Source of the DNA: Angelvirus px29
Lineage: Duplodnaviria; Heunggongvirae; Uroviricota; Caudoviricetes; Straboviridae
DNA: 64,000 nt
Reading direction: 5' to 3' (one strand)
Virus record (IMG/VR): IMGVR_UViG_2700988902_000001
Span: 11,520-75,519 of that record
The position numbers were made by a program, and so were the translations under genes. Below are positions 1 through 64,000 of the stretch, piece after piece. The notes beneath the pieces were generated by a model, which saw nothing but the letters and a program-made list of their open reading frames with translations, was not told where the DNA came from and did not search any database. Each line of letters begins with the position of its first letter. The stretch's first letter is position 1.

Positions 1-846
1 GGAGTAAGTGTTGATACCACCTTGGAAAGTTACTTCTAGCGGCAGCTTAGATTGTTCTTTGACGAAACGGGATTTCTCCATGTTCAGAACAAAGTTATAA
101 CCCAGCAACTCTTTACCGTCTTTCTCTTGTTGACGACCGATAATGATCACGGTGTCGGCAGAGTAAGTGATACCAGTACCACCAGAAACGACTTTTTTGG
201 AATAAAGTTCTTGTGTGTCGTAGACGTGAGCAATAGCAATAGCCGGTATATCATTCATTGTTAGATAAGGCGTCATAATTCGAGTCAAAGATTTTAGTTG
301 CTTCGCTCTCGTCATATCACTAACGGATTTCTCGTCGATAGCGTCATCAACTTCTTTCTTAGATGCAGCGTTACCAATGGAATCGATAAACACAATAACG
401 CGATCACCGCGCTCAATTGCCTCAAGCTTTTTAACGATGTCGAATTTCAGTTCTTCAATGTTTTTGAACGGGCAGTGAATAACACGACTAACATCAACAC
501 CTTGTGATTCGAAATAACCCGGAGTAGAGCCGAATTCGTTGTCAAAGAACAGACAAACGGCATCTGGATATTTGCGCATATACGCGGCAATAAACACCAG
601 ACCTAGATTTGATTTAAAGTGCTTAGACGGGCCAGCAAGTACAGTCAGACCGGGAGCAAGACCACCATCAAGTTCACCGCTCATTGCCAAGTTAAGCAAC
701 GGTACGCGAGTGCGAACACTGTCTTTATCGTTGAAGAATTTACTTTCGGATAGAACAGCACTCATTTTATTAGTTGATGTTCCCGCCAGCTTAGACATAA
801 GAGTGCCTAAGTTACCAGCTCTTGCAGTTTTAATACCTTTAGCCAT
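1..846 (-). CDS. uvsX: UvsX RecA-like recombinase, partial (N-terminal ~282 aa; C-terminus lies beyond the window start)
   Basis: Hand translation of the minus strand from ATG at ~844-846 gives MAKGIKTARAGNLGTLMSKLAGTSTNKMSAVLSESKFFNDKD...LAGPSKHFKSN...DAVCLF..DSIGN...GGTGITYSADTVIIIGR, collinear with T4 UvsX (P-loop AGPSKSFKSN). RBS GAGG ~11 nt upstream. Absent from the ORF track because it runs off the window edge. Confidence 0.8.
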   Translation of the reverse strand, partial: MAKGIKTARAGNLGTLMSKLAGTSTNKMSAVLSESKFFNDKDSVRTRVPLLNLAMSGELDGGLAPGLTVLAGPSKHFKSNLGLVFIAAYMRKYPDAVCLFFDNEFGSTPGYFESQGVDVSRVIHCPFKNIEELKFDIVKKLEAIERGDRVIVFIDSIGNAASKKEVDDAIDEKSVSDMTRAKQLKSLTRIMTPYLTMNDIPAIAIAHVYDTQELYSKKVVSGGTGITYSADTVIIIGRQQEKDGKELLGYNFVLNMEKSRFVKEQSKLPLEVTFQGGINTYS

Positions 847-951
847 TTTACAGTTTTGCCTCTATTATCAGTTTTAGTTTCTATTTCATAATCTCCATAA
901 AGTAGTCATCAACATAGGGCTATTATCTCATAGCCCTACATCATTATAAAC

Positions 952-3714
952 TTACCAATCGCCAAAAAGATCGGTAAGACTTGTTTTCTTCTCTGTATCC
1001 CAGCCAATAGCCTCGCAGATATTTTCCAGTGGTTTCAGAAAATGCTTTCCATACATCCCAGTATAGTCCAGATACTTGTTCAAATCGAGTTCGAATTCAT
1101 CTGGGATCTTCTCACCACTCGGGAACGCCAAGACGGGAGAATGTAACTGGTTCGGTTCTTTCAGCATGATAATCTGAATCTTTTCACCACTTCGAATCAT
1201 ATCAACGCGCTTTTGTTCGGCAAACTTGTTATAAGCCAATGCGCCTTTGATGTGACCCGGACAACCTTTGACAGGAACCCAGTTGTTGTGGTTCTTATCA
1301 ATATTGTTCGCGCTCGATACGGATGCAATCTCTCGATAATCTTTCGTAGGATACGCTGCCTTAACTTCTGCAACGTGCTCCTGTAGAGCAGCTTCACCCT
1401 TAGTCAGGATTAGCTTGATACTCTTCTCAAGCGATTTACCAGCGAATACCGGTGTGCTTGAACGTTGAGTTTCGATACCCATGATCTTGAGCTTGGGAAC
1501 AACTTTACCGTGTTCGTCTAGCTTGCGTTTACCTTCTGAGTCCCACACGTTAGCAGCATAACGCTTTTTACCTGTGATAAAGAAAGTATCAGCGATGATC
1601 TCTCGATCCATGAACAACTGGTGATCATATGCGTTGGTATATTCTGCCAACTCACGATAGCTTTGATCGATATACGGCTCGCATTTCTCTTTAGCGAATT
1701 TCGACAAGAAATCAACCCATCGAATTTTCTCGATGCTATCAACTTCAATACCTTTTCGAGCTGCCATTTGACTTACGAAAGTTTCGAACGTCATATAAAT
1801 GGAGTCAGTATCGCCGTAAACAACATAATCAATCTGATTGGTATTACACACAGCATTCATATATTCGTTCATCTTACGCATAATCCAACGAATAGCGAGT
1901 TGACCGGATACAGTGATTGCCTCAGCGTTTCTTGTGTCAAAGTAACGGAAATGCTGATTACCCAATGCGCCATAAAGTGAGTTGATCAATACCTTACGTG
2001 CTTGTTGGTTTACGTTTTCAAGCTTCTCCATAAAGCGACACCAAGCAACAACTTCGCTAAGTGTGGCACTCGGTAGAGAATGCAGAACAGATTTAAAATC
2101 TTCAAACTCTTGACCTTTCATAGAAAGATTAATCGAATGAATATCAAATCGCTCGGTGCTGAAATTATTTTCGTCCAGCTTACCGTCTTGACGACCGACA
2201 ATAATATCGTATGCGATTGTTGCGATCTTATCCGCTGTGAATTCGGCATTCTTTGCTGCTTTACGCTGCAAGAACACTTTATCGATCTCGGTCGGGATAA
2301 TACCACGTTTAGCGCGAGTATAACGCATCCCATTTGCTGCAAAAGTCATATCGTCTTTCGGGATCTCATATGTCTTTGCAATCATACCGGTGCCAAATAC
2401 ATCTGGTACCATGCGATCTTTCACGAAAGTTCGCGGAACATCAACCTGTCCCATAATCGTCTCTGGACTAATGTTCAGCCATTTGATGATGTGTGGATAC
2501 AGTGATGTCAAGTCGAAACTCATAATCCATTTATAGAAACCGGGGAACGGTTCTTTAACAAATGCACCAGCGAATTTCTCTTTGGTCGAACGCTTGTTTT
2601 CTGGAACAACGATGCCTTGTACGATCAGACTATTGTGAATAATCGCGTCCCAAGTTTTCAGTGGACTAAACACGTTTTGATAGTTGACTTTTGCGTAATA
2701 CGCTACACTGGTAATCAGTGCCATCAACGACAAACGAGCGTCTAGTTTAACCAACAAGTCAACGTCTCGAATCAAATAGTCAATATATCGCTGTGGATTT
2801 TTCTGACTAAATGCGAGGTATGTCTTCTCGGTCATTTCCAACTTTCTCATACCCAGTTCAACTTGACCGATGTAATCCAAACGATATGTTGGACGAGTCT
2901 TGAAAGTGAACTTCTTATAAGCTGCCATGTAATCGATACAAGCAATGCCCATAAGTTCATAGGTGATGATTTCTTCGGCATCTTCGTCATCGTCATTGTG
3001 AGCTATGCGCTCAACAATTTGCTCCCAAGGACTAAGCTTGTTTGCATAGACTTCACCGAGAACCTTGCGATATCGATTTACAATATAGCGCAAGTCGAAC
3101 ATTTCGGAGTTCCACCCGGAGAATACATCTGGTGTATTATCGCGGAAGAATTTCAGATACTTGATTAAAAGCTCTCGCTCAGACGCACAGAACGTATATT
3201 CTACGTGTTCGAGTGTGTCAACGCTCTTACCACTATCGTCTTTATCGAGAATCGATTTGGCGATGTCCCACGGTCTTGTGGTGAACAAAAAGAATTTCTT
3301 GCGCTTGGTACTATAATGACAGATACCATCAATTTCCCAATCGCAAATATGAGGTTCTGGGAAAGGTCCATCAGTCGGGACCTCAATATCGACAAACGCG
3401 ATATCCAGTTGCTCATAGTTGAATGAAATCGGACCGCTATACGTGTGATACAGATATTGAAGAATAAAGTCATCCATACCAAGCGGTTCGCGATTGATAT
3501 CGCGCATTTCTTTCATCCAACGTCTTGCATCGCCAATGCTATCATGTTGAACAGCAACAGCAGCACGACCATAGATATCTTTTAGATCTCCGTTTGCGGA
3601 GTGCTTATACATAATCGGTTTAAACGGGACTTTGCGAGTTCGAGAAAGTCCAGAGTCATCGATAAATCGTTCTAAAACCTGATTGCCTTGAATACAAATA
3701 TTCGTGTAAAACAT
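952..3714 (-). CDS. 43: DNA polymerase, family B (T4 gp43)
   Basis: 920 aa with exonuclease motifs and the polymerase motif YGDTDS. C-terminal LTDLFGDW clamp-binding tail. Synteny with regA/62/44/45. Confidence 0.95.
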   Translation of the reverse strand: MFYTNICIQGNQVLERFIDDSGLSRTRKVPFKPIMYKHSANGDLKDIYGRAAVAVQHDSIGDARRWMKEMRDINREPLGMDDFILQYLYHTYSGPISFNYEQLDIAFVDIEVPTDGPFPEPHICDWEIDGICHYSTKRKKFFLFTTRPWDIAKSILDKDDSGKSVDTLEHVEYTFCASERELLIKYLKFFRDNTPDVFSGWNSEMFDLRYIVNRYRKVLGEVYANKLSPWEQIVERIAHNDDDEDAEEIITYELMGIACIDYMAAYKKFTFKTRPTYRLDYIGQVELGMRKLEMTEKTYLAFSQKNPQRYIDYLIRDVDLLVKLDARLSLMALITSVAYYAKVNYQNVFSPLKTWDAIIHNSLIVQGIVVPENKRSTKEKFAGAFVKEPFPGFYKWIMSFDLTSLYPHIIKWLNISPETIMGQVDVPRTFVKDRMVPDVFGTGMIAKTYEIPKDDMTFAANGMRYTRAKRGIIPTEIDKVFLQRKAAKNAEFTADKIATIAYDIIVGRQDGKLDENNFSTERFDIHSINLSMKGQEFEDFKSVLHSLPSATLSEVVAWCRFMEKLENVNQQARKVLINSLYGALGNQHFRYFDTRNAEAITVSGQLAIRWIMRKMNEYMNAVCNTNQIDYVVYGDTDSIYMTFETFVSQMAARKGIEVDSIEKIRWVDFLSKFAKEKCEPYIDQSYRELAEYTNAYDHQLFMDREIIADTFFITGKKRYAANVWDSEGKRKLDEHGKVVPKLKIMGIETQRSSTPVFAGKSLEKSIKLILTKGEAALQEHVAEVKAAYPTKDYREIASVSSANNIDKNHNNWVPVKGCPGHIKGALAYNKFAEQKRVDMIRSGEKIQIIMLKEPNQLHSPVLAFPSGEKIPDEFELDLNKYLDYTGMYGKHFLKPLENICEAIGWDTEKKTSLTDLFGDW

Positions 3715-3729
3715 TCATTACCTCTTTCA

Positions 3730-3760
3730 GTGCGCCTTTCGGGGGTCGCATCTTGGGTGA
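3730..3760 (-). promoter_or_regulatory. Putative gp43 autogenous translational operator hairpin just 5' of the gene 43 SD
   Basis: Minus-strand RNA GAUGCGACCCCCGAAAGGCGCAC forms a short stem with a CCCGAAA loop ~6 nt upstream of the SD GAAAGAGG and AUG. This position and form match the T4 gene 43 operator. Confidence 0.35.
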
Positions 3761-3842
3761 AACATCCATAATATACCTCTCACAAGTTGAAAGTCTATTA
3801 TAGATGCGCTCTCGATGTTAGTCAAGAGCGCAGAACGTTTTA

Positions 3843-4211
3843 TTAAGAGCCGAACTTGTATTTGTGTACCAGAGTCCAGTTTGCTTTCTCTTTGTGAGAG
3901 ATCACGCGGAAGAAGTTGTTGCCGGGTGCGGTATGTTCGCTGATGATTTCACACATACCCCATTCTTGCAGCAGTACAGCGATATCAGAACGACGATCAA
4001 TATCTTCTTGACTGATTTCTACCACACGACCATCGAGCTGGAGCAGTTCTTTAAAGTGAACGATGTAGTATTTGCCTTGCTTTTGCAGAATGTGGCAGCT
4101 TTGATACAGGCGCTTTTCTACGTTGTTCGCGATACCGATACGGGTCAGAGTCTCACGAATTTTCAGGAAGTCTTCATCAGTTTTCAATTGGATTTGCAGC
4201 ATCATTTTCAT
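3843..4211 (-). CDS. regA: RegA translational repressor of early genes
   Basis: 122 aa, same length as T4 RegA, with strong similarity (..YQSCHILQKQGKYYIVHFKE..NFFRVISHKEK..). Lies between 62 and 43 as in T4. Confidence 0.9.
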   Translation of the reverse strand: MKMMLQIQLKTDEDFLKIRETLTRIGIANNVEKRLYQSCHILQKQGKYYIVHFKELLQLDGRVVEISQEDIDRRSDIAVLLQEWGMCEIISEHTAPGNNFFRVISHKEKANWTLVHKYKFGS

Positions 4212-4220
4212 TATTTCCTT

Positions 4221-4799
4221 TTACCAAGAACGGATAGCGCGTTGAATTTTATCACGTTCGGTTTTAGTTGGGATCATTGCCAAGCACGGTGCGTTGACAT
4301 CATTTACCATCGGAGAAAACATTTTTCTCAGCTTGGCTTTTTGTTCATCAGAGAAGCGATTGATATATTCTCTGGCTCGTTGTGTCGAGACTTCGTAAAA
4401 GTCAGAAACTAGGTATTCGAACACTCGTTCTTCCCAGTCGTCAGTGAGTTTAGCAAACTTGACTTTAGGCAGACTACACTGACGAATGGTAAAATACATG
4501 TAATCATAATGCATTTGATCAGAAATGTGACCTTCCATCGTGTTGAGTTCGAAAGCATAACCTCTCATTTCAACATGCTGGGACAAAGCATTATTCAACA
4601 TATGTTGGTCATAATCGGCAAATCGCGCAACAGACCCATGACCTAGTTTCTTGGTAACGTTGTCCAGTACCACAAACAGACTTTGTTCAGCTGGAACTTT
4701 GAACTGTTTAGCCAGTTCTTTTACAGCGTCCCAATCTCTGGAACGCCATGCAACTTCGTGCTCGTTTAAGCTTTCTTCACCAAGAAAATCTAGAGACAT
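4221..4799 (-). CDS. 62: Clamp loader small subunit (gp62)
   Basis: 192 aa (T4 gp62 is 187 aa). Position between gp44 and regA, translationally coupled to gp44. Confidence 0.8.
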   Translation of the reverse strand: MSLDFLGEESLNEHEVAWRSRDWDAVKELAKQFKVPAEQSLFVVLDNVTKKLGHGSVARFADYDQHMLNNALSQHVEMRGYAFELNTMEGHISDQMHYDYMYFTIRQCSLPKVKFAKLTDDWEERVFEYLVSDFYEVSTQRAREYINRFSDEQKAKLRKMFSPMVNDVNAPCLAMIPTKTERDKIQRAIRSW

Positions 4800-4802
4800 A
4801 AT

Positions 4803-5774
4803 TTATTTCCATGTGGTTTCGAGTTCAAACGCGAGATCTGCCAGCAGATCAAACAGGTGAATCTCCATGTTCGGAATGTCGTTTGCGTACTTCTGGTTTT
4901 CCGCAATCAGCTTGATCATAACACGCAATCCAGCCGGTTTGATTTCAGTAAACAAACGCTCATAAAGCTTGGTAACGAAGTTATCATAATCGACAGTAAA
5001 CTTCGGAATCATAGCACGAATCGCGCCGAGTTTCTTAGTTCGAAGCATTTCGATTACTTCGTTCATATCCTCAGTTGCCTGAGTCGCTTTGGTCAAAACA
5101 CCTTCATCGATCTTGCCAGACTTGGCATAGCTATCGAGAGTTGTAATGGTACCGCGCAGATCTGGGAAATTCATCTTAACCAGTGCAGCGATAGCCTTAC
5201 GAGATTCTACTACAACACCTTCGATTTCGCAAATCTTTTCGCACCGAAGAATCATTTCTTTCATCATTCGGATCTTGTCTGCATCAGTCGGATTACCAAA
5301 TTCGATCTGACGGAAACGAGACTTGAGCGGCGCCGGGATTGCTTCGACATGATTACAAGTCATGATCACAGAACAGTTGAAACTGTATGCTTCCATCCAA
5401 GAACGAAGTTCTTCGTGAACTGCTTTCATACCCTTGTTATCACCTTCATCGATGATGATAACTTTGCCACCGGGCTTTTGTGTAGTAGTACACGCAAATG
5501 CGGTCAAGCTATTACGCAAGTCATCGATACGCAGTTTACCACCAGAGATAAACATCACTTCGGCGTCAATCTCGTTACACAGAACGCGAGCCATTGTGGT
5601 CTTACCAGTGCCGGGGCTCTTAGAGTAAAGCAGAATGTGTGGAATTCGACCAGAAGCAACAATACCTTTAAAACGCTCGATATCAGATTCAGGAAGAACA
5701 CACTCAGAAATCAGATTTGGTCGGAACTTTTGTTCCCACATAAACTCATTTGGATCAGTAACAGTCACAGTCAT
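4803..5774 (-). CDS. 44: Clamp loader large subunit, AAA+ ATPase (gp44)
   Basis: 323 aa. Walker A SPGTGKTT, Walker B IIIDEGD, RFC-like sensor motifs. Synteny. Confidence 0.9.
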   Translation of the reverse strand: MTVTVTDPNEFMWEQKFRPNLISECVLPESDIERFKGIVASGRIPHILLYSKSPGTGKTTMARVLCNEIDAEVMFISGGKLRIDDLRNSLTAFACTTTQKPGGKVIIIDEGDNKGMKAVHEELRSWMEAYSFNCSVIMTCNHVEAIPAPLKSRFRQIEFGNPTDADKIRMMKEMILRCEKICEIEGVVVESRKAIAALVKMNFPDLRGTITTLDSYAKSGKIDEGVLTKATQATEDMNEVIEMLRTKKLGAIRAMIPKFTVDYDNFVTKLYERLFTEIKPAGLRVMIKLIAENQKYANDIPNMEIHLFDLLADLAFELETTWK

Positions 5775-5837
5775 TTATATTTCTCTCATTGCGGGGTAAA
5801 ACAGTTTAGAATAACTAGCATTATAAACTATTTTAAG

Positions 5838-5856
5838 TGGGGAGGTCAACCCTCCC
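5838..5856 (-). other. Intercistronic stable hairpin between gp45 and gp44
   Basis: GGGGAGG-tcaac-CCTCCCC perfect 7-bp GC-rich stem directly after the gp45 stop. Likely a partial terminator or mRNA-stability element, as in the T4 45-44 junction. Confidence 0.4.
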
Positions 5857-5864
5857 CGAACTCA

Positions 5865-6542
5865 TTAAGCGGTATATTTGGACTTGGCATCCAGCGAGAT
5901 AATGTAACTTGCGTTAGCACCTTCAAAGCAGATTGCACCTTCTTTAGCAATCATTACTTTGTATTTCGCATCGGTCATTTTCATGTTACCAAGTGCAACG
6001 ATGAAATCAAAGTTAGCGTCGTTACCTTCGTAATCGTCAGCAACCGGAATTTCAAAGGTATTGCTGTTAGCGTCGCCGCCAGTCAGTCGAGCCAGAATCT
6101 TGCGACCATCATTTACAAAGTGCAGATCAACCAGTGACATGGTAGAAGCAGATTTCATGATCTGTTTCAGTTGTTCTTCGGTCAGCTCAAACACAACGGA
6201 CGCGGTTGGGATGCTGATAGCTTTCTTCGGATGAATGATGGTACCAGCTTCTGCCATCTTGATCTTAGCCATAGACTTGCCACCGGCTGCATTCTTGATA
6301 GTGATGTATTCACCATCCTCAGTCACTTGAGCAGGCAGACCAATCATGTTGGCTACACCAATCAATTCACCAAGACTGTAGATTCGCAGTTCGCTATCAA
6401 TTTGATCTTTGATAGTAGCGGATGCATACAGAACGTTGTTGACGCTCTTGGTGTTGATAAAAGTACCCGGTTTCAGCACCACAGACGGATTGATTTTGGC
6501 GAAGTTAGACAGGATTTCTACAGTTTCTTTGCTCAGTTGCAT
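5865..6542 (-). CDS. 45: Sliding clamp (gp45)
   Basis: 225 aa, N-terminus MQLSKETVEILSNFAKINPSVVLKPG aligns with T4 gp45 MKLSKDTTALLKNFATINSGIMLKSG. The ..GNMKM.. block is also conserved. Confidence 0.9.
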   Translation of the reverse strand: MQLSKETVEILSNFAKINPSVVLKPGTFINTKSVNNVLYASATIKDQIDSELRIYSLGELIGVANMIGLPAQVTEDGEYITIKNAAGGKSMAKIKMAEAGTIIHPKKAISIPTASVVFELTEEQLKQIMKSASTMSLVDLHFVNDGRKILARLTGGDANSNTFEIPVADDYEGNDANFDFIVALGNMKMTDAKYKVMIAKEGAICFEGANASYIISLDAKSKYTA

Positions 6543-6586
6543 TTCATTTCCTCAGTTTCAGTTCAATATTCGGTTAGGTGTTTAGT

Positions 6587-6883
6587 TTAAGCTGCTTTCC
6601 ACTCAGAGTAAACAAGCAGAGCGGCTTCGGTAACAAATTCTTCCAGATCGCGTTTGCAGTTCAGATTTGCAGCGCGGAATTCTTTAGACAGACGAAGCGC
6701 GGTTTCCATTACGTCGTCGTCAAACTCTTTGTAGACGTCGAAACGAACATCACGTTCCAGACACTGCAAACGGTCGTAATCTTCTTGACTGACCAGACAA
6801 ACCCAGTTTTTACGAGCAAGGTTCTGCCAGTAGAAAGCGGCGCTAGTAGTTTTCAGAGAATCACCAGGGATAAAATCAATCAT
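6587..6883 (-). CDS. Hypothetical protein at the position of T4 rpbA (RNA-polymerase-binding protein A)
   Basis: 98 aa ORF between gp46 and gp45. Assigned by position only. Confidence 0.45.
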   Translation of the reverse strand: MIDFIPGDSLKTTSAAFYWQNLARKNWVCLVSQEDYDRLQCLERDVRFDVYKEFDDDVMETALRLSKEFRAANLNCKRDLEEFVTEAALLVYSEWKAA

Positions 6884-7064
6884 TTCGAACTCCAGTCAAG
6901 TAAGTAATATAACGTTTCAATGAGCGAGAAAGATGTTTTCGAACTTTCTCACTGTCGTCGTGCATTATACACGATTTAAGCCACAAGTAAAGCACTATCA
7001 GACAAATGATTGGAAACATCAATGTCAGAATTATACGGTTCATTATAGCTTCCATGCTATCCAA
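6876..7064 (-). CDS. Small hydrophobic protein (1 TM)
   Basis: 62 aa with hydrophobic core ILTLMFPIICLIVLYLWL. Overlaps the neighbouring stop/start. Confidence 0.35.
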   Translation of the reverse strand: MDSMEAIMNRIILTLMFPIICLIVLYLWLKSCIMHDDSEKVRKHLSRSLKRYITYLTGVRND

Positions 7065-7208
7065 TGCGGGTCAAAGTTGTTGATAACCCTTGCTAAATGC
7101 TCTTCGCCAAATCTAGCAAGTAACTGATTATAAGTCAACTTGATTTCTTGGTTAAATCTCTTGTTTGATAGTACCCAGAATTCCACATCTGGGTACACTT
7201 CATCTATA

Positions 7209-9527
7209 TTATCGAACATTCTCCACCATCGTAGTAAAGCGACCTTGCTTATGCATACGAATGTGGCGGTTAAAGCTGTCGTCTCCGGCGTCTTTGCGGT
7301 GTGAGATCACAAGAATATTTGATTTCATCTTGTCAAGCATTCGGTTGATACCGGCAATGCCTACGTCATCACAACTACCGTCAAACACTTCGTCCATACA
7401 TAGCAAGTTGATATTAACACCACTAATCATACTGCTAACGTCACGCCATGTAAACAACAAACTGAGATTAATTCGTGCTTTCTCACCTTCTGAGAAGGAA
7501 GCGTAACAGAAATCCTCTCGACCTCTTGAACGAATCGACTCGTTAAAACTCTCGTCCAGTGCAAACACATAGTCAGCACCAAGCGATTTGAGATATTCGT
7601 TGATCTTCTTGTTAAAGACAGGGATATACCGTTTGACGATATGCGCTTTCACGCCATTGTCTTTCAGCATTTCACCAACGATAGAACGATGATGCAGTTC
7701 GAGAACGATTGTAGCGATCTCTTTCTTGTAGTCATTCAGTCGTTTCGTTGCGTCTTCAACTTGAGAGCAATCATACTCTTTCGCTTTTAGTTCGTCAATC
7801 TGATTTTTCAGATTTTTTGCATTCTCTGCCGACTTGTCATAAGACTCAGTATTGCTAATGATAGCAGCGTTTAAAGCGTCTACCGCAGCGTTATAGCGAG
7901 CCAGATTCAAGTTGTGTGCAGTCTCACGCTCCGAACGTTTGCGCTCTGCCTCGTCGTCCAGCTTATCGATAAGCTGTTCCAGTTCAGAACGATGTTCCTT
8001 GTAATAATTCTCACAGTCGCGGATCTCGTTGTTAATACGATTCAGCTTGTTGTGATAGTTATTGACCTGTTGAACATGATTCAGCTTCATGGATTCGATT
8101 TCGCGATCAATACGACGAATTTCTTCGTTGTGTTCTTCGCTCAGAGTTCGACAAGCTTGCGCATAGGCAGCGGTCTGTCTCTCATATGCTATACGAATCT
8201 GTGTGTTGCTGTCAAGATCAGATCGATATTGTTTTACTGCTTCATTGTAAGCCAGCTCTTGCGCATTCAGTTCAGCAAGAATAGCTTCCTGTTCTGCAAT
8301 TTTAGCATCAATCGCGGCGATTTCAACATCAAGTTCACCAATTCTTTCATGAGAATGAGTTGAGCAATCGGTGCCACAAGTCGGACACGCGCCACCTTTC
8401 TCGAAGAACTCACGGCGAGCCATGATCTTGCTCTTGTCGATCTGCATTGCAGTTGACAGTTTAGTGGCAAACTGAATATCTTCGCGGACATCAACCTTTA
8501 CAGGCTCAACGACTTCGGCATAAACTGGTTCATCCGGAATAGGAACGAGCGCAGTCTTAGCCACAAGCTGTTCTTCGGTAGGCTTGCTGTCTTCCAGCAT
8601 CATAACATCATGATCGAGCGCACATTCATATGGCTCCATCAGATGATGTTCACCTAACTGACACTTCAACTCAGCGATGTCGTCATCGAATTTTACTCTC
8701 AGATCTTCAATCTGAGACTCCAGATTACCGCGACGTTCTGCGATTTCTGTAGAATCATCCTGTTCAATGTAAACCGGCTCGATCAGATTGTCAAGATCGG
8801 TTTTGCTTTTCGCAGCACGTTCCTTGTAATCTTTCGCTTGATCGATAATCTCGCGGAAATTGGTAGTCAACATAACGATCATCATGTTGGTTTGCTTTTG
8901 TTGTGCAGCAATCGCACCTTCGGCAGACTCTACTTCATTAGTAGCAGATTCCAACTTGACTTTCAAGAGATCTTGTTGAGATTTCAACTCCTTGATTAGA
9001 CCTTTGTTCTGCTTGTCCATTTCCCCGATAACAGAGACATCAAGCAGATCTTCAACGAGTTCGCGACGCTTACCGGCAGGCAGCTCCATGAACGGCTTAT
9101 AACCAGCAGTACCAAGAACGATGATCTGTTTGAAGCTATCATAGTTGATGCCTAACAGCTCATTCTCGAAATACGCTTGATACTCGGTCGCGCTCGCAAC
9201 CTCTTTTAAAGGCACACCATTTTTCTGAATTTTCAGAACGTTAGGCTTGATACCGCGCTCGATGTGATAGCGATCTTTACCAACGCTCAATTCACCTTCA
9301 ACAAACAGACCTTTCTTGTTCTGTGAGTTTACGAGTTGTGCCTTTGTGATGTCTCGAAACGCTTTCCCATAAAGTAGAAAAGTCAATGCTTCGATGAAAG
9401 TCGATTTACCAGCACCGTTAGTACCAGTTACCAAAGTCTTTTTGTGTTGGTCAAGAACAACTGTGATGGGCTTCGCGCCCACCGACATAATGTTTTGATA
9501 CTTGACCCAATGGAATACTACGTCCAT
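7209..9527 (-). CDS. 46: Recombination endonuclease subunit, SbcC/Rad50-like (gp46)
   Basis: 772 aa. N-terminal Walker A GTNGAGKST, long coiled coil with zinc hook CPTCG, C-terminal signature/Walker B/D-loop. Start overlaps the gp47 stop. Confidence 0.9.
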   Translation of the reverse strand: MDVVFHWVKYQNIMSVGAKPITVVLDQHKKTLVTGTNGAGKSTFIEALTFLLYGKAFRDITKAQLVNSQNKKGLFVEGELSVGKDRYHIERGIKPNVLKIQKNGVPLKEVASATEYQAYFENELLGINYDSFKQIIVLGTAGYKPFMELPAGKRRELVEDLLDVSVIGEMDKQNKGLIKELKSQQDLLKVKLESATNEVESAEGAIAAQQKQTNMMIVMLTTNFREIIDQAKDYKERAAKSKTDLDNLIEPVYIEQDDSTEIAERRGNLESQIEDLRVKFDDDIAELKCQLGEHHLMEPYECALDHDVMMLEDSKPTEEQLVAKTALVPIPDEPVYAEVVEPVKVDVREDIQFATKLSTAMQIDKSKIMARREFFEKGGACPTCGTDCSTHSHERIGELDVEIAAIDAKIAEQEAILAELNAQELAYNEAVKQYRSDLDSNTQIRIAYERQTAAYAQACRTLSEEHNEEIRRIDREIESMKLNHVQQVNNYHNKLNRINNEIRDCENYYKEHRSELEQLIDKLDDEAERKRSERETAHNLNLARYNAAVDALNAAIISNTESYDKSAENAKNLKNQIDELKAKEYDCSQVEDATKRLNDYKKEIATIVLELHHRSIVGEMLKDNGVKAHIVKRYIPVFNKKINEYLKSLGADYVFALDESFNESIRSRGREDFCYASFSEGEKARINLSLLFTWRDVSSMISGVNINLLCMDEVFDGSCDDVGIAGINRMLDKMKSNILVISHRKDAGDDSFNRHIRMHKQGRFTTMVENVR

Positions 9528-10555
9528 TAAGCTCCCTTACCTGCGGTTGCGTTCGCGTACAAATCTTGTACGTATTTTGAAACAACTGTTTTTTCGTCAG
9601 CATCGATAGGCATGTTTTTAACATAGTCTTTCATTTGCTCGATAACCTTTTTGGTTTCGGTGATGTCTTCTACATCAGACGAAAAGTTATACACTTGTTT
9701 GTGTTTGAATTCGTGACACACGTTTTCCAACTGTGCCATAACAGCGTCAAGCTTTTCATCGAATTCATAGACTACCAATTCTACCACTTTGCCTTTGCAC
9801 TTGTCAAACAGCTTTTCATCAAAATCGCCACGATAGTCAATTCTGATGTGCCACATATCTGGGTTAGCTACAAACTCGAAAGTCTCGGTGTCGGTGTCAA
9901 ACACCCAGAAACCGCGAACTTCGTTTGCGTCGCCCATAGTCAAAGTGTAAGGAGTCCCAGTATAGAACACGTTACCTTTGCGGCTCGATGTGTGATAGTG
10001 TCCACTGACAACCTGCTTGTAATCGCTCAGGAAGTCGATTGCTTCACCAGTTGACGGGATACCCTTGTAGAACTCGAAACCATCAAGCTCCCAGTGTCCA
10101 GCGCAATATTCTGACTCGGATTTCTCAACGAAGTCAAGAATTTCTTTTTCATTTTCTGAACACTTCCACGGGAACAGATCCCAAAGTGTATCGCCAAACG
10201 CTACGGTAGTCGGTTTGTCGATGATGTGAACACCGGGAACATCATGAAACATTTCAGTAACAGAGTTCGGATGAATCTTGTCTTTCACATGCATATCATG
10301 ATTGCCTACCAGCTTGTAACGTTGCTCGAAAGCTTCGGTGTAAAGCGGGTTCAGCTTCTCACGTTGAAAGTTCATAGTCGCTTGAGACAGACCAGAACGA
10401 ACGTCAAACCAGTCACCTACTTGCAATAGTACAGTGATGCCGTTCTTCTTCGCGTAGTCACACAAGAATTTGGAACCCAGATAGATAGCGTTTTCCATGT
10501 ACTCGCTATCTTTATGAGTCCCAACATGCTTATCACCTTCAATGATAATCTTCAT
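9527..10555 (-). CDS. 47: Recombination nuclease subunit, SbcD/Mre11-like (gp47)
   Basis: Phosphoesterase motifs DKHVG, GNHD, GHYH. The track ORF extends to 10630 from a GTG. The likely true start is MKIIIEGDKHVG at ~10555. Confidence 0.85.
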   Translation of the reverse strand: MKIIIEGDKHVGTHKDSEYMENAIYLGSKFLCDYAKKNGITVLLQVGDWFDVRSGLSQATMNFQREKLNPLYTEAFEQRYKLVGNHDMHVKDKIHPNSVTEMFHDVPGVHIIDKPTTVAFGDTLWDLFPWKCSENEKEILDFVEKSESEYCAGHWELDGFEFYKGIPSTGEAIDFLSDYKQVVSGHYHTSSRKGNVFYTGTPYTLTMGDANEVRGFWVFDTDTETFEFVANPDMWHIRIDYRGDFDEKLFDKCKGKVVELVVYEFDEKLDAVMAQLENVCHEFKHKQVYNFSSDVEDITETKKVIEQMKDYVKNMPIDADEKTVVSKYVQDLYANATAGKGA

Positions 10556-10617
10556 ATTGTTTCCTTTGTTGAATGATAAAGCGATCATACACACTTCGAA
10601 ACTGAATGTAAACAAGT

Positions 10618-10730
10618 TTGTGCGCAGCACTTCGCGTTAGCGAGAGAAGATAAAATGTCTTATATATCTTTAATGAGAATCTATCTTCTCTTCTTCTTAG
10701 GTTTCAATGAGTTAGCGGCAAGCCGCAGTG
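10618..10730 (-). ncRNA. Repeated structured intergenic element, copy A (possible small RNA or regulatory RNA/DNA structure)
   Basis: Contains the 10-11 bp stem GAGAGAAGATA/TATCTTCTCTC with a ~30 nt loop holding TATATA, then TTAGCGGCAAGCCGCAGTG..GCACA. Closing helix TTGTGC...GCACAA. Shares this architecture with copy B at ~27345-27485. Confidence 0.4.
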
Positions 10731-10744
10731 TAAGCACAATAGAT

Positions 10745-10769
10745 ACAAAAAAGCCACCCGAAGGTGGCT
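10745..10769 (-). terminator. Rho-independent terminator with UUCG tetraloop
   Basis: Minus-strand RNA GCCACC-UUCG-GGUGGC followed by U6. Confidence 0.75.
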
Positions 10770-10788
10770 AATTTATTAAGCTAATTCA

Positions 10789-10804
10789 GGGAGCCGAAGC
10801 TCCC
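10789..10804. terminator. UUCG/CGAA tetraloop hairpin, possibly bidirectional
   Basis: GGGAGC-CGAA-GCUCCC followed by TTTATTT on the plus strand. Sits immediately 3' of the 134-aa gene on the minus strand. Confidence 0.4.
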
Positions 10805-10809
10805 TTTAT

Positions 10810-11214
10810 TTAGATAGAACAGACTGGAACCGTAGCAGTCTCTGGTTGCTCACCAGACGCTACCTCAGTGTTTTCATTTACTTTCGCATATGCTTCCATC
10901 ACAAGTTCATCGTAACGCTGTTTTGAACTCAACCAGAGCGATTCAAGAACAGAACGTTCGATAGGTTTCTGCATGGTCAGAACACGAAGCTTTTCGATAG
11001 CGTAGATGTAACCATCTTTGTTACATACATGCAAACATTCTTCGGCGTGTTCGCGCAAACGTTTGATTTCTTTGCCATGTTTGGCCAAGTATTTCTTAGA
11101 TTTCTTCTCGACCATAGCTTTAATCAAAGCTTGTTCGCGTTCTTTCGCTTCGTTAATTTCTTTTTGATCTTGATCGATAAGTTGATCGATATTCTCGTTC
11201 ATTACATTTCCCAT
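10810..11214 (-). CDS. Hypothetical protein, charged/coiled-coil
   Basis: 134 aa, lysine/glutamate-rich N-terminus. Confidence 0.5.
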   Translation of the reverse strand: MGNVMNENIDQLIDQDQKEINEAKEREQALIKAMVEKKSKKYLAKHGKEIKRLREHAEECLHVCNKDGYIYAIEKLRVLTMQKPIERSVLESLWLSSKQRYDELVMEAYAKVNENTEVASGEQPETATVPVCSI

Positions 11215-11459
11215 TTAAACTTGTAGTGTGATTCTTCGGTATCGAGCGAAATGATTTCGCCAATTAGTTTACCATGCTTGACGCTTATGACGTTAGAACG
11301 AATTGAAAGAGGATCAATAATCACCGGGATTCCAGATTCGAGTAATTTTATTTTGAGCATATAGGGGACTAATTCGGGTTCATCATTGCACTCATGATAA
11401 TTTTCCCAGAGTGGAATAGTTACTTCAATATTATTCGTCGGCATCATCGTCATCCTCAA
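11202..11459 (-). CDS. Hypothetical protein
   Basis: 85 aa, overlaps its neighbours by a few codons. Confidence 0.45.
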   Translation of the reverse strand: MRMTMMPTNNIEVTIPLWENYHECNDEPELVPYMLKIKLLESGIPVIIDPLSIRSNVISVKHGKLIGEIISLDTEESHYKFKWEM

Positions 11460-11955
11460 GGAATGACAATCCGCCTAGTTGCTTTGGCTTTTTAGCTTTC
11501 TGATTTTTCATTGTAGCTTCAAAGTCGTTTGCTTTGGTCATCATGTCATTATAGAAAGATAGGTCAACTAATTTTGCCATATCTTCATCTTCGGCATCAT
11601 GGACGTGTTCCAAAAAATACTTATACTTTGCAGCTTCTTCTTTCTTGGAATGTCTAATTCGAGCAATGAACGAGCGAGCACATATCATGGTAATATATGC
11701 GTGTGGATTCGTATATCGTTCGGTGTCAAAGTTCTTGCAGTATTTCAAGCAAGTTTCAACAGCATCACCAACCATCAGCTCTTTCCAAGTGTCGGTATAA
11801 CGACTAAATCGCCAATAATTCGTGAACCCATAAGCGATCTTCATGATTGAAGAACCAATGAACTCGGGCATTCGCTCACTGGGGTTTTCTTTCAACTTCT
11901 CTTTCCAAGCGACAAATGCTTGATAAAGTTCCTCGTTGTTAACGTAATCTGCCAT
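11431..11955 (-). CDS. 55: Late-transcription sigma factor (gp55)
   Basis: MADYVNNEELYQAF...KNFDTERYTNPHAYITMICARSF aligns with T4 gp55 (..YVNNKELLQAI...[23 protein letters not shown]). Acidic C-terminus with an LSFL clamp-binding-like motif. The track start at 12009 is probably an over-extension; the true ATG is ~11955. Confidence 0.85.
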   Translation of the reverse strand: MADYVNNEELYQAFVAWKEKLKENPSERMPEFIGSSIMKIAYGFTNYWRFSRYTDTWKELMVGDAVETCLKYCKNFDTERYTNPHAYITMICARSFIARIRHSKKEEAAKYKYFLEHVHDAEDEDMAKLVDLSFYNDMMTKANDFEATMKNQKAKKPKQLGGLSFLEDDDDADE

Positions 11956-12011
11956 ACAGTATACTTCCTTTGTTTTTGTCAACAAAAGAAGTATACTATG
12001 TAAATGCAACT

Positions 12012-13472
12012 TTATAAACTCCGGAGCTTATTTATCCAGTCTGATACCAGTTTAACATGCTCGGGTTGTATGACGTCAAGCTTTAAATCCATTTTTGCTG
12101 ACCATCGGTAGAACTTTCCTTGTTCTGCTTTTGTAAAGTCGAACATGTTCACGAAACTAAGTTTCTTTTTGCGAGGCAGTTCTTCTTTCTTTCGCTCTTT
12201 ACGTGCTGGTCCACTAATCATGTGATTTGTGTCGATCTTAGCCTCTAACAGATATCTCGATTTCAGATACTCAGCAGCGCGTAAATCTGGGACCAACAGC
12301 GTGACTTTCCATGTTGAATGCTGATTACGAATATCGGTACGCAAGCACAATTGAAACACAGGCTCAAGATATTTCGATACCAAATAAGCATCAATCAACT
12401 TGTTTGTGTCCATGTCGTGACAGCTAGACAGACATTTCAGCAACTCGATTTGCCAAGGCATAGGATTATAGCTGAATAACGCTACCGCAGTTGTGTGGCT
12501 CATATAGCTGTTTAGCCCGTGTGGGTTATAAGCAACTCGATGTCCGACTTTCAATGCCGCACGATAACTATTTGTTGTGTAGATAAACGGCGTCATGCCA
12601 ACTAAATCATACACGTTATCCTTGACCTTGTTGTAAACACTTTCTCCGTCGATATCTTTGTCGGCAGCATATCTAGACCAGATACCATCGAATAATGGCA
12701 CGATCTCGACTCTACTCGAATTCGGATACTGAATGAAATCCAGTTTTTTCATCAACGGGCTTGTTTTGAATTTCCAACCGCAAAAGTCTTTGAGAACAAC
12801 ACCGGTGAATGTCTCTTTAAAGTTTGCACAAGCGATTGTGATCTTAGAAAAGACGTTCCACTTTTGAGTTGTACTATCATCGATAAAGTATACCACGTTA
12901 TCTTTGAGAATAACGGGGATATTTTGCAACAGAGATCTTGCTAATGAGAAAACAGAACTTGACACCACATCATGACCATATAGACCATCGGTAGCAATCT
13001 TTTCTACTTTCGAACGACACTCTTCTTTTAATGTCATTCTGCCATCAACAGTGTCGCAGTATTTCCCGATAAAGTCAAGGTTGTCAGTGAATTTCAACTG
13101 ATTTAATTGAACAAAATCAGGTACTTCATCGATATAGAGTTCATGATCTCTCATGTCTTCATAATCTGGATATGCCAGCAATGCAGCATGAGTAATGAAA
13201 ATGACTCTATTATGACCGATGCTTTCTTTTATTACCTCGGCGACGCTCTTGCTTCTACTAACATGATCTGAGTCAATGATAATACTGTCATTGTCACCAC
13301 TAATCTTGTTGTAAAAGTCAAAACTTTGTTGCGATAACTGACAACTAATTGACGCTATGATACAAGGCTTTTTGTTCTTTCGAACGTGAGTCAGAATAGC
13401 TTTTGTTTTACCAGCAGCAGGGACCGCCTGTAGAATCTCAACGCTTGATGCCATTATCCACACCAAAAGCAA
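12012..13472 (-). CDS. P-loop NTPase of unknown function
   Basis: 486 aa. N-terminal Walker A-like PAAGKTKAI and a DEVPD Walker-B-like segment. Occupies the T4 alpha-gt / 55.x position. Confidence 0.55.
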   Translation of the reverse strand: MLLVWIMASSVEILQAVPAAGKTKAILTHVRKNKKPCIIASISCQLSQQSFDFYNKISGDNDSIIIDSDHVSRSKSVAEVIKESIGHNRVIFITHAALLAYPDYEDMRDHELYIDEVPDFVQLNQLKFTDNLDFIGKYCDTVDGRMTLKEECRSKVEKIATDGLYGHDVVSSSVFSLARSLLQNIPVILKDNVVYFIDDSTTQKWNVFSKITIACANFKETFTGVVLKDFCGWKFKTSPLMKKLDFIQYPNSSRVEIVPLFDGIWSRYAADKDIDGESVYNKVKDNVYDLVGMTPFIYTTNSYRAALKVGHRVAYNPHGLNSYMSHTTAVALFSYNPMPWQIELLKCLSSCHDMDTNKLIDAYLVSKYLEPVFQLCLRTDIRNQHSTWKVTLLVPDLRAAEYLKSRYLLEAKIDTNHMISGPARKERKKEELPRKKKLSFVNMFDFTKAEQGKFYRWSAKMDLKLDVIQPEHVKLVSDWINKLRSL

Positions 13473-13686
13473 TTACATCATATTCACGTAGAATGAAAGC
13501 AACCAGATGCTCACGCAACTCGTTTTTCAACCACTGAGTATTTGCAACTACCTTGGAGACATCAGCATACATCCATTCGACTTGTTCGTCAAGCCATTTC
13601 GGATCACATGCCATACCGGTTTTCTTGCGAGCTTCAACAGCTTCAATGATACGAGTGTTACAGATATTACCAAATACAACGTTCAT
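13438..13686 (-). CDS. Hypothetical protein
   Basis: 82 aa ORF. Confidence 0.4.
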   Translation of the reverse strand: MNVVFGNICNTRIIEAVEARKKTGMACDPKWLDEQVEWMYADVSKVVANTQWLKNELREHLVAFILREYDVIAFGVDNGIKR

Positions 13687-13762
13687 TTATTCACCTCTCG
13701 TTTAATGTATGCATATTCTTGCATACTATTCAGTGTTCGTCAACAACAAAAAAGGTTCTGAC

Positions 13763-14305
13763 TTACGCCAGAACCTTGTTCCAATACTTGTATCCCATCT
13801 TTCGTGCGGTCTTATACGACTCAACAGCACTTAGCGGTTGCTTATGCAAACGTTTCGCACTCTTGACGACACCGGCACTACCATGAGAATATATATAGAT
13901 CAGTCCGACCCAAGAAGGAACTTCATCTGGCTTGACCAGTCCTTCGGGCACAGCATACCAGAAATAATTCGACATATGACCCGCTTCTAAAGCTTCCCGC
14001 TTCGACTTGCGCACCATTCTGTGAGTCCGGTATAGTGTAGGCTTCTCTAATTTTTCTGAGATTCGAACGTGTTTCTTTGCATCCACTCTGAAATCAGATC
14101 GACTCACTTTGATTTCTATTTCATCACATAACCCACTAGGACGCAAGCAAAATAAATCTGCCTCGTTGTCATATTGAGTATAGCAGTTCGGTACGATTAT
14201 ATCATACCTAAGTTGAAATTCGCGACTTCTGGCAATCGCTGCCTGTACGTCTTTTTCAGTCAAGACAACCTCCTTCAAACTTTTCGCTAAAAGTTTTGTA
14301 TCCAC
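13763..14305 (-). CDS. Hypothetical protein, possible PD-(D/E)xK nuclease fold
   Basis: 180 aa. D..(n)..DEIEIK arrangement resembles a PD-(D/E)xK core. Weak. Confidence 0.45.
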   Translation of the reverse strand: MDTKLLAKSLKEVVLTEKDVQAAIARSREFQLRYDIIVPNCYTQYDNEADLFCLRPSGLCDEIEIKVSRSDFRVDAKKHVRISEKLEKPTLYRTHRMVRKSKREALEAGHMSNYFWYAVPEGLVKPDEVPSWVGLIYIYSHGSAGVVKSAKRLHKQPLSAVESYKTARKMGYKYWNKVLA

Positions 14306-14546
14306 CTACCCATTTATCGTTGACAAAAATCTGAGGGTATGATCTTGGAGGCGTGTCTTTACCAGCTCTTACTCTACATTCTTCAATATTAGCACGATGA
14401 TACGTGAAACCAATAGATGATGAATCTTTAATAAGAATCGGTATAAATGTAAATTCTAACCCATGAGAACGACAGAAATCGACGGCAGCTTTACAACCGG
14501 GACATTGAACGAATTCTTCCGGTACGCCGTAGATTTCTATTTTCAT
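14256..14546 (-). CDS. Glutaredoxin/NrdH-like thioredoxin-fold protein
   Basis: 96 aa with CPGC redox motif near the N-terminus (MKIEIYGVPEEFVQCPGCK). Confidence 0.6.
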   Translation of the reverse strand: MKIEIYGVPEEFVQCPGCKAAVDFCRSHGLEFTFIPILIKDSSSIGFTYHRANIEECRVRAGKDTPPRSYPQIFVNDKWVGGYKTFSEKFEGGCLD

Positions 14547-14815
14547 GCGTTTTCGTTAACCCAAGCTTTGAGTTCTTCGAAACCACCGATATAATGACCG
14601 TCGATGAATGCTTGTGGCATAGATGTCACAACAACGCCATGTTCTTTAGCGCGACGAGTCAAATCGGCTTTATTGATTTTGTGTTCTTCTGTCTTGCTGA
14701 TCTTGGCGATAGGCAGAAAAACATAGTCTACCAGTCTGGTATCAAGCAGACGCTTGGCATTCAGACAAGGTTTGCATTCGAGTTCGAGAGGATCGAATCC
14801 GTATAGCTCAATCAT
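14543..14815 (-). CDS. nrdC: Thioredoxin/glutaredoxin NrdC
   Basis: 90 aa. CKPCLNAKRLL..MPQAFIDGHYIGGFEEL aligns with T4 NrdC CVYCDNAKRLL..MPQVF..GSHIGGFDQL. Confidence 0.8.
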   Translation of the reverse strand: MIELYGFDPLELECKPCLNAKRLLDTRLVDYVFLPIAKISKTEEHKINKADLTRRAKEHGVVVTSMPQAFIDGHYIGGFEELKAWVNENA

Positions 14816-14824
14816 TTATATTCC

Positions 14825-15202
14825 TTACATGCTTTGAGTAAATGTTCTGGAGATTACGTCCAGTTGTTGTTCTTGTGTCAGTGCGGCGAAACGAATAGCG
14901 TAGCCACTAACGCGAATTACCAGATTCGGATATTTCTCTGGTTGTTCCATAGCCAGAACGAGTTGTTCACGACTGAGAACATTCACGTTCAAATGTTGGC
15001 CGCTGTTATTCATAACTTCGAGTTCAACATCGCGAGTTTCGTTAAAATCAATCTCGGATTTGATAGCGTCGAATTTAAGACTACCAGCTTTGAAGACTTG
15101 ATCTTCGCCATAACCGGGAGCACAAATAACACGAACAGCGTCTTCGGTAATAATAAAGATGCCGCCTTTCAGACGACCTTTAAGAATTTGTAGAGCTTTC
15201 AT
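14825..15202 (-). CDS. grcA: Autonomous glycyl-radical cofactor (GrcA/YfiD-like; T4 Y06I family)
   Basis: 125 aa. C-terminal [51 protein letters not shown] matches the glycyl-radical domain of PflB/GrcA (RVSGYAV motif). Confidence 0.85.
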
Positions 15203-15680
15203 TTAATCTCTCTATGTGAATGATTCGTTGATTGCTTGACCCTCTGAAATTCAAATCGATGTCTTTTAATTCGGACACGAACTTTCCATCCACGAGTACG
15301 TCAATCAGTGATGTAACTATAACATGTTTTCTTGATTCAAGTAAACATTCTTCTCTTGTGAAACCAGTCCACAGCCAAACAGTTTTGTTCGGGAACTCAG
15401 CACGAAACCACTTGAGGAATGACACCAAACCGTCTAGGTTGCGTTCATAGAACGGATCGCCCCCAAGTAGTGATATCCCATCACGCTTAATACGGGAATC
15501 GCTCATATCACGTCTGACGCGCTCACGTAAATCAATTTCTTCTTCTGTCTGACCTTTCCACGCCCATGTGTGTTTGCTGAAACAGCCGGGACACTGATGA
15601 TCACAACCAGCAAGCCAGATGCTCGATCTTGTTCCTGTGCCGTTTAGCACATCCAATGATTTATAGTCAAGTATTAGCAC
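15180..15680 (-). CDS. nrdG: Anaerobic ribonucleotide reductase activating enzyme (radical SAM)
   Basis: 166 aa with CDHQCPGC (CxxxCxxC) radical-SAM cluster motif. Adjacent to nrdD. Confidence 0.85.
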
Positions 15681-15711
15681 GATTATTTTTACTCCAAACT
15701 TGAAATGTTAA

Positions 15712-15727
15712 AGGGCCCGAAGGCCCT
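15712..15727 (-). other. UUCG-tetraloop hairpin between nrdD and nrdG
   Basis: GGGCC-UUCG-GGCCC directly after the nrdD stop, with a partial U-tract. Confidence 0.5.
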
Positions 15728-15729
15728 TA

Positions 15730-17844
15730 TTACAAATGTTTAACACGTTTTTGCACTTCGTCCTGCTTGCCGGCATTAAATGCGCGAGAACCGGGGTTCC
15801 CCAAATAACCGCAGACGCGACGAATAACGTTCATTTTGGTATCATCATGATTGCCGCACTTAGGACATTCATATCCTTTAGATGTAGCAGTGAATTCGCC
15901 GTGATAACCGCATTCAAAACAAACATCAACTGGGGTATTGGTCCCATAATACGGGGTATTCCTATAAGCATAATCCCAAACATCTTCGAGAGCTTTCAGA
16001 TTATCTTTCATATTCGGATATTCACCGTATGAAATAAAACCACCAGAACTAAGCGGAATGAATTGCTTTTCAAAATCGATCTTGTCATACGGATTTGTAT
16101 TATGACGAACGTCCAGATGGAAACTGTTGGTATAATAATCCTTATCAAAGATTTTATGATTCGGATATTTTTCACTGTCAATCTTCGCGAAACGATAGCA
16201 CAGACTTTCAGACGGAGTACCGTACAAACTGAATGCTAAACCGGTTTCAGCTTTCCAAGAGTCAACAAGTTCTTTCATTCGAGCAAGAACTGCCAGCGCA
16301 AAAGTCTGCTTCTCTTTATTTTCCATGATATGTTCGCTAATGCTTGACATCATGATTTCGGTAACTTCATGCATACCGATGTAACCGATACTAACAGATG
16401 CGCGACCGTTGTCAAATGCTTTCATGATATCGTCATCTGGGTTCAGACGAACACCACAAGCACCTTCAACGTAAAGAATCGGAGCGACGCTGGCTTTAAC
16501 GCCACGCAGACGATCAACGCGAGCCATCAAAGCTTGCTTGGTGATTTCCATACGTTCTTCCAGAAGATCCCAGAAACGCATAGGATTGCCATTTGAATCA
16601 AGAGCGATTCGCGGCAAGTTCAGAGTGACCACACCCAAGTTGTTACGGCCTTCATGAACTTCAACACCGTTTTCGTCTTCCCAGCGATGCAAGAAACTAC
16701 GGCATCCCATTGGGAATTTGAAACTACCAGTCACTTCAACGATCTTATCATAGCTCAGAATGTCCGGATACATACGTTTCGCAGCGCATTCCAGAGCCAA
16801 CTGTTTGATACGATACAGCGGATCAGTCGGGTTCAAGTTGTGTCCGTCTTTCAGAGCGAATACCAGTTTCGGGAAAACAGGGGTGATACCCTCTTTACCA
16901 AGACCAGCCAAACGAACTTTCAGGATTGCTTCTTGAATCAGTTCTGACTCCCAGCTAGTACCAAGACCAAAGCCGAAGGTACAGAACGGAGTTTGACCAT
17001 TTGCGGAGTGCAGAGTGTTGACCTCATACTCCAGACCTTGCATAGCATCATATACAGCTTTGCGAGTCTTTGCAATAGCATATTGCTGTTGATCTGGAAT
17101 TTTCCAGTAACGAGCTTCATCCAAGTGCTTTTCGTGTGTCATTTTAACATACGGTGCCAGCACTTCGTCAATGCGATTGATTGTGTTACCGCCATAAATG
17201 TGACTTGCTACTTGAGCGATGATTTGAGCAATCACGGCAGCAGCGGTAGAAATGCTTTTCGGAGTCTCGATTTGAGCATTACCCATTCTGAAACCACGTT
17301 TCAACATTCCTTCAACATCTATCAACATGCAGTTAAACATTGGGAAGAACGGTGAATAATCAAGATCGTGGAAGTGAATCCAACCATTTTCGTGTGCTTG
17401 CATAACTTCAACAGGCAGATAATGCTTGGCGAAATGCTTACTAACGATACCAGCTACCAAATCGCGTTGAGTTGGAATTACCTTGGCGTCTTTGTTTGCA
17501 TTTTCATTCATGATTGATTCATCAGATTGCTTCATCAGTCCCATGATGCGTTTTGTCATGTCTGAGTTCAGGTCGCGAGCGACATCGCGATCATAGCGAT
17601 ATTCAATGTATGCGCGAGCCACAGCGGGATAGCGCGATCGCATCAGTGTATCTTCTACAACGTGTTGAATTTCGCCAATCGTCACCATAGAGCGACCAAT
17701 GAGCTTACGAACAACTGCTTCTGTAGCGTGATGTGGGAAGGTGGGATCGGTAATACCGATAGATTGCAGAGAATTAGAGATTGCTGTTTCAATAAAAGAT
17801 TGATCGAAATCAACGATTCGACCATCGCGTTTTTGTACTTGCAT
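15730..17844 (-). CDS. nrdD: Anaerobic ribonucleoside-triphosphate reductase
   Basis: 704 aa. N-terminal ATP-cone, C-terminal zinc ribbon CFECG..CPKCG and glycyl radical motif RRVCGYLG. Confidence 0.95.
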   Translation of the reverse strand: MQVQKRDGRIVDFDQSFIETAISNSLQSIGITDPTFPHHATEAVVRKLIGRSMVTIGEIQHVVEDTLMRSRYPAVARAYIEYRYDRDVARDLNSDMTKRIMGLMKQSDESIMNENANKDAKVIPTQRDLVAGIVSKHFAKHYLPVEVMQAHENGWIHFHDLDYSPFFPMFNCMLIDVEGMLKRGFRMGNAQIETPKSISTAAAVIAQIIAQVASHIYGGNTINRIDEVLAPYVKMTHEKHLDEARYWKIPDQQQYAIAKTRKAVYDAMQGLEYEVNTLHSANGQTPFCTFGFGLGTSWESELIQEAILKVRLAGLGKEGITPVFPKLVFALKDGHNLNPTDPLYRIKQLALECAAKRMYPDILSYDKIVEVTGSFKFPMGCRSFLHRWEDENGVEVHEGRNNLGVVTLNLPRIALDSNGNPMRFWDLLEERMEITKQALMARVDRLRGVKASVAPILYVEGACGVRLNPDDDIMKAFDNGRASVSIGYIGMHEVTEIMMSSISEHIMENKEKQTFALAVLARMKELVDSWKAETGLAFSLYGTPSESLCYRFAKIDSEKYPNHKIFDKDYYTNSFHLDVRHNTNPYDKIDFEKQFIPLSSGGFISYGEYPNMKDNLKALEDVWDYAYRNTPYYGTNTPVDVCFECGYHGEFTATSKGYECPKCGNHDDTKMNVIRRVCGYLGNPGSRAFNAGKQDEVQKRVKHL

Positions 17845-17933
17845 TTAGGTTTCCGTTGTGAGTGTATGGGAAAAATAAAAAACGAGTCTTTCGACTCGTT
17901 TCTATTGTACTGCTATTTAGTGTTTCGATAAAC

Positions 17934-18330
17934 TCAACCGAACAAAGAAAGTAGCTCGGTGTCTTCTTTTTTCAGATTGGCAACGATGTTAGCCAGCGCA
18001 GCATAGCGGATAGAACAACGACCTTTATTTACATCGATACCAGCTTCTTTCAGCGCAGACAACGGAATCGGACGAACGTTATCAAAAAAGATATCGTTGG
18101 TATTCAGTTCTTTGTCAGTCCAAGTGCCGGTGTAAACCTCGGTGATATCAGCGAAATAAGCTTTGTTCCCTTTGTCAACGATTGCGATGTGTTTTACCTT
18201 GTTGATGCGTTCGGCAGCACCGATAAAACCTTCGGCTTTCTTCTCTTTCAGCATACGCTCAAAGCTCAGACAGCCAGCAGTACCATCCATTTCGCGACTC
18301 GGGATTACAACGATAGTATCTTGTTTCATG
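17934..18330 (-). CDS. Hypothetical protein
   Basis: Probable true start MKQDTIVV (132 aa) with SD GAGGAAC. The track ORF is over-extended through the upstream promoter. Confidence 0.5.
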
Positions 18331-18355
18331 ATTTGTTCCTCAGCTTTGTTTCGAT

Positions 18356-18389
18356 AGAGCCATCTTATCATGATGGCTCTTTGTGTCAA
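18356..18389 (-). promoter_or_regulatory. Sigma70-like early promoter with the -10 region inside an inverted repeat
   Basis: Minus strand TTGACA-N16-TAAGAT. IR AGAGCCAT(c ttatcatg)ATGGCTCT brackets the -10. Confidence 0.55.
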
Positions 18390-18397
18390 CTAACTTT

Positions 18398-18700
18398 TCA
18401 GATTTTTTCGATTCTTGGACAACCAATCACAGACAGACCGGCGTTTTCGAGTTTCTGGATGCAACTGATAACATCATAGTGTTCTTCGATTACTGCATAT
18501 GCTTTTTTGTCTTCGAGGATCTCATTCAGATAATGATCTCGCTCGGGGTGAGTAAATCGCCGCATATGAGCACGATTCATCGCCTGTTGATTTTTCAGCT
18601 TGGTATAAGCAACGCGAGTTGTGATCCAAGCTTTCATCTGAGTTGGAGATACAAACACACATACAGTAACGGACATAATATTTTCCTCAGTTATCAACAT
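18398..18700 (-). CDS. Hypothetical protein
   Basis: 100 aa. Its start ATG overlaps the stop of the upstream prepilin-like mini-ORF (TAATG). Confidence 0.5.
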   Translation of the reverse strand: MLITEENIMSVTVCVFVSPTQMKAWITTRVAYTKLKNQQAMNRAHMRRFTHPERDHYLNEILEDKKAYAVIEEHYDVISCIQKLENAGLSVIGCPRIEKI

Positions 18701-18795
18701 TAGTGGAACAGTGCTGGGATAGATACGGATGCCAGAATTCCGATAATCGCAACAACAACCAACAGTTCAATCAGAGTAAAGCCTTTCATTTTCAT
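18700..18795 (-). CDS. Mini-ORF encoding a type IV prepilin-like N-terminal peptide (class III signal peptide + hydrophobic helix only)
   Basis: Hand translation gives MKMKGFTLIELLVVVAIIGILASVSIPALFH (31 codons, or MKGF.. from the second ATG). Canonical G|F cleavage site, E at +5, hydrophobic helix. SD GAGGA directly upstream. Stop TAA overlaps the ATG of the next gene (TAATG). Not in the ORF track (<60 aa). Confidence 0.55.
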   Translation of the reverse strand: MKMKGFTLIELLVVVAIIGILASVSIPALFH

Positions 18796-18852
18796 TCCTC
18801 GTTTGTTTTGATGTGTCCATCATAGCAGCACAAAAATCGGTGTCAAGGCACA

Positions 18853-18880
18853 AACAAAAAAAATCGCCCGAAGGCGATTT
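18853..18880 (-). terminator. Rho-independent terminator after nrdB
   Basis: Minus RNA AUCGCC-UUCG-GGCGAU followed by U8. Confidence 0.8.
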
Positions 18881-18882
18881 TC

Positions 18883-20013
18883 TTAAACTTCCAGTTCCTC
18901 AAAGAAATCTGCATCAAGTGTGGGATCAACTTGACCGATCAAATAGCTAGACAATTCTGCCTCTTGTGCAGCAACTTGAACGGAATCGGAGTTCAGCCAT
19001 TTGCGAATCCACGGCAGCGGATGTTTAATCGGTACGTTGACTTCATCCGGAACAGGCAAACCGACGGACCGCATACGACTACCAGTTAGATAATCGATGT
19101 AATCAATCATTTCGGCCAGACTCAATCCGGGAATACTTACGTTACCAAGCAAGTCTTTCGCCCATTCTTTCTCTTGTTCTGCTACCTCGATAAAAATAGA
19201 AACTGCTTTTGACTCAAGACGTCTAGCAATGTCAACCATTTCCGAGTCATCATCGCCGTTCTGCCAAGCACGAATGAGATACTGAGTCCCTTTCAAGTGC
19301 AATTGTTCGTCGCGAGCGATCAAGCGCATGATCTTGGCGTTACCTTCCATCAAACCACGCTCACCAAATGAGAATGTGCAAGCAAAGCTAACATAGAAAC
19401 GCATTGCCTCAAGAGCGTTTACGGCGTGCATTGCGAGATACATAGCTTCTTTTACATTGGTGAGCTGTGCAACTCTCAGCTCAGGAGAAAACACGGACTG
19501 ACGAAGCAGGTCGTAGGTTTTCAGCTCGCTAATCAGATCGTCGTAATACTGGGTTACAGAAGTTGCGCGAGCCATAATCTTGGCGTCAAGCAAGATCCTA
19601 TCAAAGACAGCAGACGGATCGACATACAGATTACGCATGATATGAGTATAAGAGCGACTGTGAATTGTCTCACTAAAACTCCAAGTCGTGATCCAAGTCT
19701 CAAGCGCAACATCAGAGACGATTGGCAAGAATACCAAGTTTGGTGCGCGACCTTGAACAGAGTCGAGCAGACTTTGATATTTCAGATTCTGAGTGAACAC
19801 ATATTGTTCTTGTTCGCTCAATCGAGAGTAATCAATCGCATCCTTAGACAGATCGACTTCCTCTGGTCGCCAGAAAAATGAGAGCGAACGTTCCGTTAAT
19901 TTATCAATCGCTGGGTGTTTTACTGTTTCATATCTGGCTAATCCCATTGCTTCGCCCAAGAACAACGGAGCTTTCATATGATCAACTACATTTTTATTAA
20001 ATACGGTATCCAT
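18883..20013 (-). CDS. nrdB: Ribonucleotide reductase small subunit (class Ia beta)
   Basis: 376 aa. Di-iron/tyrosyl radical R2 fold residues. Synteny with nrdA. Confidence 0.9.
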   Translation of the reverse strand: MDTVFNKNVVDHMKAPLFLGEAMGLARYETVKHPAIDKLTERSLSFFWRPEEVDLSKDAIDYSRLSEQEQYVFTQNLKYQSLLDSVQGRAPNLVFLPIVSDVALETWITTWSFSETIHSRSYTHIMRNLYVDPSAVFDRILLDAKIMARATSVTQYYDDLISELKTYDLLRQSVFSPELRVAQLTNVKEAMYLAMHAVNALEAMRFYVSFACTFSFGERGLMEGNAKIMRLIARDEQLHLKGTQYLIRAWQNGDDDSEMVDIARRLESKAVSIFIEVAEQEKEWAKDLLGNVSIPGLSLAEMIDYIDYLTGSRMRSVGLPVPDEVNVPIKHPLPWIRKWLNSDSVQVAAQEAELSSYLIGQVDPTLDADFFEELEV

Positions 20014-20039
20014 TTTTATTCCTTGTTATAGGGGCCGAA

Positions 20040-20055
20040 GCCCCTAGTGATAGAC
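20040..20055 (-). other. UUCG-tetraloop hairpin between nrdA and nrdB
   Basis: AGGGGC-UUCG-GCCCCU, no U-tract. Likely a processing/stability hairpin. Confidence 0.45.
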
Positions 20056-20061
20056 TTGATA

Positions 20062-22332
20062 TTAGACCTTGCACGTCTCGCATTCGGAAGAAGTATCTTC
20101 TGTGCCGTCTGCACCATCGCGGGTGTTTGAATAGTACATCGATTTAACACCATGTTTCTGTGCTCTTGACATATCTTTCAATACGATTTTCATCGGGATT
20201 TTCTCACCCGGATACACAGCGGGATCATAGTATGTGTTAGCACTGATCATCTGGTCTACGAACTTCTGCATGATGGCAACAATGTCAAGATATCCTTTCA
20301 TGCCACGCTTAGTCATTTTCCAAGCGGTTTCGTATTCGCTACCAAGCATATCAACCTCTGGAACGAGTTGATTAAACACGCCATCTTTCGATTGCTTTGT
20401 GCTCATTAGAGCGCGAGGTGGCTCAATTCCGTTTGTGCTGTTGGTGATCTGTGAACTACTCTCACACGGCATAAACGCGCTCAGTGTGTCATTACGAAGA
20501 CCATATTTCTTGATCTCAGCTCGCAACCATTCCCAATCCATTTTCAGATCATTCGGAACGATATTGTCAACATTCTTGTTGTACCAGTCAATCGGTAATA
20601 GACCATCAGCCCACTTAGTCTTGTGATGCCATTCATTTGCGCCACGTTCTTTAGCGAGTTCCATAGACGCAACAAGATTAGCAAATTGCATCATTTCCAT
20701 GGTACGATGAACAAGCTTGTTCGCGTTGCCGCTTGAATAGTCAACAAAGTTCTTTGCTAAGAAATAAGCAAAGTTTGTTACACCAATCCCAAGTGCGCGA
20801 CGCTTTTTGGCAGCAAGTGCTTGAACAACAGGATAATCCTGATAGTCAAGCAAGTTGTCCAGTGCTCGAACAGCAGCGCGAGCAACATTCAAAAAGTCTT
20901 CGTAACTCTCGATTGCACCAAGATTATATGCCGCAAGAGTACACAAAGCGATCTCGCCGGAACCATCACGCTTAACCGGATATGTCGGCAACGCGATCTC
21001 AATACACAAGTTGGACTGACGAATTGGCTCTTTGTACGGAGTAGCCGAGTTCACGTTATCAATAAACATCGGATAAATTCGACCTGTGCCAGTACGCTCT
21101 TGCGCAAACAGGTTGAAGATCTCAGATGCTTTGATACGCTTTTTGCGAACAAACGGTTCTTCTTCCAGCATTTCGTACAACTCTTTGAACTTAACGGGAT
21201 CTTTATAGAACAGATCGTAAAGCTCGCCATTTTGAACATCAGGACTAAACAGCGTGATATAATCATCGTTTTTCAGACGTTCCCAGAACATTTTATTGAT
21301 TTGGATACCGTAGTCCAAGTGTCTGATTCGATTTTCTTCCACACCCTTGTTGTTCTTGAGCACAAGGATTTTTTCAACTTCAAGATGCCACATCGGATAA
21401 TACAGAGTAGCAGCGCCACCACGTACACCGCCCTGTGAGCAGCTTTTTACCGCAGTCTGAAAGTATTTCCAGAATGGGATAATACCAGTATGACGAACCT
21501 CGCCAGAACGAATTCTAGAGCCTTCAGCACGAATAGCACCACCATTGATACCGATACCAGCTCTCTTGCTGATATAGTCAACGATAGAACTAGCGGTTGC
21601 GTTAATGCTATCGAGTTCATCACCACTTTCAATCTTGACGCATGAGCTAAACTGACGGGTCGGAGTACGAACACCAGCCAGAATAGGAGTCGGAAGACTC
21701 AGCTTGCCAAGAGAAGTGACGTCATAAAAGTTTTTAACTTTAGCGAGTCTATCTGTTTTTTCGTCTTGATGCAAGCACATTGCAACCAGCATATAAAGCA
21801 TTTGTGGAGTTTCGTACAACTCTCCGGTACTGCGATCTTTCGCCAAATACTTTTCTTTGAACTGCATTACACCAGCATAAGCCAGATTAAAATCGCGTTC
21901 GTGAATGATATAGTTATTCAGCTCACTGAATTCTTCATCAGTCCATTTAGTAGCAAGATCCGGATCATAGATGCCATCTTGTACCAGTTCGAGCGTATGG
22001 CGTTTCAGATGCGGAGGATCAAACTGATTATATGCTTGTTTGCGCAAGGCATACATTTGCAGACGAGCCGCAACATACTGATAATCAGGTTGTTCAATAG
22101 AAATTCTGTCTGCGGCAAACTTGATTGCCAGCTTTTGAATGTCTTTTGTGCTCATACCGTTAGTGATAGACGACATGATACCACTCATGATCTCAATCGG
22201 ATCAATTCGTGTGCCAGTGGTAGCAAACGTGATTATGCGATAAAGTTTCTGTTTGTCAAAGCTTTCTGTAATACCACTTGATTTTCTTACTAACATGTTA
22301 CCTCGTTGTGTTTGTATGGAGGAGAGATACAT
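20062..22332 (-). CDS. nrdA: Ribonucleotide reductase large subunit (class Ia alpha)
   Basis: 756 aa. N-terminal ATP cone, catalytic core, C-terminal redox cysteines (..ECETCKV). Confidence 0.95.
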   Translation of the reverse strand: MYLSSIQTQRGNMLVRKSSGITESFDKQKLYRIITFATTGTRIDPIEIMSGIMSSITNGMSTKDIQKLAIKFAADRISIEQPDYQYVAARLQMYALRKQAYNQFDPPHLKRHTLELVQDGIYDPDLATKWTDEEFSELNNYIIHERDFNLAYAGVMQFKEKYLAKDRSTGELYETPQMLYMLVAMCLHQDEKTDRLAKVKNFYDVTSLGKLSLPTPILAGVRTPTRQFSSCVKIESGDELDSINATASSIVDYISKRAGIGINGGAIRAEGSRIRSGEVRHTGIIPFWKYFQTAVKSCSQGGVRGGAATLYYPMWHLEVEKILVLKNNKGVEENRIRHLDYGIQINKMFWERLKNDDYITLFSPDVQNGELYDLFYKDPVKFKELYEMLEEEPFVRKKRIKASEIFNLFAQERTGTGRIYPMFIDNVNSATPYKEPIRQSNLCIEIALPTYPVKRDGSGEIALCTLAAYNLGAIESYEDFLNVARAAVRALDNLLDYQDYPVVQALAAKKRRALGIGVTNFAYFLAKNFVDYSSGNANKLVHRTMEMMQFANLVASMELAKERGANEWHHKTKWADGLLPIDWYNKNVDNIVPNDLKMDWEWLRAEIKKYGLRNDTLSAFMPCESSSQITNSTNGIEPPRALMSTKQSKDGVFNQLVPEVDMLGSEYETAWKMTKRGMKGYLDIVAIMQKFVDQMISANTYYDPAVYPGEKIPMKIVLKDMSRAQKHGVKSMYYSNTRDGADGTEDTSSECETCKV

Positions 22333-22409
22333 TATACATCATTCATGGTTGATGTAAACATTTTACATCTTTAGATTTTTAAAAATCCCGACTTAACGGG
22401 ATTTCTTAT

Positions 22410-22877
22410 TTACTTTTGATTGTAATGATTATCAACGAACGTCATCACATTGAGCCAATGTCTAGCTAGTTCAAGCCTAGCTTCATAGTATTTTACATTA
22501 TTCCGGTAATAACGTTCTTCTGCATACTGCATTTGAGGACTACTACCGTCTTTGATGTCAATCAGAAACAAGTCGTTACATGTTTCTTTGTCCCAGTGTG
22601 GATACATCGCCATAAGCGAATCGACTCGCAGAATACTAGCCACTTCAAATCCAACATGATAGCAGATGCCACACGCAATTGTCTTGCGCGCCAAAGTTCG
22701 ATCTGAGATCTTATACAGTGTTTCCATTGCATCGGCATATCGATCAGGCTTTTCGATTCGCATTTTCAGCAAATCATAATACTTTGTCAGATCCGAGTTG
22801 TCCAGAAATTTCAGTTTCAGACGCTCGTTCTTGCTCATGAAAATGGATTTGATTTTGGTTTGCAGTGCAGTAAACAT
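22410..22877 (-). CDS. Hypothetical protein, paralog 1 of a tandem triplet
   Basis: 155 aa. Shares the C-terminal motif Y(Y/W)xxRxELAxHWLxV with the next two ORFs. Confidence 0.55.
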   Translation of the reverse strand: MFTALQTKIKSIFMSKNERLKLKFLDNSDLTKYYDLLKMRIEKPDRYADAMETLYKISDRTLARKTIACGICYHVGFEVASILRVDSLMAMYPHWDKETCNDLFLIDIKDGSSPQMQYAEERYYRNNVKYYEARLELARHWLNVMTFVDNHYNQK

Positions 22878-23338
22878 TAATTTATTCCTCTCGATAAGAT
22901 AATGCCAGTATACGCTTTTTTCTCGTTTTGATACTGCTCAATTACTTTCAGCCAGTGATTGGCAAGTTCGACACGCTTTTTGTAGTATTCAATCTCCTCC
23001 GCCGGTTTCATCAGAAGTTGAGAGAAATCATGGTATGCATGAATACCACCTTCAATCGGATAAACGTGATCACCACTAAAATATTTATAGTCGCGATTCG
23101 CATAACGCTTGAAAGCAAGATTCGCTAGTCCATTCATACAGACACACAGACCAAACCGGAGATCTTCCATATCCTTTGTGCTAACGCTTTTAAGAAAAAG
23201 AACATCACGCTTAAATCGTTCAGTGTCCATGAAAGCATCCAAGTGTTCAGTGAATGCTACTTTTTCGTGATCAATCGGTTCCGGTTTCTTGAACCAATTT
23301 CGAATCCAATTAAGCATCATTTTTCTCCAGACTAACAA
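22877..23338 (-). CDS. Hypothetical protein, paralog 2
   Basis: 153 aa. Motif ..YYKKRVELANHWLKVIE.. Start overlaps the stop of paralog 3. Confidence 0.55.
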   Translation of the reverse strand: MLVWRKMMLNWIRNWFKKPEPIDHEKVAFTEHLDAFMDTERFKRDVLFLKSVSTKDMEDLRFGLCVCMNGLANLAFKRYANRDYKYFSGDHVYPIEGGIHAYHDFSQLLMKPAEEIEYYKKRVELANHWLKVIEQYQNEKKAYTGIILSRGIN

Positions 23339-23870
23339 TGTTACTCAGAACCAGTTCAACGAATTTCACCCAGTGACAAGCCAATGATTTACGAGCTTCC
23401 CAGTATTCCGGATTAGTGTCATCAACTTCACCGCGACAGAACCGATTCTCTTGATTGTACTCTGCGATTGCTTGATCCAAATATTCTTCATTGATACGAC
23501 CGGACTCGGTAGTCTTATCAGAGTAAAGAACATAGCCACGCTGGCCACTCCAGTATTCGAAATCTTTGTTGATTTCTTTGGCAGTCAGATTGATAGGAAG
23601 CAAATCACACAGACCTTCCCGGCAATCATAACGGGTCAATTCACCAGTGATAACTTTCTTGAGAATTTCGCGAGCATCCTTCCATAGTTGAATTTTTTCA
23701 CTGGTATAGATTTGTTCAGCGTAAACTTTTGCAATGTTTTCCATGATATATCTCTCGTTTGTTGATGTAGCTATCTTAGCAGATTCGCAATCGGTGTCAA
23801 TTAGTTTCGGAAAGAAATTTGATATCTTCTTTTGCGTCTTCAATACGAAGATATTCGCCACGCAGAACAC
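23310..23870 (-). CDS. Hypothetical protein, paralog 3
   Basis: 186 aa. ..EYWEARKSLACHWVKFVE.. True start possibly the internal MENIAKVY. Confidence 0.5.
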   Translation of the reverse strand: MFCVANIFVLKTQKKISNFFPKLIDTDCESAKIATSTNERYIMENIAKVYAEQIYTSEKIQLWKDAREILKKVITGELTRYDCREGLCDLLPINLTAKEINKDFEYWSGQRGYVLYSDKTTESGRINEEYLDQAIAEYNQENRFCRGEVDDTNPEYWEARKSLACHWVKFVELVLSNIVSLEKNDA

Positions 23871-24024
23871 TATCCATTACCATAGCGGTAGATCGTTCGG
23901 TTTTGTCTTTGCTCTTGAGCATAGCGTTAATCTTTGATCTGATTTCAAATGCTTCTTCTAGTGTCATGATATTATCCTCTAAAACAATAAAGCCAGTCTA
24001 TAGAAGACTGGCCGTTATGTCAAA

Positions 24025-24510
24025 TCAATTATGAAGTTTTTTCATCTTTTTTGGCATTTCTTTGTTGAACACTTTGCAGAGTTCAGCCTTGGTCATGCCG
24101 TCGTTGTACGCGAAACCGTTTGCTTGTAACTCGGCAATCATTGTCGGTTTGTCTTGACGAGCGAAACGCTTTTTCAAATCTGGCAACAGTTTCGGGTGAA
24201 TGTCATTTTCTTTGGTATCTTGTTCGAGATACGATATCAAGGTTTTTAGTTGTGTGATGTAATCGACATTTCTAGACGCCAGACCAGATCGCATAAACTC
24301 ATGTCTAACCATACCTTCAAACTTGTTACAAAAGCAACACAGCAAACCGCGCACACGTCCAGCTTGCGGCCCATCTAATTCGTGATCATGATCAAGATGA
24401 TTTTTGTTAATCTCTTTATCAAGCTCACGCTTACAGAGAGGGCAAATGCCGTTTTGTGCATGGTACAGTTTTTCTTTAGCGGCATCATAGGTTTTCGGTG
24501 TCAACAGCAT
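24025..24510 (-). CDS. 49: Endonuclease VII, Holliday junction resolvase (gp49)
   Basis: 161 aa. CPLCKREL..NHLDHDHELDGPQAGRVRGLLCCFCN matches T4 endo VII CLICQREL..NHLDHDHELNGPKAGKVRGLLCNLCN (zinc site + H-N-H). Confidence 0.9.
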   Translation of the reverse strand: MLLTPKTYDAAKEKLYHAQNGICPLCKRELDKEINKNHLDHDHELDGPQAGRVRGLLCCFCNKFEGMVRHEFMRSGLASRNVDYITQLKTLISYLEQDTKENDIHPKLLPDLKKRFARQDKPTMIAELQANGFAYNDGMTKAELCKVFNKEMPKKMKKLHN

Positions 24511-24546
24511 AGAGTCATTTCCATTAGTGAATATGACTCTATTTAG

Positions 24547-25452
24547 TTAGAAGTCACCGAACAGATCGGTCAACCCTTTATCTCGATTGAATTCGTCAAG
24601 AGTTTTTAGCCATTTCATCGTCTCGTTTTCTTCGAGATCTTTTATCTCGGCGTCGAAGTCAAGAGATTTTGATTTAGCTTTCGCTAGATTAGCATAGTTA
24701 TCTTCGCCTCTCCACTTGAACATCAGATAAGCTCTCGCGTACATTCTCGGCGGATAAGTGAATTCTCGATAGTCTATGCCTTTGCTATACTCGGGATAAG
24801 GCAATTTTTCTTTCTTGCACTTTACCTTTCTGTCTAGCCAATAAATGTAGCGATAAGTTTTGACATCAAACCACTTGCATTTATCATCGAGAAGCATTCT
24901 CCAACGTTCGAGCATAGAACCCGGTCGTTTTGTGTTCTCGAACGGAACATGATGAAACACTTCTCCGGTTTCGGTGTTCTCGGCAAATAGAGTTTGATCG
25001 AAACCGTAGTAATCGAAATTCGATGCTTTGTAGATTGTACCACAACCAAGTCTACCATCAGCAAAGCTTTGAATTGCTTTGATATGAGGATAACACTTGC
25101 GAATGATTTTAAATGACGCACCGAGCATAGTGGTTTCGCCATTATGCCCGATACTATCATCAATCCACAATCGATTCAACTCGATTATGTTATTTGATTC
25201 AAGTTCATCTGAAATTGATTTGTAAGAACCCGGGTTCATCAGATTCCCAAACACAGCAACCCCAAGAAGAACATCATCACGAAACACGCCAATGTTCACT
25301 ATTCCAAACGAGGTATTCCACTTTTTCGAGTAATGATTTTTCTCAATCATTTCTCTTGCAACGTCTCGGTCTACTTCCATGAATGTCAACAGACCGTTAT
25401 TTTTTGTTTGTTTGTGTATAACGTATTTCATTACTCTCCTTATGCTTCCCAC
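24547..25452 (-). CDS. Hypothetical protein with sliding-clamp-binding C-terminal tail; possible acyltransferase-like (Mom/GNAT-like) fold
   Basis: 301 aa. The C-terminal nonapeptide GLTDLFGDF is almost identical to the gp43 C-terminus SLTDLFGDW. N-terminal ..EKNHYSKKW..GV..VFGN.. and ..SFADGRLGCGTIYKASNFDYYG.. are reminiscent of acyltransferase-fold families. The fold assignment is tentative. Confidence 0.55.
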   Translation of the reverse strand: MGSIRRVMKYVIHKQTKNNGLLTFMEVDRDVAREMIEKNHYSKKWNTSFGIVNIGVFRDDVLLGVAVFGNLMNPGSYKSISDELESNNIIELNRLWIDDSIGHNGETTMLGASFKIIRKCYPHIKAIQSFADGRLGCGTIYKASNFDYYGFDQTLFAENTETGEVFHHVPFENTKRPGSMLERWRMLLDDKCKWFDVKTYRYIYWLDRKVKCKKEKLPYPEYSKGIDYREFTYPPRMYARAYLMFKWRGEDNYANLAKAKSKSLDFDAEIKDLEENETMKWLKTLDEFNRDKGLTDLFGDF

Positions 25453-26021
25453 TTCAGGATTTGATGCGTTTCGATATATTTGATGTTTGATTTCACCATT
25501 TTGTCGTTTTTATGCATATACCAGTTGCCGTTTTTGTCATAAGCATAGATTAGCCCAGTCTGACCCATAAACAGCATTGCATTCGATGATGGGTTATTAG
25601 TAAACGATGTATAACTAATGATCCCACCTTGTTCCATGAATCCCTGAACAAAGCCTATGAATCGAGTAACAACACGACTCGGCGGAATACCATTTTCTTG
25701 ACTCATGATTCGAAGTGGGAAATTGCGACCAATTGCAATCTCTTTCTGACGTTTTACATCGGCACCGACCCAGATTTTGTCGTCTTTCAGTATCAGATTA
25801 ATCGGACTCGAATACTCACTATTGATCCAGCTATCACCTTTCAGATGATAAAACTTAGCAGTGACATCCATATCACCGATTGTCATGAAAAACGTGGCTG
25901 CTTTTGCTTTCGAATCAAACTCAACAAGTCGGCAGCGTTTGCTTTTGATGATAGTATAATCACCAACACACAACTCTCGGTATTGATCTTCTGGCTTTGC
26001 GATTTCTTCAATTACAAACAT
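25440..26021 (-). CDS. Hypothetical protein
   Basis: 193 aa ORF, tightly packed. Confidence 0.5.
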   Translation of the reverse strand: MFVIEEIAKPEDQYRELCVGDYTIIKSKRCRLVEFDSKAKAATFFMTIGDMDVTAKFYHLKGDSWINSEYSSPINLILKDDKIWVGADVKRQKEIAIGRNFPLRIMSQENGIPPSRVVTRFIGFVQGFMEQGGIISYTSFTNNPSSNAMLFMGQTGLIYAYDKNGNWYMHKNDKMVKSNIKYIETHQILKWEA

Positions 26022-26542
26022 TAATCATATCTCCATGGCAAATCGAGTACATGTTCCAGACTACCGTCATTGGTAGAGTAGAGTTGAACGGCTTCATAAT
26101 CGCCAGATTCAACAGCGATAGCATAGTGCGCCATGCCTTTGTTGTCAATCAAAATCAAACAAGGATCTGCTTCTATGATGCCAATTCGCACACCCTCAAC
26201 TTTAGAGCTGATTTTATCCCATAGCAGTGTGATCCCAGTTTCGGCAACAACTTTCATTTCATCAACAAAATCACCAACATTAATCACGCTGCGATTAGTA
26301 TAGAAAAGCTCTTCGTTTTCGATTGTATAGTCGGACATATGAATTAGATACATCGGGCGACCAATCGGATCTTTTGCATTGCGCCAGCGTCCATTTTCAA
26401 ACACGAGTTCGGAATAAGCGATTTCTCCGATTGTGATCTTGATTGAGTTCGATGTTACCTCAGTCAAAACACCTTGCAGTCCTTTTACACGAACAACATT
26501 GCCGATTTCAACTTTTTTCTTGTCTTCTGAATAACGAAACAT
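26021..26542 (-). CDS. Hypothetical protein
   Basis: 173 aa ORF. Confidence 0.5.
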   Translation of the reverse strand: MFRYSEDKKKVEIGNVVRVKGLQGVLTEVTSNSIKITIGEIAYSELVFENGRWRNAKDPIGRPMYLIHMSDYTIENEELFYTNRSVINVGDFVDEMKVVAETGITLLWDKISSKVEGVRIGIIEADPCLILIDNKGMAHYAIAVESGDYEAVQLYSTNDGSLEHVLDLPWRYD

Positions 26543-26543
26543 G

Positions 26544-27116
26544 TTAACCCCGATATTGATTGACTACACAGATATGGGTATTGTTAATGAACATACGGCC
26601 TTCCGAGTCCGGTTCTACAAAGTAGAGTGTTTGTCCAGTTGCAACAATAACACGCTCTTTACCGTCTTCGGTTTTCACCACAATAGCGTTTCTTTCGGAC
26701 TTGCAGTTATGAAAAATGATCTCGTTTTTAGACATACCAAACGAGCCCACAGCCATCACCACACCCTTGTAATAGATAGACTCGACGCAGAAGTCGATAA
26801 TCTCACCAGCAGCGATTGGCTGCTTTATACCGTAATCATACAGCATACCAAGACTCATGCCATAGCGAGAGTTCACACCGCTACCAGTAATTTCGTGACC
26901 GCGTATGTCATACGTCGCGTCCGGGTGATACATTCGATAACGATATGATTTGGAAGTCAGTTGATAAAAAACAACTTCTACCTTTTCTCCCGTCTCTGAG
27001 TTAGTCAGATAAACTTTCTTGTCTTCAATTTTGTCGATAGTCAGGAGTTCGTCGCGATGCAAGCGAATCGAATCACCAACGGTCAGACGCTTTGGGTTAA
27101 CAATTTTACAAATCAT
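26544..27116 (-). CDS. Hypothetical protein
   Basis: 190 aa ORF. Confidence 0.5.
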   Translation of the reverse strand: MICKIVNPKRLTVGDSIRLHRDELLTIDKIEDKKVYLTNSETGEKVEVVFYQLTSKSYRYRMYHPDATYDIRGHEITGSGVNSRYGMSLGMLYDYGIKQPIAAGEIIDFCVESIYYKGVVMAVGSFGMSKNEIIFHNCKSERNAIVVKTEDGKERVIVATGQTLYFVEPDSEGRMFINNTHICVVNQYRG

Positions 27117-27286
27117 TTATTCATTCTCATTTCACGTTTAAGGCGTTCGATACGCTGTTTAATAGCGATACCGTCGGGAGTACACACAGAAGCACCAGAA
27201 GCGGTATGAATCTGCATAGAGTACACATTGATTTTGATCATCGGCTTGTACTTCATACGATTAAGCAGACGCTTCAAGTAATTCAT
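27113..27286 (-). CDS. Hypothetical small basic protein
   Basis: Probable start MNYLKRLLNRMKYK. The track ORF extended to 27340 would run into the structured element. Confidence 0.35.
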   Translation of the reverse strand: MNYLKRLLNRMKYKPMIKINVYSMQIHTASGASVCTPDGIAIKQRIERLKREMRMNK

Positions 27287-27344
27287 GATTATCTCCTCAG
27301 TTGAATACCAGTAGTATAGACGTTTCCGATATGATGTCAACTAA

Positions 27345-27485
27345 AAAATGTCGCGCCAGCGACTGCGGAGCTAACTCATTGTAACCTAATGAGAAGAGAA
27401 GATAGATCTTCATTAAAGGTATATAAGGAACTTTATCTTCTCTTCTTTTAACATTTAGCGGCAAAGCCGCAGTGCTACGCACATT
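27345..27485 (-). ncRNA. Repeated structured intergenic element, copy B
   Basis: 13-bp stem GAGAAGAGAAGATA/TATCTTCTCTTCT with a loop holding TATATA, then TTAGCGGCAAAGCCGCAGTG..GCACA. Closing helix AAATGT...ACATTT; GACTGCGG pairs with CCGCAGTG. Confidence 0.4.
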
Positions 27486-27943
27486 TAGTATCTTAGATTG
27501 AAGCGAGTTAACACAATGTTATTGGTACTATAATCTAATGTGATGTTATACCAGCGACCATACTCGGTACATACATTGCTATAACCGATCTTACAATTCG
27601 GACTTGCCCATTGCAGAGTGTTGGCAATGCCTTGATCTGTTCTATCTGAACTCATTTTGACCAGCACATTTTTACCAGTGTTTACTATGCAACCGCTACT
27701 AATGAAATCTTGATCGAACTCTTGTGGCTTAATCTCGATGTCAATCTTGCGAATAAAGCGCATAGGCATAGGCACCTCAGCATCCTTTAGCTTTAGCATG
27801 ACACTGTATTCAGCTAGGATATCAGCCTCCAAAACGCGATTGGTAAGCTGTGAGTGATACAGCTCGATTACTTGTTCTTTCGATAGATCTGGTTTATTTT
27901 CGAATTCATAGAAATCAACCATGTTTATAATTTGTACTCTCAT
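27485..27943 (-). CDS. Hypothetical protein
   Basis: 152 aa ORF. Confidence 0.5.
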   Translation of the reverse strand: MRVQIINMVDFYEFENKPDLSKEQVIELYHSQLTNRVLEADILAEYSVMLKLKDAEVPMPMRFIRKIDIEIKPQEFDQDFISSGCIVNTGKNVLVKMSSDRTDQGIANTLQWASPNCKIGYSNVCTEYGRWYNITLDYSTNNIVLTRFNLRY

Positions 27944-27961
27944 TTATTTCTCCAATGAAAA

Positions 27962-27977
27962 AGGGCCCGAAGGCCCT
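27962..27977. terminator. Bidirectional UUCG/CGAA-tetraloop terminator
   Basis: AGGGCC-CGAA-GGCCCU flanked by T-runs on both strands. Confidence 0.6.
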
Positions 27978-27983
27978 TTGTTT

Positions 27984-28202
27984 TTAGATTTCACTCAGAT
28001 GTATACCGTTTATTGCTTCAACTTTGGTGCCGTCTCGCAACACAACATCAAATGAGTTATAGGCGTTTGCACAAATGATTGTTACGTGTTCGCCATACAC
28101 CTGTGCTTTCAACAGCTTACCGAACACTACATCACCATAAGAGAATTCCCACTCGGATGCGTCTACCATGTCCAGTTTAACGATTTTTGCTTTTGCTTGC
28201 AT
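27984..28202 (-). CDS. Hypothetical protein
   Basis: 72 aa ORF with SD and promoter (TTGCAC-N16-TATTAT at ~28215-28245) upstream. Confidence 0.45.
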   Translation of the reverse strand: MQAKAKIVKLDMVDASEWEFSYGDVVFGKLLKAQVYGEHVTIICANAYNSFDVVLRDGTKVEAINGIHLSEI

Positions 28203-28256
28203 TATGTTTTCCTCAGTTGTTTTGCTTCAATGAGGATATAATATCAGAACCACGGA

Positions 28257-28610
28257 TCAGTGCAAGCACTTTTTCATAAATTCGTGATGTTTTTTTCGAT
28301 TGAAGGTATATCCGAACTCAGGACGAGCCACTATACCTTCAAACAAAACGTGTTTCTTTGCTACCACTGTGACATCATAGCCGATCAGTTCGCGCTCGCC
28401 ATCAATATTCGGGACTTTGATCTCACGCTCTACCTGTTCTTGAACAACAACACCGTGAATAGTCCGGAACAAATAACCGGTAACTTTTTTCTTGATCATA
28501 ACGGGAATAGTGAAAAGCTCTTTGATTCGAATTCCTTCGATGTGACCATTAGCAATCATTTGTTGATAAACAGCCAGAGACGCTTTCCAATCTTCTTTCT
28601 TGATAAACAT
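28257..28610 (-). CDS. Hypothetical protein
   Basis: 117 aa ORF. Confidence 0.45.
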   Translation of the reverse strand: MFIKKEDWKASLAVYQQMIANGHIEGIRIKELFTIPVMIKKKVTGYLFRTIHGVVVQEQVEREIKVPNIDGERELIGYDVTVVAKKHVLFEGIVARPEFGYTFNRKKHHEFMKKCLH

Positions 28611-28619
28611 AGTATTTCC

Positions 28620-28847
28620 TTAAATCAGCTCAATGAATTTTGATGGGATATCTTCAAACAAAACACAATTCAACTCAAAGCTATATCCGTTTTCCGTCTC
28701 TTCAATTTCAAACTCGGTCTTTCGTTCGGCATGATAGAAGAAAACATGAATACCGTGAATACCAATAAGTCCATACAGATAATCACTTACATCGGATGAA
28801 ACAAAGGCTTCGATGTTGATTCCAAAATCTTTGATACGTGCTTTCAT
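28620..28847 (-). CDS. Hypothetical protein
   Basis: 75 aa ORF. Confidence 0.4.
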   Translation of the reverse strand: MKARIKDFGINIEAFVSSDVSDYLYGLIGIHGIHVFFYHAERKTEFEIEETENGYSFELNCVLFEDIPSKFIELI

Positions 28848-29293
28848 TAACGACCCTCACGACAAGAAATAAAACCAAAGATACCATGAGCGGATGCTTG
28901 GCTCATTGCGGAACGCCAATCGGAAACGTTACCACGAACATACTTAGAAGCAGCTTTCCAGCCATTCGCTTTCATGATGTTACCGTTTTCCAAGTCAACA
29001 AACCACACAACACTTCTGGAGCTACCGTTGTAATCAGCGCGATAAACTCGGGCATTCTTACGACCGTATTCTACACCGTAGACATTGCGATTAAGGTTTT
29101 GCTTCATGAAACATTTAACGTGGTCTTCATCATAACGCTTTTTCATGTCAGGGATAAGAATGTTCCAGTAATGATTTTCACTGAACTCATTCATTTCACG
29201 GATCATTTGCTCGATTGCTGCTTTCATGATGTTTTCCTCAATGTTTCGTTTCGATGTGGCCATAATAACAGATACAGCCACACGCGCAAGCAC
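28847..29293 (-). CDS. Hypothetical protein
   Basis: 148 aa track ORF. Likely true start MKAAIEQMIREM (~126 aa), preceded by promoter TTGCGC-N16-TATTAT at ~29240-29275. Confidence 0.5.
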   Translation of the reverse strand: MLARVAVSVIMATSKRNIEENIMKAAIEQMIREMNEFSENHYWNILIPDMKKRYDEDHVKCFMKQNLNRNVYGVEYGRKNARVYRADYNGSSRSVVWFVDLENGNIMKANGWKAASKYVRGNVSDWRSAMSQASAHGIFGFISCREGR

Positions 29294-29301
29294 TTTCTTA
29301 A

Positions 29302-29874
29302 TTATTTTTCGATACCAGTGGTATTATAGTTGTGATCGATTTTATCGAAAAATTCGTTTACCAGTTCTTTCATTTCTTCATTATGCAACGGACAATCTCG
29401 ATTCACTCGACGGAACACATTACCCGGTATGTGTTGTGGACAAGTGCAGTGCGGCAAATTGTACTTGTGGAAAGACGAATCGATATCAAAACCCCAGAGA
29501 GATTGCAATTCGTATTCGATATCCCGTAGCCAAGCAAGATGATCAGCAATGCGTTGTTTCTGAACTACTTGACCAACAGTTCCAACATTGTAAAGTTCCT
29601 CGTTCTTTAGACGCTTTACATGCAAATCGCGATATCGTTGCAGTTGATCGATCTTGAGAATCGTTTCGTCTGATAGACCCCGAGAGATAGCCAGATCCAG
29701 ATTAACGGTAGTATGACGCTGTTTGATAGCGCGTTCCCATTGTTCGGCCATATATGCAATGATCTTTTGTGCATTCGGTCGATCTTTCGCTTCAAACGCA
29801 CCAAGCAGTTTCAGCGCGTCTTTCTGTGCGATATTGATACGAAGTTTATCCGTATCGGTAATCAGTTTTTTCAT
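29302..29874 (-). CDS. Hypothetical protein with cysteine/histidine-rich C-terminus
   Basis: 190 aa. C-terminal ..PHCTCPQH..CPLHNEE.. suggests possible metal binding. Confidence 0.5.
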   Translation of the reverse strand: MKKLITDTDKLRINIAQKDALKLLGAFEAKDRPNAQKIIAYMAEQWERAIKQRHTTVNLDLAISRGLSDETILKIDQLQRYRDLHVKRLKNEELYNVGTVGQVVQKQRIADHLAWLRDIEYELQSLWGFDIDSSFHKYNLPHCTCPQHIPGNVFRRVNRDCPLHNEEMKELVNEFFDKIDHNYNTTGIEK

Positions 29875-30098
29875 TTGACAAATTCCATCAGTTGTTGTTC
29901 GAAACCACGAGCGTTAGCATAAGAAACAACGTCTTCTCCACCCGCGATCATGTGACGACGCAGAGATTCCAAAAAGTAATCGAACTCGCTAAAACCAACA
30001 GAACTTTGCATTTTCAAATGCCAGTTGATTTTTTGATCCAGTTCGGTCAGATTGATTGTGTGATGTTTCCAATGAAATATTCGATTTTGACCTTTCAT
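29871..30098 (-). CDS. Hypothetical protein
   Basis: 75 aa ORF overlapping its neighbour by 4 nt. Confidence 0.4.
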   Translation of the reverse strand: MKGQNRIFHWKHHTINLTELDQKINWHLKMQSSVGFSEFDYFLESLRRHMIAGGEDVVSYANARGFEQQLMEFVK

Positions 30099-30152
30099 AA
30101 CAATCTCCTTTTAAGATGGGAGCATTATTACATGCTCCCGGATTTTCGTCAA

Positions 30153-31070
30153 TCACTTTTTACCAACAAACCAAGCAACTACCAGAGAGAAAGTGCGATC
30201 AGCGTTTTTGCAACCGGCAGCTTCATAAGCAGCGATGAATTCCGCTTTGGTCTTGATCCCGTTTTCCCAGATTTGAACAGCGGTCTTGGACGGTTTGTGA
30301 GCAACCAACAGACCACTCGGAGCCATGTGACGCTTCGGGGTAGCGACTGCGGTATTAGCAGCAACTGGCAGAGCTTTAGGAGCTACTACAGCAACAGGAG
30401 TAACAACCTTGGCTTTAGCAATAGCAACTTTCTTCTGAGTGTCAACCACGTTAGTTTTAACAGTGTAAGGAGCGACTTCGTTATCACGGGTCGGAACAAC
30501 ATTCATTGCAGTTTTCTGAACTTCGCCAACAAAGTGAGATTTGTCCAGACGACGGGAAACGCCGTTAACAGTGGTCAAGTAGTAATGACCTGCCATCACT
30601 TTGTTATGACGAACTTGACCGAGTTTAATAGATTTACCGTGAACATTGTATTCATATTCAGCGGTGGCCAGTTCCAGTTGGTGATAAGTGTGAGCTTGAC
30701 CACCCAGCATTTCATGCAGGAACTTCCAACGAGAGTCATGACCGCTTTTTTGACGCTGAACATAATCAACAACGTGAGCGATTTCATGGCTAACTGTTTC
30801 GTCCAGCATATGCCACCAAGCTTTTTCGTTCATGATCATCATGTTGACGTTGAAACGAATGGCATACTTGCGAGAGTCAAAACCACCAGCTTTGCGACCA
30901 GTCATAACAGCTTGACCAGCGGCACGACCTTTCAGATTGAATTCAACTTTCAGATTCTTACCGATTACCAGATTCGCGTCGAAGTGTTCGTTTGCCATTT
31001 TCAGATCGTGATTGATGCGAGCGGTCAGAGCAGCGATGGCGTTTTGTTTCATTTCGATTGTAGTCAGCAT
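30153..31070 (-). CDS. SprT-like zinc metalloprotease domain protein
   Basis: 305 aa with HEIAHVVDY (HExxH) in an SprT-like context (..WWHMLDETVSHEIAH..). The C-terminal half is basic and Ala/Val-rich. Confidence 0.65.
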   Translation of the reverse strand: MLTTIEMKQNAIAALTARINHDLKMANEHFDANLVIGKNLKVEFNLKGRAAGQAVMTGRKAGGFDSRKYAIRFNVNMMIMNEKAWWHMLDETVSHEIAHVVDYVQRQKSGHDSRWKFLHEMLGGQAHTYHQLELATAEYEYNVHGKSIKLGQVRHNKVMAGHYYLTTVNGVSRRLDKSHFVGEVQKTAMNVVPTRDNEVAPYTVKTNVVDTQKKVAIAKAKVVTPVAVVAPKALPVAANTAVATPKRHMAPSGLLVAHKPSKTAVQIWENGIKTKAEFIAAYEAAGCKNADRTFSLVVAWFVGKK

Positions 31071-31109
31071 GATGTTTTCCTCAGTTGTGTATCTCGTTTC
31101 GATGTAGCT

Positions 31110-31137
31110 ATATTAACAGAAACCGGATTCTGTGCAA
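31110..31137 (-). promoter_or_regulatory. Sigma70-like early promoter + conserved leader
   Basis: Minus strand AAAGTCC-TTGCAC-N16-TAATAT-AGCTACATCGAAACGAG..GAGGAAAACATC-ATG. Confidence 0.6.
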
Positions 31138-31155
31138 GGACTTTTCCGGATAAAA

Positions 31156-31181
31156 TAAAAAAAAACCACCCGAAGGTGGTT
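31156..31181 (-). terminator. Rho-independent terminator
   Basis: ACCACC-UUCG-GGUGGU followed by U9. Confidence 0.8.
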
Positions 31182-31477
31182 TAGACTTTCTTTGTAGCCA
31201 TTTTCAGCAAGTGCCTGAGTTGTGCGCTATCAATATTCGTTTTGATTTGTTCTGCCAAATCAGCTGGGTTTAAATCTGGCAGTGCATCGGCATACGCTTG
31301 ATAAACATCATCGGCACTGTCAAACCCACGATATCGCTTGATTCGATTCTTGGTTATTGACCGCATCAAGGACGATTCGAATTGATCTCGATAGATTCCA
31401 GATTTTACCACCATTCGATCAATAAAAGCGGCGATATGATAGAGAACATACAACAAGACAAATTGAACGTATTTCAT
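31181..31477 (-). CDS. Hypothetical protein
   Basis: 98 aa with hydrophobic N-terminus. Confidence 0.4.
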   Translation of the reverse strand: MKYVQFVLLYVLYHIAAFIDRMVVKSGIYRDQFESSLMRSITKNRIKRYRGFDSADDVYQAYADALPDLNPADLAEQIKTNIDSAQLRHLLKMATKKV

Positions 31478-31519
31478 ACTTCTCCTTAAATGAAAAGAGG
31501 GCTTTCGCCCTCTTATTGA

Positions 31520-32467
31520 TTACTGCATTTGTTTCAGAAACAGAGGAGCTTGACCGTTGCCCATCATAGTGAAGTTAGCAGGAACTTGACCATTCCAACC
31601 TTCACCAGCTTGTTTCATTTGAACTTCCAGACGCTTCAGCTCGATAATCTGCGGAGTCAGAGAAGATGCCAATTTCTGGTTACCAATCGCGGTTTGTTCA
31701 GCCATGTAACGATCTGCATCAGCTTTTTGTTTTACGCCATCAGCATATGCTTTGGCTTCCACGAATGTCTTGTAAGCTTCTGCTTCAAACTTCGCTTTGT
31801 TCGCGGCAGCGTTACCCTTAGCGGTTGCTTCGGTAGTCTGTGCGGCAGTGGTAGCGATTCGCAGTTGAGATTTCTCAGCTTCTTCTTTCTGAATTCGATC
31901 TTGAGTTTGCAGAATCTGATTCTGAATACGCGGATCGAAAGTTACGTCCTGAATCAGAATTTCTTGCAGAGTGATACCGGTTCCAGTCAATGCTTCTTGC
32001 AGGCGACGCTTGGTATTCTCTTGCATGGTGGTAACGTTGAAACTGTCAGCCAGACCACGTGAATCCGCAATTTTACGACCTTCGTCTTTGATAATGCTGG
32101 TCAGGAACTGAGACATCGCTTTATCAACAAACATTTCCATAGTACCGTAGTTCTTTTTGATGAACGGGGTCTTGGAGTTATCAACACGATACAGAACGGC
32201 AACGTTCGCGGTACTGTTGAAACGGTCTTTGGTCGGAATCAACAGATTCTCTTTAACAAACTTGTTGTTACGAGTGTCGAAAGTATCGAATCCCATCAGC
32301 GGGTTTACAAAGTGCAAACCTTCTTCCAGAGGACGATCTTGAACTTCACCCATGATGGTACCGACTTTGGTAGTACCAGCATCAACGATTGTGTAAGAGT
32401 TCATTGCCAGAATAGCAGCAAACAGACCACCAACAGCAACACCACCAAGTTTAAACATATCGTTCAT
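31520..32467 (-). CDS. SPFH (stomatin/prohibitin/flotillin/HflKC, band-7) domain protein
   Basis: 315 aa. N-terminal TM (LGGVAVGGLFAAILAM), band-7 core, long C-terminal Ala/Glu/Lys-rich coiled coil. Confidence 0.8.
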   Translation of the reverse strand: MNDMFKLGGVAVGGLFAAILAMNSYTIVDAGTTKVGTIMGEVQDRPLEEGLHFVNPLMGFDTFDTRNNKFVKENLLIPTKDRFNSTANVAVLYRVDNSKTPFIKKNYGTMEMFVDKAMSQFLTSIIKDEGRKIADSRGLADSFNVTTMQENTKRRLQEALTGTGITLQEILIQDVTFDPRIQNQILQTQDRIQKEEAEKSQLRIATTAAQTTEATAKGNAAANKAKFEAEAYKTFVEAKAYADGVKQKADADRYMAEQTAIGNQKLASSLTPQIIELKRLEVQMKQAGEGWNGQVPANFTMMGNGQAPLFLKQMQ

Positions 32468-32811
32468 TAAACAATCCTTTTATATTCTCCCATAACATCT
32501 TGATAATTTTCGACGTTAAAAGCTGGGAGAGAGCAGCTTAGATTAGAATCACAAAAGTGATTCACCAGTTGATCGATAACAGCATCATTAAGACGGAAGT
32601 TATCGGCTTCGTAAGTTTCCCAGGCATCACGTATCATTTGTTCGGTGACTGAGAAACAGAAATTGTTAACACCATACACTCTGATTTCGATTTCTTTGTT
32701 ATCAAACAAAGCAATCAGATTTTGAACATTCGGGCTAGTAACCATGTTTGCGCGAGTTGCATTGTAGATACCACGAGCATTGATTTTAGCTTTTACAGTA
32801 ACAAAGTGCAT
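32467..32811 (-). CDS. Hypothetical protein
   Basis: 114 aa. Promoter with AGAGCCAT/ATGGCTCT IR upstream. Confidence 0.45.
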   Translation of the reverse strand: MHFVTVKAKINARGIYNATRANMVTSPNVQNLIALFDNKEIEIRVYGVNNFCFSVTEQMIRDAWETYEADNFRLNDAVIDQLVNHFCDSNLSCSLPAFNVENYQDVMGEYKRIV

Positions 32812-32824
32812 AATGTATTCCTCA

Positions 32825-32859
32825 TTCGTTATTTGATAGAGCCATTATTGCATGGCTCT
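32825..32859 (-). promoter_or_regulatory. Early promoter with -10 inside an 8-bp-stem/6-nt-loop inverted repeat
   Basis: TTGACT-N17-AATAAT. IR AGAGCCAT-GCAATA-ATGGCTCT. Confidence 0.55.
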
Positions 32860-32879
32860 GTGCGTTAGTCAACAACTTT

Positions 32880-33167
32880 TTATTCGGCTTTACAAATCAT
32901 TGTGAGTTGCATAACCTTTTCAGAATCACCAGCACCAGACAACCAAGCGGTGTGATCCCATTGCTCAGTGATAGAAGCATTGGTGAACATCTTAGAACGA
33001 GACAGGTCGCGCTCGATTGCTTGCAGTGTGCCAACGTAGTCGGAAGTAACAACAATCATGTTATTGCCTTCACATTTACCATCGAAGTTAACGATGATTT
33101 GCACATTACGAACAGAGTATTTGCGAGTTGCGAACAGTGCTTTGAATTCGGCGGCTACGTTTTTCAT
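32880..33167 (-). CDS. Hypothetical protein
   Basis: 95 aa. Confidence 0.45.
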   Translation of the reverse strand: MKNVAAEFKALFATRKYSVRNVQIIVNFDGKCEGNNMIVVTSDYVGTLQAIERDLSRSKMFTNASITEQWDHTAWLSGAGDSEKVMQLTMICKAE

Positions 33168-33196
33168 GATGTATTCCTCAGTTGTCTTGATTTGAT

Positions 33197-33231
33197 AGAG
33201 ACATTATCGCATGTCTCTTGGCGTTCGTCAA
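33197..33231 (-). promoter_or_regulatory. Early promoter with -10 inside an inverted repeat
   Basis: TTGACG-N17-GATAAT. IR AGAGACAT-GCGATA-ATGTCTCT (centre covaries relative to 32825). Confidence 0.55.
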
Positions 33232-33254
33232 CAACTTTCAAAAAACTTTTTCAA

Positions 33255-33656
33255 TTAACTGCGATCATCATCCAGTGATGGTTCATCCCAGTAATCATCC
33301 ATTTCAAGAGGATAATCCCAAGAGCCAGAATCGGTATTTCGTTGCTTGATAATATCGAGTTCTTTGCACATTTTCACATAACGATCCGCAGCTTTCTTTT
33401 TGAAGAACAACCGGTGATAGTTATAATTGTTGATTTCGCCAACGTTGCAATCACCAAGGCTGAAATCGCTATCGAATTTACCGATAGTACCATCAGAGAA
33501 TACAAACCCAGCTCGAACAAAGATGTATCCAGTTCTTGGACTCACATACGGACGCGAACGAACAATGTATTTGGTAACGAATGAGTGTTCACCAAGAGCG
33601 TGAGCATAGTAAACAGTCTGACCAGCTTTGATATTCTTTGCTTTCATCTTTTTCAT
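33255..33656 (-). CDS. Hypothetical protein
   Basis: 133 aa. Confidence 0.45.
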   Translation of the reverse strand: MKKMKAKNIKAGQTVYYAHALGEHSFVTKYIVRSRPYVSPRTGYIFVRAGFVFSDGTIGKFDSDFSLGDCNVGEINNYNYHRLFFKKKAADRYVKMCKELDIIKQRNTDSGSWDYPLEMDDYWDEPSLDDDRS

Positions 33657-33659
33657 GAT

Positions 33660-33968
33660 TTATTCCTCATAGCTTTTGATTGAATTGATAATGCTTTCGA
33701 TGAATTCTAGATCCGCATCTTCGAAGATAGTTGGTTCCAGATTATCGGTAACGTCATTATAATAATAAACAGTATATCCGAAAATCTTTGGATAAACAAC
33801 TAACATCTTAGAGACTGGCATTCTGATGTAGACAGAATTCCCCGGAAACGCTATCGATCTATAACCATTGTATCCCAGCATTTTAAAGAAAGCAATGAGT
33901 TTTTCGCATTTTCTTTCTTTGATGAACTCAAACATTATTTGGCCCAACCCGGTTTGTAACATTCCCAA
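33660..33968 (-). CDS. Hypothetical protein
   Basis: 102 aa. Confidence 0.4.
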   Translation of the reverse strand: MGMLQTGLGQIMFEFIKERKCEKLIAFFKMLGYNGYRSIAFPGNSVYIRMPVSKMLVVYPKIFGYTVYYYNDVTDNLEPTIFEDADLEFIESIINSIKSYEE

Positions 33969-34198
33969 GTGATTTCGATGTCACATTCATCAGCGATTTG
34001 TTGCGCGGTTTCGTGTGCATCGACCAAACTATCTTCGAAATCTTCGAAAATCTCTTGACCAAAAACATCTTCGGCAGCACCAGTTGCTTTAACACCGTAA
34101 TGCTCTTCCAAAACATCTTCATCTTGATCAACAACAGCTTCATAAGAATAGATGATAACTTGAGTGATTTCTTTGGTCATGATACTTTCTTCTGTCTT
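33935..34198 (-). CDS. Hypothetical acidic protein
   Basis: Likely start MTKEITQVIIYSYEAV, Asp/Glu-rich. Promoter TTGACG-N16-TATAAT at 34202-34236. Confidence 0.4.
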   Translation of the reverse strand, partial: KTEESIMTKEITQVIIYSYEAVVDQDEDVLEEHYGVKATGAAEDVFGQEIFEDFEDSLVDAHETAQQIADECDIEITWECYKPGWAK

Positions 34199-34201
34199 GA
34201 T

Positions 34202-34236
34202 ATGGCTCATTATACAGTAACGAGCCATACCGTCAA
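34202..34236 (-). promoter_or_regulatory. Early promoter with a perfect TATAAT in the loop of an inverted repeat
   Basis: IR ATGGCTC(..TATAAT..)GAGCCAT. The arms are in everted order relative to the 32825 class. Confidence 0.55.
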
Positions 34237-34239
34237 GCA

Positions 34240-35169
34240 TTAAGAAAAGATAATTCGAACTTTTTTCTTAAAAATTTTCCACTTCAAATCGCTGATAATC
34301 GCATTCATGATAGGCATGATCTGCTTGTAACGATCTGCGCTTTCTGTGCTAGTACCATGAGCGTTTCTGATTCGCTCTTTAAACTTCTTATAGGTAATGC
34401 CATTCTGACAACCAGCACTCACACAAACCTCATTTTCATGAGTAAAGAACAACACGTTGCGACCGTACTTTCCACACCCAGCAAGCATGAAATGATCACC
34501 GAGATTCAATTCAGCGCGATCCGGCAGCTTAGTATTAGACAGTTTGACACTCTCGCCAATCTTAGCCGAACCAGCTTGAACGGAATGCAAATCAACACAT
34601 TGATCGATAACACTATAATCACCAATCGATGATTTGTCAATAGACACAGAACGTTTGATCTCGCTATCTCGTCCGATATTAGAACGACTAATATTAACTC
34701 CATCCCATAGATGCGTATTGTAACCGATTTTGGTACCGGTACCTAATGTGCAACTCGAACCGATTCTAGCACCACTACAAATACAACATCTTTCATAAAT
34801 CGATGTATTGTAACCGATTCTGACGCTGTTTTGAATAAGAGTATTCGACATAATCAAAACGTTCATGCCGATTTGAACTCCATCTGAAATCATTACATCG
34901 TCTTTGATTCGAGCGCGACCTTCGATCACGCAATTCTCACCGATATAACAGCTTCCGAGTTTGGAACTCATTATATGAGGATAGAAAGTGGTACCTTTAC
35001 CTACCCACAATCTTTCTGTGGTTTTAGGCAACTTGACAAAACTTTCAATCTTGGCACCAACATCGCCAGCTTTAACAAATTTGTCGCGACTAGCGGCAGG
35101 ATGATAAAAGTTGTAATCTACTAACGCTTCGATGCAACCATCTTCATTGATTTTCCAGAGTTCAGTCAT
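34240..35169 (-). CDS. Hexapeptide-repeat (left-handed beta-helix) acyl/acetyltransferase-like protein
   Basis: 309 aa with >10 consecutive [LIV]-G-x-x-x-x hexapeptide repeats (..VRIGYNTSIYERCCICSGARIGSSCTLGTGTKIGYNTHLWDGVNISRSNIGRDSEI..). Confidence 0.7.
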   Translation of the reverse strand: MTELWKINEDGCIEALVDYNFYHPAASRDKFVKAGDVGAKIESFVKLPKTTERLWVGKGTTFYPHIMSSKLGSCYIGENCVIEGRARIKDDVMISDGVQIGMNVLIMSNTLIQNSVRIGYNTSIYERCCICSGARIGSSCTLGTGTKIGYNTHLWDGVNISRSNIGRDSEIKRSVSIDKSSIGDYSVIDQCVDLHSVQAGSAKIGESVKLSNTKLPDRAELNLGDHFMLAGCGKYGRNVLFFTHENEVCVSAGCQNGITYKKFKERIRNAHGTSTESADRYKQIMPIMNAIISDLKWKIFKKKVRIIFS

Positions 35170-35450
35170 AGATCTTTGTCCAGTTTGATTAGAGTCTTAA
35201 CAAAAGCAATTGCACCTTTGATATGATTGATTTCAACCACTTCTGGTGTGCAATCATTTGTAATCTTGTATTGCATTAGACCGGGAGTAACCCAAAGCTT
35301 CATGCACTCCAACGAGACAACACAGCAATCACGATACCGTTCGAATGCAATATTTTCTTTCTTGAGTCGCTTTGCTAGTTCATCAACTCGCCGCTTCATA
35401 ATCATTTTCTTGATATCTGCGATCAACATACGGTTACCTTTGCATTCCAC
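35166..35450 (-). CDS. Hypothetical protein
   Basis: 94 aa. Confidence 0.45.
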   Translation of the reverse strand: MECKGNRMLIADIKKMIMKRRVDELAKRLKKENIAFERYRDCCVVSLECMKLWVTPGLMQYKITNDCTPEVVEINHIKGAIAFVKTLIKLDKDL

Positions 35451-35728
35451 GCTTGAATCGCTTGAATCATTTCAACATCCGAACCAAAGATAGTCGATAC
35501 TTTATCACACATACGCTTCTTATAGCTTGCAGTAGAGATACAACGGAAGTTTGTTTGCTTCACAAAGATATCAGCGATTGCTTGTGCCTGAACGTGATCT
35601 GAAATCCATACTTCCAGCTTAAAGCGATTACCGAATTCAGTAGAACTAACTACAACGTTGTGATAACTGTAACTCAGCTTCTCTAACAGTTGCTTTACAA
35701 CAATTTGAAGTTCTTGCTTGGTAGTCAT
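35423..35728 (-). CDS. Hypothetical protein
   Basis: 101 aa. Confidence 0.45.
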   Translation of the reverse strand: MTTKQELQIVVKQLLEKLSYSYHNVVVSSTEFGNRFKLEVWISDHVQAQAIADIFVKQTNFRCISTASYKKRMCDKVSTIFGSDVEMIQAIQAWNAKVTVC

Positions 35729-35911
35729 ACGTTAGTCTCCAGAACATAGATGGAATGCAAAATGCTTTCGATTTCTTTTTCCCATACATCACGCTTATCT
35801 GCGCCTTCGGGTGTCCACACTTCATCATAAGATGATTCGATTTGATTTTGCAGATACTTGATTTGTGAACTCAGGACTTCGATTGCTACTTTGTTTTGCA
35901 TGATTATTTCC

Positions 35912-36143
35912 TCAGAATTTTTCGATGTTAGATTTTACAAACTCAACAACCTGTGCAGTCAGCTTTTTACCAAGCTTCTTGCTAGAACCCGGACGACCAG
36001 TGTTAGCATAAACAGTGGCAGTGCCGTTAACGTCAAACACTCGAACATAGATACCGTTGACCCATACCGCAACTTCGATCTTACCATTCATTTCTTGCTT
36101 AGAGAATTGAGCAACACTGATAGTTTCGATTTGCTTGATCATG
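35912..36143 (-). CDS. Hypothetical protein
   Basis: True start probably MIKQIETI with SD CAGAGGAAAAT. The upstream part of the track ORF covers promoter TTGCGT-N16-TATTAT and an 11-bp IR CTTGCGTCTTG/CAAGACGCAAG at ~36170-36217. Confidence 0.45.
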
Positions 36144-36232
36144 ATATTTTCCTCTGTTCGTGTGTTTGACGTCTTGCGTCTTGATGTAGGTATAATATCA
36201 AACCGGTACCAAGACGCAAGCTCTTTTTTCAC

Positions 36233-36466
36233 TTAATCCAAATAAACTTTTGGACCATAGTGTTCATAACCTTCGCGAATCAAGAATTCGCATTCTTGAC
36301 CTTCTCGTTCTTCGTCATGAACATAGGTACCAGTCCACTCCCAAGCACCATCTTCACTGCGAACCGGCTTGGTCTTACACACAAATCGAGCAACATGAAA
36401 GCCATAACACTCAACAAACGGAGTACCAACTTCCAGTTTCTTCACACATTCTTCAATTTTACTCAC
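36233..36466 (-). CDS. Hypothetical protein
   Basis: 77 aa, GTG start per the track. Confidence 0.45.
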   Translation of the reverse strand: MSKIEECVKKLEVGTPFVECYGFHVARFVCKTKPVRSEDGAWEWTGTYVHDEEREGQECEFLIREGYEHYGPKVYLD

Positions 36467-36713
36467 TCAAAAACCCCTTAGTATCAAGAACTTTACACGC
36501 TTCGCGAACTGCTTCGATGCTTTCGCTAATGCTTTCATCGTGACCGTATACAGCAATATGACGCATCACCTTGTCCATTGCACCCGGCAGATTGTTGTTG
36601 TAGATCGCAGACACCGGATCTTTCAGCGGACGATGCTTAAAGAAAGTCGCCAGCATGATCTTGTTTACGTGATCTTTAGTCTCTTGCCAATAACTCATTA
36701 GATAATCCCACAA
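36459..36713 (-). CDS. Hypothetical protein
   Basis: 84 aa. Confidence 0.45.
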   Translation of the reverse strand: MWDYLMSYWQETKDHVNKIMLATFFKHRPLKDPVSAIYNNNLPGAMDKVMRHIAVYGHDESISESIEAVREACKVLDTKGFLSE

Positions 36714-36886
36714 TAGTTAAACAGAAAATAAGACAGACTAATGAACGGAATCATGGTAGTCAAGCCAACGATATAACGTTTCATCGTTTGACCTTCATCC
36801 CAGACTTCCAAGAAACATACTACACCAAGTCCATATACAACGTTTATCAGTGTCAGACAAAGTGCGATGATTTCTTGATTGTTCAT
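36698..36886 (-). CDS. Small membrane protein (2 TM)
   Basis: 62 aa, two hydrophobic segments. Confidence 0.45.
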   Translation of the reverse strand: MNNQEIIALCLTLINVVYGLGVVCFLEVWDEGQTMKRYIVGLTTMIPFISLSYFLFNYCGII

Positions 36887-36910
36887 GATTATCTCCTCGT
36901 TTCGATAGAG

Positions 36911-37522
36911 CTATATTAACAGAACAAAAATCAGATTGCAAGCACCAAAAACGAAAAAACCACCCGAAGGTGGTTTTATTTTTACCAAGATAACATCAGT
37001 CAGACTTTCGCCCATAATGCTCTCTGCTTCTTCAATCCAATCGGACGTATCCGGTGAATCATAGAATTGTTCAACGCTTTCGAAAATAGCTTGCTTTTGT
37101 CCCATTTCGGTACGTTTCTTGGATTGAAATCCAGCAGTTCCCTTTGGGTACACAGTAGCAATTTCGATCTGTCTGTTCTTCACACGACCAGCAACGCTAA
37201 TATCCATTGACTTCGAATGAAACATGAACTGACCATTTCGAATCTTTTCATCTTCGACATAATGCGCAATCTTACGATAAAACGCTTTCCAGTCTTCTGC
37301 GGATACATCATTGCGACGTTGTGCGGCGCGAGCCTGTGCATGAATAGAACTCATGAAATCATAAACACCAACTTTCATTTTGGTATTCAGTTTAGATTTC
37401 TTTGATAGTTCAAACTCCTGCTCTTTTGTCAGCTCGACAACTTGATTTTTACTTTTGTATACTTGCTTTGGTTCTGGAGCTTCTTTCACACTCTCAGCAA
37501 GAAAATTACTTAATGTCTTCAC
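36911..37522 (-). CDS. Hypothetical protein
   Basis: 203 aa track ORF. The N-terminal limit is uncertain: it overlaps a terminator hairpin, so the true start may be internal. Confidence 0.45.
   Translation of the reverse strand: MKTLSNFLAESVKEAPEPKQVYKSKNQVVELTKEQEFELSKKSKLNTKMKVGVYDFMSSIHAQARAAQRRNDVSAEDWKAFYRKIAHYVEDEKIRNGQFMFHSKSMDISVAGRVKNRQIEIATVYPKGTAGFQSKKRTEMGQKQAIFESVEQFYDSPDTSDWIEEAESIMGESLTDVILVKIKPPSGGFFVFGACNLIFVLLI
36913..36940 (-). promoter_or_regulatory. Sigma70-like early promoter + conserved leader
   Basis: TTGCAA-N16-TAATAT-AGCTCTATCGAAACGAGGAGAT-ATG. Confidence 0.6.
36958..36975. terminator. Bidirectional UUCG/CGAA-tetraloop terminator
   Basis: AACCACC-CGAA-GGUGGUU with T-runs on both sides. 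Confidence 0.7.
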
Positions 37523-37766
37523 TCTTTGTCTCCTTACGAATCTTTGCGCGTAGCATCAAATCAGCAACAGCAAAAACAACAATAACACCAGAGAAATAGA
37601 GCGCAAACGGACCATCACTCTCAACGAATGTATCCGTAATCCACGCTTGTCCAGCAGCGAATGCCATAGAACCTAGCAACAGTTGCCAAAGTGTGCAACA
37701 CAGTTTTTGAAAGAATTTGACATCAAACCCGGCCAATACTTTTTTCAGTTCTTCTTCATCGGTCAT
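37506..37766 (-). CDS. Small membrane protein (2 TM)
   Basis: Likely start MTDEEELKKVLAGF.. (~86 aa) with two hydrophobic helices. Confidence 0.45.
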   Translation of the reverse strand: MTDEEELKKVLAGFDVKFFQKLCCTLWQLLLGSMAFAAGQAWITDTFVESDGPFALYFSGVIVVFAVADLMLRAKIRKETKSEDIK

Positions 37767-37788
37767 TTTTATTCTCCTAAAACTGTAT

Positions 37789-37977
37789 TTAGTGAGAAAT
37801 GAACATAACCGACTTGGCACCAAATTGAGCCAACACAATCAGCCATATGAATGCAACAAAAAAGTAAAACGAGTTCTTTCGTTTTTGTAATGTATCGGCA
37901 AACAACGCGCCATGAAGTGATATTACAATCGAGATTGTATACATCATATTCAACAAAAGAATGCCAAGTCCGGTCAT
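37789..37977 (-). CDS. Small membrane protein (2 TM)
   Basis: 62 aa, strongly hydrophobic. Confidence 0.45.
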   Translation of the reverse strand: MTGLGILLLNMMYTISIVISLHGALFADTLQKRKNSFYFFVAFIWLIVLAQFGAKSVMFISH

Positions 37978-38108
37978 TTTATTAGTCCATTAGTGAGTAA
38001 GTAAAAAGCTACACCGAATCCAATAATGGCACCGCGAGTTATATTGTTGCCAACTATTAACAAAAACACAGCCGCAGATAGCAACAAATTGGATTCGATA
38101 AACATCAG
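37977..38108 (-). CDS. Tiny membrane peptide (unannotated, ~43 aa)
   Basis: Hand translation gives MFIESNLLLSAAVFLLIVGNNITRGAIIGFGVAFYLLTNGLIK. Its stop overlaps the ATG of the next gene (AAAATGA). Confidence 0.35.
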
Positions 38109-38389
38109 ATTACCCCGAGTTCGATCAGTTCATAGTCATCGGCAGTCTTACGCTTGATATCATAATCAGTCAGAGACGGATCATCAATGCCAGAGTTAAA
38201 CCACTTAGTAACTTGATTGTGATGAATCACGTTTTCGAAGATACCACGATCTGATGAAATAAACGGGACAGAACACATGAAATCGAAATCAGCGGTCACC
38301 GAATTGCAGAACTCAGCATTTTCGTTTGCGGTAGTTGAGATACCAAGCCACAGATCTTTCTTCTCTTTATGACGCATTGCATAGAACAT
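38105..38389 (-). CDS. Hypothetical protein
   Basis: 94 aa. Confidence 0.45.
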   Translation of the reverse strand: MFYAMRHKEKKDLWLGISTTANENAEFCNSVTADFDFMCSVPFISSDRGIFENVIHHNQVTKWFNSGIDDPSLTDYDIKRKTADDYELIELGVI

Positions 38390-38446
38390 GATATATTCCT
38401 CTTGATAAGATAGGTCCTATTCTACATGAACAGGACCTGATGTCAA

Positions 38447-38776
38447 CTAGATTAAGCCAAGAATTTTCTTTTCTTCGTCACTCAGTTTAGCAAGTGCCGC
38501 GGCTTTCTTCTCGTTGTTGATTTTTGTTTCGTAATCTTCGCGTTTGCGAATAACGGTAATGCGATTTTTAACTAGGAAGCTGAATTCTTCGCCGTCGATA
38601 TCAAAAGTCATTACATCTTTTGCACCAGAGTAGCAAGCACCATTACCACCATACCAACCTTTACCCTTAGACAATTCCAGCCCCAGAGATTCGTTGGTTG
38701 AGTAACAGAACACACCGGATTGACGCTCGTCGGTAGCAACCGAGATTTCATAAACTTTTTCGCGTTTCAGATTCAT
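38447..38776 (-). CDS. Hypothetical protein
   Basis: 109 aa. Confidence 0.45.
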   Translation of the reverse strand: MNLKREKVYEISVATDERQSGVFCYSTNESLGLELSKGKGWYGGNGACYSGAKDVMTFDIDGEEFSFLVKNRITVIRKREDYETKINNEKKAAALAKLSDEEKKILGLI

Positions 38777-38970
38777 TACAGATACTCCGTTGAAGAACTG
38801 ATTTCTTTACCGTTCAGAGTGATCGACACTTTCAAAGTGACATCATTATAATAACCATGACGACGGTTAATATTGATGCTCAGATGTTGTTCCAGATATT
38901 CCTGAATTTTCTCTTCAAACCAGCCATTGTCATGACGGCAGCGTTCTTTGTCTTTATCGCTCATTACCAT
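38776..38970 (-). CDS. Hypothetical protein, tandem paralog a
   Basis: 64 aa. Shares I(Q/K)xYL(E/K)..L..(I/V)..(8-10)..(I/V)SSS(T/S)EY with the next ORF. Confidence 0.4.
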   Translation of the reverse strand: MVMSDKDKERCRHDNGWFEEKIQEYLEQHLSININRRHGYYNDVTLKVSITLNGKEISSSTEYL

Positions 38971-39197
38971 TCATCCTTTTGATTGATCATGTCACAAATG
39001 TATTCGGAACTGCTTGAAATCGTTTCGTCTCCGATGTTTATATCAACGCGGATTCGACCGCATTGTGTATAAAGCGATACATTCAGATTTTCTTTCAGAT
39101 AAGCTTTTATCTGTTCGTTGAGATTAAGTTTACTGGATTCTGCCTCGGTGTCAACATCTTTTTTCAGATCCGACCCATGTTCTTGTGTTCCTGACAT
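38964..39197 (-). CDS. Hypothetical protein, tandem paralog b
   Basis: 77 aa paralog of the previous ORF. Confidence 0.4.
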   Translation of the reverse strand: MSGTQEHGSDLKKDVDTEAESSKLNLNEQIKAYLKENLNVSLYTQCGRIRVDINIGDETISSSSEYICDMINQKDEW

Positions 39198-39652
39198 TGC
39201 GTAGTCCTATAACCATCAAATACACTTCTGGCACGATAATAGTCCTTGACTGTAAAGCCATTAGCACTATCAACGTGAATGAAATTTTCTTTTTGTGATT
39301 CCAACATATCGTCATCATCGTCAATGATAACATACTTTTTACAATCGAGGTGTTTGTCTAACCATTCTTTGATTAGCTCTCCGCGATGTTCACCAACGAG
39401 ATCCCGAGTCTTGAAATCTTCATGCAGACATCCGGGAGGAAATCCAGCTAGTGCTAGATGATCTCTCACCATCTGAACATCACAGCCAAGTCTCCAAGTG
39501 CTACTGTATACCACTTTCAAATTGTAGTCAACGATAAGTTTTGATAGGAGCTTTACAGCCCCTATATCTACCATTTGTCCATATTTCAGATAGCTAGAAT
39601 CAGAATGATAAACGCCATCAACATCGAGAAACAATACTCTCAGTTCTTTCAT
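39164..39652 (-). CDS. HAD-superfamily phosphatase (nucleotidase/polynucleotide phosphatase-like)
   Basis: 162 aa. Motif I FLDVDGV and motif IV VIIDDDDD. Confidence 0.7.
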   Translation of the reverse strand: MKELRVLFLDVDGVYHSDSSYLKYGQMVDIGAVKLLSKLIVDYNLKVVYSSTWRLGCDVQMVRDHLALAGFPPGCLHEDFKTRDLVGEHRGELIKEWLDKHLDCKKYVIIDDDDDMLESQKENFIHVDSANGFTVKDYYRARSVFDGYRTTQCQEHKNMGRI

Positions 39653-40896
39653 ATGTCAAGCGTCCACATTGTATCTTTCAGCCAAGACGGATATTCTCTA
39701 CCTTCGCTGGTATCAGTTTCGTCTAGTGTGTTGCAATAAGCAATACAAAATTCTAACTGCGAACGTTGTTCTTCGCCGAGTAACGCAACCAAACGCTCTA
39801 TGGCAGCGTTTCTATTGTCCAGCATATACTCGCAAGCGTAGATACGAGAAACGATTCTGGTAGCACCCTGACCAGCGTTGAGCATACGCTTTACAATACC
39901 TTCGAGTATGTTACCGTCACCGCACGATGGCTCAAAGAAAGTCGAACCTGAATTCAGATCATCGATGTCCGTATAATCTAACATCTGATTAACGATTTCA
40001 ATCGGAGTAAAGAATTCTGCCGTTTTCTTTTGACGTTCTCGCTCGATTGTGCTAGTGAAGTTTCTGGTTTCATCAACAACTTTCGTTTTGTGTCTGATAC
40101 CAGAATAGTAATCTTCGATTACTTCCGGCACTTTATGTCTGATATGAGTTAATTCAAATTTCTCAAATAGTTCATCATCAGTCCAGCGTCTGGTCATATC
40201 TAACCATGGTATCGCATTCAGTTCTCCGCTGTCAAGATGAATGTTCATCTTATACAAAGAAAGCATGAATCTAGCGAAATCTGTTTTCAGATAAGCAACA
40301 AAGTTCTCTGCCTCTTCTAACGTTTTGAATGCAAAGTTTTGACCACGCTTAGGCATTTCAGTTGTCGGAACGTAGTCGGTCGGAAACATGGTAAAGAAAT
40401 CAGAATTAAAGCGTTTGCCAGCTTCTGGTGGGTGTCCTCTAACACTCGCTATAGTGACGTAATGACTTGCGCCAATAACCTCACCGGAGCATTCCATATG
40501 CGCTACGCTAGGATATTTCATCTTGTCATAGACATCAGAACACCAATCGCCAAGCATATTGATTTTGTCTAAAGGCAATTTAGCAGTGTAATATCCAGAG
40601 ACATCGATTAGATCTGATTTCTTTGTGGTATCAATAACAGTTATACTAAGCGGAGTCAGAAACCCAGCTTTGAAAACGGCGTTACCGTCGAACAAATGAA
40701 TACTCGTTTTGTGCGCTTTCATGTTGCCAAGAAGTTCAGCAACGCGCTTTGTTTGTCGGGTCGGCTTTCTGTTTACAAAGGGGCCAGACGGATGCACAGC
40801 GATTGTGACATCACATTTCTTTACCCCTAAGTTAACAAAGTCAACGTGCAAACCCGCACTATATGGCGGGTTTGCGATCATATAATCAAAGCGCAT
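39649..40896 (-). CDS. DNA N6-adenine methyltransferase, beta-class
   Basis: 415 aa. Motif IV NPPY at residues 9-12, motif I EPSCGDGNIL ~300 aa downstream. Confidence 0.8.
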   Translation of the reverse strand: MRFDYMIANPPYSAGLHVDFVNLGVKKCDVTIAVHPSGPFVNRKPTRQTKRVAELLGNMKAHKTSIHLFDGNAVFKAGFLTPLSITVIDTTKKSDLIDVSGYYTAKLPLDKINMLGDWCSDVYDKMKYPSVAHMECSGEVIGASHYVTIASVRGHPPEAGKRFNSDFFTMFPTDYVPTTEMPKRGQNFAFKTLEEAENFVAYLKTDFARFMLSLYKMNIHLDSGELNAIPWLDMTRRWTDDELFEKFELTHIRHKVPEVIEDYYSGIRHKTKVVDETRNFTSTIERERQKKTAEFFTPIEIVNQMLDYTDIDDLNSGSTFFEPSCGDGNILEGIVKRMLNAGQGATRIVSRIYACEYMLDNRNAAIERLVALLGEEQRSQLEFCIAYCNTLDETDTSEGREYPSWLKDTMWTLDI

Positions 40897-41581
40897 GAGT
40901 GCTCAATCGCTCGCTGTATTCGCGCTCCATGCCGAACTCTTTCGCAATCTTCATAATAGCGATGTTCATTTTTACCAGCTTATCACGTTCGACGATATAA
41001 TCATTCATCATTACATCGAGTTCGAGTGCATGACGTCGCTTGATTTCAGCTTCAATTTGTTTGATTTGAAGTTTCAAAATGTCGGTAGAAACTTCTTTGA
41101 TGTCCTTTTCCACTTTAGCGATGATCTCCGGTTTCGGTTGCTTAGGAGCTTTTTGTAGCAAATCGATTTTGCGTTCGGGTATACGAACGTTCATTTTGAA
41201 TCCATAATCGGTGCGCTTTGCCGCGAAAGGAGAAAATGCTTTCATTCGAATGAAAATCTCGTCAATGATAGACTGACTACCACGACTGAATTCAAACTCA
41301 ACGATGTTAACAATTATGCCTTCGCCGAGTTTCGTTACATTAACACCCATCAACTCCGGGAACTGACCGTCTTCAATATACGCGCCAAACAGTTCGCTTA
41401 GATGCGCTTTGTTGAACGGACGACTACCAATCATCGATTCTGTATAGCGTCTGATGTTTTTGCGGAACTTCGCTGGGTCGATATCGACTTTAGTTCCAGC
41501 TGGCTTGGTATGAGTTTCACACGCAATATTCAGGAATTTGTACCACTGATTACGCGCAACCAACTTTCGTTTTTCGTTCAT
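40886..41581 (-). CDS. Hypothetical protein
   Basis: 231 aa, coiled-coil C-terminus. Confidence 0.5.
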   Translation of the reverse strand: MNEKRKLVARNQWYKFLNIACETHTKPAGTKVDIDPAKFRKNIRRYTESMIGSRPFNKAHLSELFGAYIEDGQFPELMGVNVTKLGEGIIVNIVEFEFSRGSQSIIDEIFIRMKAFSPFAAKRTDYGFKMNVRIPERKIDLLQKAPKQPKPEIIAKVEKDIKEVSTDILKLQIKQIEAEIKRRHALELDVMMNDYIVERDKLVKMNIAIMKIAKEFGMEREYSERLSTHAL

Positions 41582-41620
41582 AATTTCTCCAATGAGAGGG
41601 CTTTTAACCCTCTCACTATA

Positions 41621-42799
41621 TTAGATACCAAACATAAAATCAAGCCCAGATTTAGCATTTTCTTTATCGTGTGCTTCGATTGCTTTCTTATACGCTTCGA
41701 GTTCAGACGGAACACCAATAAACTCATGAGAATAGCTAACGCGATCTTTCACAAACTTGGGATCGACCGAGTGTTTCATCATTTTGTTTGGTGTAACTGG
41801 TGTTCTATTGCTGGACGTCGCTTTCCACTTGATAGAACGTTCGTGGTACTCTCCGAGCTTAGGGTTAGTGGTACGAGTATAGAATCTCTTACCTCTCGCC
41901 AGAAGCTGGTAGGCGACGGCCTCGGTCATCTTCGGACCAATCCCCATTCCCTGAAAGTCTGGAAGCACAACAAGACGATGTGCAATCCACGCATCTTTGA
42001 CTGTGCCAGATGGCAACGGGAGAATACTAACGAATCCAACCGGTACATCACCCCATTTCATCAAGTAACAATGGCTTGCCACGTTGATTTCGCGAGAGAG
42101 GTAGTGATGGTCGGCAAACCCAAGATCTGAGTAGGCTTTTGCTGATACAGGTGTGATGTCGAGCGCAATCGCTGGAAACCGCCTTTCTGACCCCCGAATA
42201 ATTAGTTGCTCATTCGATACGTCAAACACCCAATCCGGTTGCAGCCACTCGATGATATCATAGTGACAAGACGCAAACACAAGACCTTTGATGCCAGTAC
42301 GATCAACGTATTTTCTAATACTCTTTGAGCAAGAAATAGCAACGTTACGGTCAACAACCGATGTAAACTCGTCAATAACGGTATTATCAACCAGACTACG
42401 GGCCAAGTTAGCGCGGAACTGTTGACCATTAGAAAGAGAATGAAACGGTTTTGCCCAGTGTGGGACAGAGTTGAAACCAACGGCACCAAGTCGTTCTTGC
42501 GCATCTTCAACACTATCAAAGTGTGAAGCAATCGCTTTGTTGTGTTCCCACTTTACTTCTTTTTCGATACCGAAATTACGAAGAATGGTTGACTTACCAC
42601 TACCACTTGGACCAACAATCAAACCAATGCCGTATTCTTTCGGTACTTCATGTGGCATCAGATTCTTGATCTTGGTAGTGGTAGTTCCATCAAACTCAAA
42701 ATCCATTTGCTTGGTTACTTCAACGACAATAGCGTCGAGTTCAACTTTGGTTTCGCGAGTGATATATCCACTTTCGTCGGTAAATTGTTCGAGACTCAT
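41621..42799 (-). CDS. ABC-type ATPase fused to a GNAT N-acyltransferase domain; clamp-binding-like C-terminal tail
   Basis: 392 aa. Walker A GPSGSGKST, ABC signature LSNGQQ, Walker B VIDEFTSVVD, H-loop CH. C-terminal GNAT motif A ..LPDFQGMGIGPKM... Extreme C-terminus SGLDFMFGI resembles the T4 gp45-binding motif (LDFLF/Y). Confidence 0.75.
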   Translation of the reverse strand: MSLEQFTDESGYITRETKVELDAIVVEVTKQMDFEFDGTTTTKIKNLMPHEVPKEYGIGLIVGPSGSGKSTILRNFGIEKEVKWEHNKAIASHFDSVEDAQERLGAVGFNSVPHWAKPFHSLSNGQQFRANLARSLVDNTVIDEFTSVVDRNVAISCSKSIRKYVDRTGIKGLVFASCHYDIIEWLQPDWVFDVSNEQLIIRGSERRFPAIALDITPVSAKAYSDLGFADHHYLSREINVASHCYLMKWGDVPVGFVSILPLPSGTVKDAWIAHRLVVLPDFQGMGIGPKMTEAVAYQLLARGKRFYTRTTNPKLGEYHERSIKWKATSSNRTPVTPNKMMKHSVDPKFVKDRVSYSHEFIGVPSELEAYKKAIEAHDKENAKSGLDFMFGI

Positions 42800-42860
42800 T
42801 AAATTCCTCCAATAAAAAGCGCGTGACTGTAATTTACCACAATGTCACGCGCTTGTAAAC

Positions 42861-43652
42861 TTAGAATGTCAGAAGATTTGAACGAGCTTTGTTGATTTCT
42901 TCGATGATTGCTTGTTCTTCTTTTGCCATTTCGACTCGCTCTTTACGAAGACGCTCAATTTCAGCGTCGTGCAGTCGCATCTTCTCATTCAGCAAACGAA
43001 TACGGTCAAACTTCTCACCGTGATTCAGTTCGATGAAACGATTCACGCTTACCAGATACTGACGCTTGATTTCATTCTCACTGACCGGCGGCAGAGAAGA
43101 AGTGATGGTCGGTTCATCCAGTTGTACTACTTCCACAGTTTCTTCCTTTTTGTATGGTTTCACCAGATCGGCAGCAACCAATTCTTTGTTTTCTTGTTTA
43201 AGATACGGCATCATTTTCAGCGGTTTCAGTGTTTTCAGATCCGGAGACATAAAGATGTGAGCATCCAGTTGAATAACACCGTTCACAATCTTGGCATACC
43301 CCAACTTAACCATGTTGGAGTTTTCCATATGATTCACGTATTTGGAACGAATGACCATACGAATACAGTGAAACGATGCAAACTGATTGATAGCGCGAAC
43401 AACAGACGCAGTATCCCACACCACAGCTTCATCACCAAATGCACGATAGAACTTACGTTTCATGTTGAGATTGGTTTCAAGACGATCAGCTTTCTTTACG
43501 TGTTCGGCGGTATAATCGTTATACACGCGAATGGTTTGACCTTTTACGGTAACATTCTTGAAAAAGATGTGATTCAGAATCGCACGACAAGCGTTATGAT
43601 TCTTGATTGATTCTTTCATCTTATTCCGATTTGATTTTACTTGACTGCTCAT
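42861..43652 (-). CDS. Hypothetical protein
   Basis: 263 aa, C-terminal coiled coil. Confidence 0.5.
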   Translation of the reverse strand: MSSQVKSNRNKMKESIKNHNACRAILNHIFFKNVTVKGQTIRVYNDYTAEHVKKADRLETNLNMKRKFYRAFGDEAVVWDTASVVRAINQFASFHCIRMVIRSKYVNHMENSNMVKLGYAKIVNGVIQLDAHIFMSPDLKTLKPLKMMPYLKQENKELVAADLVKPYKKEETVEVVQLDEPTITSSLPPVSENEIKRQYLVSVNRFIELNHGEKFDRIRLLNEKMRLHDAEIERLRKERVEMAKEEQAIIEEINKARSNLLTF

Positions 43653-44530
43653 TACGCTTCCTTAAAGCTGTATTTGTCGAGAATTTGAGTCATGATAGTG
43701 ATTTTCGGTTGCAAAGTCAACATCACCTCATGATATTCTGCATATGCTTGTTGTTGTTCTGCAACAGCCTGATCAAGCTGTGCTTGTGCTTGTGCCAACA
43801 GTTGCTTGAACTGTTTCACATTGACACTCTTAGATTCAACAACGCGCTCCAGTTCTTGAAGTTGAGCGAAACCAGGCAGAACTTTTTCGAAATCGATATT
43901 AAAAACATCTTGACTTTGAACTTCTTTCTTGCTCATTTCTTCCAGAGTTCGGACGTTCTCGGTTCTGGTGTTTTTATAGCAGATATCAAAGCCTATTGAA
44001 TTTTTATCCGTGCGAACATCAAACAGTTTGTTTTCACCAAACACAGGAACAGTGATAACAACACGACTCTTATATTGTGTTGGGTCACAGTGCCAGACAC
44101 GCATACCGGTTTCGCCGTCTTTGAATCCCCAGTTCTCCATAGAGAAGTGTTTGCCGAGATTTGAATTAAGCAGCTTCTCAGGAACTTGTGATTTGAAATA
44201 CAATGCGATTTGCGTAGGAGAAATCACACGATATTGCCAAATGCTCGTTTGAAGACTAGGCCAAATCGGGCGCAATTTTTCGTATTGGTCATATTCCGCA
44301 TTGACGTTGTTATACAACGATTTGCTAAAGAAACTATCGGTACCAAACATTGCCACGAATGCGGATGCAATGCGAACCAGATTGGTACTGGAAAACATAT
44401 TACCGTCAAACGCACGGGTCTGAGTCTTACCGTCGATAGTCACGTTTTCACAGAACAGGATCTGATTCATACGAACAACGAAGTTTTTGAATTTCTTGTC
44501 CTTGAATACCTGCTTACGTTCTTTTTTCAT
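43652..44530 (-). CDS. Hypothetical protein
   Basis: 292 aa. Confidence 0.5.
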   Translation of the reverse strand: MKKERKQVFKDKKFKNFVVRMNQILFCENVTIDGKTQTRAFDGNMFSSTNLVRIASAFVAMFGTDSFFSKSLYNNVNAEYDQYEKLRPIWPSLQTSIWQYRVISPTQIALYFKSQVPEKLLNSNLGKHFSMENWGFKDGETGMRVWHCDPTQYKSRVVITVPVFGENKLFDVRTDKNSIGFDICYKNTRTENVRTLEEMSKKEVQSQDVFNIDFEKVLPGFAQLQELERVVESKSVNVKQFKQLLAQAQAQLDQAVAEQQQAYAEYHEVMLTLQPKITIMTQILDKYSFKEA

Positions 44531-44532
44531 TA

Positions 44533-44757
44533 TTAAGCCTCCGCTTTGATATAATCAACGATGTCGTCAAAGTTAGCAGATTCCACGCCAACACCAGATT
44601 CATCATTGACACTAAACACCGTGCCGTAATCTTCATCTTCGCGTTGTGCTACAGTAAAAACTCGACCGTTCTTCATGTGGACATTCATTTCATTTTGATT
44701 GTCCAGATCCAGATTGATGTATTTCACGGTTTCGATAGCGGAGATTTGAGCCAACAT
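44533..44757 (-). CDS. Hypothetical protein
   Basis: 74 aa. Confidence 0.45.
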   Translation of the reverse strand: MLAQISAIETVKYINLDLDNQNEMNVHMKNGRVFTVAQREDEDYGTVFSVNDESGVGVESANFDDIVDYIKAEA

Positions 44758-44787
44758 GATGTATTCCTCTTTTGTTTTGATGTAGCT

Positions 44788-44815
44788 ATCTTAACAGATC
44801 AGTATTCTACGTCAA
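44788..44815 (-). promoter_or_regulatory. Sigma70-like early promoter
   Basis: AAAGTCC-TTGACG-N16-TAAGAT-AGCTACATCAAAAC..GAGGAATACATC-ATG. Confidence 0.55.
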
Positions 44816-45332
44816 GGACTTTTCTCGCATAATCCACGTTTTTTACACATTGAATTAGCTCACCAAGTTTTTCTTTCTTGATAGTCAACGTGGTAAAATC
44901 ACCGTCGCTATTCATATCAAAAATCACGTTCTCTTTTGACGTTCTAACACCAAGTCTTGAATCATTGATTTTCATTCGACCGACTTGAATGTCTTTAGAT
45001 TTGAACACGGATTCGGTTACGATAGAATTCGATCTCTCGATAAACCTAACAAACTTGTCGTGGTCCGCTCGTTTCGGCAACTGAAACAAAACCTTTTTAT
45101 TAAAGTTCTCAGTTACCTCCATCACAGTAGTATGATCTTTGATATAAAATGAAATAGTGTAAAACTGATTGACACCAACACCAGAACAAGCAACCGCTTC
45201 CTTATTGTTGGCAATCAACTGATTATAGAAATCCGACTGATCTACAATAGCGGCGTTTGCAGAACAAACCACAAACGCCATTGCTATCTTAGTTGCCAGA
45301 TTCTTCACATTCTTCGGGAAGAACGGAATCAT
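44799..45332 (-). CDS. Secreted protein (signal peptide)
   Basis: Signal peptide ..KNLATKIAMAFVVCSANA|AIV. Start taken as MIPFF; the track ORF is longer. Confidence 0.5.
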   Translation of the reverse strand: MIPFFPKNVKNLATKIAMAFVVCSANAAIVDQSDFYNQLIANNKEAVACSGVGVNQFYTISFYIKDHTTVMEVTENFNKKVLFQLPKRADHDKFVRFIERSNSIVTESVFKSKDIQVGRMKINDSRLGVRTSKENVIFDMNSDGDFTTLTIKKEKLGELIQCVKNVDYARKVLDVEY

Positions 45333-45612
45333 CACACAGCACCTCTTCTTCGTTAGTACCATTATCGACTTGTTGATCGTTACCATTCTGCATAGCATTC
45401 ATAAGCATCATGGTAGTTACCACGTTTGCGGCAGTGTTGGTATGAACTGCGGCATTGCTCACTGTAGTAGCAGGGCGAACCGGTGCGCTAACTGAGACTG
45501 GACGCGATACGGTCATCGGGCGGCTGATAGTCATTGGACGACTCATGCTAATAGCAGCGTTAGCAGAACCGATCATAGAAAACAGAGCGATAGCCAGAAT
45601 TGATTTTTTCAT
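45289..45612 (-). CDS. Secreted acidic protein with (S/T)RP(M/V) repeats
   Basis: Start MKKSILAIALFSMIGSANA|AI. Repeats MSRPMTISRPMTVSRPVSVSAPVRP. Acidic Cys-containing C-terminus. Confidence 0.5.
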   Translation of the reverse strand: MKKSILAIALFSMIGSANAAISMSRPMTISRPMTVSRPVSVSAPVRPATTVSNAAVHTNTAANVVTTMMLMNAMQNGNDQQVDNGTNEEEVLCDDSVLPEECEESGN

Positions 45613-45726
45613 TTGTACCTCAAACAGAATAGGCATAATGCCATGATAAGTATTGTTGTCAGTGTTTCCACTTTCTTAACCCTCTTGTAAAAGTTTTAAG
45701 AAAGTGGGGAACAAGTCCCCGACTTT

Positions 45727-45960
45727 TTAATCTACTTTTCTGATTACAACGTGAAACCCGTTGTTTTTCAGTTTTGTTTCAAGACGACAAGCTTTCTTAA
45801 AATCTTCAATCGTTGTTGTTGCGTTAAAACCGATTACATCACCAGCTTTAGAGCGAACAGCTACAGCTTTCATCACAGTATCAACCAACAGAATTTCGTT
45901 GTTGTTGGTGATGGAGATATAACGCTCGGTCGGTACAACTACAGTGAAAACATATTTCAT
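45727..45960 (-). CDS. Hypothetical protein
   Basis: 77 aa. Confidence 0.45.
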   Translation of the reverse strand: MKYVFTVVVPTERYISITNNNEILLVDTVMKAVAVRSKAGDVIGFNATTTIEDFKKACRLETKLKNNGFHVVIRKVD

Positions 45961-46005
45961 GATAAGCTCCTCTCAGAAAGTAGAGCTATCTTACACTCGC
46001 ACGAA

Positions 46006-46335
46006 TCAGATGTCAAACATTTTCATCAAAGAAGATTTTTCTTTTTTCTCGACGTTTGTGGCAATAATCTCATGATCGCTTTTCGTCTTTGAACCACCGG
46101 TATATGTAACCGCAAAATCAACAATGCGATCAATTCCAAACGTTTCATCAAACAGTTGATGTTTTTTGTTGCAGAAAATGACCTTATGTTTATTCATAAG
46201 ATTCAAAGCATAACGCGATGATTCTTCTTGCAACTTATAGCCAAACGAGTTTCTATCGTCATATCTGGTAAAGCTATTGATGTATGGCGGGTCCATAAAC
46301 ACCAACGAGTTTACGGGAAACCCGGTACTGCTCAT
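46006..46335 (-). CDS. Hypothetical protein
   Basis: 109 aa. Confidence 0.45.
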   Translation of the reverse strand: MSSTGFPVNSLVFMDPPYINSFTRYDDRNSFGYKLQEESSRYALNLMNKHKVIFCNKKHQLFDETFGIDRIVDFAVTYTGGSKTKSDHEIIATNVEKKEKSSLMKMFDI

Positions 46336-46397
46336 TTATCTCTACTTTGTTACGATGAAGATATCATACTCGATACATACACCGTGGTCAATCATTT

Positions 46398-46940
46398 TTA
46401 TTGAAAATCGGAAACTTTTGTATGATTCACGCTTACATCGCTTTCAACCGCCGCATTCATCTGAGTACAGCCTTGAAGCATCATGTATGGGTTGGTGTGC
46501 ATCAACTGAGAACCAATCACAACGCCTTGTTCGAAACCGGCTTGAACCTTAGCGGCATCATAGTTCGGATTAGATTTCGCATCTTTCAGAACTTTGGTCT
46601 TAAAGTGATTGTAGTAGCTGGAATTTGACATCCGAGCTTGAGCACACTTACTGGTGATACCAAGTCCACGACCCAGATTGAAAGAGAAGTTCTTGGCTTC
46701 ATCTTCTGCGATTCGTTGATCGATCTTGGCGTCGTTCTGGCGAGACCATTCTTTCTGCTCTGCTTCGATAGCGTTACGCGCTTCGCGTTCTTCCAGATTG
46801 ATTGTAAGCTGTTTGGCTTGTTCTTCCATGTTGTTCAGAAAGTTGATCTGACTATGACGCGCACCGATGTCGTATTCATCGGACGGGATAGAAGCACAAC
46901 CACCAAGCAGTAAACCAGCAATCAGAATAAGACGTTTCAT
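46398..46940 (-). CDS. Lipoprotein
   Basis: 180 aa. Signal peptide + lipobox MKRLILIAGLLLGGC|AS. Confidence 0.6.
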   Translation of the reverse strand: MKRLILIAGLLLGGCASIPSDEYDIGARHSQINFLNNMEEQAKQLTINLEEREARNAIEAEQKEWSRQNDAKIDQRIAEDEAKNFSFNLGRGLGITSKCAQARMSNSSYYNHFKTKVLKDAKSNPNYDAAKVQAGFEQGVVIGSQLMHTNPYMMLQGCTQMNAAVESDVSVNHTKVSDFQ

Positions 46941-47266
46941 TTGGCACCTACACAGTTAACAAAAATACGGAAATCGGACGGCGTGAGATTGATTTCAACG
47001 CGATCATTTTTTAACACAGGATTGTTGATGTTGTCAACCAGTTCCTGTTTGCTCATTTCAAAAAAGAAATGAGACGGGTCGGTTGGATTAAACGGGTCGG
47101 CAGTGTAGCTAGTGAACACAACACCGGTTTTTTGTCCAACGTGAGCGAAAGACATCAGAGAGCGATCATAACCACCTTCTTTGGTGAAAGTTTCGCACTC
47201 GGTAGTGGCAGCGGTAGCGCCGAAAGAAAACAGGGTAGCAACAAGAAACAGATTTTTCATTTTCAT
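46937..47266 (-). CDS. Secreted protein (signal peptide)
   Basis: Likely start MKMKNLFLVATLFSFGATA|ATTE. The track ORF extends further upstream into an inverted repeat. Confidence 0.5.
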   Translation of the reverse strand: MKMKNLFLVATLFSFGATAATTECETFTKEGGYDRSLMSFAHVGQKTGVVFTSYTADPFNPTDPSHFFFEMSKQELVDNINNPVLKNDRVEINLTPSDFRIFVNCVGAK

Positions 47267-47274
47267 TTTATTTT

Positions 47275-47392
47275 CGCGACCCACTAACGATAGCTCTAAG
47301 AATGCCCCCATTCACCTAGCACAAACAATTAAGTTAAGTTAAAAGTTAGTGTAAGAAAAGAGCTACCGTTAGTGGGTCCCGTCTCCAATTTG
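47275..47392. repeat. 20-bp near-perfect inverted repeat flanking a ~55-nt AT-rich spacer that contains a promoter-like sequence
   Basis: Left arm GACCCACTAACGATAGCTCT, right arm AGAGCTACCGTTAGTGGGTC (1 mismatch, G:U-compatible). Spacer holds TTGTGC on the minus strand. Confidence 0.6.
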
Positions 47393-47932
47393 TTATTTCA
47401 GATAAGAAGTAGCGGATTCAACACAACCGGAAATCATGTCTGCCGATCCGTTGATATCAACAGCATAACCACCAACGAGGGAAGAATCATCTTGAACACC
47501 GAGATAAACTTCGCCGGTTGCATACTTATCGACGTCAACCTTTACCTCATTGAAAGAAACGTATTCATACTGGAAGAATTCGTCATCAACCAATTCTTTA
47601 ACATCGGAGTTTGCAACCAGTTTGATTTGACGGGCAAACTCAGTTGCATTTGCTTTGCTCATTGCGCCAAACATCGGAGAAAGAGCTTGATTACCTTCCA
47701 GCATGTAGCCGATAACAACAACGGTATTGGATTTCAGATTCACACCGATACCGAGTTGTTCGGGACCAACTTCGCCTGTAAAGTCGATGGTACACACGTT
47801 AGCACTTCGTTTTGCTGCCAGTTGTGCTTGAACTTCGTCCATAGTCAGTTGAACAAAGTTTTCGACGGTAGCGGCATTCGCTACACAGGAAAAGCCGAAC
47901 AGCATTGCAAATACAGATTTCTTGAAATTCAT
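47393..47932 (-). CDS. Secreted protein (signal peptide)
   Basis: 179 aa. MNFKKSVFAMLFGFSCVANA|ATVEN. Confidence 0.55.
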   Translation of the reverse strand: MNFKKSVFAMLFGFSCVANAATVENFVQLTMDEVQAQLAAKRSANVCTIDFTGEVGPEQLGIGVNLKSNTVVVIGYMLEGNQALSPMFGAMSKANATEFARQIKLVANSDVKELVDDEFFQYEYVSFNEVKVDVDKYATGEVYLGVQDDSSLVGGYAVDINGSADMISGCVESATSYLK

Positions 47933-47955
47933 GATTAAGTCTCTTTGTTGTTTCG

Positions 47956-48270
47956 TTATGAAGCTATAGTAATCTCTTTAGCGACTGAGGTCAAGGTGTT
48001 TTTGAAATTTTTTGCGATTTCGAGTTCAGTTTCACCAAATACTTGCACGATTTGCCACATGTAAATGTTATCAAAGTCTGATGTTTCGTGAGAATAAACA
48101 CTTCTCAGAACTACCCAGTGATCTGAATATTTGTATTCAGATACTCCCCACCCACGACTAACTCGTTCTTTTTTGGTAGCGAATGCAACAGCATAAGCAC
48201 CACGAGGGACCGGACCATCATAGGTACTATCGCTAATATCGTATTGCTTTTCCTGAAAATAATACTTCAT
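47956..48270 (-). CDS. Hypothetical protein
   Basis: 104 aa. Confidence 0.45.
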   Translation of the reverse strand: MKYYFQEKQYDISDSTYDGPVPRGAYAVAFATKKERVSRGWGVSEYKYSDHWVVLRSVYSHETSDFDNIYMWQIVQVFGETELEIAKNFKNTLTSVAKEITIAS

Positions 48271-48272
48271 GA

Positions 48273-48734
48273 TTATTCCTCAAATGTAAGTAATGTAATA
48301 ACACGGTCTTCGCGTCGAATAATGCGAACATCATTAGGTGGATTTTTAACATACTCACGAATTTCGTTTTGTAGCTTTTCCGTGAACATTCCGTGTCTAT
48401 TACCCCATCTGATTTTCATCATATCAGAGTCAACAACAGGATACAAGCCATATTCCAGTTTTATTTGTTCTTCGTCAAACTTATAATCTCGAACTCGTTC
48501 CATATAGCGAACTAAAAAGTGGTCTGACAGATTCAGACAACCAACAGTTCGCCAAGTGTTATAACAAAAGTGATCTTGAATTCGTCCATTCTTCCAGTCG
48601 CCCGGCAATACAGTTCGTTCAACACCATTCAAAATACGATTGCTTTCAGCAATGCAATCGTTAATCTCTTGAAGTTGTTGATTGAGTTTTAGAACCTTCG
48701 ACGGACGAACTCGTCTAAGTCTACGACCTTGCAT
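48273..48734 (-). CDS. Hypothetical protein
   Basis: 153 aa. Confidence 0.45.
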   Translation of the reverse strand: MQGRRLRRVRPSKVLKLNQQLQEINDCIAESNRILNGVERTVLPGDWKNGRIQDHFCYNTWRTVGCLNLSDHFLVRYMERVRDYKFDEEQIKLEYGLYPVVDSDMMKIRWGNRHGMFTEKLQNEIREYVKNPPNDVRIIRREDRVITLLTFEE

Positions 48735-48736
48735 AC

Positions 48737-49324
48737 TTATTTCCCCAGATAAAAATCAATTGCCTTGTGTGGATCAACGAAGATCTTAACAAGCAGATCG
48801 GAAACATCACACTGACCACCGCCATCAACTTTAGTAAAGGTGTGTCGAGTCTCGGTATTATCGCAATACCAGGTCTTTCCGTCAATCTCTTTTGTTTCTC
48901 GATGATTATGACTATGCACTTTATGATTTCTGATTTCAATAGGCATCAGACGAATTTCGTTCTTAATAAACACCACATATTTGATCTCAATCATGTTTGT
49001 CATGCCAAGCATACGGCATTCGATCTGAGTCAAATCCATATTGTTGATGCGATTCACATATGCAGTAGCTTCATGAACAGTGGTAAACACACGATTGACC
49101 GTGTATGCGTCGTGATGCAGATCGTCATTAATGATGTTGTAATCATTATAATCAATCTCTTTGAATTGACCACTACCAACAATTTGAATAACAGCTTTGT
49201 TGTCATTGATACTAACAACTTTACCGGTAAACATCAATGCGGTAACTTTATTATCGGTCTTGCGAACAATCACAGCGGACAAGTTATTATCGTATTTGAT
49301 TTGATTTTTGGATGAAACTAACAT
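48737..49324 (-). CDS. Hypothetical protein
   Basis: 195 aa. Confidence 0.45.
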   Translation of the reverse strand: MLVSSKNQIKYDNNLSAVIVRKTDNKVTALMFTGKVVSINDNKAVIQIVGSGQFKEIDYNDYNIINDDLHHDAYTVNRVFTTVHEATAYVNRINNMDLTQIECRMLGMTNMIEIKYVVFIKNEIRLMPIEIRNHKVHSHNHRETKEIDGKTWYCDNTETRHTFTKVDGGGQCDVSDLLVKIFVDPHKAIDFYLGK

Positions 49325-49378
49325 GATGATCTCCTATGTGTTTTCGACAATGAGCACTCGAAAGTGCTCATTAGCAAA

Positions 49379-49801
49379 TTACGCAGTAACGAAATCGGCG
49401 ATGATTCGCGGATTGGCAATGTGACCACTCAGTTTCCAGATAGAAACGGTGTCGGTCGTGTTCTTGATCTTGTGTTCGCGAGCAACTTCCATCGCTTGTT
49501 TATCAGTCATAGGACTCATAAACACGCTTTGACCGTCTGCATTAGTAATTTGAACGATAGAGGTCAGTTTGCCTTGTTTGACACCAACACCAATATCACT
49601 CATGATCTTCTTGGCTTCGGTATCGTTGATCTCATCCAGAGACTTGATACTCAGATAAACACGTTTGCCGTCAATGCGCAGAACACCAGAACAAACACCA
49701 TCACGCCAAGTATAATCTTCCATCTTAGCAACAGCGCCGTGATGCTTAGATTTTACGTTGTTTACACGAACCATACCACGATAAGAAGTTTTTACAGCCA
49801 T
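49379..49801 (-). CDS. Hypothetical protein
   Basis: 140 aa. Confidence 0.45.
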   Translation of the reverse strand: MAVKTSYRGMVRVNNVKSKHHGAVAKMEDYTWRDGVCSGVLRIDGKRVYLSIKSLDEINDTEAKKIMSDIGVGVKQGKLTSIVQITNADGQSVFMSPMTDKQAMEVAREHKIKNTTDTVSIWKLSGHIANPRIIADFVTA

Positions 49802-49809
49802 TTTTCACC

Positions 49810-50370
49810 TCAGATAAATTTGAATGTTTGTAGTGCTTCTTGACTAAGTTGCACTACCAGGTCTTTTTCGATACAGAGCTTTGAATACAGGTCCAGCTTA
49901 TCAGCTTTCACCAGTATGTCAACGATTTTATCGAACTTTTCTTTTGCTTCCCAATCGCCGTCAGCAACGATTGTAAATTCAGCAGTCGCAACAACAAACT
50001 CGCCTTCTATACCACGCGCTTTGGTCAAGCTGTAGGCATAGAAATCAAAGCTTTCACGCTTTGCAACTGCGGCATATTTTCGCACTTCCTCGATGCTATG
50101 CATGACCGCATCAAGAGGGAACATTGTGTTGAAATTGTATTTCCACTTGCCATGATAGTCGAATGCGCCACAATGACGTTGCAGATCAACAAACAGGTTT
50201 TCATGACTGTCTTCATACATCGGACGATGTGCGCGATGATTCCATCCACAATGAGTATGGCCCATCTTACCAGCTTGTTGACAGTTCACGCGCTCCAGAT
50301 CATCTTGGATTGGTTTGCGTCCAGTGAACTTTTTAAACAGTTTGGCATCCATTTCGGTTTTAAGACGCAT
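49810..50370 (-). CDS. Hypothetical protein, His/Cys-rich segment (possible metal site)
   Basis: 186 aa. ..CQQAGKMGHTHCGWNHRAHRP..HENLFVDLQRHCGAFDYHGKW.. Confidence 0.45.
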   Translation of the reverse strand: MRLKTEMDAKLFKKFTGRKPIQDDLERVNCQQAGKMGHTHCGWNHRAHRPMYEDSHENLFVDLQRHCGAFDYHGKWKYNFNTMFPLDAVMHSIEEVRKYAAVAKRESFDFYAYSLTKARGIEGEFVVATAEFTIVADGDWEAKEKFDKIVDILVKADKLDLYSKLCIEKDLVVQLSQEALQTFKFI

Positions 50371-50532
50371 ATGAGATCTCCAAAATACCGTATATGAAGA
50401 TGATGAACATCACGATTACCCCATTTTTGAGACAGTCGATCATTTGCATCGGTGTGAACTTTGAATTAAACGTCATGTAAATCATACGAGCTATGAACAT
50501 CGCAACAAATACAATCAGAATATAATAACGCA

Positions 50533-50796
50533 TTACATGTCCTCCAGAATAACGATCTCACGGTCTTTCGGGTTTGCGTCATAGTCAAAGAAAGACATCA
50601 CGCCATCTTTGCGAGCGGTCAAATAACCAAGATGATTATCAACTTGCTCGATTGTGTAGCCGTTTTCTTTCAGAAACATAACAACTTCTTGATGCGCGTG
50701 AGTGCGACCACACCCAGTCCAGTCAATCACAGCGGCTTTAGCACCAGCGTTGTTAGAAACAAACAGAGCATTGCGAACGTTATTCGGATTAAACAT
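50533..50796 (-). CDS. Hypothetical protein
   Basis: 87 aa. Promoter with IR ATGGTTCATT/AATGAACCAT upstream at 50821-50855. Confidence 0.45.
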   Translation of the reverse strand: MFNPNNVRNALFVSNNAGAKAAVIDWTGCGRTHAHQEVVMFLKENGYTIEQVDNHLGYLTARKDGVMSFFDYDANPKDREIVILEDM

Positions 50797-50820
50797 GGTG
50801 TATTCCTCTTGTCTTGATAT

Positions 50821-50855
50821 GGTTCATTATACGCTAATGAACCATGGCGTCAATC
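50821..50855 (-). promoter_or_regulatory. Early promoter with TATAAT flanked by a 10-bp inverted repeat
   Basis: TTGACG-N16-TATAAT. IR ATGGTTCATT(a gcgtat a)AATGAACCAT, a covariant of the ATGGCTC/GAGCCAT class. Confidence 0.55.
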
Positions 50856-51204
50856 ACTTTTTCAAAGCTTTTGGATCAAAATGCCAGAATCGAACTTTTT
50901 TACCGTTGTGCATGTATTGATCAAACACGATACCATGAGTCTTGCGCATATGCTCGATGTTTTCTTCGGACTGTTTGAATGCATTGCGAACGTCGCGCTC
51001 CCAAGTCTCAACCCAGCGAGTTTTAACAAACTCGTTGATCTTGTCGTCTTTTCGATTATACATGTCCAGATGTTTGTTGAAATCTGAGTTTTCGCGCAGA
51101 TAATCAACGATATCATTGTTACTGAATTTCACAAACGGAACACTTTTGATAGCCGGAATAGCATACATCAGAACGGCAGCACGTACACTCAGTTTCTTTT
51201 TCAT
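50854..51204 (-). CDS. Hypothetical protein with N-terminal signal/TM segment
   Basis: 116 aa. MKKKLSVRAAVLMYAIPAIKS.. Confidence 0.45.
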   Translation of the reverse strand: MKKKLSVRAAVLMYAIPAIKSVPFVKFSNNDIVDYLRENSDFNKHLDMYNRKDDKINEFVKTRWVETWERDVRNAFKQSEENIEHMRKTHGIVFDQYMHNGKKVRFWHFDPKALKK

Positions 51205-51372
51205 ATATTAACCTCTTACGTTTTTAATTACGGATGAACCAATATCAGCGATTGTACCAACTGCGGCAATAAGCAGCACGATAACAACCACACAGAAACC
51301 AAGTGCGACACTGGCAATATAAACCCAGTTTTCGATAATCCACGAAAACACACTAACAATTGAATCAAGCAT
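51205..51372 (-). CDS. Tiny membrane peptide (unannotated, ~56 aa)
   Basis: Hand translation gives MLDSIVSVFSWIIENWVYIASVALGFCVVVIVLLIAAVGTIADIGSSVIKNVRG. Its ATG overlaps the stop of the upstream 113-aa gene (AATGCTTGA). Confidence 0.35.
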
Positions 51373-51706
51373 TCAAGTGATCCTTTAATACTCGAAGATG
51401 ATCGGCACTCAGACCGCGAAGTTGTTTCTTCGCTTCTTCCAACAGATTGTGATCTCGATTCTGCTTTTCATCAACAACAACACGAAAAGAATCACCGAAA
51501 GATTTTGTGACTTTCACACCGTTTGCTTCATTCAGATGATTTGCATTCAGAACCTCAACTGGCTGAAAATTGTAGCCATAGTATGGGTTCTTTCCCTGCA
51601 ACAGCAGAAGACTTACAATCTTTTTGATCTCACCAGAGTAAACACCAAGGTGACGAATTGAGCGACCTTCACAATCGCCCTCAGTTGTTACGCTATAAGT
51701 TGCCAT
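51365..51706 (-). CDS. Hypothetical protein
   Basis: 113 aa. Confidence 0.45.
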   Translation of the reverse strand: MATYSVTTEGDCEGRSIRHLGVYSGEIKKIVSLLLLQGKNPYYGYNFQPVEVLNANHLNEANGVKVTKSFGDSFRVVVDEKQNRDHNLLEEAKKQLRGLSADHLRVLKDHLNA

Positions 51707-51714
51707 GATTTGCC

Positions 51715-51906
51715 TCAGATTTTAAATTTAACGATTTCGCTTTTGTGGATAACGATCACGGTTTGACGCTTACGCCAGAACTGATACCACTTAACTCGAA
51801 CGTAATCAGCCATTTGCATTACTTGCTCGACCGATGCGGTAGTAACAGAGATCTCACCATTAGGCAGTGACATCATAACTTGGTCATTCACGATTTGCAG
51901 ATTCAT
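51715..51906 (-). CDS. Hypothetical protein
   Basis: 63 aa. Confidence 0.4.
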   Translation of the reverse strand: MNLQIVNDQVMMSLPNGEISVTTASVEQVMQMADYVRVKWYQFWRKRQTVIVIHKSEIVKFKI

Positions 51907-52043
51907 AATATTTTACTCAGTTGAGTTGATTCAGTAAACTAGACAGTGCTTCGGCATATGCGAGTGCCAATCCTAAAAGGATTACAACAACAATCTTACC
52001 GAATAGTTGATCTGACATAATGATTCCTCGTTTCGATGTAGCT

Positions 52044-52072
52044 ATATTAACAGAACCAATTAGGTACACAAG
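52044..52072 (-). promoter_or_regulatory. Sigma70-like early promoter + conserved leader
   Basis: AAAGTCC-TTGTGT-N17-TAATAT-AGCTACATCGAAACGAGGAATC-ATG. The 30-nt leader block is identical to the one at 31090. Confidence 0.55.
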
Positions 52073-52127
52073 GACTTTAGGTGATTTTTTAACCAATTAT
52101 TTTTCGAGACATTAAAAAACCCGCCGA

Positions 52128-52146
52128 AGCGGGTTTAGTCTTTCTT
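52128..52146 (-). terminator. Rho-independent terminator
   Basis: ACCCGC-UUCG-GCGGGU followed by U6. Confidence 0.75.
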
Positions 52147-52356
52147 TGATGCTAACATAGCAGCCATCATTAGATCGTGTCGTCTTTGTTCTTCTTTCTC
52201 TTTGCGCAGATTCGGAAGAATCAACAGCAGAATGATAGAGAAAAGCGGGGTCAGAAACACAGTGATGATAAACCAACCCAGCACAGATCGACCGCGAGAG
52301 TTAGCCAACACCAAAGTTACGATCAGAAATACAAGCCACCCAATTGCGATTGTCAT
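52135..52356 (-). CDS. Small membrane protein (2 TM)
   Basis: 73 aa hydrophobic. The 3' end overlaps the terminator stem, so the ends are uncertain. Confidence 0.4.
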   Translation of the reverse strand: MTIAIGWLVFLIVTLVLANSRGRSVLGWFIITVFLTPLFSIILLLILPNLRKEKEEQRRHDLMMAAMLASKKD

Positions 52357-52809
52357 TTAATTACCATTATGATAGTTGATAGCGTATTCTTTCAGCTCTT
52401 GATAGAATGCTTGATACTCGATTGTTCGAATGATGTCCTTCGGACCAATGCCCTTCAAACGTCGAATATCGCTATTAGTCCGAAGATCGCTCATTTTGAT
52501 ATAAACAGAACGAATGTCCAGTTTAACCCGAGCTTTGTAATCTTCTTTACTTTCGCCCGGACGCTTGCTCACGTTTTCAACGAGTTGAATCGCGTCAAGA
52601 CTCATGCCGTTAGAGATCAACAGATCTCGACCGTTTTCGATGTCTTCGATGATATCGTGAGCCAATGCAGCTTGTTTGGTAGCTTCATCAGCACACTCAG
52701 GAAGTCCCTTCAAAACTGCTAGACAGTGTTCGAAATACGGGTGACCACCTTTGTCATTGACATCGGCAAATGCAGTTGCTACCAGTGCATAAAGTTTAGA
52801 TAGAGTCAT
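52357..52809 (-). CDS. HD-domain phosphohydrolase (YfbR/5'-deoxynucleotidase-like)
   Basis: 150 aa. H..(x)..ALAHDIIED arrangement (..GGHPYFEHCLAV...AALAHDIIEDIENG..). Confidence 0.6.
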   Translation of the reverse strand: MTLSKLYALVATAFADVNDKGGHPYFEHCLAVLKGLPECADEATKQAALAHDIIEDIENGRDLLISNGMSLDAIQLVENVSKRPGESKEDYKARVKLDIRSVYIKMSDLRTNSDIRRLKGIGPKDIIRTIEYQAFYQELKEYAINYHNGN

Positions 52810-52874
52810 GATTTATTCCTCAGTTGATTAAGTGCGACCATTATAGATCGCACTGTTTTGGACTACAAGCTATT

Positions 52875-53297
52875 TTAGAACTCTGGGTTCATTTTGCTAT
52901 GAGTACCGGAAACAAGAGCAAAGGTCTTGGAGTACAGCCACTGACCAGTCAGCTTTTTGCGCCAGAACACACGACCGTTAGAGGTCTTGATAGTTTTCAG
53001 ACTCTCGGAGATTTTCACGATGGTACCACACGGGTAGTAATCACCATTGAAAGTCATGCTCACTTCATCACCAACTTTCGGCATTTCGATTACATCAAAG
53101 CGCGGGCTTACCCATTCGCCTTTGTCGATTGCCAGCAGGTTTTTACCTTCGAATTCATCAACGATAGCTTGAGCATTCTCCAGTGATTTGAAGTCCCAGC
53201 GAGAAACGATGTAGTGAGTACGATCAGCTTCGCGAGCTTTCATTGCGTCGGTAGCGTTGGTGTAGATTTCTTTGGTGTTCATATTGAAGTGCAGCAT
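52875..53297 (-). CDS. Hypothetical protein
   Basis: 140 aa. Promoter TTGACC-N16-GATAAT with IR GTGGCTAT/ATAGTCAC at 53341-53374. Confidence 0.45.
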   Translation of the reverse strand: MLHFNMNTKEIYTNATDAMKAREADRTHYIVSRWDFKSLENAQAIVDEFEGKNLLAIDKGEWVSPRFDVIEMPKVGDEVSMTFNGDYYPCGTIVKISESLKTIKTSNGRVFWRKKLTGQWLYSKTFALVSGTHSKMNPEF

Positions 53298-53390
53298 GAT
53301 GTAATCCTCAGAGTTTTCGTTGAGACTGTTTCGTCTTGATGTGACTATATTATCATAGCCACGCCGACGGTCAACTACTTTTTTCGAAAA

Positions 53391-53762
53391 TTAGTAATCT
53401 TTTCCATTTCGACCGGCACTATATACCATTTCTCGATATATCTTGATGCTCTTTTCATATGGATCTGAGATGTTATCCATATCTCGATAGAATTCTCGAT
53501 TGTTCTTACTATCTCTGATATACTTACCGAGATAGCAACCGATACCGGTCAGATAGGTACGCATGGATTGCGTATTAAGCATTTCAGACGGAATAGTTTG
53601 AAGTAGTGCTTTCAGTTCGTTGAAACGTTCTACCACTTTCTGGTATTGTTCATCGAACTTAGAAAACTCAGCCAGATTCATACGAAGTCGATTCATATGT
53701 CGGAGTTCGAACGCAAGTTCGCGAGATATTACTCCGAATTTACTTGCAAAATCAGGATTCAT
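53391..53762 (-). CDS. Hypothetical protein
   Basis: 123 aa. Confidence 0.45.
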   Translation of the reverse strand: MNPDFASKFGVISRELAFELRHMNRLRMNLAEFSKFDEQYQKVVERFNELKALLQTIPSEMLNTQSMRTYLTGIGCYLGKYIRDSKNNREFYRDMDNISDPYEKSIKIYREMVYSAGRNGKDY

Positions 53763-54039
53763 TTGATCTCCCTTTTAAGATTCGCATTTCCATTTCAGCA
53801 CAAGCGGCGTTATAGAAATCACGTTTGGCTTGTGCCAGTTCTGGAACAATCACGTTCATCCGATGCATATACAGATCATCAAGACGATTCAAAATCTTGA
53901 CACCATCGCGAGACAACTTACCGTTTTCGGTTTGTGCTTGCTTCTCAAGCTCGATTGCTCGAATGCAGTTCAACTGATAATCAGCCGACAATTGTCGCTC
54001 TTGCAACCGCTTGTATATTTCCAAAATATCAATTTGCAT
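53752..54039 (-). CDS. Hypothetical protein
   Basis: 95 aa. Confidence 0.45.
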   Translation of the reverse strand: MQIDILEIYKRLQERQLSADYQLNCIRAIELEKQAQTENGKLSRDGVKILNRLDDLYMHRMNVIVPELAQAKRDFYNAACAEMEMRILKGRSNES

Positions 54040-54301
54040 TTTTCAGTCCTATATACCACAGTTTACCAACACTGGTATGTTGATACCGTTCTTTATCCCA
54101 CATACGGCGTCTAACGGCACTTGTGTGTTCATTACCACCGCTCGTTTTGTCTAGCCAGCGCATCATGATACGGAAACAGAGTCCCACGTCCATTCTGAAT
54201 TCGCAAGCCATTTCATCATAAAGCTTGTCATTGACATAAAGCCGACAATGATACTTGTTGTTGATCCTTGTCAGCTTAGTCTTGGTTTTTAGTTCGCTCA
54301 A
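54029..54301 (-). CDS. Hypothetical protein
   Basis: 90 aa. Confidence 0.45.
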   Translation of the reverse strand: MSELKTKTKLTRINNKYHCRLYVNDKLYDEMACEFRMDVGLCFRIMMRWLDKTSGGNEHTSAVRRRMWDKERYQHTSVGKLWYIGLKNAN

Positions 54302-54483
54302 ATAAGACGCTCCCCGGTTACAACAGTTTTACCACTTGAATAGTAGCCATACTGTTTCCACTTGCGATGATTGCCAATCATGATATTCTTTGCCGCTTGT
54401 TCCGCTTTCTCCGCAGTATCATAAGAAACAGTATAATCAACACGGGAAATACCTACAGCACATACGAACGGATAAAATTTCAT
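54298..54483 (-). CDS. Hypothetical protein
   Basis: 61 aa. Confidence 0.4.
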   Translation of the reverse strand: MKFYPFVCAVGISRVDYTVSYDTAEKAEQAAKNIMIGNHRKWKQYGYYSSGKTVVTGERLI

Positions 54484-54541
54484 GATTAGCTCCTCGATTT
54501 GATAAAGTGATTGTATCAGATTCTATCAACAACAAGCAAGT

Positions 54542-54712
54542 GTTATTTGATAAGAAATTCGATTGTCGGATTGGTGATGATCTGATAGACACCAACTGAT
54601 GTCAGACAAAACAAAAACATCTTGATAACACAATCAAGAAACCCTCTTGTGCTCCACCACAAGGTGATAACACCAAGAACAAAAACACTCAACAGCATAT
54701 AGATAGTCAACA
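54542..54712 (-). CDS. Tiny membrane protein (unannotated, ~56 aa)
   Basis: Hand translation gives MLTIYMLLSVFVLGVITLWWSTRGFLDCVIKMFLFCLTSVGVYQIITNPTIEFLIK, with SD AAGGAGA upstream. Confidence 0.4.
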
Positions 54713-54723
54713 TAATTTTCTCC

Positions 54724-55038
54724 TTAGTTTAAACAATCAATTTCTTGTTTCCAATGATAGAGATCAACATAACCTTTTGCCTTGATCTTTTTCATAAAAG
54801 CAGTTGCCACAGAGAAAGCATTCATATAATAGCTATCATCTTCGGCATTAACAATCTTACCACGAAAAACGTGCTTCAACCGATAACGAACCGGAGAATC
54901 AATTCCTTCCAGAATGATAGTACAGCAAAAATCATCACTCAGACCTTCTGGAGTCATACACGCAACAATGTCACCACGCTCAACAGCGAGAGCATAACGG
55001 GATTCACCAGTGCTAGTCTTTTCGTTGATGTTGATCAT
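54724..55038 (-). CDS. Hypothetical protein
   Basis: 104 aa. Preceded by promoter TTGACA-N16-TAATAT at 55079-55106. Confidence 0.45.
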   Translation of the reverse strand: MININEKTSTGESRYALAVERGDIVACMTPEGLSDDFCCTIILEGIDSPVRYRLKHVFRGKIVNAEDDSYYMNAFSVATAFMKKIKAKGYVDLYHWKQEIDCLN

Positions 55039-55078
55039 TTTGATTCACTCAGTTCGTTTCGATGTAGCTATATTATCA

Positions 55079-55106
55079 TGTTCACATTTGATGTCAACAA
55101 AAAAGC
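55079..55106 (-). promoter_or_regulatory. Sigma70-like early promoter + conserved leader
   Basis: TTGACA-N16-TAATAT-AGCTACATCGAAACGAAC.. Confidence 0.6.
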
Positions 55107-55112
55107 CACCCG

Positions 55113-55130
55113 AAGGTGGCTTTTATTTTT
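55113..55130 (-). terminator. Rho-independent terminator after nadV
   Basis: GCCACC-UUCG-GGUGGC followed by U6. Same hairpin sequence as at 10752 and 61809. Confidence 0.8.
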
Positions 55131-56625
55131 ACGCTTGTTCGTCGCTACGTGCGCGAGCTTCGTCAAACAACTCTTTGGTGTATTGATGGGAGCAAGTCCC
55201 GTCCATCAGATAAGTAACAAACTCGTTGCTGTGCTCATACTGAGCAAAACGCGGGTCAAGAACGTTTACAGTCTTATATTGACCGTCAATCTTGACGAGA
55301 CGCATACGACCAGCTTTAGAAGCTTTCCATGCAGCGTCTTTCGGATTCTTACGAACACCACGCCATTTGCCATTTACGCGAATTGCAGAGCATTTGTAAG
55401 CCCACTTCTGGGTGTCGCGGTCGCATTTCTGCAACAGTCCACCACCCATACCGAAAGCAACGTTTTCGACACTGAAACCCAGTTCTTTGATGAACTTCAG
55501 GCAAGCTTCGATGTCCTTATCAGAACTCAGACCGTCGCCTTGAATCACACGATAGCTACCATGCAGAACTTTATAGCCTTTGCTGTTCACAGTGAAACCA
55601 ACGTTTTTCGCGATAGTCTCCAGAGCATATCCGATATTATCAAACATGTCGCCAGAGTCAGGACGAATCACGCAAGTACCGCCGCGAGCCAGAATCTCTT
55701 TCTTGAATTCACCAGTGGTCAGACGATCAACCGCTGCTTTGTAGTCGATAGAGTCAGCAACAATCGCATAAACACCGTCGCCCCAGTTGCGAATGCTGTT
55801 CCAGAATGCTTCGTCTTCTTGTTCAGGAGTCAGCAAACCTTCATCACCATAGCAAATGGTAGTGCTATGCTCACGCGCTGGGATACTGATACCAACAGCG
55901 ATATCATGAGCCATGTTATAGATGTCTTGTGCAAGAATCAGAGCTTCAACGGTATCAGTACCCATGAAGTTGATCAGATGCGCCAGACCACCCAGTTTCG
56001 CCGCTTGTTCGCAAGTCGCACCGCGAGCACCGAAGTCGTGCAGGCGAGTTTTCAGAACAAAGTCAAGATCAGCACCTTCCAGATCTGAGGTTTCTTTCAG
56101 ATACTTTTTGCAAAGCTTCTTGATTTTGAAACTCAGAGTTGCAACAGAGCTGGGATACCAGTGACCGCGCAACACGAAAGTTTCGAGGTGACCACCGATG
56201 CTGAAAGCAGAACCGAAAGTCTCCAGAACCATAGTTGCATTACGACCCGGAATAACTTGACCGTCTTTTGCACCGTACATATTAACCGGCAGTTTACCAC
56301 CACGTTCAGTTGCAATTTTCATCCACATGTCATACGCGAAGATATCGCGGCCGAAGTGAGATTTGTAAAGCAAGTTTGCGCGAGTTACGTCAGCGACAGT
56401 AATACCCTGCTCCAGGACACGCGCAAGAAAGTGAAGACCAGACAACATCACAGGATCATCGATTCGCGGTTCGGCGTAGAAACTAGCGGCATCGCTACCT
56501 TCTGGGAACTGCCAAGGATGGCTGATTTTGTAAGAGTCAGTGGAAACACACAGATTGGATTTAAATACGTTCATTTGAAGGCTCCCTTCATTGATTGATG
56601 TTTTTGTTTTGTGATTTCTTATCAC
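55129..56625 (-). CDS. nadV: Nicotinamide phosphoribosyltransferase (NAMPT)
   Basis: 498 aa. Conserved ..STDSYKISHPWQ.. and full-length similarity to NadV/PBEF of KVP40-type phages. Confidence 0.9.
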   Translation of the reverse strand: MIRNHKTKTSINEGSLQMNVFKSNLCVSTDSYKISHPWQFPEGSDAASFYAEPRIDDPVMLSGLHFLARVLEQGITVADVTRANLLYKSHFGRDIFAYDMWMKIATERGGKLPVNMYGAKDGQVIPGRNATMVLETFGSAFSIGGHLETFVLRGHWYPSSVATLSFKIKKLCKKYLKETSDLEGADLDFVLKTRLHDFGARGATCEQAAKLGGLAHLINFMGTDTVEALILAQDIYNMAHDIAVGISIPAREHSTTICYGDEGLLTPEQEDEAFWNSIRNWGDGVYAIVADSIDYKAAVDRLTTGEFKKEILARGGTCVIRPDSGDMFDNIGYALETIAKNVGFTVNSKGYKVLHGSYRVIQGDGLSSDKDIEACLKFIKELGFSVENVAFGMGGGLLQKCDRDTQKWAYKCSAIRVNGKWRGVRKNPKDAAWKASKAGRMRLVKIDGQYKTVNVLDPRFAQYEHSNEFVTYLMDGTCSHQYTKELFDEARARSDEQA

Positions 56626-56697
56626 AAAAAGATTGTCTCATATCTTTAGACACAAAACAAGCTTTTTGTGAGGGGTATTTTCTACCCCTTCACGTTA

Positions 56698-57375
56698 TCA
56701 GAATACCAGTGCAGCGCCGAGAACTGCGGAGTTGTCATAACCAACGCCAGTGGTGACGGTGTGACGCATCTTGACATACGGCTGAATCATATGACCGGTG
56801 AAAGTCATTGCAACTTCATGCTCATTTGAGGTCGGAGTGTTCAGATCGAAATCGGTACGCTCATGGAAACCTTTGCGAGTGTAGTTGTAACCAACAGTCA
56901 TTTCCGGATGCAGTTCATAACTAACGCCAGCTTTCACTTTGCTGTAGTCTTGACCTTCGTTCATGAAGCTATAACCGGCACCAGCGTAGGTATACAGTTT
57001 AGCGAACGGCATATATTCAACAATGCCCTGAACGTAGGTTTCGTGATCGGTGTTGTCGCCTTCGAAAATGCCGTATTCGACACTCGGAACAAAGGTGAAA
57101 TCATCGGACACTTGCAGGCTCTTACCCAGAACACCAGCGGTGTGTTTGTTGGTTTCGTGCTTTACTTCCATGAAGTAGTCAGCTGGCAGAGCAACACCCA
57201 TACCGTATTCGGTTACATCGGTGTTAGTGTTACGCTCGATATAAACCTTTTCCAGTTGTACCTGAGCCAGTGTTTCGGTGATTTCAGACGCTTGAACGCG
57301 CTGAGTACAACCAAAAGCGGCAGCAGCCACAGCCAAACCTACGATTACGGAGTGAACAAAATTCTTAGACATCAA
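56698..57375 (-). CDS. Outer-membrane beta-barrel-like protein (signal peptide, C-terminal Phe)
   Basis: 225 aa. Signal peptide ..VGLAVAAAAFGCTQRVQA|SE. Alternating amphipathic beta-strand pattern rich in Y/G/T. C-terminal ..AALVF ends in Phe, as in OMP barrels. Confidence 0.6.
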   Translation of the reverse strand: MMSKNFVHSVIVGLAVAAAAFGCTQRVQASEITETLAQVQLEKVYIERNTNTDVTEYGMGVALPADYFMEVKHETNKHTAGVLGKSLQVSDDFTFVPSVEYGIFEGDNTDHETYVQGIVEYMPFAKLYTYAGAGYSFMNEGQDYSKVKAGVSYELHPEMTVGYNYTRKGFHERTDFDLNTPTSNEHEVAMTFTGHMIQPYVKMRHTVTTGVGYDNSAVLGAALVF

Positions 57376-57643
57376 GGTATTACCTCTTTAGTTAGTTGAA
57401 ATTAAAGCAACAACAAGAATCAACATTATGATTAGTACCTTGTTGTTACTATGTTTGCTTAACGTCTCTAGTATACGATGTTCTATTGCTATTTTTTGCG
57501 ATTGCTAACGGAACTATCAAAAACGTTAAGCTCAAGAACTTATGTTGATTATACATTAGTTCCAGTATATTGCAAACAATATCGTACAAGCCCATATTGC
57601 TACGATGGTTGACGGTCGGTGAAGAAAATCAAACCAATCGTCC

Positions 57644-57940
57644 TTACAGTAACTCCGTCATATATCGACTATACGCGATTGTATAATCGGAGTCAAATCC
57701 AGTAATGTCGTCCCAATCTTGATTAGGGTCTACCTTGATGATAAACCCATAACCGAGAAAAGGAATTTCACTGTTTGTTGCTACGCCAACAACGGTAGCT
57801 TTATACTTGCCAACGTTGCCGACTTTCTTGGAGACAAGTTCAACTTCAACTCGATCTCCGTTTTCAAACGGTCGCATCAAATAATCCTTGTTGTTTTGCT
57901 TGCTCGAATAGCGGGTGATTATCCGAAATCGATATATCAA
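57644..57940 (-). CDS. Hypothetical protein
   Basis: 98 aa. Confidence 0.45.
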   Translation of the reverse strand: MIYRFRIITRYSSKQNNKDYLMRPFENGDRVEVELVSKKVGNVGKYKATVVGVATNSEIPFLGYGFIIKVDPNQDWDDITGFDSDYTIAYSRYMTELL

Positions 57941-58103
57941 GAGCTTTTATGATAAGACTAATGTCTTGTAATGTCAACTCTTTTTTCACGATTTTGTGTG
58001 TTTTCGGAATATAGATTGAACCAACCAAACTATTTCCACCGCGACGATACCAGTTTTCTCGTTGCTCGATCAATTCGTGTTGATGAAGTGCATCTTGACT
58101 CAC
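57864..58103 (-). CDS. Hypothetical protein
   Basis: 79 aa. Overlaps its neighbour, so the start may be internal. Confidence 0.4.
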   Translation of the reverse strand: MSQDALHQHELIEQRENWYRRGGNSLVGSIYIPKTHKIVKKELTLQDISLIIKALDISISDNHPLFEQAKQQGLFDATV

Positions 58104-59074
58104 AGCAGATTACTCCTGTCACCATAGTTTACTTCTTCAACGTACATTTCGTAAAGGAAATTATCCCAGAACTCGGTATCCACTTTTTCACGCATACCGT
58201 TTTTCTTGGCGATAACAATCTCTTTCTCGACGTCATTCATGAGCTGTTCGAGATACGGGTTAACTTCATCGACAAGACTACGCTTTCCTAGCTTGATGTC
58301 AAGGATAAATTCGCGATGTTTCAGTGGGAATTTCAGATCACCAGTTCGATAGATCTCAAGCAGTTGCTCACCTCCGCGCACGGCATGAGACAGTGCTTTC
58401 CAGTCAACACCGACCTCTTCTTTGGCTTTCTTAGCACGATCACCGTATTCTTCCCAGATCTTTGTGATCTGATGCTCAAATTCAGTAAACTTGATGCCAT
58501 AAAGATACTTGCGACCCAACACTTCATAGAATTGAACAACTTCACCGGTTCGACTAATTTCAGCACCCGGGAACGTGAATTCATCGGTAGGCAGTCGTCC
58601 AACGAAGCTGGACAGACGGTAGCCACGTTCGTCTTGTGGTACTGCTTTGACTACTGCCATAACTCGTTCCAGAGCGGCCAATCGCGTACCTTTCACACCG
58701 TACTTTGTTGCTTGTTTGCGACAGTAACCCAAGAAAGCGTCCATCTTGGTAGTGTAGAACATCGAGCGTTTTTGATGAATGTAATCCCAATATTTCGTGG
58801 TTTCGATCAGTTGATTACTATGCAACATATCAATGCACATAGTTTCGCCTTTGCTTGCGAGTCGCAAGAACTGACGCAAGGACATCATTTCGGTATCGAT
58901 ATCATCAACGGTATTTTTACCTTTACCGCCAGTCGATTCGTTGTAGACCTCACGTCCACCAAGAATGATTTCGCGAGCAGTAGGGATAAAGATCCCTTTA
59001 TAATCTCGGTCGGATGTTGGCGTACTCAGCCCATACAAATGCGAGCCGAACACGGTTTTCATTAGAGTTTTCAT
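58100..59074 (-). CDS. Pol-beta-superfamily nucleotidyltransferase domain protein
   Basis: 324 aa. N-terminal FGSHLYGLSTPTSDRDYKGIF (GS-x10-DxD minimal NTase motif) plus a helical C-terminal domain. Confidence 0.6.
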   Translation of the reverse strand: MKTLMKTVFGSHLYGLSTPTSDRDYKGIFIPTAREIILGGREVYNESTGGKGKNTVDDIDTEMMSLRQFLRLASKGETMCIDMLHSNQLIETTKYWDYIHQKRSMFYTTKMDAFLGYCRKQATKYGVKGTRLAALERVMAVVKAVPQDERGYRLSSFVGRLPTDEFTFPGAEISRTGEVVQFYEVLGRKYLYGIKFTEFEHQITKIWEEYGDRAKKAKEEVGVDWKALSHAVRGGEQLLEIYRTGDLKFPLKHREFILDIKLGKRSLVDEVNPYLEQLMNDVEKEIVIAKKNGMREKVDTEFWDNFLYEMYVEEVNYGDRSNLL

Positions 59075-59418
59075 TTAGTTTCCTCGAAGAAGTCAACAGA
59101 TTTTGTGATTTGACTTGAACTTTCTTTGAAATAATCAACCACGGTTTGTTCGTTTCGACCCATAGCACTCATGAACATTTTTGCTTGGCTTATCGTCATT
59201 GGACCGGTAGTCCGATTCCAACCCAGAAAAACGAAATACTTCTCTTGTTCTTGAATCTGAATCCCATATCGAAGCAGATTCTTATTCAGAACCGGCAGCT
59301 TGCTCAAGAATTTATCGCGATCCAGATAGTTCATGATCTTGACGTAGACAAGACGACAAACGAGCAGGAACACGAAAAGAATAATAACTTCTTTCAGACC
59401 AATTTCAATAACGTTCAT
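59071..59418 (-). CDS. Membrane-anchored hypothetical protein
   Basis: 115 aa. N-terminal TM VIILFVFLLVCRLVYV. Confidence 0.45.
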   Translation of the reverse strand: MNVIEIGLKEVIILFVFLLVCRLVYVKIMNYLDRDKFLSKLPVLNKNLLRYGIQIQEQEKYFVFLGWNRTTGPMTISQAKMFMSAMGRNEQTVVDYFKESSSQITKSVDFFEETK

Positions 59419-59744
59419 TACTGCATCGCCTTTTGTTGATAGAGTTCAGCCAAGTTTTTGTTCAGTCGCTCGATAGCTTGATCCATAGTCTCAGCATTCG
59501 AATCATAATTATCAGCGGTCGAATCATAATGTGATGTCGATTTGCCATGATTCACAGACCAATGAGTCGAAGTTGTATCTGGGCAACGAGTCACATACAG
59601 ATTTTGATCTGATTTGGATCGTAGATAAAACACTTTACAGCCAGTTAGACCTTCCGGCATTTGATATGCGTTCGTGGTCTCAGTTGTTACAGTATCGCAT
59701 CCCATTAGAGCAAATGCAAGAGCAATTACAGCAAATTTTTTCAT
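59418..59744 (-). CDS. Lipoprotein
   Basis: 108 aa. MKKFAVIALAFALMGC|DT lipobox. Confidence 0.55.
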   Translation of the reverse strand: MKKFAVIALAFALMGCDTVTTETTNAYQMPEGLTGCKVFYLRSKSDQNLYVTRCPDTTSTHWSVNHGKSTSHYDSTADNYDSNAETMDQAIERLNKNLAELYQQKAMQ

Positions 59745-59862
59745 ATTTCAAGCCACTCCAGTATAGGTAAAATCGCTTTGAGAACCATGATCATGAAGTC
59801 GTTACTCCCGATCATGGCCCAGATTATCACGTTCAGAACTAACGCAATATCACATATTACAT

Positions 59863-60117
59863 TTAATCCTTTCGCCACCATTTGTCGTCGTCTCTCATGT
59901 CATTTGATGTATTAGATCTTATCACAACGGGAGAGGAAGTTACAAGTGGTTTTTCCATTATTTTTGTTTCGAGAGTAGCATATACAGGGATGTATTTCTG
60001 ACTGAAATCTTGACCTTGTAACATTTTCTCGAAATTGCGCAACACAATATCTTTATTCGGTCCGCTAATGTCTTGATACTTACTTGACATTAAACTGACG
60101 ATACAGATACTTGCCAA
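59863..60117 (-). CDS. Hypothetical protein
   Basis: 84 aa. Confidence 0.4.
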   Translation of the reverse strand: MASICIVSLMSSKYQDISGPNKDIVLRNFEKMLQGQDFSQKYIPVYATLETKIMEKPLVTSSPVVIRSNTSNDMRDDDKWWRKD

Positions 60118-60454
60118 AGATCAGCTTGTTCAGATCTTTGGCATTCTCCGCCTTTCGAAGCAGATTATAGGTTTCGTCAATCGACAGAACCCGAGTTTGT
60201 TGACCAGCGTCACTAATAAAAGAATATCCGTTAGTGGTATCGGTCGGAATTTTCGGGATACCATACGAATCGTGAATTCGAACGGTGATACTCTTGCTTT
60301 GCATTGCGGCAAAGATCTCGTTCCAGTGTTCGCGAATCCAAGAACGGCGCATATTGAATTGAGTTTGCGAACGTTCTTTGAAATAGCTGGCAACAAAGTA
60401 AACGATGGCAGCAAAAGCAATGAAAAGAGTTGTCATCATAGCGGCAGCGTAAGC
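60080..60454 (-). CDS. Membrane-anchored hypothetical protein
   Basis: Likely start MAYAAAMMTTLFIAFAAIVYFV (N-terminal TM). The track ORF extends further upstream. Confidence 0.45.
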   Translation of the reverse strand, partial: AYAAAMMTTLFIAFAAIVYFVASYFKERSQTQFNMRRSWIREHWNEIFAAMQSKSITVRIHDSYGIPKIPTDTTNGYSFISDAGQQTRVLSIDETYNLLRKAENAKDLNKLIFGKYLYRQFNVK

Positions 60455-60458
60455 CATT

Positions 60459-60758
60459 TTATTCTCCAGTTTCGTTTTTTGGAAGAGTATGAGTATCGAG
60501 ATCGTCGGCGCACTGTACCCAGAAGTCAAACACTTCCGATGGATAAAGCTCACGACTCATTCGAGTTTCGGACTCAAAATAGAACGTTAGAATATTCTTT
60601 TGTTTGAGTTCATACCCTTGTTTTTTGGAATTGTGCTGAATGATATCCCAGTTTTTCTTGATTCGCCGAGAGCTATAGAACTCAATGAACATAGTCATCA
60701 GCGAAACAACAGCAAGAATAACACCAGCGACAATACCGATTACATCAATCGACGTCAA
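60459..60758 (-). CDS. Membrane-anchored hypothetical protein
   Basis: 99 aa. N-terminal TM IGIVAGVILAVVSLMTMFI. Confidence 0.45.
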   Translation of the reverse strand: MTSIDVIGIVAGVILAVVSLMTMFIEFYSSRRIKKNWDIIQHNSKKQGYELKQKNILTFYFESETRMSRELYPSEVFDFWVQCADDLDTHTLPKNETGE

Positions 60759-61112
60759 TTATACCTCCAGTTTGTAGCAGTCAATGAAAGCCTGAGCGTT
60801 TTTGTTGATGAACTCAACAATTTTATCACAAGCCAGTTCTCTGGTTTTCTGTTTCCGCAGAACTGGAAACTTCACACCGGATTTCCACTTGCAATCACCA
60901 CAGATAGCTTCAAACTTGGTTTCACCAGCATGAAGCATGAAGTGAGCCCAACGATTGTTGAAATACTCAAGATCAGAACAACCAATCTTAGCACCAACCA
61001 TGATCACTTCCATTGTCTCTTCGCCGAGTGACTTGCGAGACTTAACGCGCACGTATTCTACCAGACGAGAATCGATTTTGGACTTTACTTGTTCAACAAG
61101 AGCTTGATTCAT
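60759..61112 (-). CDS. Hypothetical protein
   Basis: 117 aa. Confidence 0.45.
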   Translation of the reverse strand: MNQALVEQVKSKIDSRLVEYVRVKSRKSLGEETMEVIMVGAKIGCSDLEYFNNRWAHFMLHAGETKFEAICGDCKWKSGVKFPVLRKQKTRELACDKIVEFINKNAQAFIDCYKLEV

Positions 61113-61122
61113 GATTTTCTCC

Positions 61123-61353
61123 TTACGCTGCTTTTTTCGGGTTATTGTAAACGTAGGTTTTGCGACGTTGTACTTTACCGGCGAACTGAGCTTCCAGTTT
61201 AGCAGCGACTTGATCGCGAACCATTTCCACAGTCTTGTCGATGTAACGACCGATGGTACGCGGGGAAACGTTCAGTTCGCGAGCTACTTGAGCTTTGGTT
61301 TTCTTAGCAGCAGTTACAGCGAAGTAGGCTTTGATTTCGATGTTGTTCATGAT
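61123..61353 (-). CDS. Small DNA-binding (HTH-like) protein
   Basis: Likely start MNNIEIKAYF. Contains ..KAQVARELNVSPRTIGRYIDK.. (helix-turn-helix-like). Confidence 0.5.
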   Translation of the reverse strand: MMNNIEIKAYFAVTAAKKTKAQVARELNVSPRTIGRYIDKTVEMVRDQVAAKLEAQFAGKVQRRKTYVYNNPKKAA

Positions 61354-61377
61354 GTTTTCCTCAGAGTGATTGTTTCG

Positions 61378-61412
61378 TTTCAATGAGGCCATTATTACAT
61401 GGCCTCTTAGTC
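61378..61412 (-). promoter_or_regulatory. Early promoter with -10 inside an inverted repeat
   Basis: TTGACA-N16-TAATAA. IR GAGGCCAT-GTAATA-ATGGCCTC. Confidence 0.55.
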
Positions 61413-61421
61413 GTGTCAAAC

Positions 61422-61724
61422 TTATTTTTGAACTTTTTTCTGATTTTTCTGGATTTCTTTCCAGACTTGCTTTTGCAGCTTTTCGCGACAACCATTACGA
61501 TTCATCAGATAATCGTTGGTGATCTTTTGTTGAGCGTGAAACCAGTGAGCAACAGCTTCACTCAGAATAACACGCTGTTCAGCTTCCGGGAGTTTCTTGA
61601 ACTTCTCGATACCGAAGTATTTGATACGAGACACAACACCATTTGCCATACGCTCAAGCGCGTCACGATTAACATTGAACTGCTTTGCGATTGCGTCGAA
61701 CTGTGCTTGAATTGCCATATCCAT
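61422..61724 (-). CDS. Hypothetical protein
   Basis: Likely start MDMAIQAQFDAI (~101 aa). Promoter TTGCGT-N17-TACTAT (IR TGTGT/ACACA) at 61764-61792. Confidence 0.45.
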   Translation of the reverse strand: MDMAIQAQFDAIAKQFNVNRDALERMANGVVSRIKYFGIEKFKKLPEAEQRVILSEAVAHWFHAQQKITNDYLMNRNGCREKLQKQVWKEIQKNQKKVQK

Positions 61725-61808
61725 GATGTTTTCCTCAGTTGTGTATTTCGTTTCGATGTGTGTATAGTAACACAACGGCAGATCGACGCAAGGACTTTTA
61801 CACAAAAA

Positions 61809-61826
61809 AGCCACCCGAAGGTGGCT
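61809..61826 (-). terminator. Rho-independent terminator
   Basis: GCCACC-UUCG-GGUGGC followed by U6. Confidence 0.8.
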
Positions 61827-61831
61827 TTAGT

Positions 61832-63967
61832 TTACTTACAGGCTCTGGACAAGAATTTCTCCAAGTCTTTTCCTTTAAGTTTCTTACACATAGAATATCT
61901 ATTGTATTCTGTTGACTTCGATGGAATATACACAGAAACATATGAGTCTTCGCCATACTCAAGTTCTACGCCGTTAGCCGGAACGAACTCTTTCGGGTCA
62001 ACATACTCAAGAATTCCGTTCTTGCGCATCGGGATCATACCGTCATAGAAAGTATAAATCGCATAATCGCTAGTCTTGGCCATCTTGGCTTCGGTCAGCA
62101 TTTCACTGAACTTCATTGTTTTGCTTTCGTTCATGCTTCCCTTCATTTTGATTTGATGCTCTTTGTATTTGCTGAAAGTGTTCAGCTCAACTTCATAGCA
62201 TTTCAAGATCTTGACTTGCTTCTTCGGATCAAACACGGCCCATTCTGGTGAACGAACTGCATGATGATCGGTTGGATTCGGACAACCAGCAGAACGATAA
62301 TCTTTTCTGCGCTCACCAAGAATGGTTTCCATTTCGAACACATAACCACGAGTCCCAGCATGACGACCATAACCATCGTTACTCACGTATTGCAAAATCT
62401 TATCGATTTTGTTACTAAAGTAAAGACCATCGCCAAGCATACGACCAACAACCGATTTATCCTTACTCGGGATGATCTTGAAACCATAGCGAAGAACCAT
62501 GTTAGCAGCGATACCACCAGTACCGTGGAAAGCTGGCACAATTTGTTCCAGTTTGCCAATAGATTCTTGAGCTTTCAAGAACTCGTTATATTCTGGATAA
62601 GACAAGTTAACAGTGAAAGACTTGTGAATCAATGGGTAAGTGTTACCGTGTTTGCCTGCATAGTAGGTATCAACCAGATGCTTACCAATCAAATATTTCT
62701 GTTCGTCGCTGATATTGTCATCGCTAACAGCACAAGGCGGAACAACTGTGCTTGAATCAGCAGCAGATTCAACACGACGAATATAATCACTAAAGTTTTC
62801 GCCTTTCTTAGCGCGAATCTTAGCAGCTTTTACCAGTTCGTCTGGGTCAATCTCGTTAAACTCGAACATCTTCTTAACGCGACGCATATCAGGGGTATCA
62901 AACATGTTGATCGGACCACCAGATACTTGGTTATAGATGAACTTAACACCAGTCAAAGTATTGCGAACTTTGGTCTTGTAATAAGTTTCCAGTTCTTCAA
63001 AGAATGCGTTAGCAACCACTTCATCTTCTTTCATACCATTATAAATGATATCAACCAGAGTTTGTTGTGCTTTCGCTTTATCATCACGACGTCTAATACC
63101 GGTCAGATTTTCTTTGTTCATGAACTTAAATCCGAATTCGACCTCAAGAGCCATAAACTTAGCTGATGATTTTTCATCGAAATCAATCTTGTTGATGAAG
63201 TCATATGTAAAGTCACCAACATACTGTGCGTCCATGTCATCGCCAAAGTGCTCATATGCTGCAAGCAACATCGGAACACGAACGTGTGGTTCACATTGAC
63301 CAATACGAGACACAAAGCGTCTAACGCCATCTTTTGTTTTGATGTTATTAAGCAAGAAATTAACACGCTCTTCTACCTGAGTTTCTGTTGTAGCAGAGTC
63401 AAGATAGGTCGGCATCAGTTGCATAGCGTAATGCACTTCGGCAGGATTATCAATCTTCTGCAAAATCATTTCTTGAATTTCTTTGGTCACTTCTGGGAAC
63501 TTAGTCATTGACAGTTTCAGCGCCTCAAGCGGCGGATAATTCACGCTGTTCAGTTTTGTATAACGAACAACTGCCTTGGCCAATTGAGCAACTGCAATAG
63601 ACGGCATGAAACGCAATGGAATATGCGTCATTTCATTTGGTTTTGCGCCTGCGGTCATCTTGTATTCATAAACGAATTCGGTATCATCAAGATACATTTT
63701 CTTGAGCCAATATTCGGAAATGAAATCAAAGTTAGCACCGGTAATATAATCGCGAGTCAGATAAACAACCATATTGCGGAACTTGTTAATCGGCTCGGTA
63801 CCCTTGCCCCATGTCGGCAGACCCGGGATTGTTGGGTAAATCTTGGCAATCTCTTCGTTACAGACTTTAACCAATGTGGCTTGTGCCTTGGTATTGGTGA
63901 AAATATCAAACTCAGAACCAAACAGTGGGTTCTGTTTCATGTCCGTGCCTTGATGTCCCATAAGCAC
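61832..63967 (-). CDS. Large protein with C-terminal PARP-like (H-Y-E class) ADP-ribosyltransferase domain
   Basis: 711 aa. Near the C-terminus ..VPAFHGTGGIAANMVLRYGFKIIP..MLGDGLYFSNKIDKILQYVS..RGYVFEMETILGE matches PARP motifs H-G-S/T, G-x-G-h-Y-F, S..Y and a catalytic Glu. Confidence 0.55.
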   Translation of the reverse strand: MLMGHQGTDMKQNPLFGSEFDIFTNTKAQATLVKVCNEEIAKIYPTIPGLPTWGKGTEPINKFRNMVVYLTRDYITGANFDFISEYWLKKMYLDDTEFVYEYKMTAGAKPNEMTHIPLRFMPSIAVAQLAKAVVRYTKLNSVNYPPLEALKLSMTKFPEVTKEIQEMILQKIDNPAEVHYAMQLMPTYLDSATTETQVEERVNFLLNNIKTKDGVRRFVSRIGQCEPHVRVPMLLAAYEHFGDDMDAQYVGDFTYDFINKIDFDEKSSAKFMALEVEFGFKFMNKENLTGIRRRDDKAKAQQTLVDIIYNGMKEDEVVANAFFEELETYYKTKVRNTLTGVKFIYNQVSGGPINMFDTPDMRRVKKMFEFNEIDPDELVKAAKIRAKKGENFSDYIRRVESAADSSTVVPPCAVSDDNISDEQKYLIGKHLVDTYYAGKHGNTYPLIHKSFTVNLSYPEYNEFLKAQESIGKLEQIVPAFHGTGGIAANMVLRYGFKIIPSKDKSVVGRMLGDGLYFSNKIDKILQYVSNDGYGRHAGTRGYVFEMETILGERRKDYRSAGCPNPTDHHAVRSPEWAVFDPKKQVKILKCYEVELNTFSKYKEHQIKMKGSMNESKTMKFSEMLTEAKMAKTSDYAIYTFYDGMIPMRKNGILEYVDPKEFVPANGVELEYGEDSYVSVYIPSKSTEYNRYSMCKKLKGKDLEKFLSRACK

Positions 63968-64000
63968 AGTTGAAACTGTGATGAAACTAACAGCAAATTG

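Follow-up and report, generated by a model that had tools for sequence, protein, structure and literature searches.

The window analyzed here, a stretch of 64,000 nucleotides, stems from the T4-like Aeromonas phage PX29 (Straboviridae), with whose sequence its end is identical. Close to this end, the minus strand carries an open reading frame of 711 amino acids (61832..63967), which is present as the earlier note on this DNA had described it. However, this frame is not a whole protein, as had been assumed, since no stop codon occurs between 63968 and 64000 and the frame runs off the window edge. According to the PX29 annotation and its translation, the full gene, gp130, is 3,561 nt long and codes for 1,186 amino acids; its N-terminal 464 codons are located beyond the window edge. 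Because the window holds just the C-terminal 722 codons, the GTG start is an artefact, and the open reading frame represents the C-terminal 60% of gp130, which is annotated in PX29 only as "hypothetical protein". The features of this part of the gene are listed in Table 1. An ADP-ribosylglycohydrolase (ARH) gene, gp131, recognized by PF03747 at 119 bits, lies 150 nt upstream of gp130, just beyond the window. A promoter-like site was found 5' of the ARH gene and a strong terminator 3' of gp130, while a sigma-70 promoter scan of the PX29 locus remained at background level; the two genes are probably part of one transcription unit. The NAD salvage gene nadV is encoded nearby on the same strand (55129..56625), as had been pointed out.

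Table 1. Features of gp130 and its 3' flank within the window. Residues are numbered in the 711-residue open reading frame unless indicated otherwise.
Feature	Position	Strand	Details
gp130, C-terminal 722 codons and stop	61832..64000	-	No in-frame stop 63968-64000; PX29 annotation; window end identical to PX29
All-alpha region, C-terminal part of a ~620-residue alpha-solenoid	62753..64000	-
PARP-family ADP-ribosyltransferase catalytic domain	62168..62740	-	Residues 410-600 (full-length 885-1075)
Catalytic His H481 (full-length H956), corresponding to PARP1 H862	62525..62527	-	157/158 relatives; hhalign; codon checked
Triad Tyr Y516 in GDGLYFS, corresponding to PARP1 Y896	62420..62422	-	158/158 relatives; hhalign; codon checked
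Second (nicotinamide-stacking) Tyr Y527 in KILQY, corresponding to PARP1 Y907	62387..62389	-	158/158 relatives; hhalign; codon checked
YVFEMETILGE, core beta strand corresponding to PARP1 GLILLGEVALGN	62312..62344	-	hhalign
Catalytic Glu E575 (full-length E1050) in SPEWAVFD	62243..62245	-	158/158 relatives; invariant Gln nine residues downstream
C-terminal beta domain, conserved	61835..62068	-	Residues 634-711; AF2 strands, pLDDT ~90; conserved F640, G643, P646
Intrinsic terminator, AAAGCCACC-TTCG-GGTGGCTTT followed by TTTTGTG	61807..61828	-	Directly 3' of the gp130 stop codon; terminator scan (PX29 locus L001:10140-10161); read in the window

The C-terminal part of gp130 contains an ADP-ribosyltransferase (ART) domain with a PARP-type fold that has its closest matches among ART families in the PARPs. 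In the AF2 model (pLDDT 89.1), the predicted ART region retrieved exclusively PARP1/2 among the top 50 Foldseek matches (best E=9e-11). A profile of the gp130 family matched PARP1 catalytic domains in the PDB (E=3.8e-4) and reached 33.9 bits with the catalytic sequence of human PARP1. The Pfam model PF00644 (PARP) reached 21.1 bits with gp130 itself (E=2.4e-4; cut-off 26.7), the match being limited to profile positions 40-102 of 199 and thereby to the first half of the domain; relatives scored 24.5-29.0 bits, with P0006 (29.0 bits) above the gathering threshold. A single-sequence phmmer search against the PDB gave no match, and neither did the PADLOC and NCBIfam models with gp130. The identity to eukaryotic PARP catalytic domains (PARP1/2, tankyrase 1/2, PARP10) amounts to only 14-19%. 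Together with the invariant active-site residues described below, the Foldseek matches and the family profile support the proposed H-Y-E (PARP/diphtheria-toxin-class) domain, and the proposed distinction from the R-S-E enzymes of T4 holds as well. The R-S-E family of Alt, ModA and ModB was considered as a candidate and rejected, as neither its active-site pattern nor an Alt/VIP2-like fold was found; a reading of gp130 as a diphtheria-toxin-like toxin was likewise rejected.

The three peptides on which the original assignment was based are present at residues 480-500, 510-527 and 542-552. They had been placed in the C-terminal ~120 amino acids, with residues 560-711 proposed for structure searches, but the ART fold spans approximately residues 410-600 and is followed by the separate beta domain. 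The placement of the catalytic Glu also had to be revised. It had been assigned to YVFEMETILGE, which hhalign aligns with a different PARP1 strand than that of E988 (Table 1). The Glu residues of this peptide are poorly kept among 158 family representatives that are only 30-50% identical (E545 in 95, E547 in 55 and E552 in 38), whereas E575 is found in all of them. In the AF2 model, the strand carrying E575 is located before the last long strand, a PARP-like placement. Profile alignments to PARP1 and tankyrase-2 catalytic sequences end after the second Tyr, short of the catalytic Glu; for this reason, the likely equivalence of E575 with PARP1 E988 (in YNEYIVYD) is based on conservation, strand order and motif similarity rather than on a residue-level superposition. 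The H-Y-E triad and the second Tyr are thus present, with His and both Tyr residues aligned to PARP1 by hhalign and the Glu equivalence inferred. Since these four residues are invariant among divergent relatives, the active site appears to be under selection, which argues for a catalytically competent PARP-family enzyme as the predicted C-terminal module of gp130. The loop leading from the "Y-x-x-A-G" strand to the catalytic Glu has 13 residues in PX29 and is shorter in most relatives. It is nearer to that of tankyrase and mono-ARTs than to that of PARP1, which is ~40 residues long. This short loop gives a weak hint as to mono- versus poly-ADP-ribose transfer.

The catalytic module is preceded by ~880 residues, in which an acidic and proline-rich disordered linker connects a conserved N-terminal helical domain to a long alpha-solenoid. 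Immediately before the ART domain, the final ~110 residues of the alpha region (62753..63088) comprise six helices, which in the model may match the helical (HD) subdomain of PARP1-3. The N-terminal domain is confined to these phage PARP proteins according to tblastn; no relatives were found in the PDB (best E 0.054, designed coiled coils), and PHROGs returned nothing beyond its own family. The C-terminal beta domain, without a match in Pfam, is also located 3' of the ART domain in stand-alone homologues of 230-380 amino acids (P0008-P0012). In contrast to eukaryotic PARPs, gp130 lacks WGR, BRCT, zinc-finger, ankyrin and macro domains; their place is taken by the phage-specific N-terminal domain, the alpha-solenoid and the C-terminal beta domain.

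Word-indexed homologue searches yielded only 6, 6 and 7 proteins, and the extent of the family became visible only in an exhaustive search of representatives. This search revealed 358 representatives at 50% clustering, mostly of 1,100-1,500 amino acids and with the same N- and C-terminal modules. The closest described relative is ORF131c of Aeromonas phage Aeh1 (P0004), which shares 48% identity with the window open reading frame across 90% of its length, aligns end to end with gp130 (1,211 versus 1,186 amino acids) and shares its terminal modules. As in PX29, an ADP-ribosylglycohydrolase gene (ORF132c) is located upstream of the ART gene (PMC1524935). The earlier note had implied that a PARP-like ART in a phage is novel, but the family is already known, first from computational analysis in 2005: the Aeh1 orthologue appears as a PARP-like pART in Otto et al. 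2005 (PMC1266365) and again in 2006 (PMC1524935) and 2014 (PMC4245714), with conserved catalytic residues reported in PMC1266365 and PMC4245714. The ART-ARG pair of Aeromonas phages was described by Iyer et al. 2022 (PMC9503650). Our literature search found no published experiments on any phage PARP, including gp130 and its Aeh1 orthologue.

Building on the fold with its conserved catalytic residues, on the arrangement of the domains and on the neighbouring genes, we favor the interpretation that the C-terminal PARP-type enzyme of gp130 ADP-ribosylates a macromolecular target in infected Aeromonas and that this modification can be reversed by the ARH, to which we assign a probability of about 0.7. 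Of this interpretation, the activity of the enzyme, the type of target and the removal of the modification by the glycohydrolase are what we infer. NAD+ would be bound via H481, Y516 and Y527, and E575 would activate the transfer of ADP-ribose to a macromolecule, most likely a protein. The choice of the target or the regulation of the enzyme would be mediated by the upstream residues and the small C-terminal beta domain. In the Aeromonas phage lineage, the ARH would remove the modification and render it reversible or self-limiting. Such a reversal would not be general to the family, because the ARH gene is missing next to the ART orthologue in Stenotrophomonas, Xanthomonas and Ralstonia phages as well as in three metagenomic contigs (adjacency present in PX29 and Aeh1; absent in Moby, X1, RSP15, L005, L006 and L012). 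A comparison of the Aeromonas phage pair with DraT/DraG has been made before (PMC9503650): in both cases, a transferase gene adjoins a hydrolase gene of the ARH family (PF03747). However, DraT is an arginine-modifying R-S-E enzyme, whereas the PX29 transferase is of the PARP type and 1,186 amino acids long, and unlike DraT/DraG, the gp130 family keeps no ARH partner outside Aeromonas phages.

The gene pair has also been proposed explicitly to be a toxin-antitoxin system (Iyer et al. 2022; PMC9503650), in which a PARP-like toxin restrained by the glycohydrolase would abort superinfection or compete with other phages rather than serve host take-over. The adjacency of both genes in PX29 and Aeh1 (PMC1524935) is in line with this proposal, as is the resemblance of the PX29 ARH to DraG and Tri1, whose models gave its best scores, albeit far under their cut-offs. 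Nevertheless, we consider it improbable for gp130, given that PX29 is a virulent T4-like phage in which a lysogenic phase is not obvious, that a multidomain ART of this size differs from compact toxins of such systems, that most lineages keep the ART without an ARH partner, and that the PADLOC defence models match neither of the two proteins. A similarly low probability is assigned to a PARP1-like enzyme of DNA metabolism, which would become active on replication or recombination intermediates, or be directed to them, and would modify DNA ends or replication and repair proteins. Gene order in relatives would fit this reading: in Menderavirus and Xanthomonas phages, the orthologue is flanked by gp32 (SSB) and the dexA exonuclease and follows primase, RNase H, gp33 and gp59, and a metagenomic T4-like contig harbors two copies between regA/clamp loader and DNA polymerase. 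Moreover, of all solved structures, PARP1 is the one favored by the sequence profile, and the six helices before the ART domain can be compared to the HD subdomain. However, gene order in the early regions of T4-like phages says little about function, and in PX29, gp130 is surrounded by small genes of unknown function instead of replication genes. In addition, domain searches of gp130 did not reveal a WGR, a zinc finger or any other domain that binds DNA, and PF02877 (PARP regulatory domain) gave no match. A catalytically dead pseudo-PARP is hardly compatible with the strict invariance of the four active-site residues over 158 divergent relatives. The same applies to a Tpt1/KptA-type RNA 2'-phosphotransferase, the alternative raised in the earlier note, which is rejected here because the H-Y-E residues, kept in 157-158 of 158 relatives, differ from those of the H-H-h clade that includes KptA (clade names according to PMC9503650) and Tpt1 is not the closest match in structure or sequence; these two readings taken together are very unlikely.

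A refinement of the PARP-type reading, rather than a true rival, is that gp130 is packaged into the capsid like T4 Alt. A short N-terminal propeptide would target the protein to the prohead core, a gp21-type prohead protease would cut after [L/I]-x-E (in PX29 ...YDRFLTE/NTLY, the slash indicating the position after the Glu), and mature gp130 would be ejected with the DNA and ADP-ribosylate host targets within seconds of infection, while the co-encoded glycohydrolase would shield the producing cell or erase the marks later. Myovirus ARTs have been argued in general to be head-packaged (PMC9503650). In T4, propeptides are cleaved after L/I-x-E, with residues 4 and 7 involved in targeting and residues 8 and 10 in processing, and the propeptide of Alt has 7 amino acids (PMC9026906). 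The sequence of the family N-terminus suggests a similar capsid-targeting propeptide, and thus packaging and injection. In all 117 family members with the N-terminal motif E-N-[ST]-[LF]-Y, the second residue ahead of its Glu is L, I, V or F (75 L, 33 I, 7 V, 2 F), compared to a background of 34% at other Glu residues of the same proteins, while the intervening residue varies among 18 amino acids; the median leader length is 10 amino acids. The pattern [FYW]xx[FYW][LIVMF]xE occurs in 21 of the 117, including all Aeromonas phage members, in contrast to 1.3% at other Glu residues and none of 120 N-termini of window minus-strand open reading frames. PX29 itself shows the L/I-x-E end with aromatics at -6 and -3 (...Y16-D-R-F19-L20-T-E22/N, outside the window), and pLDDT is below 50 over residues 1-20 of gp130. 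Leaders such as MKKFNEFIQE/N and MKNFSEYLQE/N resemble T4 IPII/IPIII (MKTYQEFIAE/A) and IPI (MKTFKEF...ITE/A), and the N-terminus of T4 Alt reads MELITE/LF.

Like gp130, Alt is a large ART encoded by a T4-like phage, and the two have in common the N-terminal [L/I]-x-E motif, the one cleaved in Alt (PMC9026906). The genomic position of gp130 is no objection to packaging, because T4 alt is likewise located on the early strand beside 30.x genes. By analogy, gp130 may therefore share the role of Alt as an injected host-takeover enzyme. The two differ in clade, R-S-E for Alt and H-Y-E/PARP for gp130 (PMC9503650), and in the evidence at hand, as Alt is a proven virion protein with a late promoter. 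The T4-type late promoter TATAAATA, found 29 nt upstream of T4 alt, is absent from 18 kb around gp130, and its single occurrence in the 64 kb window corresponds to chance level; a sign of late expression was thus not found for gp130. Furthermore, E-N-S-L-Y is conserved at the start of a folded domain, so that the preceding hydrophobic residue could have a structural role, some leaders of just 4-5 residues (MLLLE/, MILQE/) leave no room for a targeting signal of the T4 type, and the gp130 N-terminus is not within the window. The literature searched contained no virion proteomics for phages carrying a gp130-type gene. Altogether, packaging is a tentative proposal that we consider possible but not probable. 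A broader version appears rather unlikely as a whole: gp130 and its ~350 relatives would be widespread capsid-packaged, protease-processed and injected PARPs, the H-Y-E counterpart of T4 Alt, which mono- or poly-ADP-ribosylate host proteins or nucleic-acid ends at the onset of infection, with the alpha-solenoid as a target platform and NAD+ salvage genes refilling the pool.

PARP-type enzymes are usually regarded as a eukaryotic signature. It has been proposed that eukaryotic and iridovirus PARPs are related to, or derive from, those of phages (PMC7824862, PMC9503650). The locus described here does not represent a new kind of system; instead, our analysis corrects the gene model of the PX29 member and the placement of its active site, and the phage PARP family, with 358 clusters at 50% identity, is now seen to be large and to have one architecture. 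If gp130 is packaged, T4-like phages would use two unrelated ART clades for one injected-effector strategy, and if chains are made, it would provide the first example of a poly-ADP-ribosylation system at work during phage infection.

The window comes from Aeromonas phage PX29, a T4-like member of the Straboviridae (Angelvirus), and its end matches PX29 at every base; in the PX29 record it covers positions 11520-75519. The ORF at 61832..63967(-) was present as the earlier note gave it, including all three quoted peptides, and shows 99.9% amino-acid identity to PX29. However, it does not represent a whole gene as had been assumed, because the frame continues without a stop codon from the GTG at 63967 up to the window edge. 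The first hint of this truncation was the match to phrog_18612, the PHROG profile of the family, which begins at profile position 488 of 1,214. The corresponding PX29 gene, CL89_gp130 (gp130; 3,561 nt, 1,186 aa), is annotated as 'hypothetical protein', and its last 722 codons lie inside the window.

Four agreeing lines of evidence from sequence profiles and a predicted structure indicate that gp130 indeed carries a PARP-like domain. The Pfam PARP profile (PF00644) matched the ORF with E=2.4e-4; the match falls short of the gathering threshold and is limited to the first half of the profile. Relatives scored higher than the ORF, one of them above the threshold. An exhaustive search with the full-length, 99%-identical AsFcp_2 protein returned 358 representatives (50% clustering), mostly of 1,100-1,500 aa, 230 of them at E<=1e-30. 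A profile of 60 representatives, compared with the PDB, identified the PARP1 catalytic domains of chicken and human (E=3.8e-4) in an alignment that starts in the H-x-x-x-H-G region, includes HG[ST] and G-x-G-I-Y-F, and ends at the second Tyr. The AlphaFold2 (AF2) model of ORF residues 290-711, built with 47 sequences, reached a mean pLDDT of 89.1, and its best 50 Foldseek matches in the PDB were all PARP1 or PARP2 catalytic domains. The earlier note named the right family. Overall, the domain is a genuine and probably active PARP-family ADP-ribosyltransferase (ART) within a large phage protein.

The position of the domain and its catalytic Glu had to be revised. The motifs, previously assigned to the last 120 residues, are located at ORF residues 480-552, and the fold spans ~410-600. 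A small beta domain of its own occupies residues 634-711; it is conserved family-wide and also trails the ART domain in stand-alone homologues of 230-380 aa. In a profile-profile alignment with a PARP1 sequence, the first half of which is consistent with the PDB alignment of the family profile, H481, Y516 and Y527 correspond to PARP1 H862, Y896 and Y907. In the same alignment, YVFEMETILGE, which had been proposed to hold the catalytic Glu, pairs with PARP1 GLILLGEVALGN, an internal strand; its three Glu are kept in 95, 55 and 38 of 158 relatives. E575 (S-P-E-W) is invariant among these 158, as is a Gln nine residues on. The segment SPEWAVFDPKKQVKILKCYEVEL resembles a segment of PARP1 and, by order of strands in the AF2 model, sits at the equivalent position. 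We infer from sequence and model that E575 corresponds to PARP1 E988.

In 2005, only two PARP-like pARTs were reported from viruses, one being the Aeh1 orthologue (48% identical), whose large associated region was described as unlike anything in vertebrate PARPs (PMC1266365). A table from 2006 lists Aeh1 ORF131c as a PARP catalytic domain and ORF132c as an ADP-ribosylglycohydrolase (ARH) (PMC1524935), and in 2014 the Aeh1 PARP was counted among four dsDNA-virus PARP genes, of which three have a fully conserved catalytic triad and the fourth, a member not named, has Asp for Glu (PMC4245714). Iyer et al. rank PART (PARP) among the commonest viral ART families (PMC9503650), and the annotation of several orthologues reads ADP-ribosyltransferase or PARP catalytic domain protein. 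A literature search for experiments on any family member found none. The PARP-like finding is correct, yet already known in silico, and its novelty is low because both the family and its ARH partner have been published.

Two modules, at residues ~20-230 and ~770-1140 of gp130, are conserved throughout the family and separated by a variable middle, and the full-length AF2 model (pLDDT 79.5) shows the architecture listed in the table. For the N-terminal domain, no relatives outside the family were found in PDB, Pfam or PHROGs, and tblastn matches were confined to these PARP proteins. The six helices preceding the ART domain might conceivably be a counterpart of the PARP1-3 HD subdomain.

Features of gp130, its locus in PX29 (L001) and the window
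Feature	Position	Strand	Details
N-terminal domain	gp130 residues 25-195		all-alpha, confident in full-length AF2 model
Linker	gp130 residues 201-253		disordered, acidic/Pro-rich; full-length AF2 model
Long alpha-helical region	gp130 residues 260-880		full-length AF2 model
ART domain	gp130 residues 885-1075		full-length AF2 model
Two helices, then C-terminal beta domain	after the ART domain		full-length AF2 model
gp130 N-terminus	L001:6576-6650		leader ends [L/I/V/F]-x-E right before conserved N-[ST]-[LF]-Y
gp131	L001:5510-6424	minus	150 nt upstream of gp130, just beyond window position 64000
Strong intrinsic terminator	window 61807-61828		directly after gp130 stop; 9-bp GC-rich stem, TTCG loop, T tract
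Nucleotidyltransferase, 324 aa	window 58100-59074	minus	Pfam RlaP (RNA repair pathway DNA polymerase beta family), E=3.9e-13
NadV/NAMPT	window 55129-56625	minus	NCBIfam PRK09198, 408 bits
Small HD-domain protein	window 52357-52809	minus	PF13328, E=5.9e-8
392-aa protein	window 41621-42799	minus	P-loop (ABC/AAA-like) region and GNAT acetyltransferase domain
415-aa protein	window 39649-40896	minus	borderline N6 DNA methylase match, 20.0 bits vs 20.4 cut-off

The adjoining gene product gp131 is an ADP-ribosylglycohydrolase (PF03747, 119 bits) with weak DraG/Tri1 similarity, which escaped the earlier note because the window ends within gp130. A promoter-like site precedes gp131, and gp131 and gp130 probably form a single transcription unit. 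The best sigma-70-like site of the region (window 61391-61419, minus strand; TTGACA-17-AATAAT with TG) lies ~400 nt downstream of the terminator. NadV, as noted before, is encoded in the same region, 5.2 kb downstream of gp130; the RlaP-type gene lies between the two. An NMN adenylyltransferase (NMNAT) partner for NadV was not seen among the scanned window genes. In Moby and Ps15, both NAMPT and NMNAT genes are close to the PARP-like gene, in Moby 3-4 kb beyond it. For the P-loop/GNAT protein, the PX29 annotation goes no further than similarity to conserved hypothetical proteins of bacteria.

Among the loci examined, the ARH partner was restricted to Aeromonas phages, and none was seen next to the orthologue in further contigs examined. 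The orthologue of Stenotrophomonas phage Moby and of Xanthomonas phage X1 has gp32 on one side and dexA on the other, within a group of replication genes. On L006:7426-16612, part of a metagenomic T4-like contig, the architecture is apparently split over two adjoining ORFs, an 852-aa N-terminal part (start MVLNE/NSLY) and a 236-aa PARP part, with a second, intact paralogue of 1,541 aa 1.3 kb downstream; both copies lie between clamp-loader/regA genes and the DNA polymerase. Pseudomonas phage pf16 gp92 (L007:2932-6870, 1,312 aa) combines the same PARP module with an unrelated N-terminal region, whose start, MEDLEIISEELLTELF..., recalls the T4 Alt N-terminus MELITELFDE.

The N-terminus of the family resembles the capsid-targeting propeptides of T4 and includes a motif like the cleavage site of the prohead protease gp21, which cuts after L/I-x-E (PMC9026906). 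The residue two before the Glu of E-N-[ST]-[LF]-Y is L (75), I (33), V (7) or F (2) in all 117 motif-bearing members, against a background of [LIVMF]-x-E at 34% of other Glu in the same proteins, while the intervening position holds 18 different amino acids. In T4, the 10-residue signal uses residues 4 and 7 for targeting and residues 8 and 10 for processing, and Alt loses a propeptide of 7 residues (PMC9026906). The family leaders comprise 4-33 residues before the Glu (median 10), and [FYW]xx[FYW][LIVMF]xE occurs in 21/117, compared to 1.3% of other Glu and 0/120 ORF N-termini in the window. Examples are MKKFNEFIQE/N, MKNFSEYLQE/N and PX29 ...YDRFLTE/NTLY, similar to the T4 internal head proteins IPII and IPIII (MKTYQEFIAE/A) and IPI (MKTFKEF...ITE/A) and to Alt (MELITE/LF).

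This likeness is in keeping with gp130 being packaged into the head and injected, a reading that we regard as possible but doubtful. Some leaders have just 4-5 residues, and the hydrophobic residue could simply be part of the folded domain. Moreover, the T4 late-promoter octamer TATAAATA is absent within 18 kb of gp130, but T4 alt is preceded by one at a distance of 29 nt. Since all annotated window genes are on the minus strand and the 64 kb contain a single octamer, against 2.0 expected by chance, the window is an early/middle-gene block. Virion proteomics for phages carrying the gene were not found in the literature. The packaging prediction for gp130 is cheap to check; if the enzyme were head-packaged and injected, the ARH would also serve to shield the cell in which it is made.
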